From positions 65,038,001-65,102,000 of the forward strand of contig OX597821.1 in NCBI GenBank assembly GCA_951406725.2: a stretch of 64,000 nt of DNA. The letters run 5' to 3'. The stretch comes from Octopus vulgaris (Eukaryota). The position numbers and the translations under genes are program-made. The first letter of the stretch is position 1; every line of letters starts with the position of its first letter. The notes beneath the pieces are model-generated. The model was not told the origin of the DNA and ran no database searches. It saw only the letters and a list, made by a program, of their open reading frames with translations. Below, piece by piece: positions 1-64,000 of this stretch.

Positions 1-140
1 AGTTCTACTTCGTCTTTCATCTTTTTGGGGTTCATAAAATAACTAACAGTTGTGCACTGAATCGAGTCGTTGACTAAAATTCTTCAAGGTGGTGCTGTAG
101 CATGATCGCTGTTAAATGAATGAAATGAGTAAAAGATGAA
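1..140 (+). mobile_element. Degenerate SINE fragment: family-A central core joined to family-B/LINE-type 3' tail
   Basis: tcgtctttcatctttttggggttcataaaata resembles the family-A core; ggtggtgctgtagcatgatcgctgttaaatgaatgaaatgagtaaaag resembles the family-B tail. Confidence 0.55.
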
Positions 141-257
141 AAATAAAGCAGTGTTGTCGTTCTAGATCAGCTCTAGAAGTCCTACAATCAAAACATTAAC
201 ACCGTAAACATCCTGTATCTATAATTATCAGGGTCTACCATTATTCAATGGTTCTTT

Positions 258-472
258 AAGGCAGCGAGCTGGCAGAATCGTTAGCACGCCGGGCTAAATA
301 CTAAGCGGTATTTCTTCTGCCGCTTCGTTCTGAATTCTAATTCCACCGAGGTCGACTTTGCATTTCATCCTTTCAGGGTCGATAAATTAAGTACCAGTGA
401 AACACTGAGGGCGATGTAATCGACTAATCCCTTCCCGGAAAAGTTCAGACTTTGTGTCCATTGTAGACAGGA
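258..472 (+). mobile_element. SINE family A, monomer (tRNA-derived head, MetaSINE-like central core)
   Basis: Head gagctggcagaatcgttagcacgccggg, B-box-like gaattctaattcc, core ggtcgactttgcatttcatcctttcagggtcgataaattaagtaccag, repeated many times in the window. Confidence 0.85.
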
Positions 473-835
473 TTACTCAATGTGTTTTGCAGAATTAAAA
501 GCCAGTTTATATCTCCATCTCTTATAGTAGACAATCTTCTACCCTACGCACTCCTCTCTGCTCAGTAGTTACTCTCCAACACATGGCTCTCTGCAATCTT
601 CTCCCTGCCCACGTCTTTCTCACAGGTATCGACTTTCTCCTGTCTATTCTCGCCATGAACTCTATCTCTTCCTCCTGACCCACTAAGTTAAAAACAATAA
701 ATGTAACCTGAATGAGATTTTCGTTGCTTTTTCCAACAAACACCTCCACGCATGAGGACATCTTGCTGTTTATTTGCTGTATTACATACTTGACTGGTGT
801 CATCGTCATCGTTGTTCCCATTGCTTTTATATTTT

Positions 836-1203
836 TCCTTTATTTGTTTCAGTTATTAGACTGTGGCCAAGCTGGGGCACCGCCTTGAAAAAAATTTGAG
901 TCGAACGAATCGGTCCCTCTTCTTTTATTTTTTTTAATTCTCGCACTTATTCTATCTGTGTCTTTTTGCCGAACCACTAAGTTACATAGACGTAAACACA
1001 CCAACACCGGTTGTTAAGCGATGGAAGGGACTGGGACTCAAAGATATACAGACACATGCACACACACACACACATACACATATAAAGGTTTTGGTTGGGT
1101 CGAGGCAATAGTAGAAGACACTTGCCCACGGTGCAATGGAGTGAGACTGAACCTGCAACCATGTGGTTCTGAAACAAACTTCTTACCAGACATCCATGCC
1201 TAT
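836..1203 (-). mobile_element. SINE family B (tRNA head, CORE-like domain, internal microsatellite), internally deleted
   Basis: Reverse complement of the full copies at 9990-10482 and 25349-25830. Confidence 0.85.
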
Positions 1204-1569
1204 GTCTACTGTTGTTATCTTTTATTAAGAGCGCAGAGAGAAGTGGGAGGGAGACATCCTCAAATCGGTGACCCTTCTTGGATACTTACAACAGCTAATA
1301 GTATCCAAGGAGATACTATCTCTTATACCAGATGACATATAAAGTCATCACCTAAGTAACTTAGTTATGTTTCAACTCAGGACGCGAAGAGCCGCATGAA
1401 ATAGTGCAAGAGATTTCCCAGCGGAGGCTCTCACATTTCAGCCAGTCCATCGTTCTACAGTGGTACTTTATCTATCAACTCCTCACCATCACCACCAGAA
1501 GAATGAAAAGAGAAGCTGAACTCAGAGGCGGAGGTGGGGATTTGACTCAGAAAGCAAGAAGCTGGAGTA

Positions 1570-1897
1570 TGTTGTTTGTTTGTTTGTTTGTTTGTTTGTT
1601 CCTTCTCGAGCCATGCATGGCTTATAAAGGCCGGTTTCCCGGTTTCATTGGCGTAAAGATTCCCCACCGGAAAGGGACGTCGGTCTGTCACAGGTGAGCT
1701 GCTAGATGCAAGAGGAAAGAGTGAGAGAAAGTTGTGGCGAAATAGTCAGCAGAAGTTCGCCATTACCTGCTGCTTGGAACCGCATGAAGCTTAGGTGTTT
1801 CGGTCATAAACACACACATCACCCGGTTTGAGATTCGAACCCGCGATCCCTCGACCGCGAGTCTTCTGCTGTAACCACCAGGCCATGTGTCTCCACC
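1570..1897 (-). mobile_element. SINE family D with (AACA)n tail
   Basis: Minus-strand tRNA-like head with A box tggcctggtgg and B box ggttcgaatct; second partial copy at 10660-10860. Confidence 0.8.
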
Positions 1898-2494
1898 GGA
1901 GTATATTACAGCATGATATTTCATCCTGTTCTCTCATGTCTCCCTCAAATCGTAGTCACGTTAGTCAGCGTTGTTGCTGCTGTCACGCTACTATGTGTTT
2001 GAGTTGCTATAAGAGTTGGCACTGTATGACATACTTACTATACTAGTGTTGTCATTGCTGGTGCGGTTGTTGAGGTTAATGAAATATTTAGAGCAATGTC
2101 TCTTAAGCATTTCTCTGTTCCCATCTTTATCAAATCCCCAAACACTTTCGCATCTCCCACTTGTAAATGACAAAACAAAGTAGTCTTGTATACAAAATAA
2201 TTTATCGTAACATTAAAAACGTCATTGTTTTAATTAAATATTAACGGTCTTAAAATCAACATTACAGAAAAGAAATTTAGTAAAAACTATGTGAATAATG
2301 ACAATGAATTTTTGTCCACATAAAAGCATAATTCCTTCTACGATCCCTAAAGAAGTCTCCATATTTGCTCTAGAATTCTTTAAATTTCTTCCATCGGATA
2401 TGACAACTTTTCCGTGCGCAAGAGAATCGCTGTGGTAGTCATTGCTATTTAAAATGTAAAATATGTAGTCCTCTCTTTAACACATTATATTGAT

Positions 2495-2710
2495 TTCAAG
2501 TTTTGGGACACAAAGCCAGTTGTTTGTGGAGGTAAGGGCGAAGTCGATTAAATTGACCCCAGTACTCAACTGGTACTTATTTTACCGACTCCAAAAGGAT
2601 AAAAGGTTGTGCAACGATCTCTGTGGAAATTGAACGTAAAACAGAAAGACGGATGAAATGCCGCTAAGCATTTCGTCTGGCGGAGTAGCGATTCTACCGA
2701 CTTGCGGTCT
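2495..2710 (-). mobile_element. SINE family A, diverged
   Basis: gtcgattaaattgaccccagtactcaactggtacttattttaccgactccaaaaggataaaagg matches the reverse-complemented family-A core. Confidence 0.75.
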
Positions 2711-4006
2711 TGCCAAACAGTAGATACCTCGTATTAATGTTTTATTAGTACTTCCAAAATTAATCTCAAGGATAGTAGATCTAGAAAATCTAAGCAAATA
2801 ACGATAAAGAAATGCTTAACTGAAAGCAATTTCACTGCTAGAAACAACTTTTTCTCTGGAGTCTTGAAATGTTTCGAAATTTGACCAGAATAATTTGCCT
2901 TCACATTAAGAATTGCAGCGTTAGTCCCAGAAGTTGTTCTGTTAGTAATTTTTAACTCATGATAATCTGAGGTGGTCAAGTGAAACCTAATCGAACATAC
3001 TTATGTCAGGTATGCAGTCGGCTGGACCGCTAAACTTCACTCCATTGATGTATTATTAAAGTAGGATTGTGGACGCATTGATGATTGAGTATTCAGAGGC
3101 GAAGATAGCTTAGTAATCATGTGGTCTGCTGCACGCTCTCATTACGTAACATTTTAAGCTAGTGTGTTTATTTTTTCTTGTTTGTTTCCCCGTAAACTGA
3201 TATCAAACTAGATCCTGTACAGGTATTGTTGTTGCACCAATAGCTGGTAGATTACGGAAGTTCACACCTGAACATTGAGATCCTCGTGTTCGATTTTTTA
3301 GCGTGCCGTATCTCTATAAACTTGCGTCAACTCAAGCTTTGTAAGAGGAAGCTGACTGCTATATTTTGTAGAGAATATGACCACGTGTTTGATGTTCTTC
3401 GCTGCCTTGTTGTTGAGATCTAGGACAAATCAGAATGAGAAGACAATCTAGTCATAATAACCTCGTGAAAAGCATTCCAAATGTGACCACACCGTTTTTT
3501 CCCTAGGTGCTGAGTGTCTAGAAGTACACGTTCCAGAGCGATATTTTGTGTGAGCTGGAGGTAGATTTATCTGCTACTTCAGTAGGCCCGTATACCATGT
3601 AGAGACACCCATTATGTTTATCAGACCGTTTGGCACGGCCATTTTGGCGCCGCCTAAATAGTGTCACTGATTCGACGCTGACTCTTTTGACATAGGACGT
3701 TTTTATGACTCATTTTCCTTACCAGTTTCTCCTCAAATGTATGTGCTATGAATAAGCCCACTCCCTCCATGAAATCTATATTGCCTGAACGGGTGCAAAT
3801 GTACCCCATATCAGGTGTCGAACAGATCGCAGAGCGATGTAAGATGAAGATTGCTGCTCAAGATTATGAGCACAACATCATAACCACTAGGCTATATGTA
3901 TGGTAGCTAATGCTATGGTTTCTGTAGTCGTTATCACTTTATTTGTGTTGTTGCGGTAATGGTTGTTATATTGGTAGTCGAATTAGTTCGATGTGGTCGT
4001 AAATAT

Positions 4007-4180
4007 AGTTCTATATTTAAGAAATGAGGAATTATGTACGTTATTTACGTTTGACGGATATTTGTCCACATATTGTTTTGTTGTTAACACAACGTTTCGG
4101 CTGATATAACCTCCAGCCTTCATCAGACGTCTTGGGGAAATTTCGAACCTGGGTTCTCATTTCTAAGATATTTTTCGATG
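4007..4180 (-). mobile_element. Penelope-like element terminal (pLTR-type) fragment
   Basis: Carries a minimal hammerhead motif; inverted near-copy at 5119-5265. Confidence 0.7.
4086..4131 (-). ncRNA. Minimal type I hammerhead ribozyme motif
   Basis: Minus strand reads gacgt-CTGATGA-aggctg-gaggttatat-cagcc-GAAAC-GTT-gtgtt: intact core boxes, stem II ggctg/cagcc, wobble-rich stem I. Confidence 0.7.
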
Positions 4181-4183
4181 TTG

Positions 4184-4223
<40 letters not shown>

Positions 4224-4224
<1 letters not shown>

Positions 4225-4770
4225 GAGTGAGCGAGCAGAGCATGCCATCGAAGTGACACTGGGGTAAAATATACGAAGCCCAGTATACCCATCATGACTA
4301 CCCGTCTGATAAGGGTACACCAGGCACATGCATCACAACCATATGTGCGCGACATGGTGATCTCATATCAAGATAAACAGCACATGACCTTGCAGGTGGA
4401 GCCCAGTTAGAATTTTCTTCAGATCGAGTAACCCATCCCGCTCAAAAGGTCCCTGAATAAGGCTTGTTTAAGGATGTTGAACGAAACACCCATGTTTCCA
4501 GAGGTGAATTATTCAAACCCCAAAGAATCCTTCTCAACACATGGCTATGATGCTCCCCCACTACTTCTACTCGTGATCAGAGATGCACATATCGTCAGCC
4601 ACTAAGGGACATGCTCAACTGGTTATGGTCAAACAACTGACAAGCAAATCTGTGGTATTGAGCAGAATATTTGCTGTAGCTCATCTTTTATACCAAGACA
4701 AAACAATGTACATGATAACACTTCCAATCAGTTAAGATCAGAAGCCATGAGAGCCACTGCCTGGTACTGC
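4224..4770 (-). mobile_element. Unclassified ~550 bp interspersed repeat ending in (AAT)n (probable non-LTR-derived element)
   Basis: Diverged inverted copy at about 8177-8492; bounded by (ATT)n tracts. Confidence 0.65.
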
Positions 4771-4786
4771 ATTATTATTATTATTA

Positions 4787-4817
<31 letters not shown>

Positions 4818-5003
4818 CAATACCACCATTATTATTACCCTCATTCCCATCATGACCAATATTATCAATAAGCCAATATTATAAATACAGCCACCATCAG
4901 TATTATTATTATTATTATTATTATTACTACTACTACTACTACGACTACTACTATTATTACTATTATTATTCAGGTCACTGCCTGGAATCGAACTCGGAAT
5001 AAT

Positions 5004-5099
<96 letters not shown>

Positions 5100-5118
5100 A
5101 ATGATGATGATGATGATG

Positions 5119-5265
5119 ATATCGAAAGATACCTGAGGAATGAGAATCCAGGTTCGAAATTTCCCCAAGACACCTGATGAAAGCTGGAGGGTGTATCAGC
5201 CGAAACGTTGTGTTAACAACAATCAAGATGACGTCAAATATCCGTCAAATGTAAATAATGTAAAT
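5119..5265 (+). mobile_element. Penelope-like element terminal (pLTR-type) fragment
   Basis: Inverted copy of 4037-4180 with hammerhead motif. Confidence 0.7.
5169..5214 (+). ncRNA. Minimal type I hammerhead ribozyme motif
   Basis: gacac-CTGATGA-aagctg-gagggtgtat-cagcc-GAAAC-GTT-gtgtt; stem I gacac/gtgtt, stem II gctg/cagc. Confidence 0.72.
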
Positions 5266-5606
5266 GATATGGTCGTAAATATTTTGTTTTTTTTGCTGTC
5301 ATTGTTGCGGTGTTGCATGGGTTGGTATCAAATGCTGTTGCTATAGCTACCACGGTTATTGCCACAGTTTGTGGCCGTCTTTGTAGATTCTCATGTCATA
5401 ATTTCTGCTGTTGATTCTGTAGTTACAATTGCTGTAACAACAGAAACTTCTGTCGGTGATGGTTGTGCTCATATTATTGGTAGACAATAGTAGAGTTAAC
5501 ACTATTGGTTGCGGTGATAATGGTAGACGTAGTGTTAATAATATTGGTCATGATGGGAATGAGGGCAATAATAATGGTGGTATTGATAATAATAATAATA
5601 ATAATG

Positions 5607-5640
<34 letters not shown>

Positions 5641-5744
5641 TAATAATAATAATAATAATAATACTGATGGTGGCTGTATTGATAATATTGGCTTATTGAT
5701 AATATTGGCGGTTATCATAACTGTATCTGTTCTGATAAGAATGG

Positions 5745-5915
5745 GTTCAAATTATCGCCCAAGGCCAGCAATTTTAGGGAAAGGGGTAGGTCGATTAAAT
5801 TGACCCGAGTAACCAACAGATATTTATTTCGTCGACCCTGAGGGATAAAAGGCAAAGTCGACCACGGCGGACATTTTACCTCGACGTGCTAACGATTCTG
5901 CCAGCTCGCCGCCTT
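5745..5915 (-). mobile_element. SINE family A, internally deleted
   Basis: Ends in tgctaacgattctgccagctcgccgcc, the reverse complement of the head. Confidence 0.75.
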
Positions 5916-6024
5916 ATGCTGTATTGATAATACTGTCTGTGACATAATGGTAGTGTTGATAATATGGGGTGTGATGCTATGATGCAGACGTTGATAATAT
6001 TATTAGTGACGGTGATGAGATTGT

Positions 6025-6400
6025 GAGCTGGCAGAAACGTTAGCACGCTGGGCGAAATGCTTAGCGGTATTTCGTCTGTCGCTACATTCTGAGTTCAAAT
6101 TTCGCCGAGGTCGACTTTGCCTTTCATCCTTTCGGGATCGATTAAATAAGTACCAGTTACTCACTGGGATCGATATAATCGACTTAATCCGTTTGTCTGT
6201 CCTTGTTTGTCCTCTCTGTGCAGTAAAGAAATAGGTATTTTGTTTGTTTTTACTTTCCGAGTTCAAACTCCGCCGAGGTTGACTTTGTCTTTCATCCTTT
6301 CGTTGTCGATAAATTAAGTTCCAGTTGCGTACTGGGGTCGATTTAATCGACTGGCCCCCTCCCCTAAAATTTCCGGCCTTGTTCCTGGAGTAGGAAAGAA
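6025..6400 (+). mobile_element. SINE family A, dimer
   Basis: One head followed by two B-box+core units with different tails. Confidence 0.85.
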
Positions 6401-7354
6401 TAATTGTCGTGAGTGTAATATGGTTTATGTTAGTAAAGTGTAACTGGTTGTGTTGCTAATGGTTGTTGTCAAGTTAATGGAAGAAAATATTAGTGATGGT
6501 GGTGGTGGCATTGGTAATTAATTTTTCTCTTTATTTTCTACTTATCTCTTATCAATAATCTATCAATTTTACACATTATAAAACCTGAATATTTATCTGG
6601 TTCCTTTTTTTGTCTCTTACACCTCTCTGTCTCAATTTCTAATATTGCTTCTCATTTCCTTTTTTTTTTTGCCGTTTGTTAATCCTACCTTAGTTTCTGT
6701 TCTTTTCTTTTTGTTTTTTTTTTTTGTTATTTATCCCACTTTCATTCTCTCACTATCACACTCACTCTCTATTCCTTAGATTCATTCTTTCGTTTATTCT
6801 TTCATTCATTTATATTTCTTTCTTTTTGCTTGTATATTCTCTACTTCACGATACTTCCTTACGTTAGTGCTATATCTTATCTTCCCCGGTTTTTCACACA
6901 TACAGGCTCACTATATTTTTATTCTCTCTCACTCTCTCACTCAGGCACACAGTTACTTCTTGTCTATATTTTATCGGTTTCTCTCTAGCACAACACTTAC
7001 TGCTCTCCTCTATTCTACCCAACGTCTGTCCTTTCTGTTTACGTCGTTCGTACGCTCATTCTTATAACATCTTTACAGTGTCTGTCCTCACAGATTCTTC
7101 ATTCACAAATATTATAAACTACGCAGTCATCCTGCATCAATTTCCTCTTTAGCAATCTCACAACTGATTCTTTATTTTTCCTTCACCCTCTCCTTCTCTC
7201 TTTCTCTCTCGCTTCATCTTAAACTACTCGACTAATTAATATTTTTAGACGTACTTGAACCTGTCAATCTCAAACACTCTATATCTGTACCGAGTGCATT
7301 CCAGAACATTCGAGACGTTTTAGGAACGGCAGTTATAACTGTCAAAGTTTAATG

Positions 7355-7576
7355 TAATCGTTGTTCACCTATCGTGCACTCAGTACATCGCGGTTCATCT
7401 ATCGTGTATTCAGTACATCGCGGATTTTTCGAACTAATATATGTAATTTTATATCGCAGACTCCTCAGTATATCCGGGTTTCTGCGGCCAATAGGTATTT
7501 ATAATTTTTTGGAATCTAATTATTTCTGTGGGAAGTTTTGGAACGTAACACCCGCGATAGTCGAGGGATTACTGTA
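7355..7576. mobile_element. pogo/Tigger-type MITE remnant
   Basis: Right end cccgcgatagtcgagggattactg-TA (rc TA-CAGTAATCCCTCG) and short internal repeats tcagtacatcgcgg. Confidence 0.55.
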
Positions 7577-7719
7577 TATCATTATTATACATCTAATAAG
7601 CTGATCTGCAAATATTTGTTATTCTAGATTAAAGGAGATTACTGTATTAGCATTTTGAGCACGCCCACCAAACACTGCTTGTCACACGTCTCACAGCTGT
7701 CTAGTTTCCAGAAAGCAGT

Positions 7720-8176
7720 CGGATCATTTGGAAACACGTTACTCAATAACGTTTTGTGATAATTTGAGCAAAAATGCTACAGGAACTTTGAAAATGTTCC
7801 AGGCTGCTTACGGATAAATATTTTTTTTTACTAGCAAAAGAAGTTCAAGGAAAACAGAGAAGAGGTGAGAAACGATAAGAGATGTGGGAGGAAGAGGAAC
7901 GTTAGATCATCAGAACCGATTGAGAAAATAGGCAATTTTCTGAATGAAAAGCATCGTGCGTCAACAAAGACAAATAAGCATACAGTTTGGTGTTGGAGTA
8001 ACAACAGCCCTAAGAATTATTCATGAAGATCAAAACGCGAGGAAAATTAATGCAAAGTTTGTTCTCAGGGCGCTTAGTGAGGAACATCCTGGTAACCAAC
8101 CACTTGGCAGGGATGGTTTCAAGACTGTTCCTCACCTTCCCCGCAATGCAGACGTTGCTCCCTGTAACTTTTGGTG
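7720..8176 (+). pseudogene. Internally deleted mariner transposase remnant
   Basis: Broken translations LETRYSITFCDNLSKNATGTLKMFQAAYG (N-terminal HTH), RKINAKFVLRALSEE (WVPxxL linker), KTVPHLPRNADVAPCNFW (YSPDLAPxDF motif). Confidence 0.8.
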
Positions 8177-8492
8177 AATATTCTGCTCAATACTACAGAG
8201 TTTCTTGACCTTAACCAGTCGAGCATGTGTGCATCTCTGATCACGAGCAAGGGTAGTAAGCAAGCACAAAAACCATGTATTGAGAGGGATTCTTTGGGAA
8301 TTCAATAAATCACTCCTGGAAACATAGGCGCTTCGTTATCCTTCTTTAACGAAACTTATTCAGTGACCTCTTAGGCGGGATGGGCAACTCGACCCGAGAA
8401 AAATTTTAACTGGGCCCATCTACAAGGTCATGCGCTGTTTAACTTGATATAAGGTCATCATGTCGCACATATATTTGATGCATATTCCTGGC
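8177..8492 (+). mobile_element. Diverged copy of the 4224-4770 repeat
   Basis: tgtgcatctctgatcacgag and aactgggcccatctacaaggtcatgcgctgttt match the reverse complement of 4320-4675. Confidence 0.7.
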
Positions 8493-8723
8493 TTGTGCAT
8501 TAGGCTTGTGCATTTTGCTTCAGTCTCACATGAAATTCACGCACCTCCCATATTCTCAAGCTTGCGATATATATTGCCACCAGATATACGGGTTCCACTG
8601 GTGTGCAGACCATATCAAAGGGGTGAAAGAGATCCATGAGGTTTTAAGCAAATCTTATTTGAAGCTTAAAATTCTATTCGACTCTTGATGAATATGCTTC
8701 AGGTATTGATGACCTTATAGACA

Positions 8724-8776
<53 letters not shown>

Positions 8777-8799
8777 TGACTTTCATCTGTTAATCTTTT

Positions 8800-9075
8800 T
8801 TATCTTATACTTGTTTCAGTCCTGAGTTTGCGGGCCATGCTGGGACACGTCTTGGAAGAATTTTTTAGTCGAATGACTCGACTCGACTGTTTATTATTTT
8901 TCAAACGTGGTACTTATTCTATCAATCAGTCTTGACGACTCGTTAAGTTACAGGGACGTAAAAACAACCACACTACTTGTCAAGTACTAGAGGGGGACAT
9001 CTTCGGACACAAACACAGGTGCACTCGTGCACACATGCATACACACACATACATACACACACATACACACACACA
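8800..9075 (-). mobile_element. SINE family B, 3' half, diverged
   Basis: tacttgtttcagtc...ggccatgctgg...taagttacagggacgtaaa. Confidence 0.7.
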
Positions 9076-9117
9076 TATTCACTTATATATTTATATTAAT
9101 AATAATAATAATAATTC

Positions 9118-9785
9118 CCTTTACTACAAGCACAAGGCCTGCAACTTGGGGATAGTCGATTTCATCGAACACCAGTGCGTAACTGATACTTATTTCATCG
9201 ACCCTGACGGATGAAAGGCGAAGTTGACCTAGGCGAGATTTGAACTCAGAACGTAAAGTGGAACGAAATACCGCTAAGTATTTTGTCCGGCGTGCTAACG
9301 GTTTTGCTGCTAACCGCCTTAATTAAAAATAATAGTAACAACAACAACTCAGAACGTAACGACAGACGATATATCTATTTCTTTACTACCCACAAGGAGC
9401 TGAACATGGACAGACAAACGGATTAAGTCGATTATATCGACAACCAGTGCGTAACTGGTACTTATTTAATCGACCCCGAAAGGATGAAAGGCAAAGTCGA
9501 CCTCGGCGGAATTTGAACACAGAACGTAGCGACAGACTAAATACCTATTTCTATTTCTTTATTACCCACAAGGGGCTAAACACAGAGGGGACAAACAAGG
9601 ACAGACATAGGTATTAAGTCGATTACATCGACCCCAGTGGGTAACTGGTACTTAATTTATCGACCCCGAAAGGATGAAAGGCAAAGTCGACCTCGGCGGA
9701 ATTTGAACTCACAACGTAACGGCAGACTAAATACTGCTAAGCATTTCGCACGGCATGCTAACGATTCTGCCAGCTCGCCGTCTTA
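9118..9785 (-). mobile_element. SINE family A multimer array
   Basis: Three copies of the core (cgaccccgaaaggatgaaaggcaaagtcgacctcggcggaatttgaac or close variant). Confidence 0.85.
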
Positions 9786-9989
9786 ATGATGATAATAATG
9801 CCGCTACTGCTGCTGCTGCTGATGATGATGTTTACAAGACTAAGTAAACTAATTTAGTAATTCAAAGACGAAAACAAAATCTATTCGATCAACTGGGAAT
9901 TAATTAGCACTGTCACGCCGTATAGAATAGGTGGAGAGAGATGTGATCTCCGCCTAGGAGAGCTTTACCAAATACTTATTTAATATAAA

Positions 9990-10482
9990 CATAGGAGTGG
10001 CTGTATGGTACGTAGCTTTCTTACAAGCCACATTGTTCCGGGTTCAGTCCCACTGCCTGGCACCATGGGCAAGAGTCTTCTACTATAGTCAAGGCCCGAC
10101 CAAAGCCTTGTGAGTGGATCTGGTAGGCGGAAACTGAAAGAAGCCGTCGTATATATGTCTATGTATGTATGTATGTATGTATGTATGTATGTGTGTATGT
10201 ATGTATGTATGTATGTATGTATGTATGTATGTATGTATGTATATATGCATGTATGTATGTATATGTTTGTGTGTCTGTGTTTGACCCTCCCCGCAACATC
10301 ATTTGACAACCGATGCTAGTGTGTTTACGTCCCCTTAACTTAGCGGTTCGGCAAAAGAAACCGACAGAATAAGTACTAGGCTCATAAAGAATAAGGCCTG
10401 GGGTCTATTTGCTCGACTAAAAGCCGGTGCTCCAGCATGGCCAAAGTCAAGTGACTGAAACAGGTAAAAGAGTAAAGAGTAA
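9990..10482 (+). mobile_element. SINE family B, full length
   Basis: A box tggctgtatgg, B-box-like ggttcagtccc, CORE-like ggcaccatgggcaag, (TATG)n centre, (GAGTAAA)n tail; resembles described octopus CORE-SINEs. Confidence 0.9.
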
Positions 10483-10659
10483 AACCACACAAGGAAAATA
10501 ACACATACGCAAATTCCATATAATGGAATACATGAAACAGTAAAGTATACTTATAAACTAGTAACCAAACCCCCAAAATTGAATTTAAATAAACAAAAAT
10601 AACGAGCAAAGTAGCTCGTGCTAAAATCTCTATGGGAGATGCCGGTAGTAACTATGTTG

Positions 10660-11188
10660 TTGTTGCTTGTTCCTTCTCGAACCACGCCTGGCTCATAAGG
10701 GCCGGTTTCCCGGTTTCTTTGGCTTATAGGTTCCCCACCTAGACGGGATGCCGGTCCGTCGCAGGTGATATAATACGCAGGAGGAAAGAGTGAGAGAAAG
10801 TTGTAGCGAAAGAGTCAGCAGAAGTTCGCCATTATCTTCTGCCGGAGCACATCGCTCGGTCAGAGATTCGATTCCGCCGAGGTCGACTTTGCCTTTCATC
10901 CATTCGGGGTCGATAAATTAAGTCCCACTTACGCACTGGGATCGATGTAATCGACTTAATCCGTTTGTCTGTCCTTGTTTGTCCTCTCTGTGTTTAGCCC
11001 CTTGTGGGTAGTAAAGAAATGTGTATTTCGTCTGTCTTTACGTTCTGAGTTCAAATTCGGCCGAGGTCGACTTTGCCTTTCATCCTTTCGGGGTCGATAA
11101 ATTAAGTACCAGTTGCGTACTGGCGTCGCTCTAATCGACTGGACCCTTCCCTAAAATTTTCGAACCTTGTGCCTAGAGTAGAAAAAAT
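10660..11188. mobile_element. SINE D 3' part (minus strand) fused to a headless SINE A dimer (plus strand)
   Basis: 10660-10860 matches 1595-1830; 10865-11188 matches family A. Confidence 0.8.
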
Positions 11189-12597
11189 ATTAGCTGGTTT
11201 AGCAGATGTACCGAATCTTTTATCTAGATATATAGAAGTTGTGTAAAGAAACGTTTCTTCAGTAACTTCCTCTGTTGCACTAGATATAATGTTTGCAGTA
11301 AAATGTGATTAAATATCCTCTTTTTAGAAATTAATATAGACTGATGTGGCAAAGTTGCCAATCTTTTATCGTCCACTTGCTTTTTGTGGTCTTTTGCAAT
11401 ACTGAATTACTGTATGGGAACAGTCAGCTTATCATTTTATTCTCCCGTTTATGCTTTGAATATGCGCCTCCTATACACAACGTCACATATTTCTAAATTC
11501 TTTCTATGTGTTACATGATTAACGATCAATGTTAAAAGGAGCCTTTAAAATTTCACCATCAACAATTCCACCATCATGAACGAAAACGACAGCATGGTGT
11601 TTTTGTAAAAAAACATTAAATTTCTCTAAAAATTTTTACATTTCCACAGCAGTTTACTCCCGAAACTGTCAATCAATCTACTCATAGGCACTGATATTCG
11701 GGTATCAGGATTGTTTACCGAGGTGCACCTAAGGAAAACTTAACGTTTATCCTGCATTTAGTTGACGGGCAATTCCAGAGCGTAGGTGATATTGTTTTAT
11801 TGCTGGGCGAATCATCAAGATCCACTACGTGTAACGGAGCTTTTGGTGAAATGTAATTCAAATGTGTTCAAATATTTCCTGATAAATTCAGTGTTTTCTT
11901 AAAAATTGAAATTGATAGAGATATCGTCAAGAAATACGTTTTGTGAATATTTTGTCACGTTTCTTGATTTATATATAAAAAAAAATTCGCGATTATGCGG
12001 TTTCCATTTGTTACAACTGTCTTATCAATTTTATGTTTGTGTTCTTAGTGTTGAATAAGAAAACCTGTAGTCCATTCAACACGCTTTATCTAAGTTTTGC
12101 ATTCATGACAGACTGTAGTTTGAAGTTCAACATACTTCACACAATATTTCCAAACATGCGATTTGGATAATCTTATTTGATAGGGTTTAATCCGCACATA
12201 TAAATCATATTGATACATGGGATATAAGGATACTGGCATCGTCATTAAAGATTTCAAATATGTTTACCTTAATAGTAAATATCTTGAACTATGATTCAAC
12301 AAAAATCTGTCTGTTTCTATATCGTAAAACATTGTTTTAAAACAACACGCCTTATACAATTTTATACAATTGAGTGCTATACGGGCTGAGATTGGAGAGT
12401 AAGGAGGTTATCAAACCGTACACGCTGAAATATATCAAAAAATGAAGAGCAGGTTCAAAGAAATAAACGTTTCTACATAATAAAAATTTTCATTTGGGTT
12501 ATAATAGTATTTATTATACAGACAATGTTATCGAAAGAAATATAAAGGAAAGGAGCAATGAAAATATCAAAGGTTTCTCTGGGCAAGAAGGATTCTA

Positions 12598-12959
12598 TTA
12601 TTACATCCGCCTTAGCGAAGGTGGAGGTGTTGTTTTCAGTCGTGCTTGTTTGTCCGTGGACAAGATATCTCAAGAACCGCTGGATTGATTTGAATGAAAC
12701 TTTCAGGGATGTTTGGCCTCGTGACTGGCACGAAATGATTAGATTTTAGGATCAATTCGATACCGGACAAGGATTCTGGATTATTTTTCCGTCTTTTACT
12801 ACTTAGTTTTTGAGAGCGAGTTCGTTTTTAGTATTCCCCTTTGTAAAATCAGTCGAGGTCATTTCAGATATTCTCATTTTAAAATTAATCTCCGGCCAAT
12901 CGTTGTGAAGACTTTGGTATTGCCTTGGTAGAGGTTTGCCCACTCTGACTGCTCTTGTT
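12598..12959 (+). mobile_element. Non-autonomous Helentron-associated element (HINE/DINE-1-like)
   Basis: 5' subTIR ttacatccgcc with adjacent inverted copy ggtggaggtg, gtttgtccgt microrepeat, 3' subTIR ggtagaggt followed by a degenerate short hairpin and TT. Confidence 0.7.
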
Positions 12960-12964
12960 CTTGT

Positions 12965-13372
12965 ATTCATTTATTTGTTTTAGTTATTTGACTGTGGCCA
13001 TGCTGCAGCACCGCCTTTAATCGAACAAATCGACACCAGGATTTATTCCTTGTAAGCCTACTACTTATTCTATCGGTCTCTTCTGCCGAACCGCTAGGCT
13101 TCGGGGATGTAAGCACACCAACATATGTTGTCAAGCGATGGTGAGGTAGTAAATACAGACACACAAATATATCAGATATATATATGTGGGGGGAGTGTGT
13201 GTATACGACAGGTTTCTTTCAGTTTCCGTCTGCCAAATCCACGCACAATGCTTTTTGTCGGCCCGTAGCTATAGTAGAGGACACTTTTCTAAGGTGCCAC
13301 GCAGTGGGACTAAACCCGGAACCAAGTGGTTGGAAAGCTAGCTTATTACCATACAGCCACGCATGCGCCTAT
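12965..13372 (-). mobile_element. SINE family B, full length
   Basis: Reverse complement of the family-B consensus, tail to head. Confidence 0.88.
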
Positions 13373-13549
13373 TATACAGAAAATCTTAAGTTATTTTAAG
13401 TTATGATTTCCTTGGAAATTCTCATATCCCAACTCGACAAGCAAGTCGGGATTTAAAGATTTCAAAATCAAGCATCCTTTACATTTTGTAGCACTGACAC
13501 TGGTAAAGTTACATTCCAAAACCAGTCCACGGTCTTAATTAAGGGGATC

Positions 13550-14040
13550 CGAAACGAAAAAGTGGAGTTTCGCGAGTAGCGCTCCACAAGATGTACAGGG
13601 ATGCACACTCTCTCCCAGAAAGACTGTTTGGAGTGATGCAGCTAGATTTAAGTTAAATGTTTCGATTAACCGCCACACTTACATCTCCTGGGCTCATGGA
13701 AATCCGCACATTACGGAAGAACATCCTCTTTATTTGCCAGGAGTTACAGTATAATGCAGCTTATCATCAACATGATGAATTGGATTCTTCTTTTCTGACG
13801 GTAGTGTGACTTGCTCCATTTATATGAAGTCGTTGCAACAATCTGCCGAACAATCAAGAGGATTTTGAATACGTGCAGATTAATTTCCAACAAGCTCGGC
13901 TACCTGCACACACCTGATAAATGCAAGGGCCTGCCCTGATATGATTTTACCAAACAGATTAACTAGTCGAAGAGTTTCAATAGAGTATCCACCGAGTATC
14001 TTACACGACTAGAATTTTATTTATGAGGATATTTGATATA
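13550..14040 (+). pseudogene. Tc1/mariner-superfamily (Tc3/rosa-like) transposase remnant
   Basis: VWSDAARFKLNVSINRHTYISWAHGNPHITEEHPLYLPGVTV*CSLSS..IGFFFSDGSVT matches the WSDEaxFxLnGxVNRHNxxYW...VWCG...IGPFFF pattern; stops and frameshifts present. Confidence 0.8.
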
Positions 14041-14398
14041 TTAAAAACATCACACACACACACATGCATACATACACAGACACAAACACACACACACACA
14101 CACACTTGAAGAGAAGCTGCAAAATTGTTCAGAATAGGATGCGATATATGTTGGACTTTGGTTATGTTCTACTGCGTCCAACTTGGCTTATGATAAACTA
14201 GAACACCAGGTAAGGTGCAGGACCCTCATTTCTTGCATACATCACACTCCGGATATATCCCTTGAAAAATATGGGTAGGTTTGTGAGTTTACTTGTATTT
14301 TATCGCGATCATATGGAGACCTAAGAGAATCTGAAATCCCTGATATATGCTCCAAATCATCCTGAGTTGCAAGTGACATGGTGACGTATGTATGCGTG

Positions 14399-14437
<39 letters not shown>

Positions 14438-14479
14438 ATATATATATTTATATACATATATATGTGTGTGTGTATACAT

Positions 14480-14521
<42 letters not shown>

Positions 14522-14535
14522 TTATATATATATAT

Positions 14536-14866
14536 GAAGGCGTATGGCTCAGTGGTCAGAGCGTCGAACTTACGACCGCCAGGTTGTGAGTTCGAATCCG
14601 GGACCGGGATGCGTGTTGTATTCATGAGCAAGACACTACTATTTCACGTTGCTCCAGTTCACTCAGCTGCTGTAGAAATGAGTTGCGACGTCACAAGCTG
14701 TGTCGGCATTTGCCTTTCCCTTGGATAACATCGGTGCGTGGAAAGGGGAGGTTGTTATGCATGGGCGACTGCTGGTCTTCCATAAACAACCTTGCCCGGA
14801 CTTGTGCCTGGGAGGGTAACTTTCTAGGAGCAATCCCATGGTCAGTCATGACCGAAGGTGGTCTAC
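14536..14866 (+). mobile_element. SINE family C (tRNA head, CORE-like domain)
   Basis: A box tggctcagtgg, B box gagttcgaatcc, gagcaagacactactatttcacgttgctccagttcactcagctg shared with 49378-49965. Confidence 0.85.
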
Positions 14867-14883
14867 GCAATATATATATTAGT

Positions 14884-14941
<58 letters not shown>

Positions 14942-14954
14942 CAACTATATATAT

Positions 14955-15227
14955 ATAGTTGAAATTTACAGAAAAACAAAACACGAAGCCAGGTGTATAA
15001 ACAACAAACAGGTGTATCAGTTTAACGCTCGGCAAGGTGAGAAAGTCTTTTACGTTTCGTGTCTACGCTCTTCAACAGAAAGTAACATGAGTAAATTTTT
15101 AAAGATTATAGATCTAGTGGTCAATCATTGCGGCTCGCTGGATAGAGGTACTTAGACAAGAGAGTTAGGAAGAAGGGGAGATAATAAAGTATTAGTAATC
15201 CCAAAACGAAGGTGTGCATGCATGTGC

Positions 15228-15230
<3 letters not shown>
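14955..15230 (-). mobile_element. Penelope-like terminal fragment with variant hammerhead motif (15047-15082)
   Basis: Second copy at 39585-39960; both abut (TA)n; minus strand reads cttt-CTGTTGA-agagcgtagacac-GAAAC-GTA-aaag. Confidence 0.6.
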
Positions 15231-15261
<31 letters not shown>

Positions 15262-15748
15262 ATTATATGCCTGCCTTTTTATTTCGTTTTCGTTACTATG
15301 TTCCTAGGTACCCTATAATGATCTCATGATACACGTCTCTTATATTTTCTAGTCAGATAGAATAAAATGAAATAATATGAGTCAAATCTCCTTTCAATTT
15401 CCTTCAACTTTTCGTTCTTTTTTCTTTTTCTTTTTGCCTATCTTATTTCTTTTTCATATATCTTTACCCCTTCTCGACATATTAATGGATTTAATAGAAT
15501 TTATTTCATCTCTATCCACAAGCTTCCTTCTCCTCCCCATCTGTCTCTCTATCTCTCCCTCTCTCATACTCTCTCTTTCACTCTCTCTCTCTCTGTCTTT
15601 CTTTCTCTTTGTCTCTGGTTATTTCATTCACTATCTCTCCTCCTCTCCCACTCTGATTACTTTACATCACGACTTTTTATAAAACTATTTTATGTGCATA
15701 TCTATACACACACATGCACACACACACATACATACATACATACATACA

Positions 15749-15801
<53 letters not shown>

Positions 15802-16192
15802 TGTGTGTGAGTATGTGTGTGTGCGTGTCCACACACCTACACAAATGTAAAATATTCATACTTACGTATATGCCTCCACATAAACGCAAAAGTATGTATA
15901 TATATTTGTATAACGCATACACGACAGTCCCCTTCTCACACGCTCTCTCTCCTTCTCTTTCCTTCTCCACCGTAATCTATCCGCGTGTCTCACAAATCGC
16001 TAAACCGCCCTTTAACCAATAGTAACGATCCTCGATTAAGTACTAACTGAACTGCGATGATAGGAACATAGCTGCTGGTAAACTAGTTTTGATATGAAGA
16101 GAGTCATACAGTGAAATTTTACCGAAAGTCAACCAATTAGACATAACTATAACAAACTTGCCTGCTTGATACTTCGTTTCTGAATTTCTCGT

Positions 16193-16202
16193 GATATATA
16201 TA

Positions 16203-16247
<45 letters not shown>

Positions 16248-16544
16248 GTATGTATATGTGTATATATATATGTATGTATGTATGTATGTATATGTGTATA
16301 TATATATGCGTGTGTGTATGTATATGTATATCTACATGTGTGTTTTTTGTATGTATATGTATATATATATTTATATACCTACATATATATAAGTATGTAT
16401 CTATGTATATATGTATATATGTGTGTGTGTGTGTGTATCTACATGTATATATGTATGTGTTGTATGTATGTATATATATATATATATATTTTTATATACA
16501 TACATATATATATGAACGTATGTATATATATATATATATACACC

Positions 16545-16586
<42 letters not shown>

Positions 16587-16635
16587 CATATATATATATA
16601 TATATATATATACACCATATATATTTATATATATG
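16193..16635. repeat. Compound (TA)n/(TATG)n/(TG)n microsatellite field
   Basis: Directly visible. Confidence 0.95.
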
Positions 16636-17091
16636 CGTTTGAGTGTTTATGTACGCCGGCTTGCATGCATAGACACACATAAAACAGATCAATAAAGTTA
16701 CATCAAAGTCGAACGAACTCAGTATGGCTGATTATAGAATGAAATTACATTAACAGTAGCGTTTTATAACCAGTATTACTGTATTACTGTATGTTTCGAA
16801 ATTCTCGGTTCCCAACTGAACATCCATTGTCAGATTTTGGACGACACATGCAGATCTGAACTACGTGAAATACGGCGCGGCCTTTGAGTAGTTGTTCTTG
16901 CTATGAGTATCACGGGGAAAATATATTTAATTGTTTCCGAGTTGTACTTGCCTTACAAAGGTTTTGATCTTAGAAAATGTGCTGAAGCTAAAAGAAATAA
17001 AACGTGTTTGTGTGGTTTTTATTAAATCCTCACTCTGTTAATTGATCCAGAGCTATACTGCTTGGTAAACGTCGTACTACATGTACATCAG

Positions 17092-17131
<40 letters not shown>

Positions 17132-17574
17132 TATATATATGTGTGTGTGTATGTATGTATGTATATATGTATGAATGTATGTATGTATGTATGTATGTAT
17201 GTATGTATGTATGTATTTCAGTTTTATAAACTTCATACGGCTACGCGAGTTGCCAGAATCGTTTTCCCCCTTTCGGGGTCGATAAAATAAGTACCAGTTG
17301 AGCACGTTGTGATCGACTTTGCCTTTTCTATCGAAATTACTGATCTTTACTAAATAACAATGTATAAACATTCATTCTGCACTGATCCTTTGTGAAGACC
17401 CATTCTATTTCCTCCTCTAAACAAGCTCACTCTAAAGCAGCCAGGAATTAAACCGGCAGCAGAGTGAGTAAACTAATTTGCATAATCGTGCTTTTACCTG
17501 TTCTTCATACATTAAGCAATATTATCTCATGCCCCAAACTGCATCAGATAGAAAGGCTGAAATAAATTAATATA

Positions 17575-18588
17575 TTCTTTTCTATTCTAGGCACAAGGCC
17601 CGAAATTTTGGAGGAGGGGGCAGTCGATTAGATCGACTCCAGTACACAATTGGTACTTAATTTAATGACTCCCAAAGGATGAAAGGCAAAGTCAACCTCG
17701 GCGGAATTTGAACTCAGAACGTAAAGAAAGATGAATTACCGCTAAGCATTTTGCCCGGTTTGCTAACGTTTCTTATTTCTTTATTGCCCACAAGGAGTTA
17801 AACATAGAGGGGACAAACAAGGACAGACAAACGGATTAAGTCAATTACATCGACCCCAGTGCGTAACTGGAACTCAGTTTGTCGACCCCGATAAGATGAA
17901 AGGCAAAGTCGACCTCGGCAGAGTTTGAAAACTGAACGTAACGGCAGACGAAATACCACTAAGCCTTTTGCCCGGCTTGCTAACGTTGCTGCCTGCTCGC
18001 CGCTTTAATATACGTTTTATATATTCTTTTCTTCTCTAGGCACAAGGCCCGAAATTTGGGGGGAGAGGAAAAGTCAATTTGATCGACGCCAGTACGCAAC
18101 TGGTGCTTAATTTATCGACCCCGAAAGTATGAAACTCAAAGTTGACCTCGGCGGAATTTGAACTCAGAACGTAAAGACAGACATAATAACCTTTTCTACT
18201 CTAGGCACAAGGCCTGAAATTTTGGAGGAGGGGCCAGTCGATTAGATGGACAACAGTACGCATCTGGTACTTAATTTATCGACCCCGAAAGGATGAAAGG
18301 CAAAGTTGACTTCGACAGAATTTGAACTCAGAACGTAACGGCAGACTAAATACCTATTTCTTTACTACCCTCAAGGGGCTAAACACAGAGAGGACAAACA
18401 AGGACAGACAAACGGATTAAGTCGATTATATCGAACCCAGTGCGTAACAGGTACTTATTTAATCGACTCCGAAAGGATGAAGGGCAAAGTCGACCTCGGC
18501 GGAATTTGAACTCAGAACGTAACGGCAGACGAAATACGGCTACGCATTTCGCCCGGCGTGCTAACGATTCTGCCAGCTCGCCGCCTTG
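17575..18588 (-). mobile_element. Two head-to-tail multimeric SINE A insertions (five core units)
   Basis: Repeated core; second insertion flanked by the 18-bp direct repeat atatacgttttatatatt (18008-18025 and 18589-18606). Confidence 0.9.
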
Positions 18589-18689
18589 ATATACGTTTTA
18601 TATATTACAACGGCTCCTATACCAATAATATAGTCATATACTTATTCATATTTCGCTCACACTCAGAGGAATTATAATATTCTTATATT

Positions 18690-18870
18690 CTTTTATTTGT
18701 TTCAGTCATTTGAGTGCGGCTAAGCTCCAGTTCTTATTCTTTGTAAGCCTACTACTTATTCTATCGGTACTTTGTGCTGAACCGCTATGTCACGGGGATG
18801 TAAACGCACTAACATCTATTGTCAAGCGATGGTGGTGAGACAGAGACACAGAAACATATACATACATATA
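18690..18870 (-). mobile_element. SINE family B, 3' part
   Basis: ttatttgtttcagtcatttgagtgcggc...tacttattctatcggt. Confidence 0.75.
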
Positions 18871-18880
18871 TATATATATA

Positions 18881-19082
18881 TATATCACTGACGAAGAGAG
18901 GGCTGTTATAAGCTAACCCTGAAATCGGTCCGATATGGTAATAATGGAATTTTTTAGAAATTTCTGTCGACCTTTTTTCGAGTAGCGTGCGTATTGTGAA
19001 AAAATTATATGGTTAATGGACAATATGTCCAATTTTTCGGCATATTTGGCATTAGAAATGTTTTCGTTTGCCCTTATTTATG

Positions 19083-19086
<4 letters not shown>
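18881..19086 (+). mobile_element. Short hammerhead-bearing (PLE-type) element between (TA)n tracts
   Basis: atatca-CTGACGA-agagaggg...ccct-GAAA-TCGG-TC-cgatat at about 18882-18936; 3' end homologous to the arms of 36431-36633. Confidence 0.6.
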
Positions 19087-19169
<83 letters not shown>

Positions 19170-19887
19170 TACATTATGTGGTAATTAGTTTAATGTTCGA
19201 CTATCTTGTATGCAACTACGCATCATCTTTAATTTCACATAGAAAACGTTGACCGTGAATTCGAAATTTTCGCTTAGTTACTTTCCTCAGGTAAACTCAC
19301 GTTGCGACAAGGCAGAATCTTCGAAGTCATCGACCTTCTGTGCGCGCGCGCTGAATATGCTTATGTTTGTGCGTGTGTGTTAATATGACTGTATGGAAGC
19401 CAATATATGTTTTATGATATATGTATATCTGTGTGTGATATGTGTGACCAAGGAACACAAGGCTAAGACATTTCCGTATTCAAATCAAATGCTGCCTAAT
19501 ATTAGAGAAATAACGCCTTCCCCCTCGCAGTTACGCAATTTTAGGTTTTGACACAAACGCACGCAAGCACAACATATACACACATCGTATATTCGATTGC
19601 ATACTTTTTTCTTCGCTGTCTTCAGTTTACATAATATCCATAATTCTAAAAATAACGATATATATGTGTGTGTGTGTGTGTGTGTATTAGTTTTTATATC
19701 AAGTCTGTACTTATGATCGAAATAGGTAGTTATCTTTGAAACCAATAACGAATACCCCCCCCACTCCGTAAAAAGAAACTGCTTCTGGCTATGTTTGTTT
19801 GTTATGTCTAATATGTTTTCAGCATTTCAAATATACGAATATTTAAATATATTTATTTTGTTCATTTATTTAGTTATTTATTTTTTT

Positions 19888-19889
19888 AG

Positions 19890-19960
<71 letters not shown>

Positions 19961-20109
19961 CATCATTATCATTATTATTATTATTATTATTCCTATTACT
20001 ATTATTATCTTCGTCATTACCTTCATATATGATCATGAGCATGATGATCATCATTATTATACTTTTTACCATCATCATCATCATCATTATTATTATTATT
20101 GTTATTAAA

Positions 20110-20170
<61 letters not shown>
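19888..20170. repeat. (TTA)n/(TCA)n microsatellite
   Basis: Directly visible. Confidence 0.95.
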
Positions 20171-20534
20171 GCAAATAATATTCTGAAGAAGCATCATTAG
20201 TTATAGAGTCTGAAGAGCTTGTTTAAGTGTTTCGCAATTACGTTTCTTTTTTTGTTGTTGTTTTTTTCTTCTTCTTCGCTGCAATATAATCAGTAATACG
20301 TCGCATATTCTTGCGTTAAGATTGTTTGGCTGCTAAGAATACATGTATATTTAGTTTGCATTATGAAAGTAGAAAATGCTATTCTGCCTTGGAGAACTTC
20401 GCACTTAGTTGAGCTACCTTTACTAAGGACATCACTCTTAATGCATTTATAGATACATACAAGCTTAAGTGACGCATATACTTCTTTCAGACGGTTACAA
20501 ATTCCAATGTGAGGACCACAAAGAAAATAATCCC

Positions 20535-20730
20535 GTCTAATTTTGGCACAAGGCCAGCAGTCTGGTGTGGGGAGATGATTAGTCGGTTACTTCGACCCCA
20601 GTTTTTAACCGGTACTTATTTCATCGACTCCGATAGGATGAAAAAGCAAAAGTGACCTCGGCGGAATTTGAACTCAGAATGCAAAGAGCCGAAAGACATG
20701 CCACTAAACGATTCTCTCGGACCACCATTT
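20535..20730 (-). mobile_element. SINE family A, diverged
   Basis: ggtacttatttcatcgactccgataggatgaaaaagcaaaagtgacctcggcggaatttgaactcag. Confidence 0.75.
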
Positions 20731-21364
20731 TTATATTGGTTTCAAATTTAGTAAAAAAAAAAAAGGCCAGATATTTCACGGTTGGCCTGCAGACATCTGT
20801 ATTTTAACCTTTAATGATGGATGAAACACATGTGTCTCTGCGTTAATGAATTGCTAAAACACTCAGAATTATTACAATCTGTTGTGTATATAATGCAAAT
20901 ATATCATCAGAAGTGCTGTTATATAGTAGGGTGAGATTTGCAATAAATCTTTTTTGCAACAACGAAAATATATTGAAGAATGCGTCTCTTTGGAATCAAG
21001 AATATATGATAGTTAAGGACACGGTTACGAACTACCAAGTCCCTTGTTGTACATTCCAGAAAAAAGAACCATCGATTAAATTCGTTAAATTTACTTATTT
21101 TGTATTTGGTTCATACTCTCGTAACAGAACCTTAAAAGTGAAATCGTAAATTTGGTTATATATGTAATTCGTAGTACTAGCATGTCATATAGCACCACTT
21201 CTAAGGTCAGTAATGAAAATTATGTTAATATTATTTTAGAAATGATAAGAATAAATTATTGATATAGATTTGATACTACAGTCTTGAAATAAGAAAGTTG
21301 CATTAACTGAAGAAAGCTAAATTAGTTGCTATGTTGTTTTGCAGCAGGTAGATCTGGTATTTAT

Positions 21365-21540
21365 CAGCTGTGTTGGTGTGTTTATGTCCCCGTAAATTTA
21401 GCGGTTTGGTAAAAGAAGATAGAATAAATATCTGGCTTAGCAAAATAAGCTCTGGGGGTTCATTCGTTCGACTAAAATTCGTGCACGTGGTGCCCCAACA
21501 TGGCGGCAGTCTAATGAGGGAAACAAGTAAAACAAAAATA
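21365..21540 (+). mobile_element. SINE family B, 3' part
   Basis: ggtgtgtttatgtccccgtaaatttagcggtt...ggtgccccaacatggcggcagtc. Confidence 0.7.
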
Positions 21541-22592
21541 TGTAGCTATACTTAGCGATTTTAATGGCCGTAGTTTCACATGCGATTGTCTTCGACGTCG
21601 AAGTGACCACTTAACACACAGTGTAATTGTATCAGTTACGTACAGGACCTCATAACTGAGCACCAAAATAAAGCAGTCCATTTACGATAGTCGCTAGGGG
21701 CAAATATATATCGATTCACTACACAACATTTACGCGTATCTATAATTTCATATTACAGCCTTGACAAACGATTTCCATTGATGTATTTCACCTATTATCA
21801 CTCTTTCTTCGTTGTTCATTGTTTGTTTTATTCTATATATCTCTACTTCCCTGCCTTGGTGATTTTTTTCCATGTTTATAGCATTATATGAAATCTATAC
21901 CGGTTCGAATCGATATTGATTTATGTTAATTTTATCGCTGTTGTTAGTACATATTCTATTTTCTCAAATGCATGTTAGTTTTATGTTGTTGCTTTGTTTT
22001 TATTAACTATATGTTATTTCTTTGTTATTCCCGGCTATTTTTATACAGTTTAACATAAGGGGTCACTTGGTGGTCGAACATGAAGTGCATTGTTTGCTAA
22101 TTAAAGATGTGTAAAGACACACCTCAGCAGACCACTTCAAAATACAGGACGCATATTTTTTTCTTCTTTCTCTACGTCTACTTCTCCTCTCAGAGAAAAC
22201 TAATACACACGCTATTAACACCGATATGCCGTATTTCACTTTAGTCACGCTAATTAAACAAAAACGCCATATTACATCAAACATCCATTTACAACTGTAA
22301 AAGCTTTCTTTTTTCTACTTCCCTCCCGTTTTCTTATTTCGTATTTTCTAATCATTACGCTACCACCACTACTACTATTACTACTTTCTTGTTCTTGCTG
22401 TTGTTGTTGTTGTTGTTGTTTTTGGTAAATTGCTGTTGGCAGAAGAAAATAATCAGGAGACGAAAAGGACAACAACGACAAATACAGAAAAAGAAAAAGA
22501 AAGAAAAAAAATCGAGAGGACAAAATATAACCAACGGAAACAACAACGCCCCGGTGACAACAATACTAACATCCACAATTATAAACACAACC

Positions 22593-22644
<52 letters not shown>

Positions 22645-23081
22645 TAATAATAATGATGATGGTGATGATGATGATTTCAATATTGATAACCAATATTGAT
22701 TTCCTTTTATGTTAGAGTCTAGTTTTTTTTTTTTTGTTTTTCTCTCAGTTTATCATTAATAATACGATTTTTTTCTTTATTTTTTTTTTTCTTTTCTTTT
22801 CTTTTCCTATTTAGAAATCATTCGAACAATTTTTCTTAGTAACGAACGATTCCTGTTGTGAAGAGAAATAATCTTAACTTGTATTTATAACCACACGTGG
22901 ATCTTACTGTCAACATACTACTGTTAAGCAAACTATTATGATTGAATGCGGAGAAACTCTGACGCACAATACATGCGCACTCACGTGCTGGCCTGTGTCT
23001 TCTTTCCAAATAGAGAAGATATATATTCTTACCGTCAGAGAAACAGACAATGAAATAAGTACATAACATGTACAGTTAAAC

Positions 23082-23082
23082 A

Positions 23083-23153
<71 letters not shown>

Positions 23154-23166
23154 TTGCTGCTGCTTG

Positions 23167-23203
<37 letters not shown>

Positions 23204-23205
23204 GT

Positions 23206-23266
<61 letters not shown>

Positions 23267-23536
23267 GCTGCTGCTGCAACAACTACTGTTGCTGATGCTA
23301 CTACTGCTACCACCACAGCTGCTGCTGTTGCTGTTGCTGCTGCTGCTATTACTACTGCTATTGCTACTGCTACAACTATTGCTGCTGCTGCTGCTACTAC
23401 TGCTACACCACAGCTGCTGTTGTTGTTGCTGCTACTACTACTACTACTATTACTACTATTGCTGCTGCTACCACTACTGTTGCTGTTGCTACTACAGCTA
23501 CCACCACAGCTGCTGCTGTTGCCACTGTTGATGCTG

Positions 23537-23582
<46 letters not shown>

Positions 23583-23592
23583 TACTACTACT
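23082..23592. repeat. Compound (CTA)n/(CTG)n trinucleotide field
   Basis: Directly visible; explains the poly-V/A/S/L ORFs. Confidence 0.95.
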
Positions 23593-23705
23593 GAGATAAC
23601 TTATGAAACGCCAACAACAAAATAAGTAAACAAATAAAAGAAGCATACATCAAACTATAGAATGTCGTCTACATAGTACAGGCAGAATACACACACACAC
23701 ACACA

Positions 23706-23747
<42 letters not shown>

Positions 23748-24044
23748 ACACACACCAAGGACATTAATGGGAATATTATTTGAAAAATTTAAGTTTATTT
23801 AAATCTGTCCTCCCGCCATTAGATCCACTCCTTTTTGCAGTTTAGTGGCTTATGTCCCTCAGTGCTCCTGAAAGCTAAGTGAGAGGAGTTCAGTCTTCTA
23901 TTGCGTCCTCCAGTGCTGGAAAATTCAAAGGATAAAGGCCTGACTAACATGGACCACCTCTTCCCATAGGTAAGAATGGGTTTGCATAGGACCAACACCT
24001 CTAACTCGAGAAAAAAAAAGGCCCAGTTACAGTGACATTTTCAA

Positions 24045-24450
24045 ACTTTTACTCGTTTCAGTCACTTTGACTGCCGATATGCTGAGGGTTTTTAGCCGAA
24101 CAAATTGACCCCTGGACTTATTTCTTTGCGCCTAGAACTTAGTCTATCGGATCTCTTTTGCGAAACCGCTAAATTACGGCGACATAAACACGCCAATTCC
24201 GGTTGTCATGCCTGGTGGGGGATAAACACAGACGCAAGGACATACACATGCACATACGCGCGCACACACACACAAACACCAACGCACACACTCATATATA
24301 CGATGGACTTCTTTCAGCTTCAGTCTACCAAATCTAATCACAAGACGTTGGTCTGCCTGATGTTATTGTAGATGACACTTGCCCAAGGGGTCACGTGTTG
24401 GGTGTGAATACAGAGCCATGTGGTAGGCAGGGCAGTTTCTTACCACCAAT
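24045..24450 (-). mobile_element. SINE family B, diverged
   Basis: Reverse complement of the family-B consensus. Confidence 0.8.
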
Positions 24451-24693
24451 ATCGAGGACAATTCAAAACCAACAAAATCTGGAAGGTTAAAGAAGCAGAA
24501 AAGACAACTCAAAGTCTGGAACAGTGAAGAAATGTTGTCAATGCCCTATGCTCTATACGAAGCGAAAGCTGTAAGAAGAAGAAGAAGGAGGAGGTGGAGG
24601 AGGGAAAGGAGAAGGAGGAGAAGAAGAAGAAGAAGAAGAAGAAGAAGAAGAAGAAGAAGAAGAAGAAGAAGAAGAAGAAGAAGAAGAAGAAGA
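24450..24693 (+). mobile_element. RTE-clade LINE 3' end with expanded (GAA)n tail
   Basis: AEKTTQSLEQ*RNVVNALCSIRSE resembles the RTE C-terminal WRxxVxALC motif; immediately followed by (GAA)n. Confidence 0.55.
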
Positions 24694-25348
24694 ATGTCTC
24701 CTTATTTACAATAAGCACTTCGAAATGACAAGCAAATAATGGAGTCTCTGCACGAACGCTGAACCCATTCAATATGGTAGCAAATCTATTCCAACATCAC
24801 AGCCTACCGCTGTGAAAAGGGACACTTTGATTAACATCGCATTTTATATGAAAGACATAATGGCGAAAGCTGGAACAGTTTGGGACATAAGATGATTGCA
24901 GAAGACTAACGACATGCATAACAGCAACCACATTTTAACGGGAGGATAACATTTCTGGATTGTTAGTCTCATCCATCAGAAGTAAACCTGATGCGGTTTT
25001 TCTTTTATTGAAACCAACAATATGTAGATCAGAGTAACTGCAGAGTGCAATTAAGAGCAAGACAAAAGATAAAAACAATAACCGAAAACAAAACGGGATT
25101 GGTACTGTAATAATATACCTCGCATCATCGGCATTGTAGCAATTCTGTAAATGAGTTTTATCATTGATAATCGAGCCAACATTTTATGATGTATAGTTAT
25201 GTCAACATTGTTGTATGGTTGCGTGTATTTTACAAGCCGATTAAAACTATTTAAAGTAGCTGTAACTTCGATGGCAGAGATTGAATACTGAGTTGAAGAA
25301 ACAACTTTGTAAATGTAAAGGATTTTATGTATTTCAGGCTTTATTTCC

Positions 25349-25516
25349 ATAGGCGTAGGAGTGGCTGTGTGGTAAGTAGCTTGCTTACCGACCACATGGT
25401 TCCTGACTCAGTCTCACTGCGTGGCATCTTGGGCAAGTGTCTTTTACTATAGCATCGGGCCGACCAAAGCCTTGTGAGTGGATTTGGTAGAGGGAAACTG
25501 AAAGAAGCCCGTCGTA

Positions 25517-25580
<64 letters not shown>

Positions 25581-25830
25581 TGTATATATATATGTATGTG
25601 TGTGCATATGTTTGTGTGTCTGTGTTTGTCCCCCCGAACATCGCTTGAAAATCGATGCTGGTGTGTTTACGTTCCCGTAACTTAGAGGTTCGGCAAAAGA
25701 GACCGATATAATAAGTAACAGGCTTCCAAAGAATAAGTCATGGGGGTCGATTTGCTCGGCTAAAGGCGGTGCTTCAGCATGGCCACAGTCAAATGACTGA
25801 AACAAGTAAAAAGAGTAAAAGAGTAAAGAG
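25349..25830 (+). mobile_element. SINE family B, full length
   Basis: Near-consensus copy with (TA)n centre. Confidence 0.92.
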
Positions 25831-26329
25831 CAAACTAATAACGACACGAATACGGCGTTGCTAGTTTGCTACTTAATAGCCATGAACTTCTACACTTTAT
25901 AACCCAGATATGAGAAAGGCCCGACTGTGATGCTTCACCGCTATAATAAATACAAAATATCTCCTAGATATTATTGATTTCAAGTTCTGGTATTAGGCTA
26001 ATAAGTTCGTGGATGATGGTGGAGGTGGCTAGTCAATTATATCGACTTCAATGTTCAACTGGTACTTCTTTTTTCGACCCTGAAAGGATGAGAGGCCAAG
26101 TCGATCTCAATGGTACTGTCCTGGATATCATTGATTGACAAAACAAAATAGCGGGTACTTTTTTTTATCAAAAGTATCTGTGATGGTAAATCCCCTGGAA
26201 GGTGAATAAATGGTTTTTTAACAATATACAATCTGCGATAATGTCATCACTTCCTACCCAAGAGGAATTGATGTTTGCTGAAAGGGTTAATTTCTTATCA
26301 CAAGATTATCATCTGAATCGATTCAAAGC

Positions 26330-27125
26330 TTATTCACGGAAATTACGCGGATCAGCTTACTTTTGTGAATCTGAAGAGATAGGATTTCATAGCAACATTT
26401 TATATCACTCTTAGATAAAAAGTGTTAAATTCAGCAATATGTCCCAATGGATTCTCAGCAGTCGTCTTAAAAACATGGAAACATGAATTAGTTAAATCCA
26501 GATACATTTTTAAAGCGTCTTATCAAGTGTGAAAACGTAGCCATAGTATATTCTATTCATAATGGATGAAGCAGAGCAGAAATTGCTTAGACGAGCAAAA
26601 TTACGGGACGAATTATAAAAAGCAAGTGTCTTGCTATATAACATGCTCTATGGCATTTGCCCACGAAGAAGCTTCTATTCAGATCGCTGATAGAAGAACA
26701 ACTGAGTGCTGAAATAACTAATCAACGAAAATCAGACGTACATTTTTACTTTTGAAAGACCTTCGATAAAATCAGACACTAGATGGCGGGTCGCAGACCA
26801 GCTAATTTTGGTGTTGTTGGGGAATTATGAAGTGATAGCAGGACTATTTAAGAGACAGAAATCAGAAGGTAGCAGCTGGTGGTGTTCTTTCTTTCAAAAA
26901 AAAAAACACTGACCTGAGTGGAGTCCCACAAGGAATTGACTTATGGCTGTTTCTGTTTATAATGGTATGCTCCCAGTTATAAAAGCAGCCGCTCTTACCT
27001 CATATACAAATATTATACAAGTGTTTCCGAAAATTGAGGATTTTAATGGTGCCGTAAACCTAGAACAAGAGATTCAATTAATATGCAATGAGCTGAAGAA
27101 AATTAAACGCAATTTGAGGTTGGAA
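26330..27125 (+). pseudogene. CR1/L2-group LINE reverse transcriptase remnant
   Basis: Broken motifs NSAICPNGFSAVVLKTWKHEL (GPDG region), KTFDKIRH (KAFD), LRDRNQKVAAGG, SGVPQG; many stops and frameshifts. Confidence 0.75.
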
Positions 27126-27137
27126 AATAATATATAT

Positions 27138-27365
27138 ATATTTCTTTACTACCCACAAGGGGCTAAACACAGAGGGGACAAACAAGGACAGATAAACGGA
27201 TTAAGTCGATTATATCGGCTCCAGTGCGTAACTAGTACTTAATTTATCGACCCCGAAAGGATGAAAGGCAAAGTCGACCTCGGCGGAATTTGAACTCAGA
27301 ACATAACGACAGACGAAATACGACTACGCATTTCTCCCGGCGTGCTAACGTTTCTGCCAGCTCAT
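27138..27365 (-). mobile_element. SINE family A monomer
   Basis: Near-consensus copy. Confidence 0.9.
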
Positions 27366-28029
27366 AGTTTCCCTCTCGTCAGGTGTCAGCGACAAGAGCG
27401 TCGAGGAGGAGTAGTGAGGGAGAGGGAACGGTGAAGGGGAGAGGAGAAGAATAGGGAAGGGTGAGAGAGAAAACCAGAAATCCATCTTCTGACTACTACC
27501 TTCTCAAAAAGCCTAAACGTGCTTATTCTTCATAAGCTCGTCTTCCTAAACGTTCAGAATAATTCTTCTATCGTCTTGGCTTAACAGCCCTCATCATTTG
27601 TTTTTACTGTTTTTTTCTCATTGTTCTTTTACTGTTTGTACTTTTTTATTATTTTACTGGTTTGTTCTCACTGTCCTGTTCTTGTTACCACTGTCACCCT
27701 CCGCAAAATGTCCCAAATTATATTCAATTTGCTTTGCGGGAAGGACTGTTTCATTGAAGTCGCGTCTTGTCCTTGCCTTCAAGACGTGGAGAAGATGAAA
27801 CAGGGACAACTGAAAAAGAGGAACATACTTTATGTTGTAATGTCTCGTTTCTCTGTTTGTTTTTTTCGTTGTCCGAAAAAAAAGTCCGTTTCTATGTTTT
27901 TGCTTTTATGTTTCCGTTTCTCATTGTGTTCAGCATTTTTTTATGTACTGTACCCATATATGCATGTATATATACATATATATGTAGGTATGCAAATATA
28001 TGTATGTATATGTGCATATATATATATAT

Positions 28030-28195
28030 ACGACGGACGTCTTTCAGTTTCCGTCTACCAAACCCACTCACAAGGCTTTCATCGGCCTGAAGCTATAGTA
28101 GAAGACAGTTGGCCAAGGTGCCACGCAGTGGAACTGAACCAGGAACCATGTAGTTGGAAAGCATGCTTCTTACCACACAGCTACGCCTGCGCCTT
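28030..28195 (-). mobile_element. SINE family B, 5' half
   Basis: ctttcagtttccgtctacc...ccacgcagtggaactgaacc...ttaccacacagctac. Confidence 0.85.
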
Positions 28196-29199
28196 CAGAC
28201 ATATATAATTTAGAAGCTATAACTTCATACGTTATAAGTTCTCGTTTAACATATCCTATCCTCTTGTAAATGTAAAGACGACGATATTTAAAATAAAAAA
28301 GAATATAGAATACCACCTACTAACTTACAAGACAGTGACTGAAGCGATTTGGAACGACTGAAATCTGTATTTTATCAAGGCAATAGGACACAGTGACATA
28401 TTGTAAAAATAAGAATTTTTGTAAAAATAAGAATTGGAGATGACAAAAGAAAGCAATGACAAGAATAGATTATAGGAAAAATAATATTATATATAGTTAT
28501 ATTAGACTTCTATTCTTTTTGTGTCATACTGAAATTTATTGCCCAACGAAATAATACGAACAATAAAAATGAAATTTTATGTTCCTCTTTCAATAATACC
28601 AAAGTTTCATCGAATAGCATTTTCCGAACGAACGATCCTTTCGTATGTTTTTAAAAAAGAAAAGTTTAATTTCAATCTCATAAAAGATGATTATATGTAA
28701 CGGTAACATATTCCTATTTTCTTTTCCTATCCCATCCAGTATAAACCCCTTTCTACATATGTCCATTGACTAGTACCCTCTAAATCTGAATCTTCCTCCA
28801 CTTACCCATTTTGTTAATCTTGAACATCTCCCTTTTCATGATTCTTTGTGTTGCTCTAAATGTTTTTGTTGGCAATCCATCTTTTTGGCGAACTAAAATA
28901 AAGCTTAGATATGTTTCGACCAAAGATTGGTCCAAGCCATGTCTAACTTAATAGCACCATCTGATAGGATTATCTAAATCCTGTTTAAGTCAAGTTTTGT
29001 TTATGGTCCATTCAAGTAGTGAGTTCTTGTTGAGTGAGTTGTATGCAGCTATGGGTGGCTTATCCGGTTATCCTTGAAGAAATCTGTCCAGACTCCGTGG
29101 CTTGTCCGGTATTACTTGAAGAAATCTGTTCAGCGAAATGGCAGGTAGCACACACTAGTTGAAGACCCTTCTTTGTAGACTCATGGACAAGTAATTCAA

Positions 29200-29515
29200 T
29201 TTATCTAAAGGAATCAAAGGAAACTTCGTGAAGTTATTAGAGAATGTATAAAATTAGAACAACCATAAACAGCAAAGTGTTTGATGGCAAAATTGGTAAT
29301 GGAATCAGATAAGGAGACACTATATCACCCAAATCATTCACACCTGTATTAGAAAAGGTATATAAAAATTTATATTGATCAGATATATGATCAAGTATAA
29401 ACGGGTGCATGCTAAATCATCTCAAATTCGCTGGTGATATTGTATTCAGATCCTGGAGTATTGAAGAATCAACAGAAATGCTCAGAGAAATAGAAGAAAA
29501 GAAATGTAGGCCGAA
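29200..29515 (+). pseudogene. RTE-clade LINE reverse transcriptase remnant
   Basis: GIR*GDTISPKSFTPVLEKVYKNL...INGCMLNHLKFAGDIVF matches RTE GVRQGDTISPKLF...LNHLRFADDIVL. Confidence 0.8.
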
Positions 29516-30534
29516 ATAATAATTTATTCTGCTTTTTACCAAGCTGAAAACAAGATAGACCAGGTAACGGTCATTATAAGATCATTCTAGCTGATCGAGA
29601 GATTTTCCACTTGTTGAAGTACTAACACGCAATTTGAATGTATATATAAATATAATTGAATAAGGGTAGAAATTGATATTAATCAATTAAAACCAGTGGC
29701 CTAGCATATTAAAGAAATCCGAAGGTTAAAATATTTTTTTGTATGTAAAAATATATATAAATATATATTTGTGTGGTGAGGTCCGTGTGTGAGTGATTGT
29801 GTTTGTACGTCTTTATGCGTTTGGAAGTTTGTTATGCGTTTCGTAGAACACTTTGAATGACTAAACATTGTAGGCGTTGAACTCAGCGTATAAATTGACA
29901 GAAGATATTTTGACCTGTGGAGAGGTTTCCTACGTAAAATACTCCTACAATAAGTCTCCAATTTCGTTGTAAGCATTTTTCACACACATATAATCACATG
30001 AATATATATGGTTATATACAAACATACACACATATAGACACACGCGCACACACACACACTAACTTTTAAAAAGAGAAAATTCACAGACTTCTAAGTTTGG
30101 GCTTGCTCGATTTCGTCAGACTTTGATGAACTTAATTTGTAAATTTTCTACCAAAAAGTATTGCATGACCCTTTAGTTTAATTTTAATTGCTTTTATATA
30201 TAAATTGACATAAAAATAAAACAAAATGCAATACGTACATGTATACCACTGATATTATCCTAGGAAGAGGCAAAGACCGATATAGCTTGGAACTAGTGAC
30301 GTCACAACACATTTCTACAGCGAAGGGAACTGGAATTACGTGAAATAAAGTGTTTTACTAAAAGAAAATTACAGCCCGACCTGGAAATCGAACTTACTAT
30401 CTCATGATAGTGAACCCGACGGTAAAATCGCTGGGCCATGCTCCTTCACATAACAGAAGGACGCTGTCATGGTACATGAATCCACATCTTCTGTAAGCAA
30501 GACAGATGTGCTACTCATTACACCAAAGCAACAC

Positions 30535-30574
<40 letters not shown>

Positions 30575-30769
30575 GTCTGTGTAGCGTAAGTTTAGAAAAA
30601 AACATTGGGTTCATATTTAACATGAACTAGACATCTCTTCAGTTTCTCTAAACAGTAACCGTTCTCTGCAAAGGATGTTTGTTTTAAAACACAAGAATGC
30701 CGGTGATAGTTCAAGAGATATTCCTCTTAATTAATTATGGCCGGGCGAGTTGTCTTCCTTCGCTTGGTA

Positions 30770-31115
30770 TCTGGGTTTTCCAATTTTGAATTAAAAATTT
30801 CCGAAAATGTGGACAACTCCCCACGTCTTCCGTCCTGGAGTTAAGGTAGCCTCCTGGCTTATGTGAGTTCATGGGAATTATAAATCTTTTAGCTAAACGC
30901 AATTTACACAGATCTTCTTTCGGGGTCCCGGAGAGACGTAACACAACTCACGCAGCATACGTATGACGCCTTAAGGACGATCATACGCCCTTGAACATCA
31001 GGTGGAAATTATTGGAAACCTGTAGACACTAGTGTAATGGAACAAGACTGTGTAAATTCTGTTTGGCAAAAAGATTTATAATTCTCATGAACTCACATAC
31101 ACAAATAAATAACTG
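30770..31115. pseudogene. Penelope-like element ORF C-terminus (after the GIY-YIG domain), present as two opposed fragments
   Basis: Plus strand: TTHAAYV*RLKDDHTPLNIRWKLLETCRH*CNGTRLCKFCLAKRFIILMNSH; minus strand: LCKLRLAKRFIIPMNSHKPGGYLNSRTEDVGSCPHFRKFL; match the PLE pattern YiWxLK...IxW..CxLCLxEK..LNxRxE...CxH. Confidence 0.75.
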
Positions 31116-31832
31116 CTCTATATTTTATAGGTTATGCTCTTCTGATTTATGATATTGAAATTTATAATAACGTTCACACTTAGTGCACATGCATAGCAAA
31201 GGTCAAGGCCAATATGAGCCTAGTGGCTTTACTCTGCATGTTTTAGCTTCTTTACTATTCAACTCTACAAAAATATACATATGTATTTGCATGTCTATCG
31301 ATGAGCATCAAAAAATACGTAATGCTGATTGGACGGTAACGAAGACACCGAAGAACTTTACAACCTGGATTTCGATTGGTGCTCATTTGCGCCATGCCTG
31401 GATCATGCTCATTATATTCGACATAGTAGCTAAATTCTCATCAAACTACTAAGTAACATAGCAAATAATTGACTTACAAACTGGAAGTATTGATGTACAC
31501 AATAGGGTTAAGCTAAAACTAAAATAACGCAACAAAAACGATGGTTATTTCGAAAAAGTAGAAAATACAGAGATGAGAGACTAAAAGTACTACACAACCA
31601 AACATGACGTTAACAGCTGTTTGTTTGAGTGTAAATTGTGAAGCATTTGTACTATAATGCTAATGCAGCTGGGTGATTTTATTCAGCAACCTAGTTGTAG
31701 TGACACTTTTGCCAACATACGTGGTTTAGTTTCTATAGGCATGTGAGGAGTTTTGCGTAAGAAATAGACACACACAGACACCATATAGATAGACAGACAG
31801 AAAAGCAGATAGATGGATATATATATATATAT

Positions 31833-31891
<59 letters not shown>

Positions 31892-31942
31892 CAGATATAG
31901 ACATAGATATACATACATACATACATACATGCAAGCATACAT

Positions 31943-32870
31943 AGATGGATAATGGCAATAATAATATGCATATGTTTTAGCTTTTATCTTCTACTGGTTT
32001 CAGTCCAGGACTGAGGTCATGCTGGTGCGCCACCTGTAGTTACTCGGTGTTATTTCCGATATTGAATTTGGTGAAGTAGTGAGTTGAAGGGAGTTGCATT
32101 TTCTTTGTGTCTGCTGTCGCGGTGTGGGTTCATCTGGTATCTCATATAGAATCTTCCTCCAGACATAACTTGAAAACGTCCACATCCCACACCATGTATA
32201 TATATGTGTGTGTGTGTGTGTGTGTCTGAATATATTATTATTATTATTATCATTATTATTGTTATTTCAGATGGGGAAGACGAGATCTTTGGTACGATGC
32301 AGTACCGTCCAGTTCGGTAATTGATATAGCTGTCAATTCCAGTATAGCTAAACCCTCCAAGATCTTCCAATTTTTTTCCTCTTCTTTCTACACCTTCACT
32401 TATCTGTACATGCGTATGTAACAATGTAGATTTGACATTAAAAATGACCTGCAAGCTCTGTGAACGTGTCGGATACATACATATATCATTTGATATGAAC
32501 TCAATGAAGGGACATTGCTTCTGCTTGCTACCCGTTATTTGCTTATAATGAAGAAAAACAAGAAGAGATACTAGAGTGGAAGATTTATTCTATTAGCAAT
32601 GTATAATTGGAATGACTTCGTCTGTAAATAAAAAAAAGTTAAGCCTATTTTTGCAATACTTTTGCTGCAACACCATCTGCATTGTGTGTGTGTGTGTGTG
32701 TGATGGGGTGTCTGTGTGTGTGTGCTTAAATATTGTAAACATACATAAATACTGAAAAGGACAAAGCCGCATCAGATATAGCGGCACTCACAGAAACCTA
32801 TATCTATGAATTCACGTGCATTTAATTCGGTTTATTACCGTCTTACGCACATAAACATACGTGTACGTAA

Positions 32871-32911
<41 letters not shown>

Positions 32912-32937
32912 TATATATATATATATATATATATATC

Positions 32938-33004
<67 letters not shown>

Positions 33005-33939
33005 GGATAATGGCAATAATAATATGCATATGTTTTAGCTTTTATCTTCTACCGGTTTCAGTCCAGGACTGAGGTCATGCTGGTGCGCCACCTGTAGTTA
33101 CTCGGTGTTATTTCCGATATTGAATTTGGTGAAGTAGTGAGTTGAAGGGAGTTGCTTTTTCTTTGTGTCTGCTGTCGCGGTGTGGGTTCATCTGGTATCT
33201 CATATAGAATCTTCCTCCAGACATAACTTGAAAACGTCCACATCCCACACCATGTACATCTCTAAGGTTGCTTGGTAGGATGTTGAACAATTGCGGCCCC
33301 TTGAAACCTAAACTATTGCAGAAGGGTGTCGTTATTTCAGATGGGGAAGACGAGATCTTTGGTACGATGCAGTACCGTCCAGTTCGGTAATTGATATAGC
33401 TGTCAATTCCAGTATAGCTAAACCCTCCAAGATCTTCCAATTTTTTTCCTCTTCTTTCTACACCTTCACTTATCTGTGCACAATGCTCTTGACAGTAGAT
33501 TTGACATTAAAAATGACCTGCAAGCTCTGTGAACGTGTCGGATACATACATATATCATTTGATATGAACTCAATGAAGGGACATTGCTTCTGCTTGCTAC
33601 CCGTTATTTGCTTATAATGAAGAAAAACAAGAAGAGATACTAGAGTGGAAGATTTATTCTATTAGCAATGTATAATTGGAATGACTTCGTCTGTAAATAA
33701 AAAAAAGTTAAGCCTATTTTTGCAATACTTTTGCTGCAACACCATCTGCATTGTGTGTGTGTGTGTGTGTGATGGGGTGTCTGTGTGTGTGTGCTTAAAT
33801 ATTGTAAACATACATAAATACTGGAAAGGACAAAGCCGCATCAGATATAGCGGCACTCACAGAAACCTATATCTATGAATTCACGTGCATTTAATTCGGT
33901 TTATTACCGTCTTACGCACATAAACATACGTGTACGTAA

Positions 33940-33949
<10 letters not shown>
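31943..33949. repeat. ~1.06 kb tandem duplication (31943-32880 and 33001-33949)
   Basis: Near-identical copies separated by an (AT)n/(AGAT)n junction. Confidence 0.95.
33045..33620 (-). mobile_element. CR1/L2-group LINE 3' end (ORF2 C-terminus and 3' UTR); duplicate at 31985-32550
   Basis: YINYRTGRYCIVPKI...FCNSLGFKGPQLFNILPSNLRDVH and, in a shifted frame, ILYEIPDEPT; homologous to 36684-37085. Confidence 0.75.
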
Positions 33950-33994
<45 letters not shown>

Positions 33995-34645
33995 TACATA
34001 CACACACAGACACACACATATATATGTATGTATATACATACATATATACAGACAGACAGAGATGTAGCATATATAATGTAAAATGATTTGAAAGCATTTA
34101 CTTTAAAATTATACTTATAGCTAACTAATTTTATTTCCTTTAAACAAAATTCCGAACTTCGTAATGGTAAAAATAACAATGACGATAACAACAACAGCAA
34201 CAACAGCAACAACATTACCAGCCGCTACAACGAAAACACCACCAACAATAACCATATAAACATCATCAAGAGAGATAAGAAATGTTAATAATAGCAAAAC
34301 GAAAGGAATGCGCTTTAGTCTTTGTATAAACAAAACGCTATATACTTAATTACGTTTGTCTGTTGGAAAGAAGAAGACGCATGATCCAGATGCTTAGTTC
34401 AATTTCAAATTGTTGCTGAAGCCAGCAAACATTTTTTTAGTTGTAAGATAAAACAGTAGTTTACAGATTTAGTACGGCTTCTTTACGAATAAATTCTCTC
34501 AGTATTGAAGTCTGAAATGTCATATCGGACAACTGAACTTACAACAAATATATATACGCGTAATTTAGCGTTCACATTCGCAAATGAACTATTTATATTT
34601 ATAGCTAGGAATCTAATTGTCTATTTATTCATCCTCCCCCCTCTC

Positions 34646-34685
<40 letters not shown>

Positions 34686-34957
34686 GTTATCTCTCCTTCA
34701 CTCCCGGCTTGCTAGCTTAATCATTCCAGTTATTTACGTAGAAATGGTGATGGCGAATGTCCGTCTTTCTATGATAAGAATTTATTTATACGTTCAACTG
34801 AACCTATAATTATCTGCAGTGTGTGACTGAGTATTCCACAGAAACATATACGCTTAATGTAAATCTCAAGCAGAAGTAAACTTGCACTTGAAAAGGATCA
34901 TTATATTCCGTTTGCCTAATTTCATTTGCATGATATACGCATATACATACATGGATG

Positions 34958-35002
<45 letters not shown>

Positions 35003-35008
35003 GTATGC

Positions 35009-35087
<79 letters not shown>

Positions 35088-35102
35088 TATATATACATAT
35101 AC

Positions 35103-35375
35103 ATATAAGAGGGGATGACGACTACGTGGACATCCATTATGCTAGAAGTAGATCTGCTACGGTCTTAACTCTAAGAAAGGAATGTTCTCAAGAAAATTTA
35201 GCAAACGCCAGAACGTAAGCAAGACAAATGAAAAGAAAAAGCAATCATAAACTAGTTTATGATTAATCTATATTTTGTTTCTTTTCATTTGTCTTCCTCG
35301 CTTACGTTCTGGCGTTTGCTAACTTTTCTTAGTGGTAAGACCATAGAGGATCTACTTCTAGCATCCCTCTTATAT
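35103..35375. mobile_element. Fold-back/MITE-like palindromic element
   Basis: Arms atataagagggg...gctagaagtagatc...ttagcaaacgccagaacgtaagc...aagacaaatgaaaagaaa and their reverse complement; central palindrome aatcataaactagtttatgatt. Confidence 0.75.
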
Positions 35376-35491
35376 TTATGTAACATATTTTTTCTGAATC
35401 TTCAGATTTTAATATGCTAGCCACTGGTTTTAATTTGATATCAATCAAATTAATATTCAATTTTTCACCCTTATTATTTCAAATTTATATA

Positions 35492-35527
<36 letters not shown>

Positions 35528-35669
35528 TGTATGTATGTATGTATGTATGTATGTATGTATGTATGTATGTATGTATGTATGTATGTATGCATGTATGTAT
35601 GTATGTCTGTGTGTGTGAGAGAGAGTGTGTGTGTGTGTGCGTGTATACGCGTGTGCATTATATACATTA

Positions 35670-35850
35670 CTAGCAGTATCGCCCGACGTTGCTCGGGTTT
35701 GTAAGGGAAATAACTATAAAGCACTTTTAGAGAGTTATAGCCAAAAAATAGCAAAAAAAATGGGAAAAAAATGATGAAAATAGTAAATTTTTTTTTGATA
35801 GTTAAAAAGGCCGAGTTGCGTCCCCTACACCATCTGCGGTTTGTGTTTTA
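35670..35850 (-). mobile_element. Helitron 3' terminus
   Basis: Minus strand: GC-rich hairpin cccgagcaacgtcggg, 8-nt spacer, CTAG, then T. Confidence 0.75.
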
Positions 35851-36230
35851 GAAGAAATGACCGGTTTCGCGTTCAGCTTTTCAAATTTCTTACATCGTTA
35901 TGTTTACGTTGAGTAGAGTTATCGTTATGTATATATATATATCTTTGTTCATGTTTGGATTAACTATATATTACCGCACGCTCACACACACACACGCACA
36001 TATATATATAAACAAAAACATATACACGTACACATATATGCATATACACACATACATGCACACACATATATTTAAAAAGAAACACTATTACCTTCAACTG
36101 AATACCAAGTTTGTTTGAATTAGTCCCCTTTCAAAACGTCGTAAGTGATGGACCCTTCATGAAATTGCAGTGATCAGGATGCCTAATACCAATAAAGTCT
36201 ATTACACATTCCATCTCCTACTTTATTAAT

Positions 36231-36344
<114 letters not shown>

Positions 36345-36430
36345 TACTTCTCATATAGGATAAAATGTTTTCAAAAATTTCATGAAGTGGCCAGCATATT
36401 AAAATGCGTTTTAAGGTGAAAATTATAAAG

Positions 36431-36633
36431 AAATTATAAATAAGGGCAAAAGAAAAAGATCTATGACAATATGCTGAGATATAAACTTTAAATCTTCAAT
36501 CAAGCTTGCTTTCCTCGATTCAGCACGATGTATATTTATAGTGATGTATTTTGTGTGTGGCGATTGACGATTTAAATCTATTTCTCAGCATATTGGCATA
36601 GAATTGATTTTCTTTTGTCCTTATTTATAATTT
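36431..36633. repeat. Inverted repeat with ~70 bp arms
   Basis: aaattataaataagggcaaaagaaaa...atgacaatatgctgaga...tttaaatcttcaatc versus gattgacgatttaaa...tctcagcatattggcat...ttttcttttgtccttatttataattt. Confidence 0.8.
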
Positions 36634-36640
36634 GTGTGTT

Positions 36641-36683
<43 letters not shown>

Positions 36684-36687
<4 letters not shown>

Positions 36688-37085
36688 AAAGTTACTCCAA
36701 CAGCAGAACGGGTGCCACAGCATGGGGCCACAGATCCCAACACCACCATCAAAATAATACAGGACCAGATACCCAAGCAACTGAAAACCAAGCAACAGCT
36801 TGGGTTTCAGGGGACTACAGCTCTTCAATATCCTTCCTAAATGCCTGAGAGAACTGCATGATGTGGATGTGGGTTTCTTTAAAACTGAACTCGATCTCTT
36901 CTCTGGGATTCCAAATGAACCGATCTCCCGGCAGGAAATACATATGCGAGCAGCGGCGTCGAACTCCTTTGATGACCAAGTGCCACGTATCAGAGGGGGT
37001 TTCACATGCTAGTGTAGCACAATCAACAGTGGTGCCCCAGCATGACCGCAGCTTTCGGGCTGAAACATTTTAAAGAATTTAAGGA
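36684..37085 (+). mobile_element. CR1/L2-group LINE 3' end
   Basis: GFRGLQLFNILPKCLRELHDVDVGFFKTELDLFSGIPNEPISRQE..RAAASNS; 3' UTR matches the SINE B tail. Confidence 0.8.
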
Positions 37086-37109
37086 TTTATATATATATAT
37101 ATACATACA

Positions 37110-37372
37110 TATATATAATTGAAAACCATGAGGTGAATGGAGATTTATTCACATCCAAAACTTTTATTATCAAAAGTTTTCTACATCACATACGGCAATG
37201 ACCAACATATATGTTTCTACTGCGGCAACTGCACTTTGCTCTGGAGGTAATCTTCATCCTAGGCACTGCAATTTCATGAAGAATCCGTTACTTACGTCGT
37301 TTTCAAAGGGAACTAATTCAAACAAGCTTCCGGCGTTGGTATTCAGTTAAAGGTGATAGCGTTACTCTTGAA
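37110..37372 (-). mobile_element. Probable PLE-type terminal repeat family; related pieces at 36070-36182 (+) and 38012-38116 (-)
   Basis: Direct similarity between the three segments; ends at (TA)n; contains GAAAC-ATATAT-GTT. Confidence 0.5.
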
Positions 37373-37559
37373 ATCGAATTGAACTCTGGTCTTATAATCA
37401 CCTCTACTGGTATTACAGTTGACTCGTGGCATATGGTATTTGGTGAATGGCGGTGTTTGGTGCTGCTGCCCACATCTGTGTTTCTTGTGCGCTCATATTA
37501 ATTATATGAATATATATATATATATATATGTTGAAAGACTCCTAATATCAAGAAGTTTA

Positions 37560-37955
37560 TATTTGTTTCAGTCATTTGACTGCAGCCATGCTCGAGCACC
37601 GCATTTAGACGAACAAATCACCCCCAGGACTTATTCCTTGTAAGCCTAATGCTTATTCTATTGTTCCTTTTGTCGAACCGCTAAGTTACGGGGACGTAAT
37701 CACGCCAGCAACGATTATCAAACGATGGTGGAAGGGACAAACACAGACACACAAATAAATACACACCCACACATACACACATACGCACATATATGACGAG
37801 CTTCTTTCAGTTATCGTCTACCAAATCTACTCACAAGGCGTTGGTCGGCCCGAGGCTATAGTAGAAGACACCTACCCAAGGTGACACGCAGTGGGACTGA
37901 ACCCGGAACCAAATAGTTGGGAAGCAAGCTTCTTACCACACAGCCACTCTTGCGC
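37560..37955 (-). mobile_element. SINE family B, full length
   Basis: Reverse complement of the family-B consensus. Confidence 0.88.
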
Positions 37956-37970
37956 ATACACGCATAAATA

Positions 37971-38013
<43 letters not shown>

Positions 38014-38118
38014 TATAATTGAAAACCATGAGGTGAATCGAACTACTTGTTGGATTCTTGCTGACATCACATACGTATGACCAACATATATGTTTCTACT
38101 GCGGCAACTGCACTTGTA

Positions 38119-38531
38119 CAGGATGTTCAAAATGTCTCTCCGCTGTGAATTTTTCGGTGAACTGATTATTTCGAACGGATTATTGGCCACCAAGATCCCC
38201 TAATTTAATATCGCCTGACTTTTATGTGGGGTGGGGAGCAAGTAAAGGATCAGTGTACAATAATCGCCCGAAAACTATTAAAGATCTAAAAGACGCAATC
38301 ATAACCTTCACACGGTCCATACTGCAACAGACTCTCCAAGATGTATTTGAAAACATGTCTAGAAGAGTCAATTTATGTATTGAAAATGAAGGACGACATT
38401 TTTCAACACCTCTTATAAAGGTTTTTAAAGTCTTGTAAAGTCTAATATATTCTTTTGTAGTCTTATACCATCTTATAAATATTTATTTTGCAAGAAAATC
38501 CTTACTGCCGAGAGACGTATTGAACTCCCTT
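38119..38531 (+). mobile_element. Internally deleted Tc1/mariner (Tc3-like) element with both TIRs
   Basis: TA-caggatgttcaaaatgtctctc ... gagagacgtattgaactccctt-TA; encodes WPPRSPNL..PDF and KGSVYNNRPKTIKDLKDAI...CIENEGRHF. Confidence 0.85.
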
Positions 38532-39412
38532 TATTCAAGAGGTTGTGGGAACAAAATGGCTATCGTTAGTATATGTGAGGTGTATGATATAACGTGAGAA
38601 TAGGGAAAATGTGGAGTAAGATAATTATGCGTGAATATTGTTAACTACAGTGTTGAGAAAGTTAGACTTAGTCTCTTGGAATGGCAAATGGCAGGATGGC
38701 ATTCTTAGAAACTGGGCACGTTTTGAGAAAACAAGACTTTGTGGAACATTAAAAAAAAAACATTTATAAAACTTGACAAACTTTGCTGCTTCGTTAACAA
38801 GTTCTTTCCTCGGTCCTGCATTTTGGGGTCTACTCCTTAGCATAATAACACGGACAAGTATGTGATACTATAGCCTCAGGTCTACCAATGCATTGTGAGT
38901 GAATACACATACACACACACACACACACGCAGACACGCACACACACTGTCCCTCACACACACACACACATACACATACGAACACACGCCCACTCAGAAAG
39001 TATACACAGACGTACAAAGGCAGACAAACAATAAAAGAGGTAAGGAATGATTTTGTATGAAAAGATGCATATACAATTTACAGGATGTAATTAATATGTC
39101 AAGACATGATTACATTATGTCAAGTGTAAATACAAATTTTCATATAAATACATTCTTTACAGCTGTTGCAGCTTCCTCTCCTTCCCTGACATACCCGTTT
39201 ATTGCTGATCGCTCATCAAGCCGAATTCCTACGTCTGGACTACGTAACTCTGCAGACGGAGCTGCAGTTTACTGACTGTCTAATACGTTCGGTAATCTTT
39301 CTAAAAACTATTATTACATAATACATACGTATACACAAACACACGCACATACACACACACAGACACACATATGTGTGTGTGTTAACGTCATAAGAACGCT
39401 CGTATGTGTATG

Positions 39413-39468
<56 letters not shown>

Positions 39469-39584
39469 TAGATATACATACATATATAAATATATACATA
39501 TATATATATATATGGATATACATATTATATATACATATATACATACCTATACATGCATACAAGCATATTATATATATATATATA

Positions 39585-39960
39585 TAATTGGAATTTACAA
39601 AAAAGCAAAAAACAAACAGGGGTGTATAAAGAAGAAGAAATAGGTTTGTTAGTTTAACGCTCGGGAAGGTGAGAAAGTCTTTTACGTTTCAAGTCCACGC
39701 TCTTTAACAGAAAGGAACACGAGAAAGTAAACAGAGGGAGAGAATAAAAAAAGACTTCAGTGGCTAGCAGTTGATCATGGCGATGACTGGAGGGAGAAGA
39801 TCAGACAGAAGAGGTAGGGGAAAATGGTGATCCCAAAACGAAAGTGCGCGTGCGTTTGCATGTGAGAGCATTTAAGTGTGTGCGTGTAGATTGGGGCTGG
39901 TGACATTGACGTGTGGGTGTGTGCATGTGTAGGTGTATGTGATGCTGGGAAGTGTTCAGT
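39585..39960 (-). mobile_element. Penelope-like terminal fragment, same family as 14955-15230
   Basis: Shared agtttaacgctcgg.aaggtgagaaagtcttttacgtttc...cgctctt.aacagaaag. Confidence 0.6.
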
Positions 39961-40144
39961 GCTAGTGTGAGCAGAGTGGTACGATGTGGTATGGTGATGT
40001 GTGGTGTACTGTGTGCTGTGTTGTGGTGTGATGGTGTGATGTAGTGTGGTGATGTATATATGTATGTATGTATTTATGTATGTATATACATATATATATA
40101 TGTATGTATGTATTATGTATGTACGTATGTATGTATGTATGTAT

Positions 40145-40179
<35 letters not shown>

Positions 40180-40183
40180 AATA

Positions 40184-40473
40184 TATAACCGTCATTAAAA
40201 TATGACTGGCGTTGTTATAAAAACCTACATTGCTAGAAATAAAGCTAAATGCTGTAATGATGCATTCAAAACCCTGTCGGGTCGATCCCACAGAAGAGAA
40301 GGCTACGGCTAAAGCCGGGACTGACCAATCAGTCAGAAAATATCTCGAACGCTGCATTTCGGGCTAAATACGATTCCTGTCAACATGTATGTATACAAAA
40401 ATGTGCGTTTAGCTCATATTTCTAGCCATGTAGGTGCTTATAACATCCTCAGTCATATTCAATGACGGTTATA
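40184..40473. mobile_element. MITE-like/fold-back element with ~70 bp inverted arms
   Basis: tataaccgtcattaaaatatgactg...cctacattgctagaaataaagctaaa versus tttagctcatatttctagccatgtagg...cagtcatattcaatgacggttata. Confidence 0.75.
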
Positions 40474-40512
40474 GATCTCCATGTTAGTACATATTTGCTT
40501 ACTGCTGCTTAA

Positions 40513-40564
<52 letters not shown>

Positions 40565-40599
40565 AACATTGGGAGGGTCATTATGCCGGTAATAATAAA

Positions 40600-42439
40600 C
40601 AGAGGCACTGGTTCGGTCCTTTATTCCCATTGTCAGTTAAAGGGTTAATTACACCACTAACAAATTTATCGATCAGCCGTTTTCTTTTACTAGTTTTTCT
40701 AATTTGTATGTTAAATATTTTGATCAAACAGTTAATCGATAGTTCAAATCTTCGGTATTGTTCATCTTGACATTTTTTTCTTTTTGTCAATGAATTATTT
40801 CATCGTATTTTTGCAATCTTCTCGGGGATAGGTCTCTCTTCTTGCATTTCTTTTGATCTTATGTTCGAGCGTTGGGGTTTGTCCGAGATCTTTGATTCCT
40901 ATGTGAGTTTTTGTATATATGTATGTGTGTGCATCCGTATGTGTGTATGTGTGTTTTTTAAATACTCACTTCTGTCATTTTTCATATTCATAGGACAGCG
41001 GTTTTGGTTTCTCCCTGTCTTCTTCGCAACTAACACGTTCATCCATACAACGCGTCTATCAAAGACAGTTAAACCATCTTCTTTGTTTGATAAATGTTGA
41101 ATAAATTGATATCTATCTGTGCTACTGTCGTGGTCGCATCTTACATTTGTGTTGTTACTGTCGTGTAATGTCCTAACGTCCATCTAATCTTATTGAATGT
41201 TTCTGTCAATCTCGGACAGACAATTGATCTTTCTGACCTTGTTATACGCAGCATACGTTGGTGGTAATCCTAAGGTACACGTTTCGTTTTTATCCAGTTG
41301 TATCGCACCATACACTCCGAGTGTGTGATTGTTCACATTTGTGATGGTGTTGTAGTTCTCCGGTAGATCGCAGTCTGACATCACAATTCTGTTGATGTTG
41401 TTTGGGTATCTGCCTTTGTTTCTCTCGTGTTGTTGCGGTTGTCGTTGTTGTATCATCCATTTCCATCTGCTGCTCGGTTTACGCGGTTGTACACTTGTTG
41501 GATGTTCTCTACGAGGCTTAATTCCTCATATGGTGTGATCACGTTTTTGAGGGGATTTTATTTTGCAAGATTCTTGGTCTCTTTTCGTCTAATTTCCTGT
41601 GTGTATGTGTGCGTTACGTTCGTCGGTGTGATGTGCATGTGTGCGTATGTGTGTGCATGTATGCGTGTATGTACGTGTGCATGTGTGTCTGTGTTGCGTT
41701 TGTTAGGGCTTATGTGTAAGTCTGTATGGAAAATTTACGGATTCAATCGTCTACATAGGTTTAGCCTTTGCTCACTTTCTCCCACTATTTTGATGTCGCC
41801 TGGTCAATGGTGGAGGTAGGTGGCATTTGATAAATCTATCGAAGATGGCGCTGATGAAAGACATGAAGTATTTTCTTACGCCTAATCTAGAAACATGTTC
41901 GCTATTAACTGTAAGGCATTGTTTTCGTTATTTATTCCTCCTATTTTGCATATGTGAATTGCAGGGTTATGTCGTATGTGGAGCTCCACTTGTAGAAAAT
42001 AGAAATAAACAGTCTCTGACTGCTATTTCTAATTCTTTAAGTATGCGGCAAAGCAACCTGTTTCCTTCCCTTCTACTTATATACAATATATACTGAACTT
42101 CACAGAAGTTCCCGCCGCTAATGGTCATATTTATATACCGAAATCTACCGGTAGATAATTGTTGGTTGTCTGAAAAACCATCGAAGAAATTATTTACCCT
42201 TATTATTATGTTACTAATTGGAATTTTCACTCCCTTACGACGACCCATAGTTTCTACCCCTAAGGAACTATTCTTGTAATGCGCATGGCAAAATTTTGGA
42301 GGGAAAATTTACGGATTCAATCGTCTACATAGGTTTAGCCTATACTCACTTTCTCCCGCTATTTTGATGTCACCTGGTCAAAGGTGGAGGTAGGTGAAAG
42401 TATTTTCTTACTTCTAATCTAGAAACATGTTCGCTACTC

Positions 42440-42440
<1 letters not shown>
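40600..42440 (-). pseudogene. Degraded retroelement ORF region, possibly a Penelope-like N-terminal part
   Basis: LDKNETCTLGLPPTYAAYNKVRKINCLSEIDRNIQ resembles the L..E...LxLgPkFa motif upstream of PLE reverse transcriptases; internal direct repeat 41728-41905 / 42302-42437. Confidence 0.4.
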
Positions 42441-42535
<95 letters not shown>

Positions 42536-42643
42536 ACACACACACACATATATATATGTATACCTTGTGTATATGTTTACGCATATGTGTGCGTGTGTAG
42601 CGTAATTGGTTTATCAACTAGTTTCTAGTTTTCGAGTTTTCTC

Positions 42644-42688
<45 letters not shown>

Positions 42689-43149
42689 GGAGAGAGAGAG
42701 AAATGGAAAGTGAGTGAGGGGTGTGTGTATGTAACATTAGTGAACTCGGTTTTATAAAAGATTCCCTTTAAAATCTCTATAACCATCAGTAAACTTTCTT
42801 TCTCGTATTCCAAGTCAAAATCTTTCTCACACACCCCAGCACACCCACTTGGCAATAGGGATCAGTCGAAAATGATCGCAGTAACAATCACATATGACCT
42901 ATTGCTTGCCGATTGGTCTTTCCCATACACTCTATTTAAGTCATCAAAGCCACTTGGCAGATGTCTGGGTATATTGTTACCGATATATGTTCAAGCGACA
43001 CCCCAACACAACTTGTGAACAAAAATAGACCCGGGATCACAAAGAGAAATAAAATTCCTAATCAACAGAACCAAAGGATTAAGTTTTAAGATACTACCAG
43101 CTGCATCACCCCCAATCGACTGCAATAACAAGGCACGGAACAAATTATC

Positions 43150-43525
43150 CTTTCTATTAAAGCACGATGACTGAAATTATGGGGGAGGGGACAAGTCGAT
43201 TATATCGGCCCTGTGTTCCACTTGTACCAAGTAAAACGACCCCGAAAGAACAAAAGGCAGAATCGAACTCAGCGGAATTTGAACTCAGATGGACGAAATA
43301 CTGCTAAATATTTTGTCCTGTGTTCTAACGATTCAGTCGGCTCACCGCCTTCACGGAATAACTAATATCAGCCACAATATAACTAATACATCGCACAAAC
43401 AACATTACGTTCTGAGTTCAAATGCTGCCGAGGTAGATATTACCTTTCGACGTCGATAAAATAAGTTCCCGTTGAAAACTTGGCCCGAAGTAATTATCTT
43501 CCTCTCCCATCAAAATTGCAGGCCA
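43150..43525. mobile_element. Two diverged SINE A fragments in opposite orientation
   Basis: 43150-43335 minus; 43405-43525 plus (ttacgttctgagttcaaatgctgccgagg). Confidence 0.7.
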
Positions 43526-43556
43526 TATATATACATATGGTGATTGTCTATCTCTT

Positions 43557-43590
<34 letters not shown>

Positions 43591-43892
43591 TGTATGTATG
43601 TATGTATGTATGTATGTATGTATGTATGTATGTATTTTTGTTGAGTTTCCACTTATCGTAAGTTATTGAAAGTAAGTACAATTTTAAGAAGTAAAATGCA
43701 TTGTTTACTGGTTATGAATAATATAAGCAATGTATTTGGAATAATAATTTATGCAAATTTACCTTTATGCAAATTCCAGTATTGAAGGTAATTAAGCCAA
43801 AACCTGAACGCGTTAACCCCCACGCTTTGCCGGGTATTCTGGGAATTCTGTTATAATATTATTGCGTATGCAGCTATTTCCCTAGACATATG

Positions 43893-43995
<103 letters not shown>

Positions 43996-44615
43996 AAGAA
44001 TATGTATGTGTTTGTGTGCGTGCGTGTGTAAGTGTGTGAGTGTGTGCGTGATTTAGAAAACTACAACAAAGCGTATGAGGGGAAACGAGTGCAGGAAATG
44101 GAAGCCAAAAGCAAAGATTTAATCTTTTTCATTCTTTAGAAAATTTAGACTTTATCAAAAACTTCAGAAATTCAGAAGCTCCATCTTTCTAAGTAGATAA
44201 ATGTGCAGGGAATAACTTGCTCAGATCGTGTTACAGGCTCTAATTAGCAACGTGCGTCCCATGTTTATTTACTAATAATCTGATTTAACTCATGAATAAC
44301 AGCTTGTTTATTTCCTCAATTCCAAACATGCCGCTTTTACTTAATGATGGCCGTCATATATTCGTTATGACACGATATTTTCTGGCAAACATGTCGACCT
44401 TATTATATAGCGTACACATGCTTTGTAAACATTCAGGCTTCTTTTGTATCCTTCCAAATCCTGTTGCATTTCCTGTGGACTCTGACGACGATAGCACTCC
44501 AACGGCTGTTCACAATAATAGAACCATGAACACTAGCAAAGCGAATATCTGAAACAGCTGTAAGCCTATAAAGCACATATTAATGTATAAAGACTATTAT
44601 TTATTTATATATATA

Positions 44616-45888
44616 TCGGGCTCAGTAAAAAGTAAGCAACATCTTGAACTATGAAGAATTTGCACCGGATTTTTGCAGTGCTTTGATTGTCTTTTAAACA
44701 TTTTTTGCCAATTGTTTGATAATACAGACACAGATTTGCCCAAATGCATCGATGAATTAGCATTTTTTCACCGTTGTTACAATCATCTGAAAAGGAACTG
44801 TCAAAGCGCGATTTTCGAGAAATTTTGCTATTCAACTTCAAAAGAAGGACGTAAAGTAACTGAAACTGCTCGCGATATCAACGAAACATTTGGTGAGGCA
44901 ATAATCCGTGAGTGGTCGGCTCGAAAATGGTTTAAACGATTATGTAGTGGTGACCTGATGCTTGAAGATCGTGAGCCTAGTAGAGGCTCACCTGTCATCG
45001 ATGTTGGTCAATTAAAAACCGTCATTGAGAAAGAGACATGTAAAATCCCTCGAGAACTGCCAAAAGAACTTCAAGTTAGCCAGAAAACTGCCTGCAACCA
45101 TTTGAATGCAATCGTAAAATCAAAGAAGCTCAACAAATGGGTACCACACGATTTGAATGAAACTCAGATAATGCACAAATGTGAAATTTGCTCATGCCTT
45201 ATTCTCCGTAACCAGACCGGTCCATTTCTCTACCGTATTGTAACTCGCGATGAAAAGTGGATTCTATACAATAATAAAAAATGTGTTTCGCAGTGGTTGG
45301 ACCAAAATGAAAACCATCTCTAAAGCCGAACTCCTCAAAAAAGAAGGTTATTGTGGTGACTGCTTGGTGATGTACCGCTGGACTCATCAACTATAATATC
45401 TTAAAACCCGGAAAAACCATCACTGGAGAAACATATTGCTATGGAATTGCCAAAATGACAGAGAAACTACTACTCGTCCATCCCAGGCTGGTCAACAGAA
45501 AAAGGCCAATCATTCTTGATGACAATGCTCAACCACACGTTTCACTAATGACAATCCATAAGTTGAAGGAACTTGGCTACGAAATTCTTCCCCTGTTTAT
45601 TCCCCAGACCTTTCTCCTACAGACTACCACTTTTTCAAGTACCTTGATGTTTTCCTGCGATAGAATGAGTTCAAAAATCAAACTGATGCTGAAAGTGCGT
45701 TCAAAGAGTTCATCAGCGCCAGAACTCAAGATTTTTGTGTTACCGGGAATAAACAAATTTGTAAATCGTTGGCAAAAATATTTTGAATGTAATGGTAGTT
45801 ATTTTGATGAATAAAATTTCCGCACTAATGAAATATATTATGATGAATTTACTATTTCAAAACGTTGCTTACCTTTCACTCAGCCTGA
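44616..45888 (+). mobile_element. Full-length (1273 bp) mariner element
   Basis: TA target duplication; imperfect TIRs tcgggctcagtaaaaagtaagcaac and gttgcttacctttcactcagcctga. Confidence 0.92.
44790..45814 (+). pseudogene. Mariner DD34D transposase, inactivated (Hsmar1/Mos1-like)
   Basis: WVPHDL, VTRDEKWILYNN, LDDNAQPH, YSPDLSPTDY (shifted frame), RWQKYFECNGSYFD; stop at 45321-45323 and frameshifts. Confidence 0.92.
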
Positions 45889-46052
45889 TACATGTGTGCG
45901 TGTGAGTGTTTCTATGGGTTTGTGTGTGTGCGTGCGTTCGTTTATGTGTGCGTAAGAGTGCCTATATGTGTGTGTGTGCGCATGTACACATATGCACATG
46001 CATACACACGAACATACAAACATGCACACATACGTATATACACATACATACG

Positions 46053-46119
<67 letters not shown>

Positions 46120-46144
46120 GTATGTATATATATATATATATATG

Positions 46145-46195
<51 letters not shown>

Positions 46196-46480
46196 GTACA
46201 TATATATATAAGTATATTTATGTATATATGTATGTGTATGTGTATTGTGCATGGGATTTGTGTTCACGTATGCCTCCATGTTATTATGCAAGAATAGTTA
46301 AATGACGCATAGAATGAAGAGGCACATATTATGGATTAAAGAAGTCAGAGTTGAAATGTAAACAGAGAACAACTGAAAACTTCATGATTAAATTTAATTT
46401 AAACACTGTGCACATCTACACGAATGGAATTTAGAAATAAAAATTAAAACAGATTGAGAGAGTAAATGTGAGCAACGTAG

Positions 46481-46686
<206 letters not shown>

Positions 46687-46966
46687 GATGCAGGGAATAA
46701 GATGATAAATTATATAAATAAATATGAAAAAAATTATTAAAAAAAAGTGCAGTATTAAACGTGACGAGGCACAAAAACAACATATGTATAATTAAATAAA
46801 TGAATCAAATAAGTGAATAAATAAAAAAATAAAAAAAATAAATAAATAAAAAGAACATTTTAATTTTAATGGGTTGTTCGTGTATTTATATTGTTTTCTG
46901 GGCGGGGGTTATTTTAAACATGCTGCCAGCTGATGACAAATTACGTGTACATATACATACACATGC

Positions 46967-47035
<69 letters not shown>

Positions 47036-47131
47036 TATATATCTGCATGTGTGTATGTTACATATACATTTTATATCATATACATATATATATACACATC
47101 CATGCATACATACATATACATATGTTTATAT

Positions 47132-47174
<43 letters not shown>

Positions 47175-48029
47175 CGAAATGCTTTAGTTTTGCATCTAAA
47201 TCTCTATACTCAACGTATTACGTAAATGCAAAGCCATTTCTCTATCTCACACACTTGGTCTCATATATGCACTTATAAATTGATATGTATATACTTATAT
47301 ATATATATGTGTATATATGTATATATAAGTATATATATATATGTATATATTTATATATTTATGTATACATAAATATATACATTTCTATATACATATGTTT
47401 AGATTTATGCATTCATATACGTATATATGCACCTATAGATATGTATGTTTGTATGCATGTATGTATGCATGTATGCATGTATGCATGTATATATGTATTT
47501 ATTCATGTATGTATGTATGCATGTATGTATGTAATATAACTATGCTAATTGCAACGCTGTAAATAAAAAGGAAACGTAACTTATATTAATAACCTCTGCA
47601 CATTACAGCTCCTTCGATGAAGCGATCCATCTTCTCTGCACCATTAGAATTTAAATTTTTCAATAAGAAAATTTTCTGGAAACTCTTCGTTTGTTTCCAC
47701 TTTTTCCCCTCTTTTTTTCTCCCTAGTAAGAAATGAGAGAGCAAATAAGAAAGCAATTAACAAAGACGAGAATGTCATTAACTGCAAGAGAAATTAAGTT
47801 CTCAGTTAGAAAGACAAAAATGCATGGGATGACAAGAATTTCAAATTAGATCAATTATATTTTAATGAATATAACCAGGGCACGAAACTGTGGAAATAAC
47901 ATCGATTCTGCTTTTATTTAATCGAATAATTAGACACGACTGAAAGAGATTTTATAGTGATTCCTTTCTGATACTTACGTATATTTGTATATATGTACAT
48001 GTGTGTGTTTGTGTTTGTGTGTGTGTGTA

Positions 48030-48160
48030 GGGGTGGCTGTGTGATAAGAAGCTTGCTTCCTTACCACATGGCTCCGGGTTCAGTCCCACTGCCTGGCACC
48101 TTGGACAAATGCCTTCTACTGTAGCCTCAGTCCGACCAAAGCCTTGAAAGTAGATTTGGT
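48030..48160 (+). mobile_element. SINE family B, 5' fragment
   Basis: gtggctgtgtgataagaagcttgc...gggttcagtcccactgcctggcacc. Confidence 0.8.
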
Positions 48161-48945
48161 GGATCTCGTTGCAATAGGCGGCTGCGGTCACTTTAACCCC
48201 TTCAGGTAACTTGACTAGGCCAACAAATCTGTCCCCAATGATATCAGCCCACAACATGACTCCTCCACCCTGTTGCTGACGTCGTAAACGTTGGTGGTGC
48301 TCATCTCCAAAATAGACCCAACCACCTGCCCAACTGTCAGGTCCGTCAAGGTTTCGTCCGTGAACAGAAAACAACACATCTCTAACGTTATGTACTATGG
48401 TGCCCATTGAAACCTCAAGCGCCTGTGATGGGGCGTAAAAGGAGGCACTTTCAGGCGTTATCGTACGGAAGGCATCGTTCCATGGATGCGAATTCTGGTG
48501 GTTTTCGATACATATGGATGTCTGAAGACGGTGAAAATGGCTTTGGTTCTTTGCCCAAGTTTCCTACGTAAATTGTGGCCAATATTCCTTAAATCCTTAG
48601 CTGTCACAGTCTTTGAGACCCAACACAAGGATCAGTTCTTCCTTAGCGAAGGAATCGTCTAACCGTTTCCAGATAGTTACCTAACTTCTCCGCAATGACA
48701 TCATCATTGATGATGACAGACTTTTCTTCACCGTTAAGGACTTTTCCGCGTCCCATTGTTCTTAGAGAGGAGGGACGCTATTAGCGTGGTTCACCCCAAA
48801 ACTGAAGAATCTGAAATAAAAAAAAAATGGACGTTACAGAGAAATGACGAAAACATAACAATTATGTTGCCATAGCATGCAAACCAGCTGCGAAAAGTTT
48901 TATCAAAATCGATTCACAGAAAACCGGGAAATTCTAAATTTCACT
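48160..48945 (-). pseudogene. Tc1-family (Tc3-like) transposase remnant, 3'-truncated
   Basis: Start MGRGKVLNGEEK near 48756; VLFSVHGRNLDGPDSWAGGW...RRQQQGGGVMLWADI matches the FSDE..NLDGPDG..W...RQ.GGG.VM.W pattern. Confidence 0.82.
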
Positions 48946-48994
48946 TTTGAGCTGTTGGTGTTGTTCTGATTGTGAGTATATATATATATATATC

Positions 48995-49216
48995 TATTTC
49001 TTTACTACCCACAAGGGGCTAAACACAGAGAGGACAGACAAGGAGATTAAGTCGATTACATCGACCCCAGTGCGTAACTGGTACCTAATTTATCGACCCC
49101 GAAAGGATGAAAGGCAAAGTCGATCTGGGCGGAATTTGAACTCAAAACGTTACGGCAGACGAAATACGGCTACGCATTTCGTCCGGCGTGCTAACGTTTC
49201 TGCCAGCTCGCCGCCT
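48995..49216 (-). mobile_element. SINE family A monomer
   Basis: Near-consensus copy. Confidence 0.9.
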
Positions 49217-49256
<40 letters not shown>

Positions 49257-49312
49257 TGTGTGTGTGTGTATGTATGTATAACTAAATATATATATATATA
49301 TATGTATGTATG

Positions 49313-49369
<57 letters not shown>

Positions 49370-49377
49370 ATATACAT

Positions 49378-49965
49378 GTGAAGACGCGTGGCTTAGTGGT
49401 TCAGGCATTCGGCTCACGATCGTAAGGTCGTGAGTTCATTTCCAGTGAGCAAGACCCTTTATTTCACGTTGCTCCAGTCCACTCAGCTGGAAAAACATGA
49501 GTAGTGCCTGTATTTCCAAGGGCAGACCCTGTCACACTTTGTGTCACGCAGAAACTCCCTGAGAACTACGTTAAGGGTACACGTGTCTGTGGAGTGCTCA
49601 GCCACTTGCACGTTAATTTCACGAGCAAGCTGTTCCGTAGATCATATCACCTGGGACCCTCATCGCCGTAACCGACGGAGTGCTCCTTTAATAGTGAGGG
49701 CGCGTAGCTTAGTGGTTAGGGCATTCGGTTCAAGATCGTCAGGACGTGAGCACAATTTTCGGCGCCGCGTTGTGTCCTTGAGGAAGACATTTTATTTCAC
49801 GTTGCTCCAGTCCACTTTGATGGCAAAAAAGAGTAGTGTATGTATTTCAAAGGTCCATGCTTTTCACACTCTGAGGCATGCTGAATCTCCCTGAGAACTA
49901 CGTGTCTATGGAGTGCTCAGACACTTGCACGTTAATTTCACGAACAGGCTGTTCCGTGACGGAGT
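49378..49965 (+). mobile_element. Two tandem SINE C-type copies
   Basis: Heads tggcttagtgg (49389) and tagcttagtgg (49705); shared tatttcacgttgctccagtccact and ggagtgctcag.cacttgcacgttaatttcacga. Confidence 0.85.
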
Positions 49966-50010
49966 GTCACGATATATATACACATATGTGTGTGTGTCTG
50001 TGTGTGTGTG

Positions 50011-50050
<40 letters not shown>

Positions 50051-50242
50051 CGAAAATGACGGAGGACCCTATTCAAGTTCCCGAAGGTTAATTTCGCGAA
50101 CAAGCTTTTCCTTTGATCGTATCAGCTGGGACCCTCGTCATCATACATATATATATACATACACATACGTACATATATATATATACACATATATATCACA
50201 TATATACATATATATATGTACATATATGTATACATATATATA

Positions 50243-50278
<36 letters not shown>

Positions 50279-50304
50279 TGTATATATAAATATATACATA
50301 CATA

Positions 50305-50896
50305 TAATAATGCCTAGATTTACGAAGTAATTTGTTTTCGGAGGAGATCGTTCGTAAAGCGGTAACTCGTAAAGCAGAGCGGTAATTTCCCAGAGTAGCA
50401 ATGTTATAAATCGTAATTTGTTCTCAGAAAAATATCTTATCTATAAAATTTTTAATTCTCGTAAATAGATGGCAATAAAACAACAGTTAGAACGTAAAGA
50501 ATATTTTATGCAAAGTAAAAAGATTGTGAGAATCATTTATAATAAAAGATATAATCGTTTTCTGAATCACTTTCACTTGCGCTAGACTCTCGTGCACCAT
50601 CACCTGTAGATGCGATCGCCGATTCACCATCACTAGTAGACGGACTTACAGATTTCCTTTTAAAAAGAAAAACAAGTCTAGAATAGCTTGCTCAGAAGAA
50701 TCTCTTTTTCGCTCTCAACAAATTTCTTGGTAACACGCAGAGATATTTACTTTAGTAGTAGAAATGGTTGCACTTCGTTCAAAATTTGGAACTCATGCTT
50801 GAACAATTTCCGCTCACCATGCAAAAGTGAGCTGAAAAATAATACTCGTAAACCCGTTGCCTCGTAAAGCGGTCCTTACGAAGCGAGGTATCACTG
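50305..50896. mobile_element. pogo/Tigger-type non-autonomous element
   Basis: Right end gcgaggtatcactg-TA; subterminal repeats ctcgtaaagc at both ends; degenerate left TIR taatgcctagatttacgaag. Confidence 0.65.
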
Positions 50897-50919
50897 TATA
50901 CGTTACTGCATATATATAC

Positions 50920-51262
50920 GACATGGTTACGGGTTCAGTCGCAATGCGTGGAACCTTGTGCAAGTGTCTTCTACTATAATCTGGGGCTGACCAAAGACTT
51001 GTGAGTGGATGTGTTAGACGGAAAGTGAAAGAAGCCCGTCATGTATATATGCATAAATATATTACATATCTATGTGTGTGTATGTATGTTGTTCGCCCAT
51101 AACCGTTTCACAGCCGGGTTTGGTTTTTTTACGTCCCTGTAACTTAGCGGAGCGGCATATGAGAACGATAGAATAAGTTCTAAGCTTAAGAATTAAGCCC
51201 TGGGGCCGATTTGCTCGACTAAAAACTTTTAAAGACGCTGTTCCAACATGGCCGCAGTTGGA
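50920..51262 (+). mobile_element. SINE family B, diverged
   Basis: Matches the consensus from B box to tail. Confidence 0.8.
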
Positions 51263-52800
51263 ACATTATTTATCTTCTTGAACGATTATAGAAATATGTA
51301 ATGTATTTGAACTGTTTTCGAACTTATATGTTACTCAATTACTGATTTCAGTTAATGTGATACGGCAATGATGAAGCAACGCCTTCAGAAGTTTACCGCA
51401 AATATAAATTTACCATTATATTTTTAGGTACTTATTTGTTCGAACCTATTAAACGAATGACAAATTTTACCAGACCTTTGCCCCCTTCATGGAATTTGAT
51501 TCACAGTCATGGAATTAGATCGATTTTTATGGACTATGGACTTTATATGTTATTAAGGGCATAGTACATTTTTCATCTGATGCAGCTCAATGAAACATTT
51601 GATTGTATGTCCACAAAGTCCCCTCGTGATTGCTTTGAAAATAGAAATATTTGTCATTGACTAAAACCGTTGACTCATTTGTGTGTAAGTGTGTGTTTTT
51701 TTTTACTGTTTTACTTGAGGATGTGCGTTTGATTCGTATCTTGTTCAAGAATGTAAACTATATAAAGTGAGATAGCTTCCACAAAGAATTGACACTACTT
51801 TATCAGTGTCAGCCCGATATTATGTTACTCCAGTACGGATATGCTCACCAGTGATACTGAATTCTTTCTATCATATATACAGGGAATATTTAAAGATAAT
51901 GAAAGAAACTGCATGGAAAATATATGAAATCAATGGAGTGAAAATATTTAGTTAGAATCTTAAGCATCTCTGGCGAGCAATAGACATGCCGGAGAATATT
52001 CATTTTTCGCATGACCTAAATTTAAACAAAGAATACTTTACACAAAAGAATATAGTTCATTAGCTAAACTATCGCTACTTGACTGTGACATAATGTATCG
52101 ACCCCGAGAGGATGAACTGAAAGTCAAACTTTTAATCATTGATTGAAATTGGGACATAAAGGGAGGTAATAAAACGCAGAAAAAATATTTGTCGTTTAAA
52201 GCGGTATCGACTGAGCGAGTGTACACATCTCTCTAACTGCCCCTGAATAAATATTGATATTAGGAATATACTTGAGTCGACAGAATACCCTCTACGGAGT
52301 CTTCATAAAATTGGTGTCATTTATACTTAAATAATCATCCAATTTAATTTTATCAATAAATTTAAACGGATTCTGTATAAGCGCTTTCATTTTATGGCAT
52401 TTTTTTCAACAATTTTGCAGTTCGCATCCAAAGAAGAAAAAAAACTATATGTTGATATTAAAATAGAGTAATATAATCAGAGAAGTAAAAAAAAAATCTA
52501 CCTAATCGATATATTGGAATATTCTTCAAATGTTTCAACATTACTTTCAACAAACACGAATAAAGAAAAAAATGAGCAAGAGTTGTATAAATGTATTTCT
52601 TAATATCATAAAGGAGAGAAAGAATCATAAAATTAATATATTCTCAGATAAATAAGTGCATAAGAGATTTACGTATATGTATATTTATATATATTATACA
52701 TATATATGTATACGCACATATATGTATAGACACACACGCACACACATAACAGACACACACACAAAGACATGAAGGTTTGCGTGCGTGTATAAATCAATGA

Positions 52801-53004
52801 TGCTACAAAATGCGTTTCCATAGCACCATCAATATTTTTTTCTGAAGCAGTGTCATCCATTCCTGTGAGTTAACTGTACGTGATCGGAGTTACAATTCTT
52901 TCTACAGAAGGAGCTGATTACGATAAAATGCGGTTACCATTTAGAAAATATTCCTCAACTAAAGAATATAGATTTGTCCATATTTATTGATTTACAACAC
53001 AGTG

Positions 53005-53051
<47 letters not shown>

Positions 53052-53268
53052 GCACACGTACCTATATGGCCTGTAAATCAATAAAATGGACAAATCTATA
53101 TTCTTTAGTTGAAGAATGTTTTCTAAATGGTAACTGCATTTTATAATAATCACCTCCTGTTGAAAGAATTATGACTCCGATCACGTACAGTTAACACACA
53201 GGAATGGATGACACCACTATAGAAAAAAATATATTTATGATGTTATGGAAAGATATATATTTTGTAAC
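52801..53268. repeat. Long inverted repeat (~195 bp arms) around a (CA)n(CG)n spacer
   Basis: 52801-52996 is the reverse complement of 53072-53268, e.g. caactaaagaatatagatttgtccat / atggacaaatctatattctttagttg. Confidence 0.88.
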
Positions 53269-53440
53269 TTTACTGACTTGTATAGAATGCATTAATATAT
53301 GTGTATGTGCTTGTCTCTGTGTGAATATTTATATGTGTGTGTCTATATGTATATGTCTATATATATATACACACACACACACATAAATAGTCATATGTGT
53401 TTATATATGAATATGTATGTATGTATATATATGTATATAA

Positions 53441-53475
<35 letters not shown>

Positions 53476-53964
53476 AGTGTGTGTGTGTATATGCATATGT
53501 AGATATATATATATATATATATATATTGTGTTTGTATGTGTAAACAAGAAGCAGTATTTCTTCGATACATGGCCGTGTCTAAGCATAAATTTTTCTATTT
53601 GGGATTTTTCATATTTCGTTATATAACATTTACATCAAGTGTACAAGAACTGCATTCGCAAAACCGTTAGTTCATTAACATTTCAAGACACTACAGGTCT
53701 ATTCAGCACTACTGAGTGCCGTTTAGTCACAAATTCTTCACACCTTTTACTGTTGCCCACAAAGGATCATAATAATACAGTTGTAACTAATAAAAAAATG
53801 AATGTCAATTATAAATATTATGCTACAGTTTAGCCTGGTATAGTTCCTAATTTATTTTACATGTAACATGCTTGTGATAATTTATTTTTTCAGTATATTT
53901 TTAATACTTTGCCATTAGTAAATCTTCCAAAGATATTACTTTCGTTTATTGTACAATATATATA

Positions 53965-54066
<102 letters not shown>

Positions 54067-54084
54067 CATGTATGTGTATATATA

Positions 54085-54132
<48 letters not shown>

Positions 54133-54344
54133 TGTGTGTGTGTGTGTATGTATATATGTATGTATTTAATGCATGCATGTATGTATGTATATATGCATAA
54201 TTCGGGAAATATAATTCTGTCCAGAATTAAATTAGAATTAATTATTTTTAGACAGGTTTTTAGATTTGCGTGGTTACAATTAATAGAAACAACTGTAAAG
54301 AAAATGGAGAGTTAATAGGGGCTTGTATGTTCTTTAATATATAT

Positions 54345-54495
54345 ATATGACGGGCTTCTTTTAGTTTCCGTCTACCAAATCCACTCATAAGGCTTTGGTC
54401 GGCCCGAGGTTATAGTAGAAGACACTTGCCCAAGGTACAACCTGGAACCATGTGGTTGGTTAGCAAGCTACTTACCACACTGCCACTCCTGCGCC

Positions 54496-54497
<2 letters not shown>
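54345..54497 (-). mobile_element. SINE family B, 5' half
   Basis: Reverse complement of head and CORE-like region. Confidence 0.85.
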
Positions 54498-54537
<40 letters not shown>

Positions 54538-54698
54538 AATATGTGTGTGTGTGTGTGTGTGTGTGCGTGTAAAAATTATGATGGACTCTCTTGTCGAAGA
54601 CGACATATGCGTGTTCAACTTTTGCCGAAAGACCTGTACACATGATTTGTTTATAGTGTTCAAATGTAAGTGATGTACATTAGCTCACTCTTTCACTC

Positions 54699-54963
54699 AG
54701 CGAGCGGAACCTCGGATGTGGTAAATATCCAGGCGATGTGTATACCGCGAAAATGAAAGTTTACATTGTCACTAGGTGATACATGCTAACACATGGAAGA
54801 TTCAATCAAAATGCGTAGGATTCTGATTGAATCTTCGATCTGTTAATATGTACCCCCTTGCGACAATGTAAACTTCCATTTAATCAAGATGTCCTTGGCT
54901 TGAAGAGTAGCCGGCAGTATACACCTCGCTTGGATATTTACCACTTCCTAAGTTCTGCTTGCT
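54699..54963. mobile_element. Fold-back/MITE-like palindromic element
   Basis: gtggtaaatatccaggcgatgtgtatac / gtatacacctcgcttggatatttaccac; aagtttacattgtc / gacaatgtaaactt; gaagattcaatca / tgattgaatcttc. Confidence 0.8.
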
Positions 54964-55554
54964 ATGAAACGTATGTAGATCGGATCTAACCGCTAGGCCA
55001 TGTGCCTCCACAATCCCAGTCATTACAAGTCCCATAATACTGAGTTTTGTAAAACTAGACTTACAAAAACCAACAGCTGAGTGCGACCTACTGACAAACT
55101 GAAATTTCTCAAATGATACATTTCTTGCTTGTTTTCTGAGTTAAATTTCCCTATACAATTAAGACAGATTTGTACACAAGCTTAAGTCTTCGTCACTCAC
55201 ATGCTTCCTCCATTACTTTTCATCTCAATGTTCGATTTTTCTAAGTATACTCTAAACATTCCCGTATTATTTTGGAGAGTAGAGGGTTTAGAAATGGCTA
55301 TTTAGTAAAAAAAATTCAATGCACAACAGTATGGTTTCAGTTCCGACTCCAAATTTTGGCACCGTAAGCAGAGAGTTTATTCTATAGAGTCAGGTTGACT
55401 AAAGACTAATGAGTGAAATTTGATAAAAAGATACTATGTGGAAGCCCGTAGTTGCATTTTTTCTTGTAGAAACATGTGAACTTCCTTCTCTTTACCGCAT
55501 ACACTTGGCGCTTGGTTTCTTCTAATGGAGACGACACTCTTGCTAACATTGTGA

Positions 55555-55918
55555 AGATGTGGCTGTGCGGTAAAAAGCTTGGTTACCAACCACATGGTTC
55601 TGGGTTCAGTCCCACTGCGTAAAACCATGGGCAAGTGTCTTCTACTATAGCCTCGGGCCGACCAAAGCCTTGTGAGTGGATTTGGTAAACGAAAACTGAA
55701 AGAAGCCCGTCGTATATATGTATATATATCTGTGTGTTTGTGTGTCTGTGTTTGTCCCCCCCTCCAACATGGCTTGACAACCGATGCTGGTTTGTTTACG
55801 TCTCCGTAACTTAGCGGTTCGCCAAAATAGACCGATAGAATAAATACTAGGCTTCAACGGAATAAGTCCTGGGTTTGAGTTGCTGGCCAGTCAAATGACT
55901 GAAACAAGTAAAAGAGTA
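55555..55918 (+). mobile_element. SINE family B
   Basis: Near-consensus, small deletion in the tail. Confidence 0.9.
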
Positions 55919-57849
55919 TGATGTAAAATGATGTACGATGAAGTCATCTAAAAACAGCCCAATATATTACTTTCTGTCTGTTTCCAACATTTGCACTTAA
56001 AAGAAAAATTCGGTAATGTCACTGATCACTGTGTAGCTGACATATAAAACTCATTATAGCAAATTTATCAAATGCATATCACGTTCAAAGAATGATCTTT
56101 TAAACTGTTTTGTCAAACATATATTACGTTTCTTAATTCAAGACAGAAATGTATGTATAAACAAGTAGATGCCGGTAGAAAGTCACTCGCAAGCGTAAAC
56201 TAAACCATATATTACTGGCTTCGATAGCTTTAAACCCCTGTTTGCTAATGAGAATTTGTTTGTCTTAGGCAGACATAACGTTTCTCTATTTTAGCTTTTG
56301 ATGAAAAAGTGTTTATATTTGACAGACTAAAATATGTTAGCATGATGTCGAGTGCAATTCCATGGCAGAAAATAGTCAAGACCTCAGGCAGTGAAGAACA
56401 CCTATGCTGGAAATGATATTTTTAAATAGTCAACAAGGCTACAGGCAAAACTTTACGCTAGTTACAGACAAATTTCAAGCTGTGTGAATGAAAAGATGTT
56501 GTAAACGAGTAAAGAGATAAAACGGGTGAGATTTTCCTTTTAACAAAAATAAATATCTATAATTAAAATGAAGGGAAAAACAAAATTAAATAATATAAAA
56601 ATCATTGAGAGAAAACAAAAAAAGCAATCGATAGATTTCAATATAAATTTGAATTTAAAGTAATTCCTACTTCTTTTATTGCGTAATTACACATTAATAT
56701 CACGTTTGAGATGATTTAAACTCACTAACTTAAATGAACATTTAGCAAGCATTAAAAGTGATTCCAGAAATAGATTAAAATTTAAAAGACAAAAAACAAA
56801 GAGTGATGTTTGTTTATCATTTAATTTCTCTCGTAAAAAAAAAAAATTCAAAGATTCTTTCATTTAATTTTGTTTGTTTTTATTTTTCCTTGTATTTCCG
56901 GTTTTAAAACTAATTTCACGATTGTAAGGTCAATTTGATATTCCCTAGGGTAAAAGGATGCCTAGAGGTGTTGGAGGTGTTTTAAGAACCAAACAAAAAG
57001 AATAAAAAAACAATTAAACAAACTATTTGTTCCGCTGACCGGTTCATCAAATGAATTTCGTTTATCCATTCACTCTTTCATTAGTTTTACTCAAATCGTT
57101 TCTTGTAAACTATGAAACTCCTTACGGGCGAGATAATCTCTTTGATTTATATCAGATTTTTATTTTCTTCATGAAGTCTATATTTCCTAACTTCAAAAAC
57201 GTAAAATAAATCGACAAAATATATTCAAGATAAAATGACATTGGCAAAACATCTTGTGTTTTAATCATACTGACTATGGAAATGTAAAACTGTGGAATCT
57301 AGCTTATAAAACAAGGAAATGTAGACATAGATAAGTGTACACACACACATACACATAAACAGACAAACAAAAACATACACAGCCACCAAGTTTTCCTCTT
57401 GGATATTCGTAAACTGACAAGGATTAACTATCACTGCCAGTTCGATAAGGATATTTGAACATACATACATACATACATACATACATACATACATACATAC
57501 ATACATACATACGTACGTATATATATTTACACACATCCATACATACACACAAATACACGCGAGGATCGCTTTATGCATAATGGAAAAGAAAACATATTTT
57601 CTTTCTTTTTTTTTTTAGGTGCCACAGATCTTTCAAATTCCTTATGCTGCTAGAATAATTCTTCATCATAACTCTTCTTCCTCGTCATCTTGCAGAAAAC
57701 AATGAGTTTCAGGCAAAAGAAACGTGATGCTTCGTGGTTCTTCACGATGAAGGTTAGCGGGTTGTCCCTCATTCACTGAAGGCTACAAGTTGCTTACGTG
57801 AATCGAATGGAGCAATGTACATATATAGATTTAAACTTTTGAAAAAAAG

Positions 57850-58330
<481 letters not shown>

Positions 58331-58776
58331 TGGGAATTAATTTTTGAAATGAATCCATGCGTTGGGAGACCCGCTGTCACGAATCGAAGGCGAGTGGACG
58401 AGTCCCAATACGTGAGCTTGCTGCATGACAGGACAATGAATTACAGAAGAGGGTAGAAGATTTTGTGTATCGGAAAGTACGAGGGCTGCTGGAAATTTCC
58501 TGGCTTTTGGAGGCCCAACCTTCCGAGTTCTTTTACGGGGCTTAGAAAAACAGAAGGACCCTCTGTAATAAGTTTGTGACTCTGAGCGTCTAAGTATGTT
58601 GGGAAAATAAATCATAATTAACTGATCCTCCTGTATTTTCTTTTACCCAAAATTAGTATGTGCAAAATTAGTGCCTCTACAGCTGACAGGCGATTTAATA
58701 GAGAGAAAGGTGTTCAACAACTTTAACCTAGCTGGAAGCATTTAAAGTCAATGAAGACATACACCCTATTTATAAA

Positions 58777-58901
<125 letters not shown>

Positions 58902-60054
58902 CATATGTATACGAATAGTTAAGAAATTCCATTCCAAAATGAATGTTTAACTAGGTCTTATTGCGCAACTGTATTAAAGACCCGCGCATAGCTAAACGTT
59001 ATGACTAAAACTTGGTAACTGAAAATTATGCGGAAGTCTATTGAATGAATTTTACCTGTAAGTCACACGTAGTACCTTTGCACAGACTATCTCACGCTGG
59101 TTCTATCTGGCGATCAGTTATGGTTAACATATTGTATTAGTAGAATAATCAGATATTTACTCTATAATCCAATCACAAAGTAGTTCAGTTTTTCAACCCA
59201 TCGGAATACTTATCATCACGATGTACGGAGACCCATTTGTTGTGTTCCAACGTATCATTATACTCCCCTTAATATATAAAAATTCTTTATTCTTTTTCAT
59301 TGGAGAGATACGCTGTTGATATCTAGTATAACAACATTGTCTTCGCCGAAGTTTTCAACGGACAACAGGCACTGCTGAATAATAAAGGACAAGTACACTT
59401 TGCAAAAGATATACTTCTACGGAAGGAACGATTATTGTCACAGAGAAAGGCTATTAGAAATAAGAAGTGCGAATTCGAACTAGATAATAAATTAGATTAA
59501 CGCAGTAATACAGAAGGTGATATGCATTGATCCATTCCAAAGTATTTGTACATTGTTGAAGATTGGTTGACCATGAAACTGGTTGAGCATGAAAGTGACC
59601 ATGAAATTGTTGAAGATTTAGTTTTCTTTATTTCTCGAGCTATTTTTGAGTGTACGTCATCGCATTCTAAATAGCATTATAATACGGTCTTGTATAATTA
59701 ATACGTCAAATAATATGTCGTTGACGATTCTTAAATACTTACTCTTTCATATCTATATATATAGTAAATATGGCTTTACTACGGACTTTATGTGTTTACC
59801 AAAGCAATTTCCTTCCTGGAGATTGAAGTATTTATGATGAAAACTAGAAATCAAGGCAACTAGTGTTAGATATTCTCCGTCAGAGGTAGCAGAGTTTCTG
59901 GAAGAATTATTGTCTTCTGTCAGTTCAAAATCTATGAGGAGGGAATAACTCGCTCGTCACCTGAAAAGGAGGTATATTTAAGTACAGCGTAGTCACATTT
60001 ATTGCATCTAATAAAAAAAAAAACATTTCCTATCTTCCTCATACAAAGGAAAAT

Positions 60055-60430
60055 ATCCGAAATTTTGGGGGAGGGGACCAGTCGATTAGATCGACCCCAG
60101 TACGAAACTGGTACTTAATGTATCGACTCCGAAAGGATGACAGGCAAAGTCGACCTCGGCGGAATTTGAACTCGGAACGTAAAGACAGACGAAATACCTA
60201 TTTCTTTACTACCCACAAGGGGCTAAACACAGAGGGGACAAACAAGGGCAAACAAACGGATTAAGTCGATTATATCGACCCCAGTGCGTAACTGGTACTT
60301 AATTTACCGACCCCGAAAGGATGAAAGGCAAAGTCGATCTCGGCGGAATTTGAACTCAGAACGTAACGGCAGATGAGATACAAATACGCATTTCGCCCGG
60401 CGTGCTAACGTTTCTGCCAGCTCGCCGCCA
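60055..60430 (-). mobile_element. SINE family A dimer
   Basis: Two core units and one head, near-consensus. Confidence 0.9.
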
Positions 60431-61816
60431 GATTATCTATAATTACATCAATCATATCTACAAGCACTGCTGTAAACAGCGGAAGTCAAATAGAGCAAAA
60501 ATCTTAGTGCGCATGCGTAGCAGAATTCAAGGTCGATCTTTGTCAAGCGGCTTCACTCTGCGTACTTTAACTTCGTTACTATGCCAACAGTCCGTACACT
60601 TACTGATCAGGCTTTGTATGTTGCGGGACAACCAGCTGTGTATTTATTATGCCCATTGGTCGACTCTCTAGTATATTATCTATGGTGAAAATACTTAAGA
60701 TTTGAGAAGCATAGTAGCTTCTTTGGAGATGTTCAATCTACGAGTAATAAAAGAAAGATGTCGTTTGAATAAGCGCTTAGCATGTTCATAAACAAAACGA
60801 ACAAGTTGACAATGGACTCTTAAGAAGATAAGATGATCACGGCAACTCGGTTTAAGCTAACCTAAGCGAAAGAAAAAGAAATAAAGGAAGCAAAATCACT
60901 GAATATACATCATATAACAGAGAGACAATATCACCTTCAATGGAAAGTACTTTTCAGATTTAACGGGAAGAATTCATATATTTCAGTATAGTCATAATGA
61001 AATGTGAAAACAAATATCTTGAGGTGATAGTTGGAAACCTTACCCAATCAGTGGTGTGTGCACCAAAGTAATTTATAGGGTCACTGATAAAACGGTGACG
61101 GAGTTCAAGTTGAAAACCGTATTGTTAGCGGCCGTGTTGTCATTGTATGACTAGAAAGATAAATGCCCTTTACTTGAATACTGCAGCAAATGTGGTTACA
61201 CATTGAAGTATCACCAAAGGTTGTTAACAATGGAAAACCTGAATGATTGTGAGAAACGTACGAATGAAGTCGTTATTTGTGTTGCTGTTTTGTTTGCTTC
61301 GTAGGCTTCGCATCAGCCCAATCTGAGAAAATTATATATTATTTTTTTACTCCCCACTTATACTTTAACAAACTAGTGTCTTGTTACAGCAAGTATCCGG
61401 CCTAGCCTTGTAATTAACACTCAGAGCGCACAACTCTTACAGGAAAAAAGGTTGAATGTGTGAAGGAAATATGTTAAAGGAAAAGCCCTATTAATTTTCA
61501 AATTTATTTCGTCGTTAAATATCGTTTCTTTATTTCTTTATTTTATTTATCTCTAGTTCGTTTCCGATACACATTCATTTCGGTGACACTGCAATCATTA
61601 TACCTGACCGACTCCTATCTCATCCTGTCCACTCACTCGCTACAAGAAAAAAAAATCTCTATTCATAAATTAAATTGAATTACAGTGGAGTATATTCTGG
61701 AAAACACACCCAATCAATTGCTTTTGAGAAATTGTTAGTGTGAATGTGAAGATTGACAAATGAGGGGATAGGGCTGCCGGATGTAGACAGTGTGATTAAG
61801 ACAACCACAACCAAAA

Positions 61817-61851
61817 CTGCTGCTGCTGCTGCTACTACTACTACTACTACA

Positions 61852-61943
<92 letters not shown>

Positions 61944-62076
61944 ACCAATAAAAACAACAACAATATTATCACCATCATCATCACCATTATTATCTGTAGT
62001 GGTGGTGGTGGTGGTGGTGGTGGTGGTAGCAGTAGCAGCAGCAGTAGTAGTAGTTGTAGTAGCAGCAGCAGTACAA

Positions 62077-62112
<36 letters not shown>

Positions 62113-62135
62113 GTAGTAGTTGTCGTTGTTGTTGC
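61817..62135. repeat. Compound trinucleotide field (GCT)(ACT)(AAT)...(GTG)(GCA)(GTA)
   Basis: Directly visible. Confidence 0.95.
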
Positions 62136-62731
62136 TGTAAGAATAGTGATATTAGCGTCGATGACGACGACGGTGAGGATAATAATAATTTTAGGCGATT
62201 GAAGTCAATCGCCTAAAATATTATATCCAGTGCGAAAATATTAATATCCAGTTCCTGAGCGCAAATTTGCTTTGAGTGTATAAAATGTTGCACAGAATCT
62301 ACTTTTGAGCGCAGTCAGCAACAGATTGGGTAAAGGGTTCGAGCAAAAATTCATGATACACTGTGGTACCATTTCAATAACAAGAGTTCTTACCAACGCG
62401 TACTAATTGTACAATATGTTTGGTACTTAGCATCTATAAAGCAGATTCTCGAGGTACGTGCAGAACAAGTGCTGATAAATTTGAAGAATGAGAAGGAAGA
62501 AAAGGATGGCAAATTGTAACAGTTCCTTTATGGTTGTGTATTAGTGGAAATTATCAAAATGGGAGTTATAAAATTGTTGTAGACGTAAGGATACTCTCTG
62601 GTGGGAACTAATATGGCCTGACACTCTGAAGATAGCGATAATGTTGGAATGTTGCAAGCATTTGTTATCTTTAGACGACAGTTATTATGTACGGATATAA
62701 GGATATATATGTGTGTTTGTGTATGTGTGTG

Positions 62732-62767
<36 letters not shown>

Positions 62768-63294
62768 TGTATGTATGTATGTATGTATGTATGTATGTAT
62801 GTATGCATGTATGTACGTATGTATGTATGCATGTATATATGTATGCATGTGTGCATACACACATATGTAGCTTGTTTATATACATATATAATTATATATT
62901 TATAATCATATATTCATATATATATATATATATATATATATGGGGGGGGGGTTCAGTCACTGTAGAGATATGTACATAAATAAACACTGTCAACTTCACA
63001 TTCTTGCCTATGTGTATATATATATACATATTTAAATCTACATATAAATATATATATATATGTATGTATGTATATAAATTTATTTATTTGCATATGTGTA
63101 TACATGTATACATGCATACTTATCTATATACCAACATATTCATATCTATGCATATATATGCGTATATGTGTATATGTATATGTGTATACATATATATACA
63201 TATATACATATACATATATATGTGTGTATATGTATATGCATGCATATATATATATATATATATATAAACATATATAAATATATAAGTATATAAG

Positions 63295-63346
<52 letters not shown>

Positions 63347-64000
63347 TGGTATTATGTTTACCTATAATGCAACGGGCAAAGAAATGATTACGCTGTTCGT
63401 GCAGCAGAGTAAAAGAAAAATGCTTTATTATTAGACTTCACTACTGCAATGGTAGTCTTCGCTTGTACAAAAGGAAAACAAAATCTTCACAGGCACACAG
63501 ACGACAACACACACCCACACACACACATATCATACACGCGCATGTACACTTAATCACGTGCTAGTATATTTGCATAAACACGCATGCATACTTACATTCA
63601 TTAATACGTACATAGAAACTACATACGTGTGTGTGTGTATGTGTGCTCTGTATATGAAGTTTTCAGAATTACATGGAACTATTTCCCATTGTGTAATGTT
63701 CATAGAACTCTATTTATATCCTCACGGATTTGAAACCAGATTGCTTGAAACAGTAACAGTAAAAGGTCCGTCGTATCAGCGACCAACTTGCTAGAGATAA
63801 TTCCTCCATTCACTCCTTTAAGTTTACCAAAAAAAAAAAAAAAAAACGATGGCAAAACGGGAGACATATTCGATATATTTTTCTATGATATCCCACCAGA
63901 AAAAAAGTACGTTTCGGTCGTTTTTGGAAGGCTTTTATCCAGAGATCTACTCAAGGTTTCTCTGAAGCAAAGCAACAATATTTAACTGTGTACAGGAAAT

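Follow-up and report, generated by a model that had tools for sequence, protein, structure and literature searches.

A tail-out pair of Penelope/Poseidon-type pLTRs in the genome of Octopus vulgaris, with a tRNA-like head as a candidate RNA polymerase III promoter

The cassette at 3990..5282 of an Octopus vulgaris genomic segment is a tail-out pair of 5'-truncated pLTRs that belongs to an abundant Penelope/Poseidon-type retrotransposon, and the locus itself is an ordinary, decayed, one-off insertion with later passengers. As a whole, the explanation developed below is quite probable: the pair lies within a target duplication and likely arose in one double-primed event, its (AAT)n tract was likely padded afterwards, and the template RNA of the family was probably made by RNA polymerase III (Pol III) from a tRNA-like head. 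The tail-out layout is already known, while the new features are the tRNA-like, putative promoter and the ORF free of T runs in a Penelope family.

Layout and hammerheads of the cassette

The window, meaning the whole 64,000-nt stretch of DNA that was analyzed, contains the cassette much as the initial annotation had described it, and every part named there was confirmed in place. Its features are as follows.

3990..4006, plus strand: left copy of the target-site duplication (TSD), 17 bp as read, with a core of about 12-13 bp
4007..4179, minus strand: left pLTR arm, 173 bp, its long ("tailed") end lying at 4007; related by homology to the Penelope ORF over about its first 55 codons
4086..4131, minus strand: minimal type-I hammerhead of the left arm; core intact, two G-U wobbles in stem I beside the core (4127, 4128)
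4180..4224, minus strand: (AAC)(AAT)n tract, outer part, left pLTR
4225..4770, minus strand: 546-bp non-coding repeat that inserts into (AAT)n, a later insertion
4771..4815, minus strand: (AAT)n tract, middle part, left pLTR
4816..4901, minus strand: circularly permuted flank copy (B-A), a later templated insertion with its source at 5534-5709
4902..4970, minus strand: (AAT)/(AGT)n tract, inner part, left pLTR
4971..5000, minus strand: final 30 bp at the 3' end of the tRNA-like head, left pLTR; includes the B box at 4984-4993
5001..5120, plus strand: (AAC)(AAT)(GAT) tract of the right pLTR, broken off inside the tract
5121..5265, plus strand: right pLTR arm, 145 bp, with the short (tail-less) end at 5265
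5169..5214, plus strand: minimal type-I hammerhead of the right arm; G10.1-C11.1 pair broken by G>A at 5182
5266..5282, plus strand: right copy of the target-site duplication
5534..5709, plus strand: host flank A-(AAT)n-B, source of the internal copy

The 17-mers at 3990-4006 and 5266-5282 differ by a single base, and neither has a further match with three or fewer mismatches in the 64-kb window. About five bases at one end and three at the other also resemble the ends of the Penelope family itself, and the true stagger may therefore be nearer the family mode of 12-13 nt than 17. The arms are identical at 127 of 145 positions, the left one extending ~30 bases further at its outer end, and in four other sequencing runs family copies pile their ends at 4007 and 5265. 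Against the family majority, the arms are equally diverged, with 10/172 and 8/145 bases off (5.5-5.8%). A divergence of ~5.5% corresponds to about 15 million years on the scale given in the accessible part of PMC13282606, if that scale applies. The inversion junction consists of a 3-nt AAT microhomology at 4998-5000, and the B-box fragment at 4971-5000 is the 3' end of the family head, on the same strand as the left arm. The (AAT)n core and the B-box piece are not captured cargo; both are fixed parts of a pLTR with the order head-(AAT)n-arm.

Both hammerheads have a palindromic stem III, and in each an additional base follows position 9. The two were called from the core motif and stems in the sequence rather than from Rfam, which returned no hammerhead match at E<=1 in window positions 1-12000; single-strand folding did not produce the full monomer hammerhead, as is expected for a dimer-type motif. 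At position 5182 of the right arm the family base is G, and this ribozyme is probably impaired through the loss of G10.1; with the two wobbles of the left one, both cassette hammerheads are probably impaired. Cervera and de la Peña (2014, PMC4209133) described the minimal hammerheads of Penelope-like elements (PLEs) as type I, with an extra base between 9 and 10.1, a G10.1-C11.1 pair, a palindromic 15.2-16.2 and a short helix I. On the features described in that source the octopus family shows the same traits and no family-level difference, and the window's right arm departs from them by its lost G10.1. Among inserted copies, no selection on the hammerhead was detected, with 54/1106 changes in the core and 488/9535 in the rest. 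The proposal of a ribozyme-bounded unit did not hold, because the two hammerheads sit on opposite strands and a single transcript would not be cut out by both.

The partner element and its terminal repeat

One head locus runs upstream into endonuclease-like coding sequence, and walking outward from it recovered a whole element, in the order arm, ORF (~2.4 kb after the arm), head, (AAT)n and arm. Head and arm follow the ORF end at most of 30 endonuclease-region loci, while head-(AAT)n-arm leads into the ORF start at nine of the 30, four of which are partial tandems. Since head-(AAT)n-arm both follows the endonuclease end of the ORF and leads in frame into its start, it is the pLTR of the element, composed of a tRNA-like head of 75 bp, (AAT)n and the hammerhead arm. 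The arm lies within 1.5-2 kb downstream in 78 of 89 head-selected loci, and in seven of the 11 loci without it another repeat stands directly after (AAT)n, as read by eye in the printed sequence. This sample comprises the loci fetched by an exact 34-mer holding two CpGs (90, one of which was dropped as the same cassette), and it may favor short copies, as its run-through of 8% compares with about 15% from calibrated counts.

The reading frame continues from the arm into the ORF, and in the majority sequence it stays open for 655 codons from the arm ATG. The encoded protein has an RT domain (PF00078, E=5.5e-10) followed by a C-terminal region that matches the PLE GIY-YIG/CCHH pattern by eye; Pfam gave no GIY-YIG match in the single C-terminal fragment scanned, and two homologues carry PF01541. 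Identity is 60-72% to the best matches and 40% to an Anolis protein. By this similarity, and by the lack, judged by eye, of the extra zinc finger of Neptune and Nematis, the element is classed as Penelope/Poseidon-type. It shows the hallmarks of EN+ PLEs: a single ORF with RT and then a GIY-YIG-type endonuclease, partial-tandem pLTRs that overlap the ORF start, a minimal type-I hammerhead in the pLTR (by motif and stems), and an inverted 5'-truncated copy with a one-sided tail of 30-40 nt and a TSD of variable length, its ends falling at 136-160 or 176-183. The suspected Penelope origin of the arms is thereby borne out, with a link to an autonomous ORF in the octopus genome that encodes RT and a GIY-YIG-type endonuclease. 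A second Penelope family, sought in this genome as a control, was not encountered, as 30 of 30 loci retrieved by a distant protein query belong to the same family.

The family is abundant. In the 2.8-Gb genome, a DNA search with the arm returned 3,647 candidates, and exact 20-mers matched 6,592 times for the arm, 3,917 times for the head, and 843 and 258 times for two upstream words. Calibration by match rates in sampled loci, which is rough since the samples are small, gives roughly 25,000 copies of the arm, 15,000 of the head, 2,300 just upstream and 1,600 a further 64 nt upstream; the word at -94 spans a two-state site that lowered its raw count and was calibrated afterwards.

The tRNA-like head and the template RNA

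Without gaps, the head is identical to a tRNA-Arg(TCG) gene of the octopus genome at 42 of 66 positions (z about 8). Its A and B boxes are canonical, and in having a tRNA-related head with both boxes the family resembles tRNA-derived SINEs. The comparison covered 30 tRNA loci of a few types, several of which score close to Arg, so that tRNA-Arg is uncertain as the parent. ARAGORN called no gene in nine head loci, and Rfam gave no tRNA call on the head either.

The 5' ends of the 89 copies concentrate at the start of the head, where 53 fall at -7..+3; a further 27 lie inside the head, two at -14 and -21, and seven further upstream, and only seven copies run into the ORF. From one side of the head start to the other, calibrated copy numbers drop 6.5-fold, compared with 1.45-fold over a stretch of similar length in the ORF, although before calibration the raw word counts also dropped 3.3-fold inside the ORF. 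Since reverse transcription of pLTR transcripts begins at internal sites and proceeds to the RNA 5' end, the step is likely to reflect where transcription starts.

In animals, a run of four T residues terminates Pol III transcription. No TTTT occurs on the sense strand of the 2,586-nt majority sequence (minimum coverage 18), where a synonymous shuffle predicts a mean of 2.9 (P=0.027) and a codon-position model a mean of 4.7 (P=0.005), and 30 decayed copies hold 27 such runs against 99 expected. In contrast, 538 runs against 348 expected were counted in 70 other Penelope-like ORFs (of 80 metagenome loci, those in which the homologous ORF spans at least 1 kb), and TTTT is present in every one of the 52 ORFs for which 2.5 or more runs are expected. 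GGGG is likewise absent from the sense strand of the octopus majority (P=0.03 by base shuffle, 0.28 by synonymous shuffle), and the TTTT result comes from one family (n=1). A and B boxes near other Penelope-like ORFs were found at one of the 80 loci, where they belong to a separate SINE-like insert.

The balance of this evidence leans somewhat toward the template RNA of the family being made by Pol III from the tRNA-like head of the pLTR. Transcription would start about 6 nt before the head and, without TTTT, would read through the pLTR or the whole element, while the protein could still come from Pol II read-through RNA. Alternatively, and as a possible though tentative reading, the head may be a passenger, a tRNA-type SINE head that fell into the pLTR of an element transcribed by Pol II, from an internal promoter or by host read-through; the 5' ends would then pile up where reverse transcription stalls or snaps back at a GCCC/GGGC mini-hairpin, or where RNase P cuts the tRNA-like fold. 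RNA from Pol III, being uncapped, makes a poor mRNA, which speaks for a passenger head. The fold-back signature found at the head start in 20 of the 89 copies points the same way, as do four of the 30 endonuclease-region loci, tandems whose RNA began upstream of a head, and the LINE-like, TATA-less internal promoter with an intron described for Drosophila Penelope in the accessible part of PMC2377424. A passenger head, however, leaves the absence of TTTT over 2.6 kb unexplained while other Penelope-like ORFs are enriched in it. Moreover, fold-back needs bases -6..-1, so the RNA reached 5' of position +1 of the tRNA, which speaks against RNase P being the only cause, and a 4-bp hairpin would be a weak stop for most cDNAs.

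Tail-out pairs, their formation and their passengers

Tail-out pairs with target duplications are frequent among the sampled loci. An inverted arm lies upstream in 60 of the 89 head-selected loci, and both arms are present in 54, of which 45 could be classified; 44 of these 45 combine one long with one short end, and one has two long ends. A TSD, called at a score of 9 or more, accompanies 31 of the 45 pairs compared with 5 of 250 shuffled flank pairs (mode 12-13 nt, range 9-19 nt), and 14 pairs have none at this threshold. Among the first 100 of the 6,592 arm matches, neighbors within 2 kb form 12 tail-out pairs, one same-strand pair and no tail-in pair. Paired arms also share variants: 23 non-consensus, non-CpG bases are common to both members in the 37 testable of 54 pairs, against a permutation mean of 6.9 and a maximum of 19 in 2000 permutations; the window's own two arms share none. 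For 15 of the best 30 arm matches no partner arm lies within 1.5 kb, and extending to 8 kb added none. The tail-out pair is the normal insertion form of the family. The earlier suggestion that both arms arrived in one insertion event, each primed from one side of a staggered cut, gains support from the pairs, the TSDs and the long-plus-short rule. An empty site was not encountered in four other sequencing runs: contigs of organisms A-D span the right junction, two contigs span the left one, and every junction covered is present, the repeats at 4762-5129 having been skipped in this comparison.

The geometry of the pairs, together with the in vitro behavior of Anolis Poseidon, suggests how such insertions would form. 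Cutting by the endonuclease would leave 3' overhangs of 12-17 nt, and priming would occur from one overhang at the long internal start site and from its partner at the short site, with a single RNA, or RNAs that come from one source, probably serving as template for both. Microhomology would then join the cDNAs at their 3' ends, through AAT in the window and, in many copies, through the GCCC/GGGC mini-palindrome where the head starts, before repair filled in the remainder. As would be expected of cDNA primed from two 3' overhangs, each strand continues past the TSD with antisense sequence of the element.

Self-priming is an unlikely alternative route, in which one primed cDNA folded back to make the second arm and the short end is where the second strand joined the target. 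For Adineta, the part of PMC3846280 available interprets junction palindromes in this way, and both the fold-back signature in 20/89 copies and the excess of variants common to paired arms would fit. The head-selected monomer, usually the longer one, nevertheless has the short end in 24 pairs and the long end in 20, so that neither end marks the first strand, and the window junction shows a 3-nt microhomology and no palindrome. The in vitro behavior of Anolis Poseidon also speaks against self-priming: according to the portion of PMC11167929 available, the enzyme cleaves and extends both strands, with synthesis beginning at two internal start sites.

It is very unlikely that the arm is a separate, Penelope-mobilized SINE or a self-moving, ribozyme-bounded TIR-like unit. 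Most copies are indeed short and start at the tRNA-like head, a SINE-like behavior, yet head-(AAT)n-arm serves a coding element as its terminal repeat and includes the beginning of its ORF, the asymmetric ends and TSDs of 9-19 nt are unlike a TIR family, and the marker of the composite is confined to a single locus. A separate non-coding SINE that depends on Penelope was accordingly dropped, as the unit is the terminal repeat of its coding partner; the family thus lacks the separation from an autonomous partner that defines a non-coding, tRNA-derived SINE. The asymmetric ends, the 9-19-nt TSDs and the single-locus composite also set aside a TIR DNA transposon or MITE. Non-LTR retrozymes, described in the part of bioRxiv 10.64898/2026.07.22.740005 available as head-to-tail tandem units, each with a type-I hammerhead, do not fit one same-strand against 12 tail-out neighbors in the first 100 arm matches. 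Two independent opposite insertions beside a chance 17-mer repeat are barely credible: a genome with about 25,000 arms offers the opportunity and the window arms have no variant in common, but the 12 tail-out against 0 tail-in pairs in the first 100 arm matches, the TSD enrichment, the long-plus-short rule and the equal divergence of the two arms (10/172 and 8/145) all stand against them.

With the double-primed pair as the preferred reading, the remaining contents of the cassette are passengers. All ten full copies of the 546-bp repeat are flanked by AAT at either end, and the repeat is also present outside cassettes. It was probably mobilized by an R4/Dong-like LINE. In other copies of the family, LINE 3' ends lie in the same (AAT)n tract; by their motifs they are presumably R4/Dong, and Pfam gave only a weak zf-RVT match for them. 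Foreign sequence of 60 or more bases is held by 15 of the 54 pairs, in ten of which it is the 546-bp repeat or LINE 3' ends, as judged by eye. The second passenger is the flank copy, whose marker has exactly two matches genome-wide, one inside the cassette and one 260 bp to its right. Copy and source differ at 2 of 86 bases, and the order is B-A inside the cassette and A-(AAT)n-B outside. In the four other runs the flank has 24 extra bases, which gives a B/A microhomology of about 15 nt. The copy may have come from repair of a break in the (AAT)n off the neighboring tract, with one slip at the B/A microhomology, or from re-entry of a small circle. Because they are less diverged than the arms (11/528 non-CpG bases from the majority, or 2.1%, for the repeat and 2/86 for the flank copy, against 5.5-5.8%), both passengers are younger than the arms; in the proposed sequence of events, the left (AAT)n received the 546-bp element, and repair of a break in the tract would have drawn on the nearby flank. 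Of the earlier alternatives for cargo capture, at the time of insertion or later, only the later one stands. The idea of a mobile non-autonomous unit fails, as its unique marker has no occurrence beyond the cassette itself and the source copy at a distance of 260 bp, and the composite never spread.

Comparison with known elements separates what is shared from what is particular to the octopus family. The retro-derived origin proposed for the tail-out cassette was upheld, whereas its layout proved not to be novel, being found already in PMC3846280 and PMC8557442 in the parts available. Arkhipova et al. (2013, PMC3846280) described Pen2a and Pen3a of Adineta vaga with inverted pLTRs, an 8-10-bp TSD and a ~31-bp tail on one pLTR. 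From the portion of that source available, Adineta Penelope and the octopus family have in common the one-sided tail, a pLTR with the first ORF codons, unrelated DNA between solo pLTRs and junction palindromes; a TATA/Inr-like promoter was proposed there and copies are few, in contrast to the tRNA-like A/B-box head, the about 25,000 arms and the later cargo via (AAT)n in the octopus. The general PLE layout, as far as the accessible part of Craig et al. (2021, PMC8557442) describes it, shares 5' truncation, partial tandems, an inverted 5'-truncated copy and a 30-40-bp tail that is often one-ended, but that part describes no tRNA-derived pLTR. Frangieh et al. (2024, PMC11167929) reported for Poseidon PAc of Anolis carolinensis an RT with C-terminal GIY-YIG, a hammerhead at the ORF start, cutting and extension of both strands, and two internal RT start sites that define the tail, all of which recur here. 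The part of their account available mentions no tRNA head, unlike the octopus family, and gives no strand difference in start site in vitro, whereas 44/45 genomic pairs in the octopus use one of each. The nearest known system to the tRNA-headed pLTR is Sm-alpha of Schistosoma, known here through part of the review PMC6765202, whose SINE-like hammerhead repeats also begin with a Pol III promoter followed by the hammerhead; these are non-coding tandem repeats, while the octopus pLTR is the terminal repeat of a coding element and is inserted as inverted pairs. No report of a tRNA-derived pLTR was found in the portion of the literature on Penelope elements that was covered.

From the sequence evidence, a fuller picture can be drawn whose prospects are evenly balanced. 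The family would be an autonomous coding retrotransposon with a captured tRNA promoter, whose whole ~2.8-kb template RNA is made by Pol III; TTTT would have been purged, no terminator would be needed given the internal RT start, SINE-like short copies would be spawned from the same promoter, and each insertion would use one long and one short start site, as for twin-priming by a dimer on one RNA. If true, this would blur the line between SINEs, which are transcribed by Pol III and non-coding, and autonomous retroelements, and it would show one way in which a Penelope pLTR could give rise to Pol III/hammerhead repeats of the Sm-alpha kind. With the 44/45 rule, the one-sided tail, a known feature, becomes a quantitative constraint on how the enzyme uses its two start sites, and the (AAT)n of the pLTR, by seeding landing sites for other repeats, helps explain the nested repeat clusters of the octopus genome.

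The 546-bp repeat and neighbouring SINE-like repeats

The 546-bp repeat, represented by copies at window 4225-4770 and at the loci L056 and L057, is a non-coding, (AAT)n-targeting sequence of very high copy number. Its 5' end is fixed, and its sense strand contains T-runs. No tRNA head is evident in it, and among the LINE 3' ends encountered in this analysis none matches its own, which leaves it without a partner in that set. Further repeats in the window include a direct pair (119 nt, 82%) among the SINE-like copies that adjoin the cassette.

window 8177-8491: older, partial copy of the 546-bp repeat, 73% identical
window 5735-5910 and 6025-6380: further high-copy SINE-like repeats, next to the cassette

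Further loci of the Penelope/Poseidon-type element

At four loci, 5' pieces of the element's ORF are joined to a head at -6 or to an arm at 83; they end at body position 231-232, ends near this point being biased by a query about 200 nt long. These pieces may represent a deleted non-autonomous subfamily, or else may have arisen by template jumping from the 5' terminus of the RNA. At another locus, RT fragments directly abut a long-ended arm, with neither head nor (AAT)n. In the spacer at locus L029, the (AAT)n of one arm pair holds a hairpin-like element whose inverted ends are long.

L232, L234, L237 and L252, around 1500-2000 when read in the element's orientation: 5' pieces of the ORF
L031, 7580-8190: two inverted RT fragments of the cassette's element

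A second hammerhead-like motif

The window carries a second hammerhead-like motif, unrelated in sequence, which is probably the pLTR of a further Penelope-like family.

window 18880-18950 (+): hammerhead-like motif, palindromic stem III
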